NCBI GenBank assembly: GCA_023245565.1
Contig: JAHFKB010000005.1
Location: forward strand, 1 to 39,973
From: an archaeon
Lineage (GTDB): Archaea; Nanobdellota; Nanobdellia; SCGC-AAA011-G17; GW2011-AR18
Direction of reading: 5' to 3'
Length of the DNA stretch: 39,973 bases
Within the stretch, counting starts at the first letter, position 1; the number at the start of each line of letters is the position of its first letter. Of this stretch, positions 1 to 39,973 are shown one piece after another. Position numbers and translations under genes: made by a program. The notes beneath the pieces are model-generated. The model saw only the letters and a program-made list of their open reading frames with translations. It did not search any database and was not told where the DNA came from.

Positions 1-68
1 TCGAACCTGCGTAGACCTGAGTCACTAGGTCCTAAGCCTAGCCCGTTTGGCCACTCCGGCACCCCCGC
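1..68 (-). tRNA. tRNA-Leu (anticodon UAG), 5' portion only; the 3' end lies beyond the window edge
   Basis: The reverse complement reads GCGGGGG-UG-CCG-GAGUGGCCAAA-CGG-G-CUAGG-CUUAGGA-CCUAG, then a long variable arm (UGACUCAGGUCUAC), then GCAGG-UUCGA. It has an acceptor stem, a D arm, an anticodon loop with UAG and a class II variable arm. It is locally GC-rich in an AT-rich background. Confidence 0.85.
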
Positions 69-118
69 ATAAATTAAAAACAAAAGAACTTACTATAAAA
101 GATTTATTATTTTAAAAA

Positions 119-331
119 TTAATGAGAATGATGTCTATATCTTACTAAAGATTTACCATTTTTTCTTTTAGTCTGCCAATTATAACTTCTTAACTTTGTT
201 GTATCACCATAACCGCATGATGCACATTTTTTATTTCTAACATGATAAGAACGTTTTCCACATCTTCTACATCTTTGAACAAGGTGTCTGCCCCTGCTCT
301 TTTGACCCATTGATGCTGTACCTTTAGTCAT
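119..331 (-). CDS. rpl37e: 50S ribosomal protein L37e
   Basis: 70-aa ORF starting MTKGT.SMG. It has the C4 zinc ribbon CRRCGKRSYH..KKCASCGYG typical of L37e, and it is adjacent to an LSm gene as in many archaea. Confidence 0.95.
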   Translation of the reverse strand: MTKGTASMGQKSRGRHLVQRCRRCGKRSYHVRNKKCASCGYGDTTKLRSYNWQTKRKNGKSLVRYRHHSH

Positions 332-341
332 TTAGAACACC

Positions 342-563
342 TTAAGCTGTTGAAATAAATATTATTGTGTCTCCTCTTATGAAGACTGTACCTAATTTTC
401 TTGTAGTTTCATTATTTACTTTTTCTTCAGAATCTTCAATAACCATATTTACATGCTGGTCAAATGATTTTAGTTTACCGATTAATTGCTTTCCACTTTT
501 TAATTCTATTATAATTCCTTTTCCTTTAGACTCGTTTAAAGTATCAAATGGTCTTAGCTCCAT
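342..563 (-). CDS. Sm-like archaeal protein (LSm/SmAP)
   Basis: 73 aa. The Sm1/Sm2 pattern is present: IIELKSGKQLIGKLKSFDQHVNMVIEDSEE ... VFIRGDTIIFIS. Confidence 0.9.
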   Translation of the reverse strand: MELRPFDTLNESKGKGIIIELKSGKQLIGKLKSFDQHVNMVIEDSEEKVNNETTRKLGTVFIRGDTIIFISTA

Positions 564-671
564 GTTTTTTAGTTTCTTGAATTGGTATATAAAGTTTCCT
601 ATGATTTTTAGTAATTTTATTTAATTCTTTAAATCAAAAATTATATAAACACTTTTTATTTTCGAGGGTTT

Positions 672-1052
672 ATGGTAGTATATCAAAGACGTCCGAAAAG
701 AAAAGCTAGTGGTGGTAGATATAGATTCCCTGAAGGAAAAAAATTATCTAATATGGGTTCTATTCCAACATTAACAAAAGTTGGTAAAACTAAATTAAAA
801 GTTAGAAGAGAGATAGGTGGAAATTTAAAAAATACTTTATTGTCTGTTAATCAAATTAATGTTATTAATCCAAAAACTAAAAAAGCAGAAAAGGTTGAAG
901 TTGTTAATGTATTAGAAAGCCCTTCTAATAGAAACTTTATTAGAAGAAATATTATTACTAAAGGATCAATTTTAGAAACTAAATTAGGAAAGGTTAGAGT
1001 AACTTCTAGACCTGGACAAGAAGGAACACTTAATGGTGTTTTGATTTCTTAG
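672..1052 (+). CDS. rps8e: 30S ribosomal protein S8e
   Basis: 126 aa. The basic N-terminus YQRRPKRKASGGRYR and the overall S8e layout are present. Confidence 0.93.
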   Translation: MVVYQRRPKRKASGGRYRFPEGKKLSNMGSIPTLTKVGKTKLKVRREIGGNLKNTLLSVNQINVINPKTKKAEKVEVVNVLESPSNRNFIRRNIITKGSILETKLGKVRVTSRPGQEGTLNGVLIS

Positions 1053-1689
1053 ATTTATTAAGATAAAAAATAATTGCTACTAGAATTATTAATATAACAA
1101 ACATGATAATTAAAGTTGTATCAAATTTACTTTCATTTTTAGAATTTGTTGTTTGAATTGTTGTTGGATCTATAACTTGAGATTTTTTAGGTAAAACATC
1201 GCTTAAGCTTTTACCTGGTTTTAAAAATGGAGCATTAAAAAATAAAACTATATTTCTTTTTTCTGAAGTATTTTCATAATGAGTTACTACTTGTTTTAAA
1301 ATCATAAATGGCATAAATTTGTAAGTATAATTAATTTGATAATCCTTATTAGGAATTAAATTAACTTCTTGATAATTTTTTCCGTCAATTGAAAGTAATA
1401 ATTTTGTAGCATCTGGTGTTATTTCTTTTACAATTAAACTATTTTTTATTATAGTTACTTCTGTATCTGGATCTACAATATTAAAATCAAGCTTTGTACC
1501 TTCAAATATTCTTAAATAAGACCTTGAAAACATTGGTAATGATGTTGTTGCATTTTGACCTTGAGGTATTGTTATTTCAGAAGTTGCTTGATTTATATTA
1601 CTAGTAATATCAAACTCTTTTTTTGGTGTAGCAGCAAATGCTATATTTAAAACTAATAATAATATTAAAAATAAAATTATTTTTCTCAT
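1030..1689 (-). CDS. hypothetical secreted or surface protein with a C-terminal membrane anchor
   Basis: The track ORF is 1030..1776. I start it at the internal ATG (1689) because MRKIILFLILLLVLNIAFA is a signal peptide. The C-terminus has a hydrophobic helix LIIMFVILIILVAIIFYL followed by KSKKSK. Confidence 0.55.
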   Translation of the reverse strand: MRKIILFLILLLVLNIAFAATPKKEFDITSNINQATSEITIPQGQNATTSLPMFSRSYLRIFEGTKLDFNIVDPDTEVTIIKNSLIVKEITPDATKLLLSIDGKNYQEVNLIPNKDYQINYTYKFMPFMILKQVVTHYENTSEKRNIVLFFNAPFLKPGKSLSDVLPKKSQVIDPTTIQTTNSKNESKFDTTLIIMFVILIILVAIIFYLNKSKKSKHH

Positions 1690-1889
1690 AAAATTAAAAC
1701 TTTTTTTATTATTTATAAGTGTTGCTAAATATTCTTCTATTAAGGTTTTAAGCCTTTGTTTACTGCCTATTGTCACTTTAGATAAGTAAATTAAAAAGAA
1801 AAGCTTTATATATAAAAGTAGTTCATAATATATAAATATTTTTATAAATTTAAGAGGGGTATAAATATTAGGGAGAGCTATTTCAAAAA

Positions 1890-2831
1890 ATGCCTGGCGA
1901 ATATATAAAAAAATGTCCTGAATGTGGTGGGACTAATCTTCTAATACAAAAAGATAAAGGTGAAGCAATCTGTAGAGACTGTGGTCTTGTTATTGAAGAA
2001 AAAATGATTGACTTTGGTCAAGAATGGAGAGAGTTTTCTGATGAGCAAGCTTCTAAACGTAGAAGAACTGGTGCTCCTATGTCTTATACTAAATTTGATA
2101 GGGGTTTAGGAACTGATATTGGACAGAAAGGAGATATTTATCAATTAACTGCTAAAGGGAAAAATAAATTTTTTAGATTAAGAAAATGGCAACATAGAAT
2201 TAGTACTGCTATTGAAAGAAATTTAAAATTAGCATTAGCTGAATTAAAAAGAGTAAGTTCTTATTTAAAATTACCAAAATCTGTTGAAGAAGAAGCAGCT
2301 AGAATTTATACTATGGCTGTACAAAGAGGTTTAGTAAGAGGAAGATCAATGGAAAGTGTTGTTGCTGGTTCATTATATGCTTCTTGTAGAAGACATGAAG
2401 TTCCTAGAACATTAGATGAATTAAGTGAAGCTTCTGGTATAGATAAAAAAGAAGTTGGAAGAACTTATAGATTTATTACAAGAGAATTAGGAATTAGAAT
2501 TTTACCTAGTAATCCTGTTGACTACTTGCCAAGATTTGTTTCTGCTTTAAAATTAAGTGCTGAAACTCAAAGTAAAGCTGTTGATATTTTAAATAAAGCA
2601 AGAGATGCTGAGTTAACTTCTGGAAGAGGACCTACTGGTATTGCTGCTGCTTCATTATATGTTGCTGCTTTAATGAATAATGAAAAAAGAACTCAGAGGG
2701 AAGTTGCTGATGTTGCTGGTGTTACAGAAGTTACAATTAGAAATAGATATAAGGAATTACTTAAAGAATTAGATCTTAAAGATAAAGTTAAGAAGAAATT
2801 ATTAAAAGAAGTTGAAGACGAAGAAAAGTAA
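1890..2831 (+). CDS. tfb: transcription initiation factor IIB (TFB)
   Basis: 313 aa. There is an N-terminal zinc ribbon CPECGG...CRDCG and two cyclin-fold repeats (RGRS..VVAGSLYASCR and GRGPTGIAAASLYVAA). Confidence 0.97.
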   Translation: MPGEYIKKCPECGGTNLLIQKDKGEAICRDCGLVIEEKMIDFGQEWREFSDEQASKRRRTGAPMSYTKFDRGLGTDIGQKGDIYQLTAKGKNKFFRLRKWQHRISTAIERNLKLALAELKRVSSYLKLPKSVEEEAARIYTMAVQRGLVRGRSMESVVAGSLYASCRRHEVPRTLDELSEASGIDKKEVGRTYRFITRELGIRILPSNPVDYLPRFVSALKLSAETQSKAVDILNKARDAELTSGRGPTGIAAASLYVAALMNNEKRTQREVADVAGVTEVTIRNRYKELLKELDLKDKVKKKLLKEVEDEEK

Positions 2832-2862
2832 AACTTATAAATTTTTTTCTTAAATTTTAAAT

Positions 2863-3309
2863 ATGGCTAATTATTATTTACCTTACTCTAGAAATTTAGT
2901 TAGAAGAATTGAAGATATGAATTCCAATCATGAAATTACTCGTAGATTTTTTAGATTAGGTTTTAAAGAATTTTATTTTGAAATGGGATTGGGAATTCCT
3001 ATATCAGCTTCTTGCAGCGGTAGAATTATAGAAGCTAAAGAGAATAGAAGAATTAATGGTTCTGAGCATGAAAGAATTATTCATAATACCAATATTGTTA
3101 GAATACTTCATGATGATGGGAGTGTTGCAGATTATGTTCATTTGTATCCTGCTGTAAAAGTAAATCAATTAATTAGAGCTGGGGAAAAATTAGGATTTGT
3201 GGCTGTTAGTTCTTTAGATCCAAATCCGCATTTGCATTTGGAATTTTATACAGATAGATCAAGAAAACAAACAGTTGAAATATATGAATTAAAATTTCCT
3301 AGGAGATAA
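2863..3309 (+). CDS. LytM/M23-like (duplicated hybrid motif) domain protein, probably degenerate
   Basis: 148 aa. ILHDDGSVADYVHL..VKVNQLIRAGEKLGFV....PHLHLEFY matches the M23 core (xYxHL, V.xGxxVxxGxxIG, HxH). The upstream HxGxD zinc motif reads EMGLG instead. Confidence 0.45.
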   Translation: MANYYLPYSRNLVRRIEDMNSNHEITRRFFRLGFKEFYFEMGLGIPISASCSGRIIEAKENRRINGSEHERIIHNTNIVRILHDDGSVADYVHLYPAVKVNQLIRAGEKLGFVAVSSLDPNPHLHLEFYTDRSRKQTVEIYELKFPRR

Positions 3310-3339
3310 ATAGATATACTAAATCTATTCATAAGATTT

Positions 3340-3771
3340 ATGGGTGTTTTTAGAAAAATATTTTTTGCACTAGGTCTTTCTGCAGCTTCTGCTAACGTGC
3401 CAGTTTCAGGACAAGAAAATGTTGCTTATGCTCGAGAAAATTTTGATTTAAGAAGTATTAGAATGGAGATAATGGAATTTAAAGCAGAAGTTCAAAAAGA
3501 ACAAGCTGATGTAGAAGATATAAATTTTAGGGTCAAAAATATTTTAAAAGAGAAAAATGTTGGAAGAAGAAAAATTATGCAAAAAAAATTAGATAAAGAT
3601 AGACAAGCGGTAGCAAACCAATATAATATTCTTGTTAAAAAGGGAAACAATTTAAAGCAGGAATTATCAAAATTAAAATCTAAAATTGATGGTGATGAAT
3701 TTAAAAACTTAAGGGAAATAGTTAATTTTTCAAATAGTTCGTTAATAAGAATGACTTTTGAAAATTATTAG
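3340..3771 (+). CDS. hypothetical coiled-coil protein with an N-terminal hydrophobic or signal segment
   Basis: 143-aa ORF. MGVFRKIFFALGLSAASA is followed by a heptad-like Lys/Glu-rich sequence. Confidence 0.5.
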   Translation: MGVFRKIFFALGLSAASANVPVSGQENVAYARENFDLRSIRMEIMEFKAEVQKEQADVEDINFRVKNILKEKNVGRRKIMQKKLDKDRQAVANQYNILVKKGNNLKQELSKLKSKIDGDEFKNLREIVNFSNSSLIRMTFENY

Positions 3772-3823
3772 TTTTCAACTAAAACACACAAAACTTTAAA
3801 AAGAAATTAATTTTCATATTACT

Positions 3824-4180
3824 ATGACGTGTTTAGTAGCTTGTTTAAGTACTGGAAAAGGAACATGGGGGCATGTTTCTAGATTAATTGCAGATGGACA
3901 ATGGGATAAAATATTTCTTATAACAAATGATTTTGGCAAAGAGAATTTTAATAATGAGAAACAAGCTGAGATGATTGTTGTTGATTCAAGAGTTGGATTA
4001 GAAGATTTAAGAGAAAAAATAAAGTTAGGATTACAAGGAAAATTAACTGGAACTGAAGTTGCTGTTAATTTAATATCTGGTGAAGGCAAGGAACATATGG
4101 CTATTTTATCTGCTATATTACAATTAGGTTTTGGAATGAGATTTATGGCATTAACTAAAGATGGCATAAAGGAAATTTAA
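3824..4180 (+). CDS. hypothetical protein (small alpha/beta-like)
   Basis: 118-aa ORF with ordinary protein composition. The overlapping minus-strand ORF has antisense-type Ser/Pro/Asn/Cys-rich composition. Confidence 0.55.
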   Translation: MTCLVACLSTGKGTWGHVSRLIADGQWDKIFLITNDFGKENFNNEKQAEMIVVDSRVGLEDLREKIKLGLQGKLTGTEVAVNLISGEGKEHMAILSAILQLGFGMRFMALTKDGIKEI

Positions 4181-4214
4181 AAAACTATATATATTAATTG
4201 TTATTAATTATTTT

Positions 4215-4862
4215 ATGGGTTTTTTAGATAGTATCTTTGGCACAAGCGAAGAGAGGGAAAAAATTAATGCTATTAAAAAACTTTTAGCAGGTATTAAAAA
4301 CGAAGTTAATTATGTTAAAAAAATATTCTCAATTTATCAATCAACAGGTGATCTTCAACGCCTTATGAATGAATATATGGTGTACAGAAATGCATTAATG
4401 GCAGCTCTTGATAGTGCTTTGATATGTATTAAAGATGGAAAGTATGTTAATGATATGGATTATGAATATAAAGAAACTTTAAATCGAACTCCATATTTAC
4501 TTACAAAAATTGAAGCACAAAGTTATATTGGTATTTTAGAGAGATCTGTTACACAAAAATTTGATTTTTCAGAACTTCCTTCTTATTTTCGTATTATTTT
4601 ATTTAGTGAACTTTCTGAAGAACAAGTAAATGGTTTTGTTAATCTTGCTATTTTAAATTTTAATTTAGGACAAGAATTAAGAAATGTTCTTGATCAAAGT
4701 AGAGATGCTGTATTAAAAGGAATAAAAGTATCTAAGAGAAAGGTTTCTGCTAGTTCTTCATCTTATACATCATCAGAAGAAGGTAGTGATGTTACTCCTT
4801 TAAGAAAAAAATTGAAGCAAAAACCTGACACTCGTATAAAAGAAGATAGAAAAGCTGCGTAA
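4215..4862 (+). CDS. hypothetical protein with an N-terminal amphipathic MGFLDSIFG motif and a Ser-rich basic tail
   Basis: 215-aa ORF. I recognise no family. Confidence 0.5.
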   Translation: MGFLDSIFGTSEEREKINAIKKLLAGIKNEVNYVKKIFSIYQSTGDLQRLMNEYMVYRNALMAALDSALICIKDGKYVNDMDYEYKETLNRTPYLLTKIEAQSYIGILERSVTQKFDFSELPSYFRIILFSELSEEQVNGFVNLAILNFNLGQELRNVLDQSRDAVLKGIKVSKRKVSASSSSYTSSEEGSDVTPLRKKLKQKPDTRIKEDRKAA

Positions 4863-4896
4863 AAAGGTTTTTAAATTCTTTAAATTATTACTTTGT

Positions 4897-5931
4897 ATGG
4901 GAGAATTGTTTGATAAGATATTAAAGTCAGATGAATCTATTTTCCTTAATCCTCAATTCTTAGATTATGATTATCAACCAAAATTAATTCCATTTAGAGA
5001 AACACAGCAGCAGCAGATAGCAACTTCTATTAAACCATTATTACAAAGAAGAAATGGTAAAAATGTTGTTGTTGTTGGAAAACCTGGAGTAGGTAAAACT
5101 GTTTCTTTAAAACATGTTTTAAATGAATTAAAAGATGATTATGGTGATGAAGTTTTTTGTTTATATGTTAACTGCTGGAAAAGAGATACTTCTTTTAAAA
5201 TTATTTCTGATATATGCCAGCAAGTAAATTATAAATGGACTCATGGTAAAAATTTTGATGAATTATTAGAAGCTGCTGCTGAAATAATTAATGAAAAATC
5301 TATAGTTGTTGTTCTAGATGAAGCTGATAAATTACAAGATCATAATATTATTTATAATATATTAGAAGATTTTCATAGAAGGGGCATTATATTAATAACA
5401 AATGATAATGGTTTTCTTGCAAAAATTGATGCTAGAATAAGATCAAGATTAATTCCTGATATTTTAGAATTTAAACCTTATAATTTAGAACAAACTAGTT
5501 TTATATTAAAACAAAGAGCAGAATATGCTTTTGTTTCTGGTACTTTAGATGAAGATTCTTTAAATATTATAGTTAAAAAAACTTTTGAACTTGGAGATAT
5601 AAGAGCAGGTTTATTTTTACTTAAACAATCTGGTGAAATTGCAGAAAATAAAAGTTCTAAAAAAATTACTATAGAATTTGTACAAGAAGCAATGATTTCT
5701 TTAATAGATTTAGACAAAGATTTAGACTTAGATTCTTTATTAGAAATAATTAAAGAAAATACTGGTAAAAATAAAAATGATTTATTTAAGATTTATGAAG
5801 AAAAATGCGGGAAGAGCATTAGAACTTTTCAAAGAAAAATAAATGAACTTGAAAAATTGGGAAGAATTAAACATGGTGAAGAAGTTGATGAATCTGGATT
5901 TAAACAAACTGTTATTCAATATTTAGATTAA
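4897..5931 (+). CDS. cdc6: Orc1/Cdc6 replication initiator
   Basis: 344 aa. Walker A is GKPGVGKT, Walker B is VVVLDEADKL, sensor regions are present, and the C-terminus looks like a winged helix. Confidence 0.94.
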   Translation: MGELFDKILKSDESIFLNPQFLDYDYQPKLIPFRETQQQQIATSIKPLLQRRNGKNVVVVGKPGVGKTVSLKHVLNELKDDYGDEVFCLYVNCWKRDTSFKIISDICQQVNYKWTHGKNFDELLEAAAEIINEKSIVVVLDEADKLQDHNIIYNILEDFHRRGIILITNDNGFLAKIDARIRSRLIPDILEFKPYNLEQTSFILKQRAEYAFVSGTLDEDSLNIIVKKTFELGDIRAGLFLLKQSGEIAENKSSKKITIEFVQEAMISLIDLDKDLDLDSLLEIIKENTGKNKNDLFKIYEEKCGKSIRTFQRKINELEKLGRIKHGEEVDESGFKQTVIQYLD

Positions 5932-5940
5932 ATCTTTTAA

Positions 5941-6067
5941 TTTTTGTTAATGAAAATTTATCTTATATTCTAGAAAATATACTTTATTATTCAAATGACG
6001 ACGACACGACAAGGTGGACGCGCATAGGATATTTAAAGGAAAAATTCTAATATTATTTTATGAAAGG
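5941..6067 (+). repeat. 127-bp promoter/leader repeat, copy 1 (partner at 18509..18635)
   Basis: Hand alignment shows a 52-bp core (5963..6014 vs 18530..18581) with one mismatch, and flanks roughly 80-85% identical. It contains a TATA-like TTATATTC and a conserved 10-codon mini-ORF (5995..6027). Confidence 0.85.
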
Positions 6068-6079
6068 AGGTATTCAAAA

Positions 6080-6175
6080 ATGCTGCCAATAGAATTTGAA
6101 TTAGATAAAATATCTATTTTATTTAGTGATCAATTAAGGAGATTGCCTTTAATTGAAAGAAAAAGGAGGAATTAA
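6080..6175 (+). CDS. 31-aa micro-ORF with a strong Shine-Dalgarno sequence (MLPIEFELDKISILFSDQLRRLPLIERKRRN)
   Basis: The ATG is preceded by AAAGGAGGTATTCAAAA. The ORF is too short to appear in the ORF track. Confidence 0.35.
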   Translation: MLPIEFELDKISILFSDQLRRLPLIERKRRN

Positions 6176-6177
6176 AA

Positions 6178-6279
6178 ATGGAAATACAAGAACTAGTTAT
6201 AGATTATGAATATTTATTGGACAATGATGAGATAAGTCCAAAAGAAGCTGCTTTTATAGAAGGATACTTTGATGAATAA
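6178..6279 (+). CDS. 33-aa acidic micro-ORF with a strong Shine-Dalgarno sequence (MEIQELVIDYEYLLDNDEISPKEAAFIEGYFDE)
   Basis: The ATG is preceded by AAAGGAGGAATTAAAA, almost the same initiation region as the upstream micro-ORF. It starts 2 nt after that ORF's stop codon. Confidence 0.35.
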   Translation: MEIQELVIDYEYLLDNDEISPKEAAFIEGYFDE

Positions 6280-7275
6280 TTATCTATAAGGTCCTAATGA
6301 CTTATTTAATTTTCTTTCTTTTTTAAAATTAAAAAATTTTGCGCGACGCAACCCAAGCACATCATCCACGACGCCAGGCCCCCTGTCCAAATCCAAGCTC
6401 AACTCAGAGCCCCTGCCACGGATGGCGGCAATTTCATTATTTCTTGGATACCAATAATAATATTCTCCTTTTTCTTTTAATTTTTCAGGATAACCATATT
6501 CATTTATATCTTCTTTGTCAAACCGTCCATCTTGTTGTATTAAATTAATTTCTATTTCTTTATTATTTATTTTTAATGTATTTTTATTTATTATTTGATC
6601 TTCTAACCATTCTGCATATTTACTTTTCATTTCATTTAAAGTTTCTTGAGCTTCTGTATCTCCTTGAGATTCTTTTTCTTTTAACCAAGGAATAAAAACT
6701 AAGTACATTATACCTGCTGTTAATAATTTATAACCTTGATCTTTTACTAATTTTCTTCCATTTATTTGATTTATATTTCTTTTAAATATTTTCTTTTCTA
6801 CTAATAAACCATCTGCTGAATCTAAATCCATATAATTTGCTTTTTTTAAAAAATTTCTATATTTTGGAGTTGTGTGACTAATAATATATTCTTTTGGAAT
6901 TATATATAATTCTTCTTCTATTTCTTTAGTAAAGAAAAAATCTACATTATTAAATAATTCTTTTATTTTAGACAAATAAACTTTTACTGCTTCTTGTTGA
7001 TTATTATTTAATTTAAAATATAATTCAAATTTAGGTTCATTGTATTCTAAATTTAGTATTTGTTTTACATATTCAAAATCTTTAATATCTATTGTTTTAG
7101 ATTTTTCTATAATTTCTAAGGCCTTTTTTAAATCTTCTAAATAATTAACTTTGTATTCTTCTTTTACTTCTAAATTAGCTATGAAAATTATATATTCTTT
7201 TAATAATTTTTTTAAATTTCTATTAGCAGTAATGTCTTTTGTTAATATTTTTTTAAGTCTAGTAAGTATATCCAT
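6280..7275 (-). CDS. hypothetical protein with an FGE/DUF1566-like (C-type lectin fold) C-terminus carrying a GC-rich codon island
   Basis: 331-aa ORF. The C-terminus YYYWYPRN..IRGRGS...DRGPGVVDDVLGLRRAKFF is homologous to the C-terminus of ORF 27416..28507. See findings. Confidence 0.7.
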   Translation of the reverse strand: MDILTRLKKILTKDITANRNLKKLLKEYIIFIANLEVKEEYKVNYLEDLKKALEIIEKSKTIDIKDFEYVKQILNLEYNEPKFELYFKLNNNQQEAVKVYLSKIKELFNNVDFFFTKEIEEELYIIPKEYIISHTTPKYRNFLKKANYMDLDSADGLLVEKKIFKRNINQINGRKLVKDQGYKLLTAGIMYLVFIPWLKEKESQGDTEAQETLNEMKSKYAEWLEDQIINKNTLKINNKEIEINLIQQDGRFDKEDINEYGYPEKLKEKGEYYYWYPRNNEIAAIRGRGSELSLDLDRGPGVVDDVLGLRRAKFFNFKKERKLNKSLGPYR

Positions 7276-7372
7276 ATATTTTTATTTAATATATACTACA
7301 TAAATTTAACTAATTTATTTTATTGTCCTTTTAATAATAAAGCATTTAAACCTTCTATATTTTATTTTATTT

Positions 7373-7984
7373 ATGAAATTACTAGCTTTTACAGATGTTC
7401 ATGTTAGTAAAAAATCTCTTGAGTCAATTAAAGAAAAAGCTATTAAAGAAAAACCTGATTTATTGATATGTTGTGGTGATCTTTCTGTTTTTGGAAGCGG
7501 TCTTAAAGAAGCTGCAAAGTTCTTAAATGATTTAAAAATTCAAACTTTAATAATACCTGGAAATCATGAAATGGTAGAAGAGATAAAATATATTTGTTCT
7601 AAATATAAATATTTAATAAATTTACATTGTGGTGTTTTTGAATTTGGAAATTTTAATTTCTTTGGATGGGGTACTGGTGGATTTTCTTTTATAGAAGAAG
7701 AATTTGAAAGAGTTGCTAAAAAATTTATAAAGAGTTATGATAGAAATAAAAAATTAATATTTATAACACATGCACCAATTTATGGAACTAAATTAGATTA
7801 TTTACCTATGGGGCATAGGGGATGTAAGAGTACTAGAAGATTTGTAGAAGAGGTTCAGCCATTATTAGTTTTATGTGGACATTTTCATGAAAATTTTAAA
7901 AAACAAGATAAGATTAAGAAAAGTTTAATTATAAATCCTGGAAAAGATGGAATGATTATAGAATTAAAAGAAAATAATAAATAA
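7373..7984 (+). CDS. metallophosphoesterase (calcineurin-like)
   Basis: 203 aa. The motifs FTDVH, GDL, GNHE, THAP and GHFH occur in canonical order. Confidence 0.9.
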   Translation: MKLLAFTDVHVSKKSLESIKEKAIKEKPDLLICCGDLSVFGSGLKEAAKFLNDLKIQTLIIPGNHEMVEEIKYICSKYKYLINLHCGVFEFGNFNFFGWGTGGFSFIEEEFERVAKKFIKSYDRNKKLIFITHAPIYGTKLDYLPMGHRGCKSTRRFVEEVQPLLVLCGHFHENFKKQDKIKKSLIINPGKDGMIIELKENNK

Positions 7985-7988
7985 AATA

Positions 7989-8016
7989 AAGAAGAGAATT
8001 ATCTCTTCTTCTTTTT
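7989..8016 (+). terminator. hairpin plus T-tract between convergent genes
   Basis: AAGAAGAGA-atta-TCTCTTCTT forms a perfect 9-bp stem (7989-7997 with 8002-8010). It is followed by CTTTTT and lies 5 nt after the stop of the phosphoesterase gene. Confidence 0.5.
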
Positions 8017-8125
8017 AGCCTTTGATTTCTTTTTAGCTGCCATGATATCACCTCTTTTTCCCAGTTGAAGACTGGAAAGTTATATTTATATTTGCGTGAT
8101 CGATACTTATATACTTTGCTATTTT

Positions 8126-8914
8126 TTATTTTTTTAGAAAAACTTTTTGATAATTTGAAAAAATAATTTTTTCTGCTTCATCTTCTGTAATATTTTTTAT
8201 TTGAGAGATAATTTTTATTGTTTCTTTGATAAAACTTGGTTCATTTCTCTGATCTTTATATGGAGATAAGTATGGTGCATCTGTTTCTGTGAGTAAATTA
8301 TTTAATGAAGTTCTCTGAATTACCTCTTGGAAATGTTTTAATCTTGTAACTACAGCTGGAATTGATAAATAGAAATTTAGATCTTCTGCTTTTTTTACTA
8401 ATTTTAAATTTCCTGTAAAACAATGAAGAACTACTTTTTTTAACTTTGAAGATTCTAAAATTTCTAAACATTCTTTCTCTGCTTTTCTTGTATGAACTAC
8501 TATTGGTTTATTTATTTTCTCTGCTAACCTTATACATTTCCAAAAAACTTCTTCTTGTTCTTTTAATTTGCAATCGCCTTCAGGAGATTTATCTAAACCA
8601 ATTTCACCAATTGCTAAAATATTATCTTTATTTTTCTCTATGAATTTTAATTCTTCATCTACATTAAAAGGCCTATTTTCTCTTGGAACATCATCATAGT
8701 GTCCTAAGCCTACTGCATCTAAAGGATAAACTCCTAGTGAAGCTTTAATTATCTCATATTTTTTAGCTAGTTCTAGAACTTTAACATTACTTTCGTGATC
8801 TACTCCAGAACATAATATTGCAACTAATCTTGCTTCTTTTGCTCTTTTAATTACTTCATCTAGATCTTTTTCAAATTGAGGGAATGTTAAATGAGTATGA
8901 ACATCGACTAGCAT
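8126..8914 (-). CDS. tatD: TatD-family metal-dependent hydrolase/DNase
   Basis: 262 aa. It has an N-terminal VDVHTHL, an internal IGEIGLD, HTR and HCF, and TETDAPYL. Confidence 0.92.
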   Translation of the reverse strand: MLVDVHTHLTFPQFEKDLDEVIKRAKEARLVAILCSGVDHESNVKVLELAKKYEIIKASLGVYPLDAVGLGHYDDVPRENRPFNVDEELKFIEKNKDNILAIGEIGLDKSPEGDCKLKEQEEVFWKCIRLAEKINKPIVVHTRKAEKECLEILESSKLKKVVLHCFTGNLKLVKKAEDLNFYLSIPAVVTRLKHFQEVIQRTSLNNLLTETDAPYLSPYKDQRNEPSFIKETIKIISQIKNITEDEAEKIIFSNYQKVFLKK

Positions 8915-8992
8915 AGAAATTATAATTAATAAGTAATTTAAAAACTTTTATATAATAATTAATTATATATATTAGAAAAACCTTTTATTATT

Positions 8993-9586
8993 ATGTTAAC
9001 TTTATTTAAAAATTTAAGTATAAGAAAATTTACACTTGATGTTTATGATAAAAGAATTGGTAAAATCCTAAGTGAAAATGAAGGTTTAGAAGAATTTCTT
9101 ATTGAAAAACAAATGAAAAATAAAATTGGATTAAATTATGCAGAAATGATTCAAAATCAATTAATAAGTTCTTCTTGGATAGATTTTATAGAGTGGCTTT
9201 CAGAAAATCTTCCTAATGGTTTAATATTTAGAGGTATTGAATGTAGAGATATTAATAAAATAAATTTTAAAGCAATTAGAAGTATTTTAAAATATGGAAA
9301 TGATAGAATTAATCGGGGGTCAAGAACTTGGGGATTTGATTTTATAATAAAAGATTTAAGTGGTTTAGAATCTAAAGACTTTATTTGGGGGGCACCTAAT
9401 TTTTATTTTTGGAGATTCATCTCTAGATATCTAAATTATAATAAAAAAGTTTTATTTACAATCTATGATTCAAAAAAACTTTGTGAGGAAAAACTTTCTG
9501 TTAGTTCTGTTTATACTCTTGCTCCTGGTGTTAATTCTTTTAATGATGCGCTATTAGCAGTTGTTTTAGTTAGAATAATTAATTAA
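8993..9586 (+). CDS. hypothetical protein
   Basis: 197-aa ORF with coding-like composition. I recognise no family. Confidence 0.45.
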   Translation: MLTLFKNLSIRKFTLDVYDKRIGKILSENEGLEEFLIEKQMKNKIGLNYAEMIQNQLISSSWIDFIEWLSENLPNGLIFRGIECRDINKINFKAIRSILKYGNDRINRGSRTWGFDFIIKDLSGLESKDFIWGAPNFYFWRFISRYLNYNKKVLFTIYDSKKLCEEKLSVSSVYTLAPGVNSFNDALLAVVLVRIIN

Positions 9587-10767
9587 ATAAATGGAGAAAG
9601 TATAAACTTGAATAATCTAAGGAAAAATGGATACATATTTATTAAAATAAGAGCTAAAATTATTAATGAAACAGTAGTAAGTATTCTTAAAGATTTTTTT
9701 TCATCTTTTGTAAAATAAATTAATGCTGAATTAAACATTCTTCCTCCATCTACTGGACCAAGAGGAAGTAAATTAAATAATCCAACACCAACTGTGATGT
9801 TAAATAACCAAAATAATAACATTCCGAACCAAGAAAATATTTTATATAAAATAGAATAAGGTTTGAATTTTTCTTTTAATTCTATTTTATAATTACTAAA
9901 GGAAATTCCTAAAATAGCTTTTGTATTATTTTCTGGATTAGAAGACAAAGTTACATTATAATAAGAATCATTTGCTTTGAAATTTAATACTTCTCCTGGT
10001 TTTTTTGCTTCCAATATATTAGATAAGACAGATGATTCATTTATTTTATTTCCATTTACTTCTTGTAAGATCATTCCAGATTTTAAGCCTGAATTGTTTA
10101 TTGGTAAAGAAGAATTAATTTCTCCTATTATAATTCCATTTACTTCTGTAACACTATTTGCAATAGGAGATAAAACTAAACCCATTACTAATAAAATAAT
10201 AATTCCTAAAATAATATTTGAAAATGGTCCTGCAGAGAAAACAAATAATTGATCTTTTACAGGTTTTTTCTTTAATTGTTTTTCATCTGGTTCTACAAAT
10301 GCTGCTAATATTGGACCTAGAAAAGCAAAACCTGAAGATTTAATTTTTATATTTCTTAATCTTGCAAATACTCCATGAGAAAATTCATGTATTGTTGCAA
10401 CTATTAAAATTGCAATAATCCAATGCCAAAAAGATAAAATTGGAAGCTGATCACTAACTGAAATTCCAGGAAGCAATGGAGCTAAGGCTGCTTGTGTTTT
10501 TGGAACAAATAAAAATTTGTAAGTCATAAAAACTATGAATACTGTAGTTACTAACATTCCTAGAAAACCTATAGCAACGCTTATGTAACCTAAAATATTT
10601 AGAGATTTTGGAAATTTCTTTGCTATTTTATCCATTAATTTAATTCCAATTTTAGTTTTATATAGAACAAATACTTTTCCTTGAACTTCGAATTTCTTTC
10701 TGAAGATTTTAAATATTATTAATAAAAATATATAGAAAACAACTAGTAATAATAAATCATAATTCAT
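9583..10767 (-). CDS. site-2 protease family (M50) membrane metalloprotease with a PDZ-like insert
   Basis: HEFSHG (HExxH) lies in a TM helix, followed by multiple TM segments and NLLPLGPVDGG (LDG motif). The track start at 10773 is GTG; I prefer the ATG at 10767. Confidence 0.88.
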   Translation of the reverse strand: MNYDLLLLVVFYIFLLIIFKIFRKKFEVQGKVFVLYKTKIGIKLMDKIAKKFPKSLNILGYISVAIGFLGMLVTTVFIVFMTYKFLFVPKTQAALAPLLPGISVSDQLPILSFWHWIIAILIVATIHEFSHGVFARLRNIKIKSSGFAFLGPILAAFVEPDEKQLKKKPVKDQLFVFSAGPFSNIILGIIILLVMGLVLSPIANSVTEVNGIIIGEINSSLPINNSGLKSGMILQEVNGNKINESSVLSNILEAKKPGEVLNFKANDSYYNVTLSSNPENNTKAILGISFSNYKIELKEKFKPYSILYKIFSWFGMLLFWLFNITVGVGLFNLLPLGPVDGGRMFNSALIYFTKDEKKSLRILTTVSLIILALILINMYPFFLRLFKFILSPFI

Positions 10768-10769
10768 AA

Positions 10770-10931
10770 TCACTTCTTCCTTACTGGTCTAAGTGCTCTT
10801 GAAGTGCAATTTTTACACATTATTTTTCCTTTTCTAACTTTTGCAGGATCAGTTCTCATTTTTGTCTTGCACTTTCTACAAACAAAAACATTACCAAACA
10901 ATCTTTTATTAGCTTCAGGGAATTTTACCAT
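10770..10931 (-). CDS. rpl40e: 50S ribosomal protein L40e
   Basis: 53-aa ORF absent from the track: MVKFPEANKRLFGNVFVCRKCKTKMRTDPAKVRKGKIMCKNCTSRALRPVRKK. It has the FPEA..R.F...CRKC...C.NC..R.LR zinc-ribbon pattern of L40e. Confidence 0.82.
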   Translation of the reverse strand: MVKFPEANKRLFGNVFVCRKCKTKMRTDPAKVRKGKIMCKNCTSRALRPVRKK

Positions 10932-10932
10932 T

Positions 10933-11325
10933 TTATTTCACTTGCATTATAACTTTTTCATCCATAATTATCCAATAATTAACTACTGAACCTTCTTTAA
11001 CTTGTCCTTTGAATTCATCTATTATCTTTATATCAAATGTTTCATAGCTATCATTGTCCATTACAGTAGCCATATCATCATGTACAGATAAAACTTGAGC
11101 ATTCTTTTTTTCAATTATAGGAACTTGAACATTGTCTCCTGCGGGAGATAAGTGAATTTTTTTTTGATTGTTGATTAATCCAACAGCTTCAATTCTACAT
11201 TTAGATGAACCATGTTTTCCTGTTTTAGAAGTTTGAATATCTTTTACTACACAAGCAATATTATCAAATATAACATAGCTTCCAATTTTTAGATCGCCAG
11301 CTTGTACTAATTTAGTTTCTGCCAT
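10933..11325 (-). CDS. eif5a: translation initiation factor 5A (aIF5A)
   Basis: MAETKLVQAGDLKIGSYV...TSKTGKHGSSK contains the hypusine-site motif STSKTGKHG-like, followed by a C-terminal OB domain. The track ORF extends upstream to 11400; I start it at the ATG at 11325. Confidence 0.92.
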   Translation of the reverse strand: MAETKLVQAGDLKIGSYVIFDNIACVVKDIQTSKTGKHGSSKCRIEAVGLINNQKKIHLSPAGDNVQVPIIEKKNAQVLSVHDDMATVMDNDSYETFDIKIIDEFKGQVKEGSVVNYWIIMDEKVIMQVK

Positions 11326-11417
11326 AGACCTGTAGTAAATGAAGGATTTATAAAGGTTTTTGTTAAAATGAAATAAATAAACGAAAGTTTTAAAATCCAT
11401 ATTAAACTTTTTAATTT

Positions 11418-11888
11418 ATGAACCCACATACTCATTTTCTATTTCCTTTTTTTATTGCTTTGGTATTGTATAAATTATCTATATTAAGTTTTAAATTTGC
11501 TATAATTTGCGGCCTTATTGGGATGTTAGTTGATCTAGATCACTATGTTGAACATATAATCCATAGTAAATCTAATAGATTTTCTTTATTATCAACTTGG
11601 ACTAATTCAATTAAATTACATCGTTTTGTTCAGAGAAGTTTTATACATGAGGGAACAGGATTTACAATTTTAACAATTATTTTTATGGTTGTTTTTTTAA
11701 TTGATTATAAAATTGCTTTGATTCTAGCTTTAGGTTATTACTCTCATATTTACTTAGATCATTTATGGGTAAATAAACCTCATTACTTTAGATTTAAAAT
11801 TAGTAGGTTTTATTTTAAAGAATCTCATTTTGCGATTTTTTTAGATATTATATTAGTTATTTCTAGTTTGATTGTTTATTTTATCTGA
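11418..11888 (+). CDS. membrane-bound metal-dependent hydrolase-like protein (DUF457/YdjM-like)
   Basis: 156 aa and polytopic. It has HTHFLFP at the N-terminus, then VDLDHYVEH, then SHIYLDH. Confidence 0.55.
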   Translation: MNPHTHFLFPFFIALVLYKLSILSFKFAIICGLIGMLVDLDHYVEHIIHSKSNRFSLLSTWTNSIKLHRFVQRSFIHEGTGFTILTIIFMVVFLIDYKIALILALGYYSHIYLDHLWVNKPHYFRFKISRFYFKESHFAIFLDIILVISSLIVYFI

Positions 11889-12594
11889 GATTATTAATAA
11901 TTTCATTATTTAATTTAAATAATAATTCTATAACTTTATTTTTATCTTGATTATTAAAATTTTCTAACCTTTTTTTTACTTTTTTATCTAAATTTAGAAT
12001 AAATGCTTTTTCTTCTTTATTTAATGTTTTATTTAAAATTAAGTTCATATTTAAATCCCATAATAATTTCTTATTTTTGATATATGTTAATAATTGTAAT
12101 TTCTTTCTTATTGATGGTAATGCCCATTTTATAGCTTCGAAACCATTTCTGCTTTTAAGAATTTTAATTTCATAATTTATTTTCTCTTCAGTATTTTTTT
12201 TTAATTCTGTTAGTGAAACTTTTACCAATTCATCTCTAAAATTTATATTTTTTAAAGTTTTTAGAAATTTAGAATAATCTTGATCCTCGTATAGTATCAT
12301 TCCACTTGTTAATAATGTAATATAAATTGACCAATGACCTAATTTGACTTTTTTTATTAATCCTTCACAGTTATCATAATATTGTAAACTAATCTTTTTG
12401 AACTTCTTTTTTATTGGATTTTTACCTTTTGGAATATTGTCTCTGAAGATTATAATTACATCATAATCACTTTTATTTTTGTCAAAGTATCCCCAAGGAT
12501 AAGAACCATATATTACTATTGCAACTAGGTCTTCTTTAAATTTCTTCTTACAATAATTAATAAATTCAATAAGATATTTATCTGGTTTAAGCAT
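11881..12594 (-). CDS. Pol-beta superfamily nucleotidyltransferase with a C-terminal helical domain
   Basis: 237 aa. The minimal NTase signature is present: VAIVIYGSYPWGYFDKNKSDYDVIIIF (GS...G...xDxD). Confidence 0.7.
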   Translation of the reverse strand: MLKPDKYLIEFINYCKKKFKEDLVAIVIYGSYPWGYFDKNKSDYDVIIIFRDNIPKGKNPIKKKFKKISLQYYDNCEGLIKKVKLGHWSIYITLLTSGMILYEDQDYSKFLKTLKNINFRDELVKVSLTELKKNTEEKINYEIKILKSRNGFEAIKWALPSIRKKLQLLTYIKNKKLLWDLNMNLILNKTLNKEEKAFILNLDKKVKKRLENFNNQDKNKVIELLFKLNNEIINNLR

Positions 12595-12626
12595 TAATAA
12601 TTTATTAACTTTTCTCGCTTTTATTT

Positions 12627-13304
12627 CTATCTATTTATATTTTTTAAATCTCTTCCAATTTTTGAAGAGTGTTTTAAAATTTCATTTAATCTAATTTTTT
12701 CATATGACTGCTGTACTGGTTTTATATCTTTAAAATTTCCCATTTTGAATCCTTTTATACTTTCTATATCAATTATATCAACACCATAATGAGCATAAAC
12801 TATACTATCTATATCTTGATTATTAAATTTGTGTTCAGGTACAATTATTAATTTCCCAACTTTGTAAGGTTGTAAATTAATCATGTTTTTATCTGTCAGG
12901 TATTTATAACCTATTTGTTCTGCTACTTCTAAAGTGTCTTGATTCCATAAGTGATTTGGAGGAGTATAAATTTCAGCTTCTCTTTTATAAATCTTAAATA
13001 ATAATTCTTTACCCCTAATCATAAATTCTCTTTGTTTTTCTTTAGTTATTTTATTTCCAAATAAACAATAGTTTTCATGCCAAGGATCTACATATTTATG
13101 AAAGTTTTGGCATTTATGATTTAAACCTTGTTGTCCTAAAAAGCATTTTGGATTTTTTAGAGATTCTTTTATAACTTCCCTATCCTTAAATGGAATCCTA
13201 ATTGAACCTTGAGGTATTAAAGAAAAGACTATTGGAAGTCCAAGAATCCACCCTATACTTCCTGCTTTATTTCTATCTTCATAATGCAAATCTAATATTA
13301 CCAT
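12627..13304 (-). CDS. hypothetical protein, possibly a DUF2334-like deacetylase fold
   Basis: 225-aa ORF. GQQGLNHKC...WHENYC weakly resembles the HG..H region of predicted deacetylases. This is a low-confidence functional guess. Confidence 0.4.
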   Translation of the reverse strand: MVILDLHYEDRNKAGSIGWILGLPIVFSLIPQGSIRIPFKDREVIKESLKNPKCFLGQQGLNHKCQNFHKYVDPWHENYCLFGNKITKEKQREFMIRGKELLFKIYKREAEIYTPPNHLWNQDTLEVAEQIGYKYLTDKNMINLQPYKVGKLIIVPEHKFNNQDIDSIVYAHYGVDIIDIESIKGFKMGNFKDIKPVQQSYEKIRLNEILKHSSKIGRDLKNINR

Positions 13305-13357
13305 ATAAATAAAATAATAACATAAAACTTAAAAACCTTGCATTTAATCAAAAATTA

Positions 13358-14008
13358 ATGGTGAAAACAAAAGAAAAAGATTTTGTTGAGATTGATTATG
13401 TTGGAAAGATTAAAGATAATAATAAAATATTTGATTTAACAGATAAAGAAGTTGCTAAAAAAGAAGGACTTTATAATTCACATACTAAATATGGAAGTAA
13501 AATTATTTGCATAGGTGAAAATCAAATTCTAAAAATTATAGATGGTTTTTTAGTTGATAAAGAAATTGGGGAAAATTATTTATTAGATATAAAAGCTGGA
13601 GAGGCTTTTGGAAAAAAAGATCCAAGTTTAATAAAAATAATTTCTGCAGATATCTTAAAAAAACAAAAAATAAATCCTGTTCCTGGATTGCAGATAAATG
13701 CTTCTGGTTTATTAGGAACTATAAGGTCTGTTAATGGTGGAAGAATTAGTGTAGATTTTAATCATCCTTTATCTGGAAAAAATTTAATTTATGATATAAA
13801 AATTAATAGAATTGTTGAAAATGATGAAGAAAAATTAAAATCTTTAGTTGAAAACATGTTAGGTTTATCAAAACAAGAATATAGCTTAGAAATTAAAGAA
13901 AGTAAAGCTCAAATTAAAATTAAACCTATAATTCCTAGTAAAGCTAAAGATGAAGTGAAAAATAAGGCTAAAAACCTAATTCCTGGCTTAGAAGTCACAT
14001 TTAACTAA
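13358..14008 (+). CDS. FKBP-type peptidyl-prolyl cis-trans isomerase (archaeal long form with IF insert)
   Basis: 216 aa. It has DFVEIDYVGK...FDLT, LDIKAGEAFGKKDP and DFNHPLSGKNLIYDIKI. Confidence 0.87.
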   Translation: MVKTKEKDFVEIDYVGKIKDNNKIFDLTDKEVAKKEGLYNSHTKYGSKIICIGENQILKIIDGFLVDKEIGENYLLDIKAGEAFGKKDPSLIKIISADILKKQKINPVPGLQINASGLLGTIRSVNGGRISVDFNHPLSGKNLIYDIKINRIVENDEEKLKSLVENMLGLSKQEYSLEIKESKAQIKIKPIIPSKAKDEVKNKAKNLIPGLEVTFN

Positions 14009-14062
14009 AAAGCTATTATCTATCATAATTAAATTTAAATATTAGTTTTCTAATTTATTTTG

Positions 14063-15184
14063 ATGGATAATTTATTAAGACAAGTTAGTCAAAGAGTTGC
14101 TTCTGCTGGATTAAAACAGGTTCCTAGAAAGACAACTGCTGTTGATGAAGAACTTGAAGCTTTAGTTGCAAAACAAAAAGCAAAAATTAAAGTTATTGGA
14201 TGTGGTGGTGGAGGAAATAATACTATTAATCGTATGTCTGAAGTAGGAATTAGTGGAACAGAAACTATTGCTATTAATACTGATGCTCAAGATTTACTTT
14301 ATACAAATGCTAATGTAAAAATTCTAATTGGAAAAGAACTAACTGGTGGATTAGGTGCAGGTTCTATTCCTAAAGTTGGGGAAGATTCAGCAAAAGAAAG
14401 TGAAAAAGAAATTAAAGATTCAATTCAAGGTTCTGATATTATTTTTATCACATGTGGTTTAGGTGGTGGTACTGGTACTGGAGCTGCTCCTGTTGTTGCT
14501 GAAGTAGCTAAAAAATTAGGAATTTTAACAATTGCTATTGTTACTTTACCTTTTGCAATGGAAGGACAAAGAAGATATGCAAATGCAATTTCTGGTTTAG
14601 AAAGATTAGAAAGTACTGTTGATACTTTAATTGTAATACCTAATGATAAATTATTAGAATTGTGTCCTGGTTTGCCTTTACATACTGCATTTAAAGTTGC
14701 AGATGAAATATTAACTAATTCTGTTAAGGGAATTGCTGAATTAGTTACTAAACCTGGATTAGTTAATTTAGATTTTGCTGATATTAAAACTGTAATGGGT
14801 AAAGGTGGAGTTGCAATGATTGGTGTTGGTGAAAGTGATGGAGAAAATAGAGCTATAGAATCTGTAGAAAAAGCAATACAAAATCCATTACTTGATGTTG
14901 ATATTACTGGTGCAAATGGTGCATTGATTAATATTTCTGGTGGACCAAATTTAACTTTAGATGAAGCAAGAAGAATTGTTGAAACTATAACTGAAAGATT
15001 AGATGAAGATGCAAGAACAATTTGGGGTGCACAAATTTCTGAAGATTTAGATAATACAATTAGAACTTTATTAATTGTTACTGGTGTTCATAGTCCACAA
15101 ATATTTGGTGCTAAGAAAAATAATCCTAAAGTTGTAAGGAAAAAGGGTATGGAAGAAGAATTAGGAATAGATTTTGTAAATTAA
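14063..15184 (+). CDS. ftsZ: cell division protein FtsZ
   Basis: It has GCGGGGNNTINRM, the tubulin signature GGGTGTGAAP, and NLDFADIKTVM. The track start at 14060 is TTG, immediately before the ATG at 14063. Confidence 0.97.
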   Translation: MDNLLRQVSQRVASAGLKQVPRKTTAVDEELEALVAKQKAKIKVIGCGGGGNNTINRMSEVGISGTETIAINTDAQDLLYTNANVKILIGKELTGGLGAGSIPKVGEDSAKESEKEIKDSIQGSDIIFITCGLGGGTGTGAAPVVAEVAKKLGILTIAIVTLPFAMEGQRRYANAISGLERLESTVDTLIVIPNDKLLELCPGLPLHTAFKVADEILTNSVKGIAELVTKPGLVNLDFADIKTVMGKGGVAMIGVGESDGENRAIESVEKAIQNPLLDVDITGANGALINISGGPNLTLDEARRIVETITERLDEDARTIWGAQISEDLDNTIRTLLIVTGVHSPQIFGAKKNNPKVVRKKGMEEELGIDFVN

Positions 15185-15194
15185 TTCTTTTAAA

Positions 15195-15410
15195 TTATTT
15201 AATATAATTATATAATAAAAAAATTGAAGTTGCTAGTGCTGTTGTTCCAGATATTATTCCTATATGTGAATATAATAATAAATTTAATTTATCTGAAGCT
15301 TGTTCATTATCTTTATGCCTTTTATCATACAGATATAAACCTATGAGTGGGATATAATCAATTATTCTAGGATTAATATTTGAATCATGTATTATTTTAT
15401 CTAAGCCCAT
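15195..15410 (-). CDS. hypothetical small membrane protein
   Basis: 71-aa ORF with two hydrophobic segments. Confidence 0.4.
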   Translation of the reverse strand: MGLDKIIHDSNINPRIIDYIPLIGLYLYDKRHKDNEQASDKLNLLLYSHIGIISGTTALATSIFLLYNYIK

Positions 15411-15462
15411 AAAATTTTAACTTTACAATAAGATTTAAATACCTTTTCTATCACCAAAACAT

Positions 15463-15660
15463 ATGAATGAAGTTGCTAAGCCTTCTCTTATACAACGTTT
15501 TAAATCTTTTATTATAGAGTGTAGAAGGGTTTGGCAAGTAACTAAAAAGCCAACAAAAGAGGAGTTAAAAGTAATAGTTAAAATTACTGGAATAGGTATA
15601 TTAGTAATAGGATTTATTGGTTTTATTATTAATATGCTATGGCAGTTATTTTTGCAATAA
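15463..15660 (+). CDS. secE: preprotein translocase subunit SecE (Sec61 gamma)
   Basis: 65 aa. It has a basic amphipathic N-terminus, KKPTKEE, and a single C-terminal TM helix. It sits in the canonical position upstream of spt5. Confidence 0.85.
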   Translation: MNEVAKPSLIQRFKSFIIECRRVWQVTKKPTKEELKVIVKITGIGILVIGFIGFIINMLWQLFLQ

Positions 15661-15666
15661 AGAAAA

Positions 15667-16149
15667 ATGGAAAATCAAGTATTCGCAGTAAGAACAACAG
15701 CAAATAGAGAAGAACAAGTAATGGACTTTATGGATACAAACATAAAGAAAAAAAACTTAGAAGTTTATAGTATAATTAATGCTCATGGAATGAGGGGTTA
15801 TATTTTTGTTGAAGCAAAAACAAGAGAAGATGCTGAACAAGCATGCTTTGGAATTCCTTATGCAAGAGGTTTGCTTCCTAAATTAGTTAATTTTTCTGAA
15901 ATTGAACCAATGTTGGAACAAATTAAAGCTCCAATGAATATACAAGAAAAAGATATTGTGGAAATTATTCATGGTCCATTTAAGAAAGAAAAAGCTAAAG
16001 TTAAGAGAATAGATGAAACTAAAGAAGAAGTTGTAGTTGAATTATTAGAAGCTGCAATTCCTATTCCTATAACTGTAAAAATGGATTGGGTAAAAGTTAT
16101 TAGAAGAGAATCTAGTGAAGGCTCAGAAGCTATTGGTGAAGAATATTAA
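15667..16149 (+). CDS. spt5: transcription elongation factor Spt5 (NusG)
   Basis: 160 aa. An NGN domain (VFAVRTTANREE...GYIFVEA) is followed by a KOW motif (DIVEIIHGPFKKEKAKV). Confidence 0.93.
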   Translation: MENQVFAVRTTANREEQVMDFMDTNIKKKNLEVYSIINAHGMRGYIFVEAKTREDAEQACFGIPYARGLLPKLVNFSEIEPMLEQIKAPMNIQEKDIVEIIHGPFKKEKAKVKRIDETKEEVVVELLEAAIPIPITVKMDWVKVIRRESSEGSEAIGEEY

Positions 16150-16301
16150 ATTGTTATTTCTTTAATTTTTTTTGATAAATTAATTAAATGTTCTAAAAAT
16201 GGTTTATTATTTACAGGAGCCATTGGTTTTATGGTTTCAATTTTATCCAGTATACTCTTTAATCTAGTTCCAAACCCTCCTGCTAAAATAACTGCTTGCA
16301 T
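16146..16301 (-). pseudogene. 51-codon remnant of an NDP-sugar pyrophosphorylase (nucleotidyltransferase) N-terminus
   Basis: The minus-strand translation is MQAVILAGGFGTRLKSILDKIETIKPMAPVNNKPFLEHLINLSKKIKEITI-stop. It carries the hallmark LAGG.GTRL ... KPM.PV..KP motif, but the ORF ends after about one fifth of a normal enzyme. Confidence 0.6.
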
Positions 16302-16337
16302 GATTTTTTAAATAAAAGATCCCATTTAAAACATTAG

Positions 16338-16402
16338 GTTGTAAGTCAGATTAATGATATGCCTAAAGATTTCAAAGGTATGAAAGTTCCTGTTAAAATT
16401 AT
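16338..16402 (+). repeat. 65-bp duplicated internal fragment of rpl11 (source 16959..17023)
   Basis: GTTGTAAGTCAGATTAATGATATG[C/A]CTAAAGATTTCAAAGGTATGAAAGTTCCTGTTAAAATTAT is identical to the rpl11 coding sequence except for one base. Confidence 0.9.
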
Positions 16403-16440
16403 ATTATGGATAAAATTAAAGTTTAATTTTTTAATTAGAA

Positions 16441-16803
16441 ATGTTTATTAAGATTATTATATTTATTTCATTTATGGTATTAAGAACAACTAAATTAAAA
16501 TGTCCTATTGATAGAACTTATTTAAGCGAAAATTATGGAGAATATGGGGGGTCTGAAATTAATTGTATTAAATGTGGGGCTAATTATAGCTGGGATGTAT
16601 TAAAAAATTCTGAATTACTTATTAGACAAGCTAAGTTATATATTGATAATTTATCTTGGTGTTTTGAATTAAGTAAACTCCCTGGATATTATAAAGGTGG
16701 TATGAAAGATTTAAGAGAAGTTCTAGAATTCGCTCAAAGAAATATTAAAAGCTTAAGGCTTAGTAGAAGAGAGAGATTAAATCTTGAAAAATTATTGAGT
16801 TAA
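16441..16803 (+). CDS. hypothetical zinc-ribbon protein
   Basis: 120-aa ORF with CPID...(19 aa)...CIKCG. The true start may be the internal ATG at 16474 (MVLRTTKLKCP). Confidence 0.5.
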   Translation: MFIKIIIFISFMVLRTTKLKCPIDRTYLSENYGEYGGSEINCIKCGANYSWDVLKNSELLIRQAKLYIDNLSWCFELSKLPGYYKGGMKDLREVLEFAQRNIKSLRLSRRERLNLEKLLS

Positions 16804-16853
16804 AACTTTTCCAAAAACCTTATAAATTGTTTTTTAATCCTAAGTCTACTAAA

Positions 16854-17552
16854 ATGGGAAAGAAACAAACAGTTGATGCTTTAGTTGATGGTGGAAAAGC
16901 TAGTGCAGGCCCACCAATTGGAAGTTCACTTGGACCTTTAAAAGTTAATATAGGTCAAGTTGTAAGTCAGATTAATGATATGACTAAAGATTTCAAAGGT
17001 ATGAAAGTTCCTGTTAAAATTATTGTTGATACTGAAGACAAATCATTTACAATTACAATAGGTACTCCTCCTGCTACTCAATTACTTATGAAAGAAATTG
17101 GGATAGAGAAAGGTTCTGGTGAACCACATATAAATAAATCTGGAGTTATTTCTTTTGAGCAAGTAATAAAAGTTGCTAAGATGAAATCTTCTTCTTTAAT
17201 TGTTAATAATTTAAAATCTGCAGTAAAAACAATTGTTGGAAGTTGTCAATCTGCTGGAGTATTAATTGATGGAAAAGATGCAAGAGATATTTTAAAAGAA
17301 ATTAATCAAGGAAAATATGATGCTTTAATAAAATCAGAAAAGACAGAAACTGATCCTGAAAAGATGAAAGAGCTTGAAGCTATGGGTAAAGAATTAGAAT
17401 CTAAGAAAAAACAAGTTGAAAAACAAAAAGCAGAAGTTAAAGCAGCAAAAGAAGCTGAGACGGCAGCAAAAGCAGCAGCTAATGCACCTGCGGCAGGAAC
17501 AGCACCAGCAACTGGAACTGCGCCTCCAAAGAAAGAACCTGCTAAGAAGTAA
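16854..17552 (+). CDS. rpl11: 50S ribosomal protein L11 with a ~70-aa Lys/Glu/Ala/Pro-rich C-terminal extension
   Basis: MGKKQTVDALVDGGKASAGPPIGSSLGPLKVNIG has the canonical L11 N-terminal domain. The track start at 16827 is TTG; I prefer the ATG at 16854. Confidence 0.94.
   Translation: MGKKQTVDALVDGGKASAGPPIGSSLGPLKVNIGQVVSQINDMTKDFKGMKVPVKIIVDTEDKSFTITIGTPPATQLLMKEIGIEKGSGEPHINKSGVISFEQVIKVAKMKSSSLIVNNLKSAVKTIVGSCQSAGVLIDGKDARDILKEINQGKYDALIKSEKTETDPEKMKELEAMGKELESKKKQVEKQKAEVKAAKEAETAAKAAANAPAAGTAPATGTAPPKKEPAKK
16959..17023 (+). repeat. rpl11-internal copy of the 65-bp repeat (partner at 16338..16402)
   Basis: See the partner entry. Confidence 0.9.
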
Positions 17553-17584
17553 ATTTAAATAGTTATTATTTCTCTTGATTATTT

Positions 17585-18151
17585 ATGGTCTTTGATTGGT
17601 TTAGAGGATTATTTAGTTCAGGAACATTAGTAGATAAATATTATTTTGGTTCTTTAAGAGTTAATGATGAAGAAGTTAGAATTATGGGTGAGTTTTATAA
17701 AGTTAATATTGAAATTGCGCTTGATACTTTTAGAAAAGATTTAAAAGAAGAGACTGATTTAAGTTATAATTATGGTGATATTGATAAAAAAATTAGACGT
17801 ATAATAAGTTTTGAAGAGCAGAGTGCTAAACTTGAAGCTGGTCTAAGAGTAAAAGCAAAAAGAGGGAGAAAAGATTATGGTGAGAATCTTGCGCAAGGAC
17901 AAGCAATAATAGAAGCAATGAAAGAAGATTCAGGATTAGCTGATGCTAAAATTAATGATTTAGAAAAAGAGAAAAAATTAGTTGGGATAAGATTAAAACA
18001 AAAATATGATTCTCTTTTAATTCTTGCTGAAAAATTAACTTATGATGTAAAAGATTCAAAATTAGGACCTAGACTTAAATCACTAATTCTTGATTGGCCA
18101 AGCCGCTATGGTGAAGTGAAAAATTTAGCTAATCTTAGAACTGTAAAATAA
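17585..18151 (+). CDS. hypothetical coiled-coil protein with an N-terminal MVFDWFRGLFSSG motif
   Basis: 188-aa ORF. I recognise no family. Confidence 0.5.
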   Translation: MVFDWFRGLFSSGTLVDKYYFGSLRVNDEEVRIMGEFYKVNIEIALDTFRKDLKEETDLSYNYGDIDKKIRRIISFEEQSAKLEAGLRVKAKRGRKDYGENLAQGQAIIEAMKEDSGLADAKINDLEKEKKLVGIRLKQKYDSLLILAEKLTYDVKDSKLGPRLKSLILDWPSRYGEVKNLANLRTVK

Positions 18152-18259
18152 TTAATTTAATTCTATCTTTAAATTTTCTGCTGCTTCTTTAAGTTCTTGT
18201 TCAGAATATTCTAAATATCTAAATCTATTAAGATGAAATGCTTTCTCAGAACTTAATAT

Positions 18260-18478
18260 TCACATTGATAAAATTTGTGATAGATCTGACATAGATTTAC
18301 TGATTAATTCTCTTGATTTTTTATCATATTTTTTATACTCTTTAGATAAAGAAAAATGTTCATAATAATATTTTAATAATTCTCTTAATCTTATTTCTAT
18401 TTCTAATTCTTGATTAACTAAAGTTGAATCTTTTATAGCGACTTTTACTGATTTGAAAAATCTCCAAAGTTCTTGCAT
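18260..18478 (-). CDS. hypothetical protein; the frame stays open for 35 more codons beyond an in-frame TGA
   Basis: 72-aa ORF. See the finding on 18152..18478. Confidence 0.4.
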   Translation of the reverse strand: MQELWRFFKSVKVAIKDSTLVNQELEIEIRLRELLKYYYEHFSLSKEYKKYDKKSRELISKSMSDLSQILSM

Positions 18479-18508
18479 GTATTTATTATTTATTTTAAGT
18501 ATTTATAT

Positions 18509-18635
18509 TTTTTGTTAAGTAAAATTCATTTATATTCTAGAAAATATACTTTATTATTCAAATGATGACGACACGACAAGGAAGTTGCGCGTAGAATTTA
18601 TAAAGGAAAATTCTAATAATATTTTATTGAAAAGG
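18509..18635 (+). repeat. 127-bp promoter/leader repeat, copy 2 (partner at 5941..6067)
   Basis: See copy 1. The mini-ORF here is at 18562..18594. Confidence 0.85.
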
Positions 18636-19439
18636 TACACTATTACGCAAGAATTTAGGAATTGTATAAGATCAAACAATTATAGTATGGATCAATTATT
18701 AAATTTAACAGGCATTCAAGTACGTAATATACTTTATAAGAATAAAAGTATTAATGAAAAACATTTAAAATTATTATCAAAATTTTTGAAAATAAAAAAT
18801 ATTAAACTGAAAGAAATAGAATTTGACAATACTAAAAATTTAGGAAAATATGCTTACACAGAACCTATAATTTTAACAAGAAATAAGAAAATTTTATCTG
18901 AATTTATAGGCATAATGTTAGGTGACGGAAATATTTATAAGAATACAACAAATATTGCTTTTGATAAAAGAAATAAAAGTTATATTAAATATACTAAAAT
19001 ATTAGCTAGGAATTGTTTTGGTGTAAATTTTAAATTTAAAGAATTAAAGAAAAATAATGGAGCATATATCTATTTCTATAATAAATATCTTACTCAAAAT
19101 TTATTAGATTTAGGATTAAAAAGGGGGAATAAAATAAAAAACCAGTTAGGAATACCTAAATGGATAATAAAAAACCAAAAGTATTCTAAAATGTGCCTTA
19201 GGGGGCTCATAGATACAGACGGAAGTATCTTTTTTGCTAAGAGAGACAATGCTTTATATATAGATTTTACAAATCATAACCAAAAACTCATGAAAGATTT
19301 TAAATTTATTACTAAAAATTTAGGATATCCTTTTGTGAAATGTAAAGAAACTAATGTATGTTTATATCAGAAAAAAGAAGTCGTAAGATTTATTAACGAT
19401 ATTAGACCACTAAAAGGAATTAATGGGGCTATAATCTAA
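18585..19439 (+). CDS. double-motif LAGLIDADG homing endonuclease with an N-terminal HTH-like region
   Basis: There are two LAGLIDADG motifs, LSEFIGIMLGDGNI and MCLRGLIDTDGSI, about 100 aa apart. The start is uncertain: TTG at 18585, with no ATG before codon 35. The last 15 nt overlap tRNA-Pro. Confidence 0.85.
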   Translation: MRVEFIKENSNNILLKRYTITQEFRNCIRSNNYSMDQLLNLTGIQVRNILYKNKSINEKHLKLLSKFLKIKNIKLKEIEFDNTKNLGKYAYTEPIILTRNKKILSEFIGIMLGDGNIYKNTTNIAFDKRNKSYIKYTKILARNCFGVNFKFKELKKNNGAYIYFYNKYLTQNLLDLGLKRGNKIKNQLGIPKWIIKNQKYSKMCLRGLIDTDGSIFFAKRDNALYIDFTNHNQKLMKDFKFITKNLGYPFVKCKETNVCLYQKKEVVRFINDIRPLKGINGAII

Positions 19440-19520
19440 CTTGGAATGATCAAAAGTCATGAGTAATTAGGATACGACCCTTGGGAGGTTGAAGTTCCGG
19501 TTCAAATCCGGGTAGCCCCA
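19425..19520 (+). tRNA. tRNA-Pro (anticodon UGG) with a ~18-22 nt insertion in the D-loop
   Basis: The acceptor GGGGCTA/TAGCCCC is a perfect 7-bp stem. The D stem is ATCT/GGAT. The anticodon arm is CGACC-CTTGGGA-GGTTG. The T arm is TCCGG-TTCAAAT-CCGGG, with discriminator A. Total length is 96 nt, so the D-loop is 32 nt instead of about 8-11. Confidence 0.8.
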
Positions 19521-19534
19521 TCCAATATATTTAT
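19520..19534. repeat. 15-bp direct repeat ATCCAATATATTTAT, left copy (abuts the tRNA-Pro 3' end)
   Basis: An exact copy lies at 20150..20164. Confidence 0.85.
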
Positions 19535-19586
19535 TTAAATTCAACTTCAAAAATCAATATTCTTAAAAAAATATTTATGAATAACC

Positions 19587-20063
19587 TTAAATGGTTTTTT
19601 TCTTTTTCAGTAAAAATTCAAAATAATCTTTACCCCATGCTAAAATTTTACCTTTCTTCTTCAGTAGCTTTTGAGATTTATTTTTAAATTTTACATAATC
19701 TTTAAGAAATTTAATATCTATATCTGGCCAAATATCACCAATTATACAATCAAATTTTTGACTTTCTGGTAGATCATAAAAATTAGATATTATAATTTTA
19801 CCATTTATCTTTTCAGATTTTTTCATCTTTTCAATTATTTCTTTGTATTTTTCTGCTATTGTGACTGATTTTACTTTAGGATTTTTAATTAAAAATTTAG
19901 GAAGAATTCCAAGACCATAACCAGCAACCAAAACATCTCCAAAAGCTTTTTTTGCTAGATCTTCTTGAAGTTTAATTTCTTGAGGAGTGTCCCACATCCA
20001 CAAATATCCATCAATGAACATAAATCTATGATTTTTGTGATGTAAAATCTCTATTTTAGGCAT
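19587..20063 (-). CDS. class I methyltransferase-fold protein (spermidine-synthase-like)
   Basis: 158 aa. It has VLVAGYGLGILPKFL (a GxGxG-like loop), then VTIAEK (acidic end of beta-2), then CIIGDIW. Confidence 0.55.
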   Translation of the reverse strand: MPKIEILHHKNHRFMFIDGYLWMWDTPQEIKLQEDLAKKAFGDVLVAGYGLGILPKFLIKNPKVKSVTIAEKYKEIIEKMKKSEKINGKIIISNFYDLPESQKFDCIIGDIWPDIDIKFLKDYVKFKNKSQKLLKKKGKILAWGKDYFEFLLKKKKTI

Positions 20064-20149
20064 ATAAATTATTCTTATAATATAATGTAAATAAATCTAT
20101 GTATTTTAAAATGTAACATAAATTAATGATTAAATTGATTAATTCTACT

Positions 20150-20164
20150 ATCCAATATATTTAT
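20150..20164. repeat. 15-bp direct repeat ATCCAATATATTTAT, right copy (43 nt upstream of rpl37ae)
   Basis: An exact copy lies at 19520..19534. Confidence 0.85.
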
Positions 20165-20206
20165 AAATATTACAATTTCACCATACAAACAGGATTTTTT
20201 AGGAAA

Positions 20207-20425
20207 ATGACATCAACAAAGAAAGTTGGATCAACAGGACGTTTTGGGGTTCGTTATGGTTTAACAATAAGGCAAAAAGTTTTGGCTGTTGAAAAAAAAC
20301 AAAAAGCAAAAACTGAATGTTCTAAATGTTCTAAAAAAGCTGTAAGAAGAGTTAGTAAAGGCGTATGGTTATGCAGTAAATGCGGTCATAAATTTGCAGG
20401 TAGAGCATTTTACCTAGGAGAATAA
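20207..20425 (+). CDS. rpl37ae: 50S ribosomal protein L37Ae (L43e)
   Basis: [18 protein letters not shown]... plus the zinc ribbon CSKCSKK....[15 protein letters not shown]. The track ORF begins at 20126; I start it at the ATG at 20207. Confidence 0.93.
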
Positions 20426-20429
20426 AAAA

Positions 20430-20567
20430 ATGACAAGTTATATGTGTTTAGATTGTCAGAAAGAAATTAAATTTGAATTAGTAAAAAAAAGAGTTAGATG
20501 TCCTTATTGCGGATCTAAAATTTTATACAAACCAAGAGTAACTAGTGCAGTAGTAGAAGCGGTATAA
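20430..20567 (+). CDS. rpoP: DNA-directed RNA polymerase subunit P (Rpo12)
   Basis: 45-aa ORF absent from the track: MTSYMCLDCQKEIKFELVKKRVRCPYCGSKILYKPR.... It has the CxxC...RCPYCG.KIL.K.R pattern. Its position after rpl37ae is conserved in archaea. Confidence 0.85.
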   Translation: MTSYMCLDCQKEIKFELVKKRVRCPYCGSKILYKPRVTSAVVEAV

Positions 20568-20568
20568 A

Positions 20569-20910
20569 ATGGAATCTGCTAAAGATACAGATAGTAAAAT
20601 TGCACAGTTACAGATGTTAGAACAAAATATACAAAATTTTCTAATGCAGAAACAAACATTTCAAACTCAATTAATTGAAGTTGATGGTGCTATAGAAGAA
20701 TTAAATAAAACTAAAGGTAAGACTTACAAAGTAATAGGAGCAATAATGGTTTCTATGGAAAAAGAGGATTTAATAAAAGATCTTGATAATAAAAAAGAAG
20801 TTTTAAATTTAAGAGTAAGAAGTATAGAGAAACAAGAAAATCAATTAAAAGAAAAAGCATCTAATTTACAATCTGAAGTTTTAAAACAAATAAAAGATAA
20901 GGATAAATAA
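20569..20910 (+). CDS. pfdB: prefoldin beta subunit
   Basis: 113 aa with a coiled coil, beta hairpin, coiled coil layout (QLQMLEQNIQ... YKVIGAIMVSMEKEDL ... LRVRSIEKQENQL). Confidence 0.9.
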   Translation: MESAKDTDSKIAQLQMLEQNIQNFLMQKQTFQTQLIEVDGAIEELNKTKGKTYKVIGAIMVSMEKEDLIKDLDNKKEVLNLRVRSIEKQENQLKEKASNLQSEVLKQIKDKDK

Positions 20911-20912
20911 AA

Positions 20913-21167
20913 ATGTTTGATACAATAAATTTTGAAGATATTATGGAAGGATTAATAGCTATAGAAAGAGATACAACAATTCCTAAAAATGTTAGAGTAA
21001 AAATTAAAAATGCTATAGAAATTTTAACTGGTAGTGAAAATGATAGTATGGATTTAAAGATTGACAGATCTTTACAACAATTAGGAGATGTTGCAGAAGA
21101 CCCAAATATACCACAACACGCAAGAATGCAAATTTGGAGTGTTGTTTCTAGGTTAGAAAGTAAGTAA
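20913..21167 (+). CDS. UPF0147-family protein
   Basis: 84 aa. IPKNVRVKIKNAIEIL and EDPNIPQHARMQIWSVVSRLES match the conserved DPN.P.H.R..IW motif of this archaeal family. Confidence 0.8.
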   Translation: MFDTINFEDIMEGLIAIERDTTIPKNVRVKIKNAIEILTGSENDSMDLKIDRSLQQLGDVAEDPNIPQHARMQIWSVVSRLESK

Positions 21168-21270
21168 ACCAAAGGTTATTTTAAAATAATTATAAACGAA
21201 TTTCTAATTCTTTAATAGTGAAAGAGAGAAGGGAAATATTTATATATTGGTTGAGTATTATTAGTATAAA

Positions 21271-21654
21271 ATGGCAGGTGTAATTGGAAAATTATTTTCT
21301 GGAAAACAACAATCAGACGAATTTACAGATGATTATGTAGAAATTAGTGCAAGACCAGTGGATAGGTCTGGTAAAGCAAAAGTAACTGTGAGACCTTTTA
21401 TAGTTGAAGATTTTGCTGATATTAAACCAGCGCTTGATGCCTTAAGAGAGGGTTATACTGTTGCTTTAGTAAATATTAAACCTTTGAAAGATAAAGATTT
21501 AGTAGAACTAAAGAGAGCAGTAAGCAAATTGAAAAAAACTGTTGAAGCAATTGAAGGGGATATTGCTGGTTTTGGAGAAGATTGGATTGTTGCTACTCCA
21601 AGTTTTGGTCAAGTTTATAGAGGAATGGGCGAAGATATGCCTCCTTCTGAATAA
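21271..21654 (+). CDS. sepF: cell division protein SepF (FtsZ anchor)
   Basis: 127 aa. An N-terminal amphipathic segment GVIGKLFSG is followed by the DUF552 core (VTVRPFIVEDFADIKPALDALREGYTVALVNIKPL...AIEGDIAGFGEDWIVATP). Confidence 0.85.
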   Translation: MAGVIGKLFSGKQQSDEFTDDYVEISARPVDRSGKAKVTVRPFIVEDFADIKPALDALREGYTVALVNIKPLKDKDLVELKRAVSKLKKTVEAIEGDIAGFGEDWIVATPSFGQVYRGMGEDMPPSE

Positions 21655-21699
21655 ATTTATTTTTTCTTTTTAATTAAATATAAACTCCTTTTATAATTT

Positions 21700-22071
21700 C
21701 TAAATAGTATTTATTCCTAATTCTTCATATCTATTTAAAATTTCACTTGATTTAACAACTTCATATTTCATTTTATCCCAATTTGGAGTTGGGCTAAAAC
21801 GATAATTTTGATATATTAAATATTTAATACCATCTGAAAGTTTAACATTTAAAATACAAGAATTATTAGATGTTATCTCTTCTACATTAATGTCTGTTTC
21901 TCTTTTTGTTTTAAATCTATAACCTATTTTATCTAAATGATGATCTGGGCCTATAACCCATTCTTGATTATTATAAGATATAAAAATTCTTCTAGAGCTA
22001 GGCATTATTATTAAATTTACTTTTATTAGTTTCTCTAATGGTTCAATAAGTGTTGGCATTTTATTTATCAC
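21700..22071 (-). CDS. hypothetical protein, tandem paralog 2
   Basis: 123 aa. It shares (F/W)xIxGP...YR and L.DG..Y..Y with the upstream ORF. Confidence 0.5.
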   Translation of the reverse strand: MINKMPTLIEPLEKLIKVNLIIMPSSRRIFISYNNQEWVIGPDHHLDKIGYRFKTKRETDINVEEITSNNSCILNVKLSDGIKYLIYQNYRFSPTPNWDKMKYEVVKSSEILNRYEELGINTI

Positions 22072-22417
22072 AATTTAAAATATCTTTATCTGGAATTTCT
22101 TGATATTGTATTAATTTTGTGCCTTGATATCTTGGCATTCTTCCGCCATCATCATAAAAGTGATATGTTGTTCCATCTAAAAGTTCAATTTCAATATGAA
22201 GAAATGGAAGTCCTGAAGGATTAATTTTTTTTATTGGGTTTTCTATTGGACCATTCCTATAAAACATCCAATCTAAATAACCCTTTCTTGGGCCAACAAT
22301 ATAAAAATTGTTTTTTTCGTCATGGTAAAATAAAAGTTTAGAATCTTTTTGCATATTAACAAATCGAAACTCTGAACCAAGTAATCTTTCTAATGATTTT
22401 GGTATTGACATAATCAT
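22061..22417 (-). CDS. hypothetical protein, tandem paralog 1
   Basis: 118 aa. It overlaps the downstream paralog by 11 nt. Confidence 0.5.
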   Translation of the reverse strand: MIMSIPKSLERLLGSEFRFVNMQKDSKLLFYHDEKNNFYIVGPRKGYLDWMFYRNGPIENPIKKINPSGLPFLHIEIELLDGTTYHFYDDGGRMPRYQGTKLIQYQEIPDKDILNCDK

Positions 22418-22586
22418 TCTACTTTATTTTTATTTATAAGTATTGTCTTAGTTTAATATAATTAACAGGAAAGAGATATTTCAAATATATATTAATAAAT
22501 ATTTTCAGAATTTTTGAAATATTTACGGAAAATTCGAGATTAAGTTTATGAATAATAAATTCTAATATTATTTTGAGGTGATTTAA

Positions 22587-22784
22587 ATGACACTTGAAAA
22601 AATTTTAGGAAGTTTTGTTTTAATTTTTGGATTAGGTGGATGTGTAATAAGTATTAAATATCCATTAATTGATTATGCAAGAAGGGGTTTTAGTAATAGG
22701 TATTATTGTAATAATAAAACTTTAGATGATGTTGAATGTGGAAAATATAGAGTTTATCCTTTAGTTGTTGTTGATATTAAATAG
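22587..22784 (+). CDS. hypothetical small membrane or secreted protein
   Basis: 65 aa. GAGGTGAT sits 5 nt upstream of the ATG, and the N-terminus is hydrophobic with GLGGC (lipobox-like). Confidence 0.45.
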   Translation: MTLEKILGSFVLIFGLGGCVISIKYPLIDYARRGFSNRYYCNNKTLDDVECGKYRVYPLVVVDIK

Positions 22785-23553
22785 ACTCTATTATTTTATA
22801 TAATTTATTTATTTCTTTTTCTGTATAACCTATTAATGGTCTTAAAATTAATCTATTATCTTGTTTTATTTCTAAATTTTCAAAAGTTTCATCTGTAGCT
22901 AAGATATCATTTTCTTTTTCTTCTCTTTGTCTAATATTAAAACCTGATTCAAATTTATGTAATAATTTTAAGTCTTTTGATAATGATATTATAGAACCCC
23001 TTTTCATTAATAGAAAACCTGCGACTGTAGAATTTATTTCATCATTAACTCTTAATTGTACAAAACCATTTGTTCCTAAAGGTAAACCACCAAAACATTT
23101 TACTATGTCTGAAGCTTTGTATAAATAAGCTTTATTATTTATTTCTTCAACTCTTATATCAATTTCTGGATTTTCTAATTTTACTTTTATATTTGGTTTA
23201 TTATCAACTATGTAAGAACCTATTTCTTGATTTAATATTTGTGAATCTTTTTTTAATGTTATAGATTTTTTTGCAGTTATTCTAAAAGTCTTTTCTTCAT
23301 TTATTAAAGATAGAGCTGATTTATTTATTTCTTCTAATTTTGATTCAATAATTTTTGTATAAAATATAATTCCAAAAACTTTTCTTATGTCTTTAGGTTC
23401 TTGATCTAATTTTATTAAATATCTATTTCTAAATCTAAGTAATTCATTTGGATTTATTTTTAACATAGATCTAATATTTCTCATTAATCTTCTTTCAAAG
23501 TTTATTCTATTTTTACCTTTAAGAAAGATCTCTCCAATTGCTACTAAGTACAT
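22777..23553 (-). CDS. ThiI-like THUMP-domain protein with a degenerate PP-loop and a truncated C-terminal half
   Basis: The N-terminus GEIFLKGKNRINFERRL is the ThiI NFLD signature. GGLPLGTNG follows, then LRVNDEINSTVAGFLLMKRG where ThiI has LLSGGIDSPVA..LMMKRG. The protein ends with ILRPLIGYTEKEI. Confidence 0.7.
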   Translation of the reverse strand: MYLVAIGEIFLKGKNRINFERRLMRNIRSMLKINPNELLRFRNRYLIKLDQEPKDIRKVFGIIFYTKIIESKLEEINKSALSLINEEKTFRITAKKSITLKKDSQILNQEIGSYIVDNKPNIKVKLENPEIDIRVEEINNKAYLYKASDIVKCFGGLPLGTNGFVQLRVNDEINSTVAGFLLMKRGSIISLSKDLKLLHKFESGFNIRQREEKENDILATDETFENLEIKQDNRLILRPLIGYTEKEINKLYKIIESI

Positions 23554-23636
23554 AAAGTGTTTATTAAAAGAAATATTAATAAAACTAACTAATAAGGAAT
23601 ATAAATTTATTTAAACTAATTATTAGGTTATTAATT

Positions 23637-23918
23637 ATGCTACCGATCCATGATAATTTATCTAGGCAATCTATACTTGAACTTTTAATTAATAGAAAAT
23701 TAAATTATTTAGATGATGTTTTATTAACTCATTTATTGAATGTTGTGACTAATGGACTTACTTGTAGTTATTATGGTAGATTTTATGATGAACTTTCTAC
23801 TTTTCCAAATAGATGTTTAGCATCTGAATTAAGAAATGGAAAGGTTGTTTGTCCTTTTTATAATGAGAATGCTTTGGATAAATGTAATTATAATAATAAA
23901 AATTTAGATAGAAAATAA
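23637..23918 (+). CDS. hypothetical Cys-containing protein
   Basis: 93-aa ORF. I recognise no family. Confidence 0.35.
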   Translation: MLPIHDNLSRQSILELLINRKLNYLDDVLLTHLLNVVTNGLTCSYYGRFYDELSTFPNRCLASELRNGKVVCPFYNENALDKCNYNNKNLDRK

Positions 23919-23960
23919 TCTAACGATAGATATTTAAGCTTATTTCTGAGTTTAAACTTT

Positions 23961-24947
23961 ATGAAAGAATTAGAGAAACTTAATATTGCTAAGAAGAATA
24001 TATTAAGATTACCTAAGAAAAAAATAGATGAAACTATTAAAATTAAAGGATATGATTTTAATCAAAAACTAGATTATAGTAAATTAATTGATAGTTTTTC
24101 TAGTACAGGATATCAAGCTACACATTTAATTGAAGCAATTAAGATTATTAAAAAAATGAGAGAAGATAAGTGTACGATATTTTTAGGTTATACTTCTAAT
24201 ATGGTTAGTTCTGGTTTAAGAGATGTTTTTAGGTATTTAGCTGAACATAAATTAGTAGACTTAATAGTTACAACTGCTGGTGGTGTTGAAGAAGATCTAA
24301 TTAAATGTATTAAACCCTTTTTATTAGGTAATTTTACAGATTCTGGAAAAGAACTTAGAGAAGCAGGTGTGAATAGAATTGGTAATGTTCTAGTTCCTAA
24401 TGATAGATATGTTGAATTTGAAAAATTCTTTGTTCCTTTAGTTGATAAATTATCTAAAATTAAAGAAGCTTATACTCCTAGTGAATTAATTAATATTTTA
24501 GGTAAAGAAATTAATAATAAAGAAAGTATTTATTATTGGTGTCATAAAAATTCTATTCCTGTATTTTGTCCTGCTTTTACTGATGGTTCAATGGGAGATA
24601 TGGTTTATTTTTACAAATATCAAAATGATAAATTTAAGATTGATGTTGCTGATGATATTAAAAAAATAAATGATATTGCTATTACTGCTAAGAAAACTGG
24701 TTTGATTATTCTTGGTAGTGGTGTTGTTAAACATCATATTTGTAATGCAAATATGTTTAGAAATGGTGCTGACTATGCTGTTTATATAAATAATGCACAA
24801 GAATTTGATGGTAGTGATGCTGGTGCTAGGCCTGATGAAGCTGTTTCTTGGGGAAAAATATTACCAGAAGCTAAAACTGTGAAAGTTTTTGGTGATGCTA
24901 CTATTTTATTTCCATTAATTGTTGCTAAAGCTTTTGTTGAAAAATGA
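23961..24947 (+). CDS. dys: deoxyhypusine synthase
   Basis: 328 aa. It has TSNMVSSGLRD, TTAGGVEEDLIK, and GSGVVKHHI...NNAQEFDGSDAGARPDEAVSWGK. Confidence 0.96.
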   Translation: MKELEKLNIAKKNILRLPKKKIDETIKIKGYDFNQKLDYSKLIDSFSSTGYQATHLIEAIKIIKKMREDKCTIFLGYTSNMVSSGLRDVFRYLAEHKLVDLIVTTAGGVEEDLIKCIKPFLLGNFTDSGKELREAGVNRIGNVLVPNDRYVEFEKFFVPLVDKLSKIKEAYTPSELINILGKEINNKESIYYWCHKNSIPVFCPAFTDGSMGDMVYFYKYQNDKFKIDVADDIKKINDIAITAKKTGLIILGSGVVKHHICNANMFRNGADYAVYINNAQEFDGSDAGARPDEAVSWGKILPEAKTVKVFGDATILFPLIVAKAFVEK

Positions 24948-24949
24948 AT

Positions 24950-25693
24950 TTATTCTTTACTAGATAACCACAACCTGTTAAATATTTGTCTGTAAGAATT
25001 TGCAACATGTTCATTATTAATTATTGTTGTGGTTGGTTTTTCTGTCCAGACTACAAAAGCAACTTTATTCCCATAAATGACAGTTTCAGTTAATGGTTCA
25101 AAATCTTCATCTAAAAATTTAAGTTCAATAAATTTCTCAGGTACAATATTTTTCCAACGTCTTAATGATTTATGAAATATCATTTTTGCTTTTATCTTAT
25201 ATTCTTTTTGTTTTACATGTAAATTTTGCCAATAAAAATCTTCAATAATTACTTCTGATTCTTTTGGAGAACCAAATACTAAATAATCTAATTTTTCATT
25301 TATTATTTCTGAATAAATTTGTTTTACTCCAGAAATACCCCTAAATACCATTGCTGTTTCTTTAATATGAATATGTTTCTTAACTAATTGAACTTCTCTT
25401 GCTAATTGTTTTGCAATATTTTCTTGTTGTTGTAATTCTTCTTTCTTTTTTTCGACATAGTCTATTAGCGCTTCTGGTTTTTGTAACTGATATATACGTT
25501 TATTTCCTTCAATAATTTTAGAGATAATTCCTTTTTCACAAAGCCTTTCTAAAGCATCATAAGTATTTCCTTTGTAAAATCCAGTTTCTTCTATTAGCTT
25601 TTGTACTTCAGAAGCACCAATTCTTAATAATGCAAGGTATAAGGTGGCTTCAGCTTGAGATAGTCCTAATTTTTTTAGATCTTCTACTTTCAT
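24950..25693 (-). CDS. TrmB-family transcriptional regulator
   Basis: 247 aa. The N-terminal winged HTH is LGLSQAEATLYLALLRIGASEVQKLIEETGFYKGNTYDALERLCEKGII, followed by a C-terminal effector-type domain. Confidence 0.87.
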   Translation of the reverse strand: MKVEDLKKLGLSQAEATLYLALLRIGASEVQKLIEETGFYKGNTYDALERLCEKGIISKIIEGNKRIYQLQKPEALIDYVEKKKEELQQQENIAKQLAREVQLVKKHIHIKETAMVFRGISGVKQIYSEIINEKLDYLVFGSPKESEVIIEDFYWQNLHVKQKEYKIKAKMIFHKSLRRWKNIVPEKFIELKFLDEDFEPLTETVIYGNKVAFVVWTEKPTTTIINNEHVANSYRQIFNRLWLSSKE

Positions 25694-25750
25694 AGTAGTA
25701 CTTTCTAAATACTACTTAAATAAATATACTTCTGACTACTTCTTAGTAGT

Positions 25751-26425
25751 ATGGTATTAACAATGGGGAACTATGATGAATTTGCACTGGAATATGCAGA
25801 TAAAACTGCATCTATGGAACAAGAACTTAGAAAACATTTCTATTCTTTACTTCCAGATCTAAAGGGTAAAACTTTACTTGATGTGGGTTGTGGTTCTGGA
25901 CATGATGCAGAATATTATGTAAATAAAGGTGCAAAAGTTTCAGGAATAGACATATCAGAAAATGAAATTGAATTAGCAAAGAAAAAAACAAATGGTAATT
26001 TTATTGTTGGAAATATGAATAATTTGCATTATGAAAATAATTCATTTGATGTGGTTACTAGTTTTTATGCATTACAAACTTCAGATGATGTTCCTAAAGC
26101 ACTTAGTGAAATGATAAGAGTTGCAAAGCCTAATGCAAGAATTGTTATAGTTACAAAACACCCTACTAGGAACTTATTGGAAAGTTATGTAAATGATAAA
26201 AATTTAGATTACTATGCAAAAAGAAAAGTTACTTCTTATATTTTTAATAAAAGTATAAAACTTTCTGAACCTGGACATACAATGATGGATTACTTATCTG
26301 CTTCTGTTTTAGATAAATCTAAACTTGAAGTTTTTGAAGAACATACAGATTTTCCTGCAAGTGAACAAGTTGTTCCTGGATTAATTTATCCAACTTTAAT
26401 GATTTTAAAATATAGAAAACAATAG
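25751..26425 (+). CDS. class I SAM-dependent methyltransferase
   Basis: 224 aa. Motif I is LLDVGCGSGHDA, post-I is GIDISE, followed by FDVVTSFYAL. Confidence 0.88.
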   Translation: MVLTMGNYDEFALEYADKTASMEQELRKHFYSLLPDLKGKTLLDVGCGSGHDAEYYVNKGAKVSGIDISENEIELAKKKTNGNFIVGNMNNLHYENNSFDVVTSFYALQTSDDVPKALSEMIRVAKPNARIVIVTKHPTRNLLESYVNDKNLDYYAKRKVTSYIFNKSIKLSEPGHTMMDYLSASVLDKSKLEVFEEHTDFPASEQVVPGLIYPTLMILKYRKQ

Positions 26426-26435
26426 GAGGAATAAA

Positions 26436-26549
26436 ATGCCACCGTCAGGATTTAGTCAAAAAGCAATAAATGGATTATTAATGTTTATTGGAGCTTTTTA
26501 TGAAGATCTTCTTAAAGAAATTAAAGAAGAAAAACATAAAGAATCTTAA
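26436..26549 (+). CDS. 37-aa micro-ORF with a strong Shine-Dalgarno sequence
   Basis: AATAGGAGGAATAAA precedes the ATG. The peptide is MPPSGFSQKAINGLLMFIGAFYEDLLKEIKEEKHKES. Confidence 0.3.
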   Translation: MPPSGFSQKAINGLLMFIGAFYEDLLKEIKEEKHKES

Positions 26550-26606
26550 GCTATTGCAAAAGAATTGAAAAATATAAATGATTACTTAAAAAATTTTAAG
26601 TTGTGA

Positions 26607-27359
26607 TTATTTAAATGCAACTTCAATATTTGATTTAATCATAGATTTAGGTCTTGCACCTGTTACTCTAGCAATTTCTTTTCCATCTTTAAACATAATA
26701 AAAGTTGGAATTCCTAAAACACTTAATCTTTGAGCTATGTTTTGATTGTCGTCAACATTTAATTTTGCAAATTTAACTTCTTTCATTTCTTTACTTAATT
26801 CTTCAAATATTGGAGACATAGCTTTACAAGGGCCGCAATTATGAGCTAAAAATCCATTTGCTATAAAATTATGATTATTTTCCATAGATATTTTCTGAAC
26901 TGATTTTAGATAAATTTCTTTAGTTTCCTTAATATTCTCCCAAGCAAGGCCTTTTGGAAGATCTTTTTCTATTTTTTCCCATTTATCTTTATCAAATTCC
27001 AGCATAACTGCGACTTTTTCATTTTTTTTTAATTCTTCAGCCTTTTTCCAACCTTTTGGCGTGAGAAATTCATGTTCATCTGTGACTTTTATTTTCCTTT
27101 CGCTCTCTGTAATAATTTCTTTACAATGTCCTAAAATATTTGATGTAAAAGATTTTTTAACTTTATCAGGAGTAATTTCTTTTCCATTATATGTTAATAA
27201 TATATCTGTATTATTTATTTCTTTAGCTAATTTAGGAATATTATCTGAAGTTAAAATTTGTGTTGATTCTTCAATACACCACTCTGCCCAAAGATCTATA
27301 ACTAAAAGTTTATTTTCTTTTATTTCTTTATTAAAATTATCTGAATTTAGTTCTAACAT
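26607..27359 (-). CDS. trxA: thioredoxin interrupted by a mini-intein at the active site
   Basis: The exteins (27 aa + 76 aa) join to give ..VIDLWAEW|CGPCKAMSPIFEEL..., a canonical WCGPC thioredoxin of 103 aa. Confidence 0.9.
   Translation of the reverse strand: MLELNSDNFNKEIKENKLLVIDLWAEWCIEESTQILTSDNIPKLAKEINNTDILLTYNGKEITPDKVKKSFTSNILGHCKEIITESERKIKVTDEHEFLTPKGWKKAEELKKNEKVAVMLEFDKDKWEKIEKDLPKGLAWENIKETKEIYLKSVQKISMENNHNFIANGFLAHNCGPCKAMSPIFEELSKEMKEVKFAKLNVDDNQNIAQRLSVLGIPTFIMFKDGKEIARVTGARPKSMIKSNIEVAFK
26838..27278 (-). mobile_element. 147-aa mini-intein (no endonuclease domain) in thioredoxin
   Basis: Block A is CIEESTQILT. Block B is KVTDEHEFLT (TxxH). Blocks F/G are VQKISMENNHNFIANGFLAHN, followed by +1 Cys. 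The coordinates were checked codon by codon. Confidence 0.85.
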
Positions 27360-27415
27360 TTTCTAATTGAAAATTTATTTCTTTATTAATCTTTTGTTTA
27401 ATTTTATGGAAATAT

Positions 27416-28507
27416 TTATTTTCTGAAAATTTTTGCAGGACGTACACCTAAATTCTTATTTGTGAAAAGCGGATCACTGCCGTAGCCTAGGTCCATACAA
27501 CCACCATAAAAATCAGCCCTGAACCTAGAGAAATCTCTATTTCTTGGAGGAAAATAATAAATTTCATGATTTTTTGATTCTTTTATAGGCAAACCTTGTG
27601 AATTACAATTTTCTAAATTAATATAACAATCTTTCATTAAACAATTATTCAATTCGGATTTGATTTCTGATATATTTGAACTTTCTTCAGGTTTAAATTT
27701 AGTAATTAAAAAAAATTTATTATTTATTTCTTCAAATCTTGCATTTAACCATTCTCCCCTAGATGGTTTTCTTTTTCCTAAAATTTCATCTAAAATAGTG
27801 TCAACTTCTTCTCTAGGAATTATATCACCATTTCCATCTAATACTTTTTCACCTGATTTTAATAATAAAACAAAATCTATAAATCTTCTTATATCTAACA
27901 TAAAGCAATCTTCTTTATTTAATAATTCTTGGCATTCATTCCAAGTTTTTCCTTTATGTTTAACTTCTTTGCTAATTAATAAACCATTGTTAGAAAAACC
28001 TCCATGTATTGCTTTAGATAAAAATATATAATTACTCAAAGATTTCTTATGTATTCTATAAATTAATTTTACTCTTTCTATAGGAATTATAAATTCAATT
28101 GATAATGTTTTTTTTAAATTTTCAATTTCTTTTTCAGCATAATCCCTTATTAAATCAATACCATAATCTTCTGCATAATTTTCATTAATATCTTTAACAT
28201 CTATTGTAATATTATCTATAAAAATAGTATTATGTTCCCTCCTATAAATCTCTATAAATTTACAATCTAAATTTATTTCAATATTAACTAGGTCTTTTTT
28301 AGGAATGAAGAATGATTCAGAAACTTTTATGAATATTATTTTTTTAATTTGATATTTTGCACCCAATTCTTGAGGAATAATTAATTGAGAAGATATATGA
28401 AATTTATAGTCTCTTGGATGGAAAATATTATTTGCTTTTTTCAAATAATCAATTAATGGCTGAGTTAATGCGTTTAATTTTAAAGGTATTTCTTTTAACG
28501 TATCCAT
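27416..28507 (-). CDS. hypothetical protein with a DUF1566/FGE-like C-terminal domain (paralog of 6280..7275)
   Basis: 363 aa. It contains KTWNECQELL..CFMLDIRRFIDFV and the C-terminal IYYFPPRN...YGGCMDLGYGSDPLFTNKNLGVRPAKIF. Confidence 0.65.
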   Translation of the reverse strand: MDTLKEIPLKLNALTQPLIDYLKKANNIFHPRDYKFHISSQLIIPQELGAKYQIKKIIFIKVSESFFIPKKDLVNIEINLDCKFIEIYRREHNTIFIDNITIDVKDINENYAEDYGIDLIRDYAEKEIENLKKTLSIEFIIPIERVKLIYRIHKKSLSNYIFLSKAIHGGFSNNGLLISKEVKHKGKTWNECQELLNKEDCFMLDIRRFIDFVLLLKSGEKVLDGNGDIIPREEVDTILDEILGKRKPSRGEWLNARFEEINNKFFLITKFKPEESSNISEIKSELNNCLMKDCYINLENCNSQGLPIKESKNHEIYYFPPRNRDFSRFRADFYGGCMDLGYGSDPLFTNKNLGVRPAKIFRK

Positions 28508-28537
28508 AATAATCTAAGAAATTAATAATATAAAAAA

Positions 28538-31108
28538 TTAACTACATTCAGAATGTCCGCAGTCTAGACATGTTGGAGAAGAACAACCATTTATGTATTC
28601 AACATTTGGAGAATAACATTTTGGACAGTGTTGTTGTTTTACTTCTATTTTTAAATCTGTTAATCTTATTTGTTCTTTATCTCCAACTTTTCCATTTTTT
28701 TCTAAGTGTCTTTTAAGAGCTAATGCAATTGCATGTGGTATTGATTCAATTCTATTAGGACCAAATCCTAGAGGACGATCTCCTTTAATTGAATTAAGAT
28801 GTTTAATTGCATTCTTTGGATCATATCCTGCTTGTATTGCTTTAGATAAAAATATTCCTAAAACAGAAGTTAAACCTGATAATTCTGTTCCTATAGGAGA
28901 GATTGAAGTAAATATTTTTGATGGGCCTTCTTTATCATGAACAATATTTATATGTAAAGGACCATTTCCTGTTTCAATCTCATAATAATCTGAAGAAACT
29001 CCTTTAGTAAAGTCTATGTCTTTTTTCTTAACTTCTTCTTTTTTTATTTGTACTGTTTTAGAAGAAGTAGACTGACTTAAATTTAAAACTTGAACTTCTT
29101 TACAACCATCTCTGTAAACAGTTACACCTTTACATCCTGCTTTGTAAGCATATAAATATGCTTCTTTAATATCTTCTACACTTACATTTTTAGACATGTT
29201 AATTGTTTTTGAAACAGCATTGTCTGTATTTCTTTGGAATCCTGCTTGATGATCAATATGTGTTCTCCAAGGAGTATCGTGAGATGATGTAAATATTCTT
29301 TGTATGTTTGTTGGAATTTCTTTTATTCCACGTACAGAGGAATGATTATCTGCAATTTTTTTTAGTAAAGTATTTTTATCTAATCCAAACCAATTATATT
29401 GTTCTGCTGTTTCTAAAAATGCAGGAACAACTTCATAATAAACATATTTTGGATCTGGTTCTTTTCCTTCTTTTAATGAATCAACTGCTTCTGCTTGAAA
29501 ACGTTTGTATGCAATTGCAAAGAAAGGCTCAATACCAGAACCTTGTAGGCCTGCTGTTATTGCAATAGTTCCAGTAGGAGCAATTGTTGTTCTTGCACAA
29601 TTTCTTGGACGTGCTACTTGTCCTCTAAAATATTCTCCTTTTTCATCATAAATACTATCTTTGAAATTATAGAAAACTCCTCTTTTTTCAGCTAGTTCTT
29701 CAGATGATTCTAGAGATTTAAGATTTATAAAACTCATAATTTCTTCTGCTAAAGTTATTGCTTCTTCTGAATCATAAGGTATTTCTAATTTAATTAACAT
29801 CTCTGCCCAACCCATGACTCCTAAACCTATACGTCTATTTCCTTTTGACATTTGTTCAATTTCTGGAAGAACATACATACTCATGTCAATTACATTATCT
29901 AAAAAATGTGTTGCTAATTTTGCTGTATATTCTAATTTTTGATAATCAACAACATATTTTGCATCTAATTTTTTTACATGATTAGAAAGATTAATACTTC
30001 CTAAAGTGCATGGTTCCCATGGAAGTAATGGTTGTTCACCGCAAGGATTTGTACTTTCTATTTGTCCTAATTTTGGTGTTGGGTTTGAATGTGTATTATT
30101 TATTCTATCAATAACAACAAAACCTGGATCTCCTGTTTCCCAAGCGCATTTTGCCATTAAATCAAACATTTCTTTTGCTTTTTCTCTACCTACAATTTTT
30201 TTTGATTTTGGACTTACTAATTCTATTTCAGAATCATTTTCAACTGCTTTGAAAAATTCTTCATCTAGAGCAACTGAAATATTAAAGTTTTGTAAAAAAC
30301 CTCTGTCTTTTGATTTAGATGTTATAAATTTTTTTATATCTGGGTGTTTGTAATACATAATACCCATATTTGCTCCTCTTCTTGTTCCACCTTGTCTTAC
30401 AACATCAGTAGATGTGTCAAAAATTCTAATAAAAGACATAGGACCTGAAGCTACTCCTTTTGTAGACTGTACTGGATCTCCTTCTGGTCTTACTTTAGAA
30501 AATGAGAAACCTGTTCCTCCACCAAATTGATGAATCATTGCCATTGCTGTTAGTGCATAATAAATTTCTTCAATAGAATCTCCTACTGGAAGAACAAAAC
30601 AAGCATGCAGGCCTTGTAGATCTCTACCTGCGTTCATTAAACAAGGAGAGTTTGGTAAAAAATCAAAATTAGATAACATATTGTAAATTTTTTCTTCTGT
30701 TTCCATTAATAATTTTGTAGCTCTTGAGTTTGTTTCAGCTAATTTTAACAAGTTTTGTTCAAATTTTTTAAAATTTGAAATTCTTTCATTTCTTTGCAAA
30801 CTTTTTAATTGAAATGATAATATGTGTGATTTTCTATCATCTTCAGAATTTAAAACTTCATATTTTATTCCATCTAAAAGTTGTTCTCTAGGAATTATTT
30901 CTTCATAATATAAATCAGCTAATGAAATATTTCTTGCAATTCTTCTTAACCATAATTCAACAGAATCTCCTCTTAAGTATTTATTTGCCATTACTTTAAG
31001 TTGATTTTCTGTAACTTTTACTTTTGGACCTTCTGAAGCTAATTCTTCAATTGATTTTAAAACTTCAAATGTAGAAACATGATCTTCTTTTTTTCTCTCA
31101 ATTTGCAT
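28538..31108 (-). CDS. nrdJ: ribonucleotide reductase, class II (adenosylcobalamin-dependent)
   Basis: 856 aa. It has NPCGEQPLLPWEPCTLGSINL, TIAPTGTI, and a C-terminal Cys-rich tail CPKC....C..C. I saw no intein. Confidence 0.95.
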   Translation of the reverse strand: MQIERKKEDHVSTFEVLKSIEELASEGPKVKVTENQLKVMANKYLRGDSVELWLRRIARNISLADLYYEEIIPREQLLDGIKYEVLNSEDDRKSHILSFQLKSLQRNERISNFKKFEQNLLKLAETNSRATKLLMETEEKIYNMLSNFDFLPNSPCLMNAGRDLQGLHACFVLPVGDSIEEIYYALTAMAMIHQFGGGTGFSFSKVRPEGDPVQSTKGVASGPMSFIRIFDTSTDVVRQGGTRRGANMGIMYYKHPDIKKFITSKSKDRGFLQNFNISVALDEEFFKAVENDSEIELVSPKSKKIVGREKAKEMFDLMAKCAWETGDPGFVVIDRINNTHSNPTPKLGQIESTNPCGEQPLLPWEPCTLGSINLSNHVKKLDAKYVVDYQKLEYTAKLATHFLDNVIDMSMYVLPEIEQMSKGNRRIGLGVMGWAEMLIKLEIPYDSEEAITLAEEIMSFINLKSLESSEELAEKRGVFYNFKDSIYDEKGEYFRGQVARPRNCARTTIAPTGTIAITAGLQGSGIEPFFAIAYKRFQAEAVDSLKEGKEPDPKYVYYEVVPAFLETAEQYNWFGLDKNTLLKKIADNHSSVRGIKEIPTNIQRIFTSSHDTPWRTHIDHQAGFQRNTDNAVSKTINMSKNVSVEDIKEAYLYAYKAGCKGVTVYRDGCKEVQVLNLSQSTSSKTVQIKKEEVKKKDIDFTKGVSSDYYEIETGNGPLHINIVHDKEGPSKIFTSISPIGTELSGLTSVLGIFLSKAIQAGYDPKNAIKHLNSIKGDRPLGFGPNRIESIPHAIALALKRHLEKNGKVGDKEQIRLTDLKIEVKQQHCPKCYSPNVEYINGCSSPTCLDCGHSECS

Positions 31109-31114
31109 TCTTTC

Positions 31115-31567
31115 TCACCTATCCTTTTTTAATAATCCTTGAATTTCTTTTTTGAAATCTTCTATATCTGCAAATTCTCTGTAGACAGAAGCAAATCTTA
31201 TGTATGCAACTTTATCAAGCTGCTTTAATTGTTTTGCAACTTCTTCACCAAGATCTTTGCTTTGGATTTCATTATCTTCTGATGTTCTTAATTTTGATTC
31301 AATTTTATTTACTATGTTGTTTATTTTTTCTAAAGGTATTGGTAATTTTTCACATGCTCTTGAAATGCCTTTTTTAAGTTTTTCTTTACTAAATAATTCA
31401 CGTCTGCCATCTTTTTTTATAATATATATTTGCAATGATTCTGCGTTTTCGTATGTTGTGAATCTTTTTTCACATTTTAGGCATTCTCTACGCCTTCTTG
31501 TTACATCTTCACTTTCCCTAGAGTCTATAACTTTAGTTTCTGAGTGGCCACAAAATATACATTTCAT
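31115..31567 (-). CDS. nrdR: transcriptional repressor NrdR
   Basis: 150 aa. MKCIFCGHSETKVIDSRES....RRRRECLKCEKRFTTYE is the NrdR zinc ribbon, followed by an ATP-cone. It lies 6 nt upstream of nrdJ. Confidence 0.95.
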   Translation of the reverse strand: MKCIFCGHSETKVIDSRESEDVTRRRRECLKCEKRFTTYENAESLQIYIIKKDGRRELFSKEKLKKGISRACEKLPIPLEKINNIVNKIESKLRTSEDNEIQSKDLGEEVAKQLKQLDKVAYIRFASVYREFADIEDFKKEIQGLLKKDR

Positions 31568-31590
31568 TTGGTTTTGTTACCTTTGAGTAA

Positions 31591-31606
31591 ACACCATATA
31601 TTGTGT
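31591..31606. promoter_or_regulatory. NrdR box 1 (ACACCATATATTGTGT)
   Basis: A 16-bp near-palindrome that matches the NrdR-box consensus acaCwAtATaTwGtgt as I recall it. It lies 24 bp upstream of the nrdR start. Confidence 0.6.
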
Positions 31607-31621
31607 TTTTATTAGTGAAAA

Positions 31622-31637
31622 CCACAAAATATAGTAT
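31622..31637. promoter_or_regulatory. NrdR box 2, weaker (CCACAAAATATAGTAT)
   Basis: About 13 of 16 positions match the same consensus. The centre is 31 bp from the centre of box 1, the usual tandem-box phasing. Confidence 0.4.
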
Positions 31638-31731
31638 ATATCTAAATGTGGTTTATATAGTTTTCTTAATTTGAGAATATGTTTCTATAAGTTTATACTA
31701 TTATAGATAGAATTGTAGTTAAAAGTTTTAA

Positions 31732-32211
31732 TTACTTCTTTAAATAAGTTAAAAAAGAATATGGAATGTCTTGTTCTAAATGCTCTTCTTTATCAACTAA
31801 ATTCCATTTAGTCAAATCTAATTCTGGAAAAAAAGTATCTCCATCATAATTTTTATGAACTCTTGTAAGTTCAATTATATTTGCTTTTGGTAAAAATAAT
31901 TCATAAACTGCTCTGCCGCCTGCAACATATGTATCTTGATCTTCTGCTAATTTTAATGCTTCTTCAATATTTCTTGCAACATATATTCCATCACTTGGTT
32001 GCATGGTGTTAGAGAGAATAATATTTTTTCTTTTTGGTAATGGTCTAAACTTTTCAGGAATTGATTCATAAGTTTTTCTTCCCATTATTACTGGATGATT
32101 TAATGTTAATTCTTTAAATCTTTTAAGATCTTGTGAAATACGCCAAGGAATTTGATTATTATTTCCAATAACATTATTCTCTGAAACAGCAACAATTATT
32201 GTTAAATCCAT
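31732..32211 (-). CDS. folA: dihydrofolate reductase
   Basis: 159 aa. It has IIVAVSENNVIGNNNQIPW, VIMGRKTYESIP and YVAGG. Confidence 0.93.
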   Translation of the reverse strand: MDLTIIVAVSENNVIGNNNQIPWRISQDLKRFKELTLNHPVIMGRKTYESIPEKFRPLPKRKNIILSNTMQPSDGIYVARNIEEALKLAEDQDTYVAGGRAVYELFLPKANIIELTRVHKNYDGDTFFPELDLTKWNLVDKEEHLEQDIPYSFLTYLKK

Positions 32212-32214
32212 TTT

Positions 32215-33303
32215 CTAAACCGCCATTTTTCTTTTTATTTGTGGATCATGATCATAATCTTCTAGAATAAAATCATCAATAGTTAATTTATCAAATGGTT
32301 TATCTGCAATCTCTAATCTTGGTAATTGTTTTGGAGTTCTTGATAATTGTTCGATAATTGCAGTAACATGATCATATCCTTCTTCTCCTATTGCTTCTGG
32401 AGGCAATAATTTATTTAAATCTTCTAAAACATTTAAATAATCTTGAAGTTCTTTTACACTTGAAACCATATCTTGGAATTTATTTAAATTTTCTTTATAC
32501 CATATTCCTCTTTTTCCAGTGCCACAGTAAAAATGTGAATCTCCAAAAGTATGTATTAATCTTCTTGGTTCAAGTTTTGTTTCCTGAGCAATAATTTGTG
32601 TAAGCATCGCATAACTTGCAATATTAAGTGGAACTCCTAAAAATTGGTCGCAACTTCTTTGATACATTTGTAAATCTAGAATATTTGAATCTGAATTAAC
32701 TTGAAAAAACATATGGCATGGTTCAAGAGCCATTCTTGATAAATCTCCTGGATTCCAAGCAGTTAGAACATTTTTTTTGCTGGTTGGTTTATTTTTTAAA
32801 ATTTCTATAAGTTTACTAAGCTGATCTACTTTAACAACTTCTCCATCTTTACCAACTGATTTCCAATTTCTCCATTGTGCTCCATAAACAGGACCTAAAT
32901 CTCCATATTTTTGTGCAAATTCAGAATCTTCTCTAATTCTTTGTTCATAATCTGCAACTGCTTTTTCCCAATCTGGAGAATATTTAACTAGTCCATCAGA
33001 AAAAATTCCTTCTCTTACTAAATTTTTATAATTGTGATTAAAACCATCTCTAGTCCATAGGGGAACTTTATTATCAACAAGATATTTTATGTTTGTTTCT
33101 CCTCTCATAAACCAAATAAGTTCATGAGTGATAGATTTTATAGCCATTTTTTTTGTTGTTAACAATGGAAATCCTTCTCTTAAATCATATTCATTTTGAT
33201 AACCAAATAAAGAAACAAGAGGAACTTCTTTACTTCCTCCTTTTACTAAAGTATATGGAGATGTTAAAATTGCTTTGCAATGATCTAGATATTGTTGCAC
33301 CAT
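32215..33303 (-). CDS. thyA: thymidylate synthase (ThyA type) with two insertions
   Basis: 362 aa. It has HELIWFMRGETN, LGPVYGAQWR, LTAWNP, EPCHMFFQ and YQRSCDQFLGVPLNIASYAMLT. Confidence 0.95.
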   Translation of the reverse strand: MVQQYLDHCKAILTSPYTLVKGGSKEVPLVSLFGYQNEYDLREGFPLLTTKKMAIKSITHELIWFMRGETNIKYLVDNKVPLWTRDGFNHNYKNLVREGIFSDGLVKYSPDWEKAVADYEQRIREDSEFAQKYGDLGPVYGAQWRNWKSVGKDGEVVKVDQLSKLIEILKNKPTSKKNVLTAWNPGDLSRMALEPCHMFFQVNSDSNILDLQMYQRSCDQFLGVPLNIASYAMLTQIIAQETKLEPRRLIHTFGDSHFYCGTGKRGIWYKENLNKFQDMVSSVKELQDYLNVLEDLNKLLPPEAIGEEGYDHVTAIIEQLSRTPKQLPRLEIADKPFDKLTIDDFILEDYDHDPQIKRKMAV

Positions 33304-33357
33304 TTTCTAAAAAGCAATCTATTACTTTATAAAGATAATTATATAGTAAAATATATT

Positions 33358-33795
33358 CTATTGTAATATTTTAACTAAACCGAAAAATCCTTCTAATTTT
33401 TTCATTTCTTTTAATGTTTCATAAATGTCTTTTCTAAATACTTTATTATTTTCTGGATTAATAATTTCTAATATTGGATCATTAAAATTTTTTAAAAGAT
33501 AAATATGTGACTTTATTCCAATAATTCCTTCATATTTATTCATATCTCTTAATAATTCGTCTGGTTCATTAAATGGTGTTTCATTATACCAATAAAAAAA
33601 ATATTCAAATCCCCTAGATCTTAAAAAATTTTTAATAGTGTCATCATGAGGAAGAAAGCCTTTGTCTGAGGGTGTTAAATTATCTGCAATTTCTTTTTGA
33701 GATAAATTAATTTTATTATTATTAAAAATTGCTTGTAAAACAGAACAAATACAATAATTATTTCTTTCTTGTGGGATTAAATTATAAGATTTCAT
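33358..33795 (-). CDS. hypothetical protein, possible papain-fold (C39-like) cysteine peptidase or amidase
   Basis: 145 aa. Q9-x5-C15 (PQERNNYCICSVLQAI) matches the papain-like Gln/Cys spacing, and a later SHIY..NFND could supply His and Asn/Asp. It starts directly after the stop of the upstream dcd-like gene. Confidence 0.35.
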   Translation of the reverse strand: MKSYNLIPQERNNYCICSVLQAIFNNNKINLSQKEIADNLTPSDKGFLPHDDTIKNFLRSRGFEYFFYWYNETPFNEPDELLRDMNKYEGIIGIKSHIYLLKNFNDPILEIINPENNKVFRKDIYETLKEMKKLEGFFGLVKILQ

Positions 33796-34389
33796 TTAAT
33801 TTTGAACTTCTTTTTTTCCATCACTTGTAACTCTTCCACCTTGATGCTGACCTGAATAAGCTCTTTTAATATCACCAATTACTGGCTCATATTCAATATT
33901 AAACATTCTTGAACCTAATTCAAATTTAAAATCTTCTGTGCCTAAATTTTTTATTCCGAAAGCTAATTTTCCTTTATATCCTGGATCTGTTTTTGTTGCA
34001 TGAAAACTAACTGCTCCTCTTTGAAGAGAACTTCTTGGCCATATTTTAGGAATTAAAAATCCTTCAGGAAATGAATCATCATATTTTATTTTTTCAGCAG
34101 GAGCATGTATTGTTTCCATAGTTGTTACAAGAAAATAATCTCCAGGCTTCATTGTTATTAATTTATTACCTTCTTTTTCTATATCTCCAACTAATTCTAT
34201 TTTAGGAGAATATCTTTCTCTACTACTATTATCTGCTGCAAGAAAACTATCACCAATTATTTTATGTACTGCTCCAACTCTTAAATCAATTCCAGAACCT
34301 TCTGGATTTTCTAATTCTCTCTGAGCTAGGTCTTTTATAAGTTCATATTTTGTATTTAATTCTAATATTTTTAATGCTGAAATTTTCAT
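33796..34389 (-). CDS. dCTP deaminase/dUTPase-superfamily protein (catalytic Glu position is Gly)
   Basis: 197 aa. It has GSGIDLRVG, PGDYFLVTTMETI and PRSSLQRG...DPGYKGKLAFGIKNLG. The last aligns with DPGWSGCIVLEFYNSG of E. coli Dcd. Confidence 0.75.
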   Translation of the reverse strand: MKISALKILELNTKYELIKDLAQRELENPEGSGIDLRVGAVHKIIGDSFLAADNSSRERYSPKIELVGDIEKEGNKLITMKPGDYFLVTTMETIHAPAEKIKYDDSFPEGFLIPKIWPRSSLQRGAVSFHATKTDPGYKGKLAFGIKNLGTEDFKFELGSRMFNIEYEPVIGDIKRAYSGQHQGGRVTSDGKKEVQN

Positions 34390-34399
34390 TTTTTCTCCT

Positions 34400-35524
34400 T
34401 TAATCTTTTTTAAATATACTTGGTAATATTGATCTTAAGTTATTGAAACTTGTGCTTTTAGTATCTTCGTATCTTCCTTGTGGTTCAGCCCACATCTTAT
34501 ATAAATTAAACCTAGCTAGGGGCTGGCCATCTTGGATTATTATTGGTACTTCTCTTGCTCTTATTTCAAAAACAATATGTGACTGCACATTTAAATCACT
34601 AAGATTATATCCATGTGTAGCATTAATTAATCCTGCATAATGAGTTTTCATATCTCCTAATTCTGGAGAATATTCATCAATTTCTGCAGCAACTATTGGA
34701 GGTAATTTTATATTTTCTTTAGAGTTAATCAAAACAAAATCTCCTGGATGTATTAATAAAGTTCCTTTACCTTCTACCATTCTAAGTTCTTCTTGATAAA
34801 ATTCTTCAGGATTGTAATAATCTTTTTTAGATAAATCAAGAGTTCTTCTATCTCTCTTTGCTACATAAGCTATTAATCCATTTTTTGGAATATTTGCTGT
34901 GAAAGTTAATTTTCCTGTTCTAACCATATAATCTCTTTCTTTTTCATCATATGATGGTCTTCCATTATCATCTGTTAATATTGGGTGTGTTTTTAATAAT
35001 AATTCTAGTTCTGATCCTGACATTGGTTGTGGATTGCCTTCATAAAACCTTATTTGTGGAATTGCTGTCTTTCCTGAATCAATTACTAATGGGAAACTTG
35101 TAGCGCAAATTTCTACATACATATTTCCAATATATCCATTATTTATATTATCAAAGTTTAATGTGCTATCTGTCAAACCTCTTAATGAAACTCCAATTCT
35201 TCCTCTGCCTGATTTATTAAATATTCTAGCACTTATACTTTTAGGTAAATTTAAAGATTCTACTAATTTAGTTGCATATTGCTGAAAACATTCTACATAA
35301 AATCTATCTTTTTTAGAATCACTATCAACAAAATCTCTTGAACTTAAAGCATCTTCAATTTTTTGTCCAGCAAGAGGAAGAAAACTTCCAAGTAATTTCC
35401 ATTTTTCAAGACCAATTCTTAAATCTAAACTACTAGTATTAACAAGTCCTTTATCAGCACCAATTATAACACTTTGATCAATTAATTCTTTTATTCTCCA
35501 GTCAGGTAATACACCACTTCTCAT
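34400..35524 (-). CDS. dcd: 2'-deoxycytidine 5'-triphosphate deaminase, long (~370 aa) form
   Basis: 374 aa with a tandem dUTPase-like fold. The N-terminus GVLPDWRIKELI, LDLRIG, and the C-terminal half with HIVFEIRA (Glu retained) are present. Confidence 0.75.
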   Translation of the reverse strand: MRSGVLPDWRIKELIDQSVIIGADKGLVNTSSLDLRIGLEKWKLLGSFLPLAGQKIEDALSSRDFVDSDSKKDRFYVECFQQYATKLVESLNLPKSISARIFNKSGRGRIGVSLRGLTDSTLNFDNINNGYIGNMYVEICATSFPLVIDSGKTAIPQIRFYEGNPQPMSGSELELLLKTHPILTDDNGRPSYDEKERDYMVRTGKLTFTANIPKNGLIAYVAKRDRRTLDLSKKDYYNPEEFYQEELRMVEGKGTLLIHPGDFVLINSKENIKLPPIVAAEIDEYSPELGDMKTHYAGLINATHGYNLSDLNVQSHIVFEIRAREVPIIIQDGQPLARFNLYKMWAEPQGRYEDTKSTSFNNLRSILPSIFKKD

Positions 35525-35540
35525 AAAAAATAAAATCTGT

Positions 35541-35584
35541 TTAATCTTTTAAAGAATTATTGTTCTTTAATATGTATTTACTGA
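35541..35584. repeat. 44-bp intergenic direct repeat, copy a
   Basis: TTAATCTTTTAAAGAATTATTGTTCTTTAATATGTATTTACTGA. About 37 of 44 positions are identical to 35645..35688. Confidence 0.75.
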
Positions 35585-35644
35585 TATTGTGCTTAATTCT
35601 AGAATTATATTTTATTATTTAAGACATATAATAATGTTTTCTTT

Positions 35645-35688
35645 TTAATCTCTTAAAGAATTATTGTAATTAAATATGTATTATCTAA
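35645..35688. repeat. 44-bp intergenic direct repeat, copy b
   Basis: TTAATCTCTTAAAGAATTATTGTAATTAAATATGTATTATCTAA. Confidence 0.75.
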
Positions 35689-35710
35689 AATTCCATTTTT
35701 AATAGTAATA

Positions 35711-36331
35711 TTATTTAGAATTTCTCATTGTTTGTAAAGAAATTAATAATTCATTTGGTTGAATATTTGCAAAACCAGTAACTTCTGAATAAGTTCTTAG
35801 AGAATCTCCTGGTAAAACATATTCTGTTAATGAAAAATGTGGTTTGTAACTTATCTTTCTTTCTGTTGCTGCAATTTTTTCATTTAGTGAATCTAAATCA
35901 ATTTCTGTTGTTGTTGTTGTTCTTGGAAAATATTTTATTAATTTTGTTTTTGCTTCTTTTCCTGTTAGATCTTTTATTATATCTCTATATGAAATAAGTT
36001 TAGAATATAATAAAAAATTAGCTAAATCTGGGCTTGTTTGAGCAAATCTATTATCTGGATCTATAACTACTTGTAAAAAAGGTGTTTCTAATCTAAAAGC
36101 TAAAGTTGGATCATCATCAAATGTTAAATCTAAATAATACATATCCCATAAATATAAATTTCCTTTTACTTTTTCTCTAGTTCTTAATCTATTTCCATTC
36201 ATATCTTCTGTATAAACTCTTGCTGTTTGTTTTATTGAATTAGAATTATGAAAAGAAAAACAAGCTTGCTCTAAAGTATCAAATAAAACTACTTTTCTAG
36301 GTTCAGCAGGGATTTCAGTTATTCCAAACAT
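35711..36331 (-). CDS. hypothetical protein
   Basis: 206-aa ORF with coding-like composition. I recognise no family. Confidence 0.5.
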   Translation of the reverse strand: MFGITEIPAEPRKVVLFDTLEQACFSFHNSNSIKQTARVYTEDMNGNRLRTREKVKGNLYLWDMYYLDLTFDDDPTLAFRLETPFLQVVIDPDNRFAQTSPDLANFLLYSKLISYRDIIKDLTGKEAKTKLIKYFPRTTTTTEIDLDSLNEKIAATERKISYKPHFSLTEYVLPGDSLRTYSEVTGFANIQPNELLISLQTMRNSK

Positions 36332-36373
36332 AATTATCCATCACTGTATAGTTATAAAGATATATAAGCTTTT

Positions 36374-36889
36374 TTAATCTAAATTAGAAAGTGCAGGCTT
36401 TAATTCAGACAAGTTTTCAACCACTATATTTTTAGTATTTTCATGTTGAGTAGCTATGAATCTTAATACTTCTAATTCTTGGTCATAAGTTTTTGTTTTA
36501 ATTAATCCATCAACTGAATTTTTTAGTAATTTTAATTCTTTTAATACATCTTTTAATTCAAATGGGTCTTCTTGTAATTCTTCTAAATTTGAGATTATTT
36601 TTCCAACTGATAGTTTTAATGAATCTTTTAATCCTTGTCTGCTAAATAATGATTCTTTTTTTGGTGCAACTAATGGCATACCTTTTCTTATAAAAATCAA
36701 AGCATCTTCATCTTGTGAATCTTTTCTTAATATTTCTTTTGCTTCATTAAATCTTTTTTGTCTTTCCATTACATAAGGTCTTAGAAATTTTTTATAGAGA
36801 TCTTCTAAATCTTTTTGTGCTTTTTCTAAACCATTAATTAAATTTCTATAATAATTTATTTGTCTTTCTTCTTCTGGTCTTTGTACCAT
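36374..36889 (-). CDS. hypothetical helical or coiled-coil protein
   Basis: 171-aa ORF. I recognise no family. Confidence 0.5.
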   Translation of the reverse strand: MVQRPEEERQINYYRNLINGLEKAQKDLEDLYKKFLRPYVMERQKRFNEAKEILRKDSQDEDALIFIRKGMPLVAPKKESLFSRQGLKDSLKLSVGKIISNLEELQEDPFELKDVLKELKLLKNSVDGLIKTKTYDQELEVLRFIATQHENTKNIVVENLSELKPALSNLD

Positions 36890-36920
36890 ATAATCTTTAT
36901 ATTTTTTTAGTATATAAAGT

Positions 36921-38699
36921 TTATGTGTAATAATGTTTTCCTTTTGATCTTTGTTCTTGATCTAGTTGAGAACCTGGTTTATTTATTCTAGGTCTTCCTG
37001 TTAATTTGTCTCTTCTGTAAGTTATATCTAAATTTTTTAAAACTTTATTCATTCCTTCAACTTTTGGAACTGGACCAAAAACATGTCCTTCTTTAGCAGG
37101 AATTCCTTCAAATACTAACATTGAATCTGATAAATAATCAATAAATTGAATATCATGATCAACTATAATTGCTGCTATTTCTTTTTTTATAACAAGATCT
37201 TTAATAATTTCTGCAATGTTTAGACGATCTTCAACATCAACAAAGGCAGAGGGTTCATCCATAGCAATTAAATCTATGTTTGGTTTTGTTAAGCAAGCTG
37301 TTATGTAAACTTTTTGTAATTCTCCACCAGATAATTCTGAAATTTTATTATTTAGAATTGCATTAATATTTAATTTTTCTAAAATATTTGTTTTATACCA
37401 TCCAGAATCAAATTCTGAATTTGCTATACTTCTAAGATATTCTTGAACAGTTCCTTGAATATTTTGATCTAAATATTGTGGTTTGTAACTTATTTTTATT
37501 TTTTCTAGATTTCCTTTATCTGGAACTTCTATGCCTGCTATTAATTTTAAGAATGTTGTTTTACCTAAACCATTTGATCCCATAATTGCTAGAACTTCCC
37601 CTTTATGAATATTTCCTGAAGAAGTTTTTAATTTAAATGTTGAATATGTTTTTTCTAATTCTGGAAAAACAATAAAAGCTTCTTTAGATACAAAACGTTC
37701 CATTGGTCTTTCTGAAAATCTTATTGGATATGGTCTAAATCTTATATTTTCATCTGGAAGCATTCCTTCCATATAATCATTAATTCCTCTTCTTACAGCT
37801 TTACTTTGAGAAAATATACCATAACAAGCAGGTTCTCCATAAACAATTTGTATTTCATCTGAAATATAATCTAAAGTTGCAAGATCATGTTCAACTACAA
37901 TTACTGATGCTTTTTCTGAAAGTGTTCTAATTAATTTTGCAGCTTTTATTCTATGTGTTATATCTAAGAATGAAGATGGTTCATCAAAATAATAAACATC
38001 AGCATTTCTAGCTGCTGTAGCAACAATTGCAACTCTTTGTAATTCTCCACCAGATAATTCTTCAATATTTCTTTCTGCAATATTAGATATATCTAATTCA
38101 TTTAATAATTCATCAACTATGTTTCTTTCATCAATTTTTTTTAATAGATCTTTTACTTTTTGATTTTTATAAATTTGTATTAATAATTCTACTCTTTGCG
38201 GTTTGTAACTTATTTTTAATTCTTTTTTTAATAATTTTCTAAAATAATCAGCTATCCAAGTTGTTGAATATTTTTCTATTATTGCTTTTTCTGGAACTTC
38301 TTGATCATATTTTCCTAAGTTTGGTTTTACAGAACCAGTTAAAATTTGCAATGAACTAGATTTACCAATTCCATTTCTTCCTATAATTCCAACTATAGTG
38401 TTTGGTTTAATTATTGGTAATTCAAATAACTCAAAAGAATTTTTTCCATATTTATGTATTGGTTCTTCATTTAATTTTTCTGGTAAATTAATAATATGAA
38501 TTGCTTGAAATGGACATTTTTTAGCTGAAATTTTATGCATTTCTAAAACTACTTCTTCTGAAATTTCAGATTTTCCACTAATTCCAATATGAAATCCTTC
38601 TCCTCCAGACTTATTTATAGGATCATATTTAATACATTCATGCTGACATTTATCTGGAAAGCATTTTGATTTTTCTATTATGGCTATTACTCTTCTCAT
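36921..38699 (-). CDS. abce1: ABCE1 (RNase L inhibitor / ribosome recycling ATPase) with a reduced Fe-S domain
   Basis: 592 aa. It has two ABC modules (GRNGIGKSS and GSNGLGKTT; LSGGELQ twice) and an N-terminal ferredoxin-like domain ending KKCPFQAIHIINLP. Confidence 0.96.
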   Translation of the reverse strand: MRRVIAIIEKSKCFPDKCQHECIKYDPINKSGGEGFHIGISGKSEISEEVVLEMHKISAKKCPFQAIHIINLPEKLNEEPIHKYGKNSFELFELPIIKPNTIVGIIGRNGIGKSSSLQILTGSVKPNLGKYDQEVPEKAIIEKYSTTWIADYFRKLLKKELKISYKPQRVELLIQIYKNQKVKDLLKKIDERNIVDELLNELDISNIAERNIEELSGGELQRVAIVATAARNADVYYFDEPSSFLDITHRIKAAKLIRTLSEKASVIVVEHDLATLDYISDEIQIVYGEPACYGIFSQSKAVRRGINDYMEGMLPDENIRFRPYPIRFSERPMERFVSKEAFIVFPELEKTYSTFKLKTSSGNIHKGEVLAIMGSNGLGKTTFLKLIAGIEVPDKGNLEKIKISYKPQYLDQNIQGTVQEYLRSIANSEFDSGWYKTNILEKLNINAILNNKISELSGGELQKVYITACLTKPNIDLIAMDEPSAFVDVEDRLNIAEIIKDLVIKKEIAAIIVDHDIQFIDYLSDSMLVFEGIPAKEGHVFGPVPKVEGMNKVLKNLDITYRRDKLTGRPRINKPGSQLDQEQRSKGKHYYT

Positions 38700-38801
38700 A
38701 TTTGCTTAAATTATCAGACAGTTTAAAAGGTTTCCCAAATTATATTTTCTCCAAGATAAAAATTTATAAACAATCTTTTTATTTTTTGTAAAGGTGAAAA
38801 A

Positions 38802-39973
38802 GTGAATTTAATTCCATACACTCAAGGCAGGCTTACATTAATAATTGGTCCTGTTAGATCTGGTAAAACTACTAGATTAGAAGGAATTCTAGATTCTGCA
38901 GTAGATAGTGGTTTAATGAATGATTCTAATATAATAATTGTTAAACATCCTGAAGATGATAGGGGTTCTAATAATATAGGAAAACATCATTGTAATATAA
39001 GCAGCCATCCTAATAATATTGTAAATTTAGTTAAACCAAAAACTAGAACTATTATTATTCCTGGAATTGGACATCATGAATCTCTAGATATAGTGCCTTT
39101 GGTTGATGGGTTACTTAGAAGTGATAGGAATGTAATTGCAACTTCTCTTAATTTAGATTCAAATGGAAAACCATATGGTCATTTACCAGAATTAATGGCT
39201 TTAGCTGATGAAGTTATTATTGAAAAAGCAATTTGCTCAAAATCTGAATGTAAAAGTCATGCTACAAGAAGCATGTTGATACAGAATACTTTTGAACCTA
39301 GATGTACACATCATTATCATTTTGAAGAAAGTCCTGCAAGAGGAGTTGATGGAGGTCTTAAATTATTTTTAGGTCCAATGTATTCTAGTAAATCTCTTAA
39401 TTGGTATAAACATATAAAAAGTCTTGAGATGGCAGAAGAAAAATTTTTAACTTTTAAATGGATAGGAGATAAAAGAGGAGATGAAAGAGAAATTGTGAAA
39501 AAATTTGATACTGGTTATGTTGTTCTAAAAAGTGGGAAGAAAATTCCTGCTACTTTAATAGAAAATACAGAAGATATTTATGATTATTTAAAACAAAAAC
39601 CTGGAATTAAAAACCTTTTTATTGATGAATATGAATTTATTGCTGAAAGTTATGAATTTACTTTTGATATGCTAAAAAAAGGATATAATATATATGGAAC
39701 AGGATTACCAAGAGCATTTAATAGAAAAGGATTTGGGGATGTTCCTAAATTAATGTGTTTAGCTGATAGAATAGAAATGCTAAATTCTTATTGTTTTATT
39801 TGTCATCACCCTGCTTCAGAGAATCAAAGATTTAAGAAAGAAGGTGATAATTATATTACTGCACATATTAATGATCCTTTAGTAATTGTTGATGATAATA
39901 GAACTAATGATAAATATGAACCTGTATGTTTAAGACATTGGAAATTAAGAGGTGAACCTGATTTAAAATATGA
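38802..39973 (+). CDS. tdk: tandem (fused double) TK1-type thymidine kinase, 3' end beyond the window
   Basis: This is my own translation; it is not in the track because no stop is reached. The GTG start is preceded by AAGGTGA. Domain 1 has LIIGPVRSGKTT...ALADEVIIEKAICSKSEC...PRCTHHY. Domain 2 has LFLGPMYSSKSL...LFIDEYEFI...CLADRIEMLNSYCFICHH...YEPVCLRHW. Confidence 0.85.
   Translation, partial: MNLIPYTQGRLTLIIGPVRSGKTTRLEGILDSAVDSGLMNDSNIIIVKHPEDDRGSNNIGKHHCNISSHPNNIVNLVKPKTRTIIIPGIGHHESLDIVPLVDGLLRSDRNVIATSLNLDSNGKPYGHLPELMALADEVIIEKAICSKSECKSHATRSMLIQNTFEPRCTHHYHFEESPARGVDGGLKLFLGPMYSSKSLNWYKHIKSLEMAEEKFLTFKWIGDKRGDEREIVKKFDTGYVVLKSGKKIPATLIENTEDIYDYLKQKPGIKNLFIDEYEFIAESYEFTFDMLKKGYNIYGTGLPRAFNRKGFGDVPKLMCLADRIEMLNSYCFICHHPASENQRFKKEGDNYITAHINDPLVIVDDNRTNDKYEPVCLRHWKLRGEPDLKY

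Follow-up and report, generated by a model that had tools for sequence, protein, structure and literature searches.

Results

Composition and layout of the locus

The DNA analysed here, called the window throughout, is a stretch of 39,973 nucleotides from an archaeal contig (JAHFKB010000005.1). On its minus strand lies an open reading frame whose 3' end carries a short island of unusual composition, which we interpret below as the variable region (VR) of a diversity-generating retroelement (DGR) target. The features of this locus are as follows.

6280..7275, minus strand: candidate DGR target gene, 331 aa (open reading frame with homologues in the protein database, metagenomes and MAGs)
6328..6930, minus strand: C-terminal alpha/beta domain bearing the VR, residues 116-316 (from an AlphaFold2 domain model)
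6349..6429, minus strand: candidate variable region in the strict sense, 27 codons, A283-L309 (defined by homology to template repeats)
6331..6348, minus strand: IMH-like invariant 3' element, CGTCGCGCAAAATTTTTT, coding for RRAKFF (from family-wide nucleotide conservation)

In the 331-residue protein the N-terminal part is helical and variable. A conserved C-terminal alpha/beta domain follows from about residue 116, and the VR at the C-terminus spans codons 283-309 at the 3' end of the ORF. Within it, codons 285, 287-289, 291, 293, 295, 297-299, 302-306, 308 and 309 are predicted to be diversified.

The initial annotation had drawn attention to positions 6341-6429 as a GC-rich, adenine-poor patch of NNC codons inside this minus-strand gene, and that description was confirmed. 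The patch falls within the ORF, holds 58 G or C in 89 nt (65.2%) and ranks first among all 89-nt stretches of the window, whose G+C content averages 26.1% with a standard deviation of 6.0%, placing the patch about 6.5 standard deviations higher. Read in the coding sense it has nine adenines, and the codon reading given earlier is exact, with NNC accounting for 10 of 30 codons. Over codons 283-312 the GC content at third positions (GC3) is 70% and the adenine content 11.1%, against 7.1% and 50.5%, respectively, for the remainder of the gene. A second strong GC island, at positions 1-70 of the window, resembles a truncated tRNA.

Related loci contain complete DGR cassettes

The protein database yielded 10 homologues of the target, and metagenomes and MAGs yielded 31 related loci (L-numbers such as L001, L054 and L057 are the labels of these loci). 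Among the loci, L056, L057 and L001 are near-identical to the window and come from the ENA assemblies ERZ27280021 and ERZ27276474. The hosts are Woesearchaeota/Nanoarchaeia, and no member of the family was found in a viral contig collection. The target protein itself matched no family in Pfam or NCBIfam. The last 30 residues of the family follow a fixed scaffold, R-xxx-S-x-L-x-L-x-L-xxx-P-...-LG-R-R-AK, among which hypervariable sites are interspersed.

Where the family loci carry a cassette, its order is the target with its VR, about 370 nt that include an Rfam RT-16 RNA, the template repeat (TR) and a reverse transcriptase (RT). The Rfam scan of the related cassettes, from which L046 was left out, gave RT-16 matches of 79-100 bits in four of them, directly upstream of TR and RT; an Avd-like accessory gene was seen beside none of the related RTs. 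The RT matches Pfam RVT_1 at 6e-22, and its top PDB match is 8ub7_A (E 3.6e-43), which the PDB describes as a DGR ribonucleoprotein reverse transcriptase, with group II and retron RTs following at about 1e-21. It has about 7000 relatives, many of them annotated as DPANN. On these matches we class the RT of the related loci as DGR-type.

Mismatches between VR and TR fall almost entirely on adenines of the TR: 17 at adenines and 0 elsewhere both in L050/L048 and in L054, 14 and 1 in L046, and 13 and 1 in L047. Across 29 VRs of the family, entropy is 1.36 bits at TR-adenine positions and 0.63 bits elsewhere (Mann-Whitney p = 1.4e-7), and within AAC codons variation affects the first and second positions, the C in third position being invariant. 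One gene was recovered from two metagenomes, as L054 and L004. The two copies show 100% identity in the 120 nt upstream of the VR and in the 50 nt downstream of it; their VRs differ at 11 positions, 10 of which are TR adenines. This pair shows diversification in nature. A TR of the L054 type has 24 mutable adenines, which would give about 6e12 possible protein variants and zero stop codons.

Target and retroelement are not always found side by side. A 2.8-kb contig (L051) carries RT-16, TR and RT with no target, a 17-kb contig (L027) carries three family genes without an RT, and in L048 one TR is matched by two VRs (alignment read by eye, in frame). When the ORFs encoded by TRs were searched in the protein database, the sole return was the ORF of L046 itself. 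An apparent TR inside a full-length paralogue, in L008/L005, was rejected as a collapse of VR and TR (assembly or recombination) once it was compared with L050/L048, where the RT is the same.

The VR of the window differs from that of a homologue mostly at template adenines

Compared over 6340-6429, the VRs of the window and of L057 are identical at 83 of 90 nt. All seven differences lie within 6349-6429 and at codon position 1 or 2, and six of them coincide with adenines of the L054 TR, the nearest TR recovered (hypergeometric P = 0.002). The 486-nt flank of the same pair is 85.8% identical, with 26 third-position differences. Non-adenine positions that stay nearly constant beside flanks 14% diverged imply that the two VRs were recently templated from a TR that they share. 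When the first 54 nt of the window VR are set against the L054 and L051 TRs, eight mismatches fall at A and one elsewhere; over the last 27 nt, 6-7 non-adenine mismatches remain against the nearest TRs recovered. In the comparison with L001, 177 of 180 nt are identical in the upstream flank and 60 of 90 over 6349-6438.

A conserved 3' element without a conserved hairpin

The initial annotation had likened the end of the island to the IMH-plus-hairpin arrangement of DGRs. The GC-rich 3' element was confirmed, as was its conservation in the family. The island ends with GGGTTGCGTCGCGC, followed by the A/T stretch AAAATTTTTTAATTTTAAAAAA; the equivalent of the IMH-like element, GGG GTA CGT CGY GCA AAA TTT TTT, is conserved at the nucleotide level in nearly all family VRs, while TRs have GGAATAGTTCARGCA at this position in place of the VR element. 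The A/T palindrome, in contrast, did not hold up as a conserved hairpin when four homologous loci were compared. The A/T stretch can form weak A-T hairpins only, and DNA folds of the 83 nt past the VR revealed no shared stable hairpin in the window and those four loci (z-scores of -2.1, +0.9, +1.0, -1.3 and +0.5). A downstream hairpin or cruciform is absent from some DGRs.

The VR-bearing domain

AlphaFold2 models were made of the whole protein and of the domain. The domain model (residues 116-316) reached a pLDDT of 77.5 and a pTM of 0.79, with the VR itself below 50. Neither model gave a significant Foldseek match, and a search of a viral structure library with the model returned nothing significant. 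Among the weak PDB matches of the domain model, about 25 of 37 are C-type lectin-like domains, including CD93, Mincle, CLEC-2 and tetranectin, all at E>=0.4 and with a query TM-score <=0.34. It had been proposed that the protein belongs to the FGE-sulfatase/DUF1566 branch within the C-type lectin fold. That branch finds no sequence support, as there is no Pfam match to it even at E<=10 and no NCBIfam match, and the family profile retrieves no PDB chain at E<=10; the fold as such is hinted at by the non-significant Foldseek matches. The models suggest that the C-terminal domain may be a divergent C-type-lectin-like fold.

The window lacks a template and a reverse transcriptase

Neither a repeat search nor an adenine-tolerant sliding comparison detected a TR in the window. 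Six-frame ORFs of the window all scored <=2.4 bits against an HMM of 60 DPANN DGR RTs, and tblastn for an RT was negative, in agreement with the earlier remark that neither an RT nor a TR is present; nor did Rfam match an RT-16 RNA in the window. On the 3' side of the target any RT would be over 6 kb away, and on the 5' side over 32 kb. A 66-nt pattern that accepted, at every position, either A or the base of the VR had 0 matches to a cognate TR in a genome collection that does not include this genome and in which the VR itself was also unmatched, and the inferred TR had 0 matches in viral contigs. The sequence GCCGCCATCCGTAACAGGAACTCTGAGTTGAACTTGAATTTGAACAGGGAGCCTGGCATCGTG, with A permitted at any position, is what a cognate TR is expected to match.

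A second target-like gene

A second gene of similar design is present on the same strand, with these features.

27416..28507, minus strand: second target-like gene, 363 aa, which shares the C-terminal architecture of the first and is its distant paralogue (from sequence comparison)
27451..27540, minus strand: second hypervariable C-terminal cassette (from comparison with L056, a contig of a near-identical strain)
27425..27450, minus strand: IMH-like element belonging to the second cassette, GGTGTACGTCCTGCAAAAATTTTC (conserved in both the window and L056; resembles the family element GGGGTACGTCGTGCAAAATTTTTT)

The two target-like genes stand 21 kb apart. Their proteins are 29% identical across the last 130 aa; the second has 532 relatives at E<=1e-3, and the pattern common to alignment A7 is ...VAxFxAxS....L.C...P..S...LGVRxAKI. 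Between the window and L056, positions 27931-28620 are 100% identical and 27541-27930 about 97%, while the cassette at 27451-27540 matches at 46 of 90 positions with a 6-nt indel; identity returns to 56 of 60 over 27391-27450. The second cassette has about 40-45% GC and many NNT codons.

Discussion

In this study, we examined a GC-rich island at the end of an archaeal gene and conclude that 6349-6429 on the minus strand is probably a VR, written by a DGR elsewhere, within a target gene that belongs to a DPANN (Woesearchaeota/Nanoarchaeia-like) genome; we put the probability at about 0.87. The initial annotation had arrived at the same reading, a VR at the extreme C-terminus with TR and RT outside the window, and it is now supported by homologous cassettes, by variability that tracks adenines and by the comparison with L057.

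For the window we infer the steps that the related loci display. A DGR elsewhere in the genome would transcribe an RNA with the RT-16 motif and a TR some 81 nt long, whose predicted sequence is approximately GCC GCC ATC CGT AAC AGG AAC TCT GAG TTG AAC TTG AAT TTG and then AAC AGG GAG CCT GGC ATC GTG AAT GAT GAG CTT GGR TTG. The DGR-type RT would copy this TR RNA with misincorporation opposite adenines, and the cDNA would take the place of the VR, with the invariant IMH-like CGT CGC GCA AAA TTT TTT as its 3' limit. TR adenines would be exchanged, here mostly for G, and the G/C/T scaffold of the TR kept faithfully. Replacement of adenines on a preserved scaffold would produce an A-poor, GC-rich island of NNC and NGG codons in a genome of 26% GC. 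The diversified residues, in the last 30 or so of the alpha/beta domain, would presumably form a ligand-binding surface.

Since the window holds no TR, RT-16 RNA or RT, the gene is taken to be a remote target, diversified in trans, with the orphan state as the less probable alternative. The loci L051, L027 and L048 make it plausible that this clade has remote targets. An orphaned VR would have been written by a DGR in the past and have stayed frozen after TR and RT were lost. The 40-kb window, with none of the three components, is compatible with such a relic; most family loci from MAGs also have no RT inside 10 kb, and the second cassette, less GC-rich and laden with NNT codons, looks as if it were decaying. 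We nevertheless regard loss of the retroelement as improbable. The first VR retains its GC3 of 70% against 7% across the rest of the gene, its ORF and IMH-like element are both intact, and the L057 differences, 6 of 7 on TR adenines despite diverged flanks, imply templating in the recent past. DGR RTs of this kind are moreover abundant in DPANN genomes, and TR-RT units without an adjoining target exist, as L051 shows.

A GC-rich patch could also have spread among paralogues by ordinary recombination, gene conversion or horizontal transfer, with no retroelement involved. The family is indeed mosaic: immediately upstream of the VR the window shares 98% identity with L001, but the N-terminal halves of the two are very different, their VRs differ at non-adenine positions too, like whole cassettes that were exchanged, and an indel separates the second cassette from that of L056. 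Exchange of this sort would leave unexplained the adenine-specific VR/TR mismatches beside an RT, the AAC codons that vary at positions 1 and 2 and not at 3, and the L057 differences, all seven of which affect codon position 1 or 2 and six of which sit on adenines of the L054 TR. We therefore consider it very unlikely as the sole cause; cassette exchange between TR lineages may occur in addition to DGR homing, not as a substitute for it. That the island represents a gene for a structured non-coding RNA (tRNA-like or an sRNA) through which the ORF happens to read can be dismissed almost entirely: GC-rich islands of AT-rich archaeal genomes are often RNA genes, and the one at positions 1-70 has the look of a truncated tRNA, but here neither ARAGORN nor Rfam gave a match at gathering or permissive thresholds, RNA folding on either strand was no better than shuffled (z = +0.45 and -0.25), and the stretch is conserved in frame as protein in dozens of homologues.

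A wider and distinctly tentative proposal is that these DPANN genomes keep at least two subfamilies of unannotated, C-type-lectin-like receptor genes, dispersed and diversified in trans by an Avd-less DGR that carries RT-16, and that a scaffold can be rewritten from different TR lineages. The last element is suggested by the window and L001, in which flanks that are 98% identical enclose VRs on different TR scaffolds. If this were true, the DGR would be a genome-wide system with many targets in a tiny-genome organism rather than a one-gene cassette. Several loci per reduced genome may serve retroelement-driven variation of surface or ligand-binding proteins, which bears on the host adaptation of likely symbionts.

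Two consequences are more immediate. A DPANN protein family that lacked any Pfam or NCBIfam match now has a likely role as a DGR target. In addition, where a genome is AT-rich, composition alone can reveal such a target with the retroelement itself off the contig, a situation that large surveys miss by design (PMC8144416).

Comparison with known DGR systems

Mechanism and host range are already known, and the value of the present work lies in annotation and scope. DGRs of DPANN archaea and CPR bacteria go back to Paul et al. 2015 and 2017, taken here as cited in PMC5758913. The host group is the same, and the RT of the related loci belongs to a large DPANN RT family. As in AvpA (Handa et al. 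2016, PMC5006420), a C-terminal VR templated by AAY-rich TR codons is followed by an invariant, IMH-encoded last strand, and the target is likewise without a domain recognisable by sequence. The family is nonetheless not AvpA-like, as none of the AvpA motifs GXXVVVYAH, HPXXXPFXG and RFXGV (PMC5006420) occurs in its alignment; its last strand is LG(V/L)R(R/L)AK, and its profile finds no chain in the PDB, which should include the published AvpA structure. The window also differs from the DPANN/CPR systems in that its VR, at the very C-terminus, has no adjoining TR or RT.

That a DGR can have remote targets is accepted (Wu et al. 2018, PMC5758913). In the TvpA DGR of Treponema denticola, one TR-RT unit is thought to serve scattered paralogous targets (PMC5758913); similarly, two target-like genes occur in the window, which has no RT, and as many as three targets occur on related contigs. 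The survey of Wu et al. 2018 reported remote targets at distances beyond 100 kb in lineage 4 DGRs alone, and DGRs of the CPR set tended to a single target (PMC5758913).

The closest solved structure to the RT of the related loci (E 3.6e-43) is the bRT of the phage system BPP-1. This Bordetella phage DGR comprises Mtd, TR, Avd and bRT (PDB 8ub7). Adenine-specific TR-to-VR mutagenesis and a VR whose 3' end carries a GC-rich IMH are common to BPP-1 and the system described here. Unlike BPP-1, the latter is cellular and archaeal, with no family member in the viral contig collection, and it has no conserved hairpin after the VR; where BPP-1 has an Avd gene between target and RT, the related cassettes instead have a structured RT-16 RNA upstream of the TR. 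RNA motifs near RT genes have been reported, and some were speculated to act in DGRs (Weinberg et al. 2017, PMC5737381). RT-16 (Rfam RF03019), unmatched in the window, lies upstream of TR and RT in four related cassettes; its placement between VR and TR is an observation of the present analysis, which gives the motif a place within these cassettes.

The variable region of the window and its probable remote partner

From the raw sequence, the initial annotation had proposed the GC-rich island to be the variable region (VR) of a diversity-generating retroelement (DGR), a proposal that proved correct: related cassettes carry VRs whose mismatches to a template repeat (TR) are adenine-specific. Comparisons with homologous VRs and TRs place the VR and its 3' invariant (IMH-like) element in the target gene as follows.

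6280..7275, minus strand: target ORF, 331 aa, with the island within its last 50 codons
6349-6429, minus strand: VR proper
6331-6348, minus strand: IMH-like element

No hairpin is conserved after the IMH-like element, contrary to what had been suggested for this site. As the initial annotation had also stated for the RT and TR, the 40-kb window holds no TR, no RT-16 RNA and no reverse transcriptase (RT).

The ENA sample behind L057 (protein P0003) contains, in addition, a strain near-identical to the organism of the window. The L057 VR is identical to that of the window at 83/90 nt, and all seven differences (GGC/AAC, AGC/GGC, GAT/GTT, GGG/GTG, GTC/TTC, GTG/GAG) lie at codon positions 1 or 2, none at position 3, with 6/7 on adenines of the TR of L054, a full DGR cassette (P = 0.002). 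Over the 486 nt of coding flank, identity is only 85.8%, with 26 third-position differences. Save at the predicted adenine sites, the VR scaffold is thus better conserved than the surrounding gene, as expected of two targets that one TR, or nearly one, has written; on this comparison rests our prediction of the TR sequence. A TR of the L054 type has 24 adenines, which allow ~6e12 protein variants and no stop codon.

Against L001, the closest homologue, identity is 177/180 at 6439-6618, 60/90 at 6349-6438 and 26/30 at 6319-6348; the hypervariable cassette is sharply bounded. Within 6349-6618, the part just upstream of the VR is 98% identical in the two genes, and their VRs lie on different TR scaffolds (GGC GTC GTG vs TCC TTT GTT; CTT vs TTG). 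This comparison suggests that different TR lineages can each rewrite one gene scaffold, or that recombination swaps cassettes. In its first 54 nt (6376-6429), the window VR has 8 mismatches at adenines of the L054 and L051 TRs and 1 elsewhere; its last 27 nt track another TR scaffold, with 6-7 mismatches away from adenines.

Within the DGR explanation, we favour a live target serviced in trans, with a probability of about 0.65, because L051 is an RT-16/TR/RT unit on a target-free contig, L027 carries three targets with no RT in 17 kb, and the intact window VR retains its IMH-like element and agrees with L057 at every non-adenine position. An orphan VR, the other reading of a target with neither RT nor TR in the window, is disfavoured relative to a live trans target on the same observations.

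Composition of the island

At 65.2% G+C (58/89 nt), 6341-6429 is the top-scoring 89-nt stretch of the window (mean 26.1%, sd 6.0%). Read in the coding direction it contains 9 adenines, and NNC codons make up 10 of its 30. The G+C and NNC counts, and the position inside the last 50 codons of the gene, are as first annotated. GC3 is 70% inside codons 283-312 vs 7.1% outside, and A content 11.1% vs 50.5%. The compositional anomaly is real and far beyond chance. TRs have a GC content of 44-52% and VRs of 56-65%. Adenine-to-N replacement would deplete A, with mostly G going in for the window VR, and the G/C/T scaffold of the TR, being copied as is, would be spared the AT drift of the genome.

GC islands in AT-rich archaeal genomes are often RNA genes; for this island that reading is ruled out by ARAGORN (no tRNA), by Rfam (no match at gathering or permissive thresholds) and by folding no more stable than that of shuffled sequence on both strands (z = +0.45 and -0.25), and the ORF has homologues instead. 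Elsewhere, GC-rich window positions 1-70 (minus strand) read as the 5' portion of a long-arm tRNA truncated by the window start, with a Leu-like anticodon loop (CTTAGGA), unreported by ARAGORN. The second-ranked GC island, 17454-17542 (57%), is no VR but the end of the L11 gene, which encodes an Ala/Pro/Gly/Thr-rich C-terminal tail. Part of the N-terminal coding region of ribosomal protein L11 is duplicated in a 65-nt direct repeat (16338-16402 and 16959-17023; 98% identical, 621 nt apart).

DGR cassettes in related loci

In the metagenome locus L008, a 360-aa RT lies directly after a family gene. It matches Pfam RVT_1 (6e-22), carries the motifs LGNLTSQ and YVDD, and has as its best PDB match 8ub7_A, at E 3.6e-43 vs ~1e-21 for group II intron/retron RTs; according to its PDB entry, 8ub7 is a DGR ribonucleoprotein reverse transcriptase. 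Many of its ~7000 relatives are annotated as Aenigm-, Woese-, Pace-, Micr- and Nanoarchaeota. Retrieval of the contigs of the closest RTs gave the cassettes L046, L047, L048, L050 and L054, with the canonical order of family target gene with VR, ~370 nt of non-coding sequence, TR and RT. The non-coding stretch matches the RT-16 RNA (Rfam RF03019), at 79-100 bits in 4/4 scanned cassettes (L046 lay outside the scan); Weinberg et al. 2017 (PMC5737381) describe this RNA among motifs associated with RTs.

L047 415-589: RT-16 RNA
L050 662-840: RT-16 RNA
L051 764-940: RT-16 RNA
L054 267-421: RT-16 RNA

No Avd-like ORF was seen next to the RTs of these cassettes. Mismatches between VR and TR fall almost entirely on TR adenines, and those of a second VR in L048, read in frame by eye against the same TR, are all at adenines.

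Table. VR/TR mismatches in full cassettes.
L050 / L048: 17 at TR adenines, 0 elsewhere
L054: 17 at TR adenines, 0 elsewhere
L046: 14 at TR adenines, 1 elsewhere
L047: 13 at TR adenines, 1 elsewhere

L008, known from one metagenome, lacks the VR and the RT-16 spacer, TR and RT following the target gene without a break; other samples with an identical RT have the full cassette. A TR inside a full-length paralogue was considered for L008 and L005 and rejected, since comparison with L050/L048 reveals the L050 arrangement with its VR and TR collapsed, which could stem from assembly across the VR/TR repeat or from real VR-TR recombination.

Across 29 distinct VRs, entropy is 1.36 bits at TR-adenine positions vs 0.63 elsewhere (Mann-Whitney p = 1.4e-7), and at AAC codons of the TR, variation lies at VR positions 1 and 2, the C at position 3 being invariant. 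L054 and L004 represent one gene in two metagenomes, identical over the 120 nt before and the 50 nt after VRs that differ at 11 positions, 10 of them TR adenines. Several metagenome contigs start or stop <200 nt from a VR, probably an effect of population heterogeneity on assembly.

The target protein family and its fold

A protein database search with the target protein returned 10 homologues, without a Pfam domain; a metagenome scan for the family gave 23 loci and a GTDB genome scan 8, in Woesearchaeota and Nanoarchaeia MAGs, with at most three family genes per contig. The well-conserved C-terminal domain ends in the scaffold R-xxx-S-x-L-x-L-x-L-xxx-P-xx-V-xxx-LG-R-R-AK, where x is hypervariable (D/G/N/S/V/W/R/Y and others), encoded as CGT NNC NGG NNC TCY GNG TTG NNC TTG NNY ... 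CTC GGG GTA CGT CGT GCA AAA TTT TTT. In these VR codons position 3 is conserved and positions 1 and 2 vary, the reverse of ordinary coding sequence.

The initial annotation had assigned the C-terminus to the FGE-sulfatase/DUF1566 branch of the fold of C-type lectins (CLec). None of the tests supports this branch. With an AlphaFold2 model of residues 116-331 (pLDDT 77.5, pTM 0.79, low confidence in the VR itself), ~25/37 Foldseek PDB matches were C-type lectin-like domains, but none had E below 0.4. The target protein has no sequence match in Pfam, NCBIfam or PDB. A viral structure library added nothing. The domain may plausibly adopt a divergent CLec-like fold. Motifs present in AvpA (Handa et al. 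2016, PMC5006420) are absent from the family.

The target N-terminus (residues 1-110; window 6946-7275, minus strand) is not conserved across the family and is predicted to form a four-helix bundle. Its best Foldseek matches, non-significant, are bundles of Avd and of the S23 family (2rld, E 0.25, prob 0.97; 8ub7_B, Avd, E 0.39; 4dwl); such bundles readily match one another. In L002 (5446-5534, gene 4885-5577) and L003, a 230-aa gene without a Pfam match, directly upstream of family member P0007, has a GC-rich (58%) C-terminal patch, ...MRSWFVWGLDDGSDANGDYDLGVAGSRLVGV..., that may be a different type of VR.

A second hypervariable cassette and its surroundings

A near-identical strain contig, L056, served as reference for a second target region.

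27416..28507, minus strand: second target-like ORF, a distant paralogue of the first target protein
27451-27540, minus strand: second hypervariable cassette, marked by an identity drop vs L056

The ORF belongs to a larger sister family (532 representatives) with the same C-terminal architecture. Its region is 100% identical to L056 for the first 690 nt and ~97% for the next 390 nt; identity falls to 46/90, with a 6-nt indel, at 27451-27540 and returns to 56/60 beyond. The cassette has an IMH-like end similar to that of the first. The indel and the non-adenine differences require either different TRs or recombination.

The window diverges strongly from the otherwise near-identical L056 downstream of 27000. 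At 26607-27359 (minus strand) lies a thioredoxin gene with an intein inside its WCGPC active-site motif (WAEW-C...HN-CGPCK; Pfam Thioredoxin 8e-30, Intein_splicing 7.5e-15). A 153-nt direct repeat (5913-6065 and 18480-18632; 76% identical ungapped, ~83% gapped) has the GC-richer core ATGACGACGACACGACAAGG; one copy is upstream of a small ORF (6014..6175) and the other reaches into the beginning of a LAGLIDADG-type ORF (18585..19439; Pfam LAGLIDADG_3 2e-9).

Relation to known systems

It is possible, if less likely than not, that the targets make up a scattered repertoire of several families, which a DGR lacking Avd and bearing RT-16 would rewrite in trans using several TR lineages. In the element of the Bordetella phage, an avd gene lies between VR and TR, where the DPANN cassettes have the RT-16 RNA. 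Earlier work documents DGRs of DPANN archaea, targets at a distance, the CLec scaffold and RT-associated RNA motifs (PMC5006420, PMC5758913, PMC8144416, PMC5737381); new here are an unannotated target family and a target that does not adjoin its retroelement.

Follow-up and report, generated by a model that had tools for sequence, protein, structure and literature searches.

A putative splicing-competent mini-intein in the active-site motif of an archaeal thioredoxin encoded beside a class II RNR

The window analysed here, which is the whole stretch of DNA of 39,973 nucleotides, contains on its minus strand a dNTP gene cluster, in which genes for dCTP deaminases, ThyA and DHFR are followed by those for NrdR, a class II RNR, an ORF of 363 amino acids and a thioredoxin (trx). 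The gaps between nrdR, the RNR gene, the 363-aa ORF and trx are 6, 30 and 56 nt, respectively, and trx is the last gene. This part of the cluster comprises the following features:

31622-31637 and 31591-31606, minus strand: two NrdR-box-like palindromes just upstream of nrdR, found by a pattern search
31115..31567, minus strand: NrdR repressor gene with Zn_ribbon_NrdR and ATP-cone domains, located 6 nt upstream of nrdJ
28538..31108, minus strand: gene for a class II (B12-type) RNR, nrdJ, of 856 amino acids (PF02867, 2.6e-122; PF00317; PF12637)
27416..28507, minus strand: 363-aa ORF between the RNR gene and trx, 56 nt upstream of trx
26607..27359, minus strand: gene for the thioredoxin-intein precursor, 250 codons and a stop codon, taken from the ORF list and recognized by Pfam and NCBIfam matches for thioredoxin and intein splicing

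The two palindromes have 1 and 2 mismatches to ACACWATATWTWGTGT and are 31 bp apart; the window-wide count of such sites is not above chance, and what speaks for NrdR boxes is that the two lie in tandem at this distance and directly ahead of nrdR. The RNR consists of the Ribonuc_red_lgN/lgC and TSCPD domains alone and carries no intein. Its C-terminus, as read from the translation, contains the six-cysteine array CPKC...C....C..C....C, which assigns the enzyme to the cysteine-rich-domain (CRD) type. An earlier reading of the sequence, hereafter the preliminary description, had placed the thioredoxin gene beside the RNR operon and described the RNR as free of inteins; domain scan and synteny bear this out and show the location to be a cluster for dNTP synthesis. 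The 363-aa ORF gave zero hits in a Pfam scan, and in related loci its slot is occupied by NT5C, by a DNA_alkylation protein or is empty. Archaeal markers in the window include S8e, TFIIB, Cdc6/Orc1, aIF5A, Spt5-NGN, L11, prefoldin, deoxyhypusine synthase and ABCE1, the sequence is very AT-rich, the NCBI record of one homologue of the precursor is labelled Pacearchaeota, and an intein-free counterpart comes from a Woesearchaeota MAG; we infer a DPANN-type host for the thioredoxin intein. An Rfam scan of the window returned nothing at threshold, and hence no rRNA or tRNA as a taxonomic marker.

Within the trx gene, the coding sequence of the thioredoxin is split into two exteins, and the individual parts are located as follows:

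27279-27359, minus strand: N-extein of 27 amino acids, MLELNSDNFNKEIKENKLLVIDLWAEW (translation), corresponding in alignments to the N-terminal part of thioredoxins that lack an intein
26838-27278, minus strand: class-1 mini-intein of 147 amino acids, supported by PF14890 (55.5 bits), by DnaB mini-inteins as solved relatives and by an AF2 model of the intein only
27276-27278 and 26838-26843, minus strand: the two ends of the intein, Cys1 and His-Asn, respectively
26909..27174, minus strand: hyper-divergent patch of 266 nt inside the intein, seen in comparison with the otherwise near-identical contig L090
27123..27131, minus strand: family-specific G-H-C motif outside the canonical splicing blocks, whose cysteine, Cys79, is intein residue 52
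27072..27083, minus strand: block B, T-D-E-H, with Thr93 and His96 of the precursor
26838..26900, minus strand: blocks F and G, VQKISMENNHNFIANGFLAHN (translation), with Lys at position F:4, where Asp is usual
26610..26837, minus strand: C-extein of 76 amino acids, starting with CGPCKAM (translation); in the Pfam Thioredoxin match, residues 163-246 are the best stretch
26826-26837, minus strand: CGPC at the start of the C-extein, with the thioredoxin nucleophile as Cys+1 and the resolving cysteine as Cys+4

According to the translation, the N-extein ends with DLWAEW, the last residue of which is Trp27 of the WCGPC motif, and the intein reads CIEESTQILT...TDEH...NHNFIANGFLAHN. The coordinates and all motifs quoted in the preliminary description proved to be exact when the sub-ranges were translated.

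The assignment of both parts is supported by profile searches. The Pfam model Thioredoxin (PF00085) matches the precursor with an E-value of 7.9e-30 and 103 bits (cut-off 23.5), split over two stretches, and the NCBIfam thioredoxin model TIGR01068 reaches 109 bits (cut-off 96.8) with the intein still in place. The insert is recognized by the Pfam model Intein_splicing (PF14890; E 7.5e-15, 55.5 bits, cut-off 35.8) and by the NCBIfam model intein_Cterm (TIGR01443; 27.6 bits, cut-off 15.6), and a scan against intein profiles, as the preliminary description had proposed, thus yields two models above their cut-offs; the score for intein_Nterm (TIGR01445; 21.8 bits) is slightly under the cut-off of 24.5. 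By sequence, the nearest solved relatives of the intein are DnaB mini-inteins, with 1mi8 at 2.2e-9. In-silico removal of residues 28-174 leaves a thioredoxin of 103 amino acids with an intact WCGPC motif, which aligns end-to-end and without a gap across WCGPC with intein-free thioredoxins (51% identity to P0007, E 8e-35) and hits solved thioredoxins of archaeal and of reconstructed ancestral origin at E-values of about 1e-30. The cis-Pro loop GIPT is present in the thioredoxin part, and I217 and P218 are invariant in the family.

Structure prediction leads to the same assignment. In the AF2 model of the precursor (pLDDT 76.8), the exteins jointly form a thioredoxin fold (TM 0.84-0.90, rmsd about 2 Å to solved thioredoxins), and the insert matches RecA and DnaB mini-inteins. 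The AF2 model of the intein only (pLDDT 75.3) gives a Hint fold and matches essentially just inteins, BIL domains and hedgehog Hint domains, with TM values of 0.5-0.6. Confidence is moderate for both models (pLDDT 75-77), and in that of the precursor CGPC falls below pLDDT 50, which does not permit conclusions about the geometry of the junction. Profiles, structure models, homologues and synteny together bear out that a mini-intein is located between W and C of WCGPC and that its +1 nucleophile is the N-terminal active-site cysteine of thioredoxin.

An artefact of assembly or gene calling could have fused a thioredoxin gene with that of an unrelated Hint-domain protein: the window is metagenome-like and AT-rich (26% GC), and the 266-nt patch inside the intein differs from the sister contig, which could reflect strain mixing in the assembly. 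However, the in-frame architecture and the junctions are identical in independent ENA, JGI, Logan and NCBI assemblies, and the insertion reconstitutes the exact WCGPC motif, with zero residues missing or extra in alignments to intein-free thioredoxins. Furthermore, intein and exteins agree in GC content, with 25.6% and 27.2%, respectively, and so does the window (26.2%). An assembly chimera of two genes, which the preliminary description had named as a possible flaw, is excluded by the presence of the split architecture on independent contigs from at least nine samples, and an artefact of any of these kinds is next to impossible.

The comparison with the sister contig is informative about selection. 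Contig L090, which derives from another sample, differs from window positions 25680-29519 at 29 positions, 26 of which fall within 26909..27174 and none in the exteins. The changes in the intein comprise 15 synonymous and 11 non-synonymous ones (dN/dS 0.15), and the intein is under purifying selection, as measured against this one near-identical strain.

The residues on which splicing depends are conserved throughout the family. In 16 members, whose identity goes down to 28%, the residues W-1, Cys1, the block-B His, the C-terminal His-Asn, Cys+1, Pro and Cys+4 are invariant; Cys1, which is Cys28 of the precursor and follows Trp27, and the block-B His are found in 16 of 16 sequences and the block-B Thr in 15 of 16. 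In precursor numbering, F165, N168, H173, N174, C175, P177 and C178 are invariant, and H173-N174 followed by C175 as the +1 residue in the extein is what class-1 splicing requires. A class-3 intein was considered and rejected, as F:4 is not a cysteine and Cys1 is present. The block F:4 Asp, which is common among inteins, but not universal, is replaced by Lys156 in the sequence VQKISM. This position varies among the thioredoxin inteins (K, R, A, G, V, L or S), whereas related inteins in other hosts keep the Asp (VYDL, VYDI), and the Lys at F:4 may render splicing kinetics or side reactions unusual.

The loss of the F:4 Asp is one of three observations that would fit a dead intein, in which case the gene would be a thioredoxin pseudogene or encode a permanently interrupted protein with another role; the other two are the absence of an endonuclease from the window copy and an in-frame, premature TAG stop within the intein of a related allele (L002/L003), which indicates that some copies need not be functional. 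Against this stand the invariance of all essential splicing residues in the 16 members, the dN/dS of 0.15 in the intein, exteins that are intact, with thioredoxin motifs conserved among hosts at 34-59% identity, and an ORF that runs without interruption in the window, L090, L001, L004, L005, L086-88 and L089. A dead intein is thus improbable, and conservation and selection suggest that the precursor is actually spliced. The window most probably contains a splicing-competent class-1 mini-intein, which would have arisen by decay of a homing intein with LAGLIDADG endonuclease and helix-turn-helix (HTH) and which is inserted in the active-site motif of a thioredoxin of a DPANN-like archaeon.

If the standard class-1 mechanism is applied to the precursor, the 250-aa protein would be translated first, and Cys28, the Cys1 of the intein, would then undergo an N-S acyl shift, thereby forming a thioester at Trp27-Cys28. 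Cys175, the +1 residue, would attack this thioester, Asn174 would cyclise and release the intein, and an S-to-N shift would finally produce the Trp-Cys bond. The expected product is a 103-aa thioredoxin with a whole WCGPC motif. Since the active site would be absent until the Trp-Cys bond is formed, thioredoxin activity is predicted to arise only after splicing, which would make splicing obligatory for the function of the protein.

The preliminary description had suggested a search for thioredoxin alleles with an insertion at this site, and such homologues were found, both with and without an endonuclease. A search of 5.8 billion proteins returned five further complete thioredoxin-intein proteins and one that is apparently truncated. 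A profile search of 1.84 billion representatives clustered at 50% identity revealed at least 11 complete clusters, one of them a mini form and ten of about 560-606 amino acids, as well as about 12 fragmentary clusters with identical W/C...HN/CxPC junctions (slashes mark the splice sites). In most thioredoxin-intein clusters, the intein has around 500 amino acids and contains a LAGLIDADG endonuclease and an HTH; the long forms possess two LAGLIDADG motifs and a C-terminal HTH between the splicing halves. Endonuclease-bearing alleles at the insertion site of the window are L089 (603 aa), P0017-P0025, P0050 and P0094. P0003 is an intermediate, which has retained the HTH alone (PF13384), and in the window copy, P0002, P0004 and P0005 both endonuclease and HTH are gone. 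In their domain composition, the long, HTH-only and mini forms follow the classical course by which a homing intein decays, and the window copy is most probably such a decayed remnant. Mini-inteins free of endonuclease occur in several diverged lineages. Among closer relatives, the identity of the inteins exceeds that of the exteins (64% versus 40% for P0017), which fits a mobile element and its horizontal spread between diverged thioredoxin genes.

Several other observations were made during these searches. Viral contigs were searched for relatives of the thioredoxin intein and none were found, so that there is no sign of a viral origin. A scan of GTDB genomes with alignment of the full precursor returned ordinary thioredoxins and no intein-bearing locus among the matches listed; one of the patterns used, VDFWAxWC, is generic and draws in ordinary thioredoxins, which makes the scan uninformative on taxonomic spread. 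A long match in L067 was rejected as an intein allele, as it consists of three tandem thioredoxins. A free-standing LAGLIDADG ORF in the window (18585-19439) was rejected as a relic of the lost endonuclease, since the similarity is limited to the motif level (E 0.007). A recent sweep, which had been considered on account of the few mismatches between L002 and L089 in trx, was dropped, as the mismatches are patchy along the whole locus.

The adjacency of RNR and trx recurs in the related loci L001, L002/L003, L004, L086-88, L089 and L095. In L001, an RNR with a LAGLIDADG intein is followed by NT5C and a thioredoxin with an HTH intein, and in L086-88 an RNR with a LAGLIDADG intein is followed directly by a thioredoxin with a mini-intein. 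L089 and L002/L003 combine an intein-free RNR with a directly following thioredoxin that contains a full intein, L004 contains RNR, a DNA_alkylation protein and thioredoxin, and in L095 trx is located beside a class III RNR cluster. Family members are also found away from RNR, namely in L093, with an archaeal context that includes HisRS, and in L094, with the bacterial-type neighbours FtsH and DivIC. An empty site is present in the Woesearchaeota MAG L046, where an intein-free thioredoxin is encoded downstream of nrdR and RNR.

The reason for the presence of an intein in this gene is probably a selfish one, as the homing endonuclease would target an invariant DNA site. Imprecise loss of the intein would ruin an essential motif, and a benefit for the host would not be required. 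That alleles with an endonuclease prevail speaks for a primarily selfish element.

The preliminary description had also raised the idea that splicing and the redox state of thioredoxin are coupled. Such a coupling is plausible; it would be chemically reasonable because Cys+1 needs a free thiol for its attack and is at the same time one half of the CGPC couple, with Cys1 adjacent to it. Disulfide-controlled splicing has precedents: a disulfide between Cys1 and Cys+1 controls splicing of the Pab PolII intein, one linking Cys-3 to Cys1 that of the Pab MoaA intein and an internal disulfide that of the Mma PolII intein (PMC3922620), and in Msm DnaBi1 a catalytic cysteine pairs with the non-catalytic, non-block Cys48 (PMC6195587). 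The engineered Ssp DnaE trap also uses Cys-3 and Cys1, as in Pab MoaA. The window intein has in common with these systems that cysteine nucleophiles are found at both junctions and that further cysteines are within reach; its non-block cysteine at about intein position 50 is comparable to Cys48 of Msm DnaBi1 (PMC6195587). In contrast to the known redox-controlled inteins, its partner cysteines form a bona fide CGPC centre, which becomes an enzyme active site after splicing, and redox control is a candidate property there.

It is tempting to speculate that the intein has been domesticated as a redox switch, in which splicing would depend on whether Cys1, Cys+1, Cys+4 and possibly Cys79 are free thiols. 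Upon oxidation, a disulfide between Cys+1 and Cys+4, Cys1 and Cys+1 or Cys79 and Cys1 would block trans-thioesterification; the blocked precursor would provide no new thioredoxin, and the co-transcribed RNR would stall in dNTP synthesis, while mature reduced thioredoxin could reduce trapped precursor, thereby leading to self-reinforcing activation. Three to four cysteines converge at the splice junction, and 14 of 16 thioredoxin inteins share Cys79 as part of a His-Cys pair, whereas related inteins of other hosts lack it at that position; judged from the hairpin register, derived from the sequence and the strand assignments of the model, Cys79 should face Thr93 of block B. The persistence of endonuclease-free mini-inteins in several diverged lineages and the location of the gene in an nrd cluster preceded by candidate NrdR boxes would also be in line with such a switch. 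However, most family members keep the homing endonuclease, the signature of a selfish element; the persistence of mini-inteins is expected regardless, precise deletion being rare; thioredoxin function keeps Cys+1 and Cys+4 conserved with or without the intein; and the low confidence of the model around the junction does not allow the geometry to be judged. A domesticated switch of this kind is thus rather unlikely. A more far-reaching version, which appears more doubtful still, is a natural redox-gated maturation switch, in which the CGPC cysteines together with Cys1 and Cys79 would disulfide-lock the precursor in an oxidised cell, active thioredoxin and RNR turnover would be restricted to the reduced cell, and mature thioredoxin would free trapped precursor in a self-amplifying manner. 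If true, it would point to a dedicated thioredoxin encoded in the operon as the long-sought reductant of CRD-type NrdJ.

The mature thioredoxin presumably serves the adjacent RNR. The role as its electron donor, for which gene adjacency is the sole basis, needs to be viewed with care, and the wording "likely electron donor" of the preliminary description calls for caution because the RNR of the window is of the CRD type and thioredoxins failed with the CRD NrdJ that has been studied: in the only biochemical study of such an enzyme, that of S. nassauensis, its own thioredoxins and glutaredoxin gave no activity (PMC5704485). The conserved operon-like pairing of trx with a CRD class II RNR nevertheless provides a candidate answer to the question of the reductant of these RNRs, as a lead rather than a confirmation (PMC5704485).

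Among known systems, the class-1 DnaB-type mini-inteins (Ssp DnaB, 1mi8; Npu DnaB, 4o1r) and the Mtu RecA mini-intein are the best sequence and fold matches. They share with the window intein the Hint fold, Cys1, the block-B TxxH, the C-terminal HNF.AN...HN motif, a +1 nucleophile and a size of about 140-160 amino acids once the endonuclease is lost. Unlike them, the window intein has a thioredoxin host and an insertion point inside a CxxC redox motif, Lys instead of Asp at F:4 and, as an extra feature upstream of block B, a conserved His-Cys pair. Inteins are mostly known from enzymes of replication, repair and dNTP synthesis. The inteins of archaeal and bacterial RNRs (NrdJ/NrdA) have the dNTP-supply pathway and the genomic neighbourhood in common with the window intein; however, the RNR of the window is intein-free and its small redox partner bears the intein, so that both the host protein and the insertion-site family differ. 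Among intein hosts, RNR is one of the commonest (PMC4760082).

No natural thioredoxin intein was found in the literature and intein surveys searched, including the main text of the census in PMC4760082, and thioredoxin appears in the intein literature searched as fusion tag or model extein only. The statement in the preliminary description that thioredoxin is not a classic intein host is consistent with this literature. Public records of the family are named "thioredoxin domain-containing protein" (MCX6749073.1) or are mis-named "tRNA-splicing ligase RtcB", and current public annotation thus overlooks thioredoxin inteins. Thioredoxin would represent a new host and a new insertion site for a well-known kind of element. 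A small redox carrier with an insertion exactly at the nucleophilic cysteine of CxxC extends the list of intein hosts, and the insertion point lends support to the idea that the codons targeted by inteins are the most conserved catalytic ones. As the +1 nucleophile and its i+3 neighbour are among the best-understood redox couples, the precursor offers a ready test system for natural redox-dependent splicing, and the 147-aa intein with its defined W/CGPC junction is a small scaffold and a candidate for redox-responsive protein engineering.

A second insertion site, WCGP/C, three codons downstream of that of the window, is used in the thioredoxin of another archaeon (P0092). The endonuclease domain of this intein matches PI-PkoII at 7.7e-11, and the Pfam Intein_splicing model misses it. 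The likeness to PI-PkoII-like LAGLIDADG inteins belongs to this second-site intein and not to the family of the window; the P0092 intein is a separate invasion.

The class II ribonucleotide reductase (RNR) of the window has a six-cysteine array behind its TSCPD domain and is of the 'CRD' type, and the physiological reductant of such enzymes is not known (PMC5704485). The RNR and the elements around it are:

28538-31108, minus strand, class II RNR with the six-cysteine array in the C-terminal ~30 codons, after the TSCPD domain
27416-28507, minus strand, 363-aa ORF between the RNR and thioredoxin genes
31591-31606 and 31622-31637, just upstream of nrdR, two NrdR-box-like palindromes, ACACAATATATGGTGT and ATACTATATTTTGTGG

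A thioredoxin gene directly downstream of the RNR gene is conserved in several related archaea, which suggests that this thioredoxin may be a dedicated reductant of the CRD-type RNR. The intervening 363-aa ORF has no Pfam match and is found only in the near-identical strain represented by contig L090; in relatives, its slot is occupied by an NT5C or a DNA_alkylation protein. The two palindromes lie 31 bp apart, and their pairing just upstream of nrdR in an archaeal genome implies a putative bacterial-style NrdR regulon covering nrdR-nrdJ, which probably also includes trx.

The window RNR lacks the LAGLIDADG intein that is present in the orthologues of two close relatives, L001 (RNR at 3507-7196, 1229 aa with the intein) and L086 (RNR at 4100-7855, 1251 aa with the intein); these orthologues are 78% and about 70% identical to the window RNR, respectively. 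Thus, RNR and thioredoxin inteins are gained and lost independently inside one gene cluster.

In thioredoxin itself, a second insertion site is used by the intein of P0092 (L091 8001-9389; NCBI GCA_964419095.1), which lies three codons downstream of the W|C site of the window intein (WCGP|C...VVHN|CRIF) and takes the resolving cysteine of thioredoxin as its +1 residue. Its endonuclease is similar to PI-PkoII (7.7e-11). The host gene of P0092 appears to be orthologous to that of P0022, which carries an intein at the W|C site; downstream of both lie genes for HisRS and an MJ0538-family protein.

L090, a 3840-nt contig from another sample, differs from window positions 25680-29519 by 29 mismatches only, 26 of which fall within a 266-nt intein-internal patch (26909-27174; ~10% divergence). 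Of these, 15 are synonymous and 11 non-synonymous, whereas the exteins show no differences and 3.5 kb of flanks only three. This pattern looks like either a recombined intein allele on an otherwise identical background or strain mixing during assembly.

Allelic variation is also seen in a full-size thioredoxin intein gene (LAGLIDADG endonuclease plus HTH), found at three homologous loci:

L002, 8001-9809
L003, 1884-3692
L089, 7917-9722

L002 and L003, two independent assemblies, share a single in-frame TAG, which is GAG in L089 and constitutes the sole difference in 1806 nt. The TAG-bearing gene is called as ORFs of 431 and 159 aa, the latter beginning at an ATG 30 nt past the stop, and may represent either a null allele or a split intein in the making.

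In a profile search, the nearest non-thioredoxin relatives of the window intein (among them P0063, P0139 and P0053) include proteins in which Hint/intein-like repeats occur four to seven times in tandem, one such protein being 5631 aa long, as well as RpoB proteins of archaea that carry two or three inteins each. Two further ORFs are located elsewhere in the window:

18585-19439, plus strand, free-standing LAGLIDADG-type ORF (284 aa), downstream of the L11 gene
16827-17552, plus strand, ribosomal protein L11 ORF (241 aa), listed from a TTG start

The former shares only motif-level similarity with the thioredoxin-intein endonuclease, and the two are not close relatives. The L11 ORF extends past the L11 domains into a long C-terminal tail rich in Lys, Ala, Glu and Pro (residues ~150-241).
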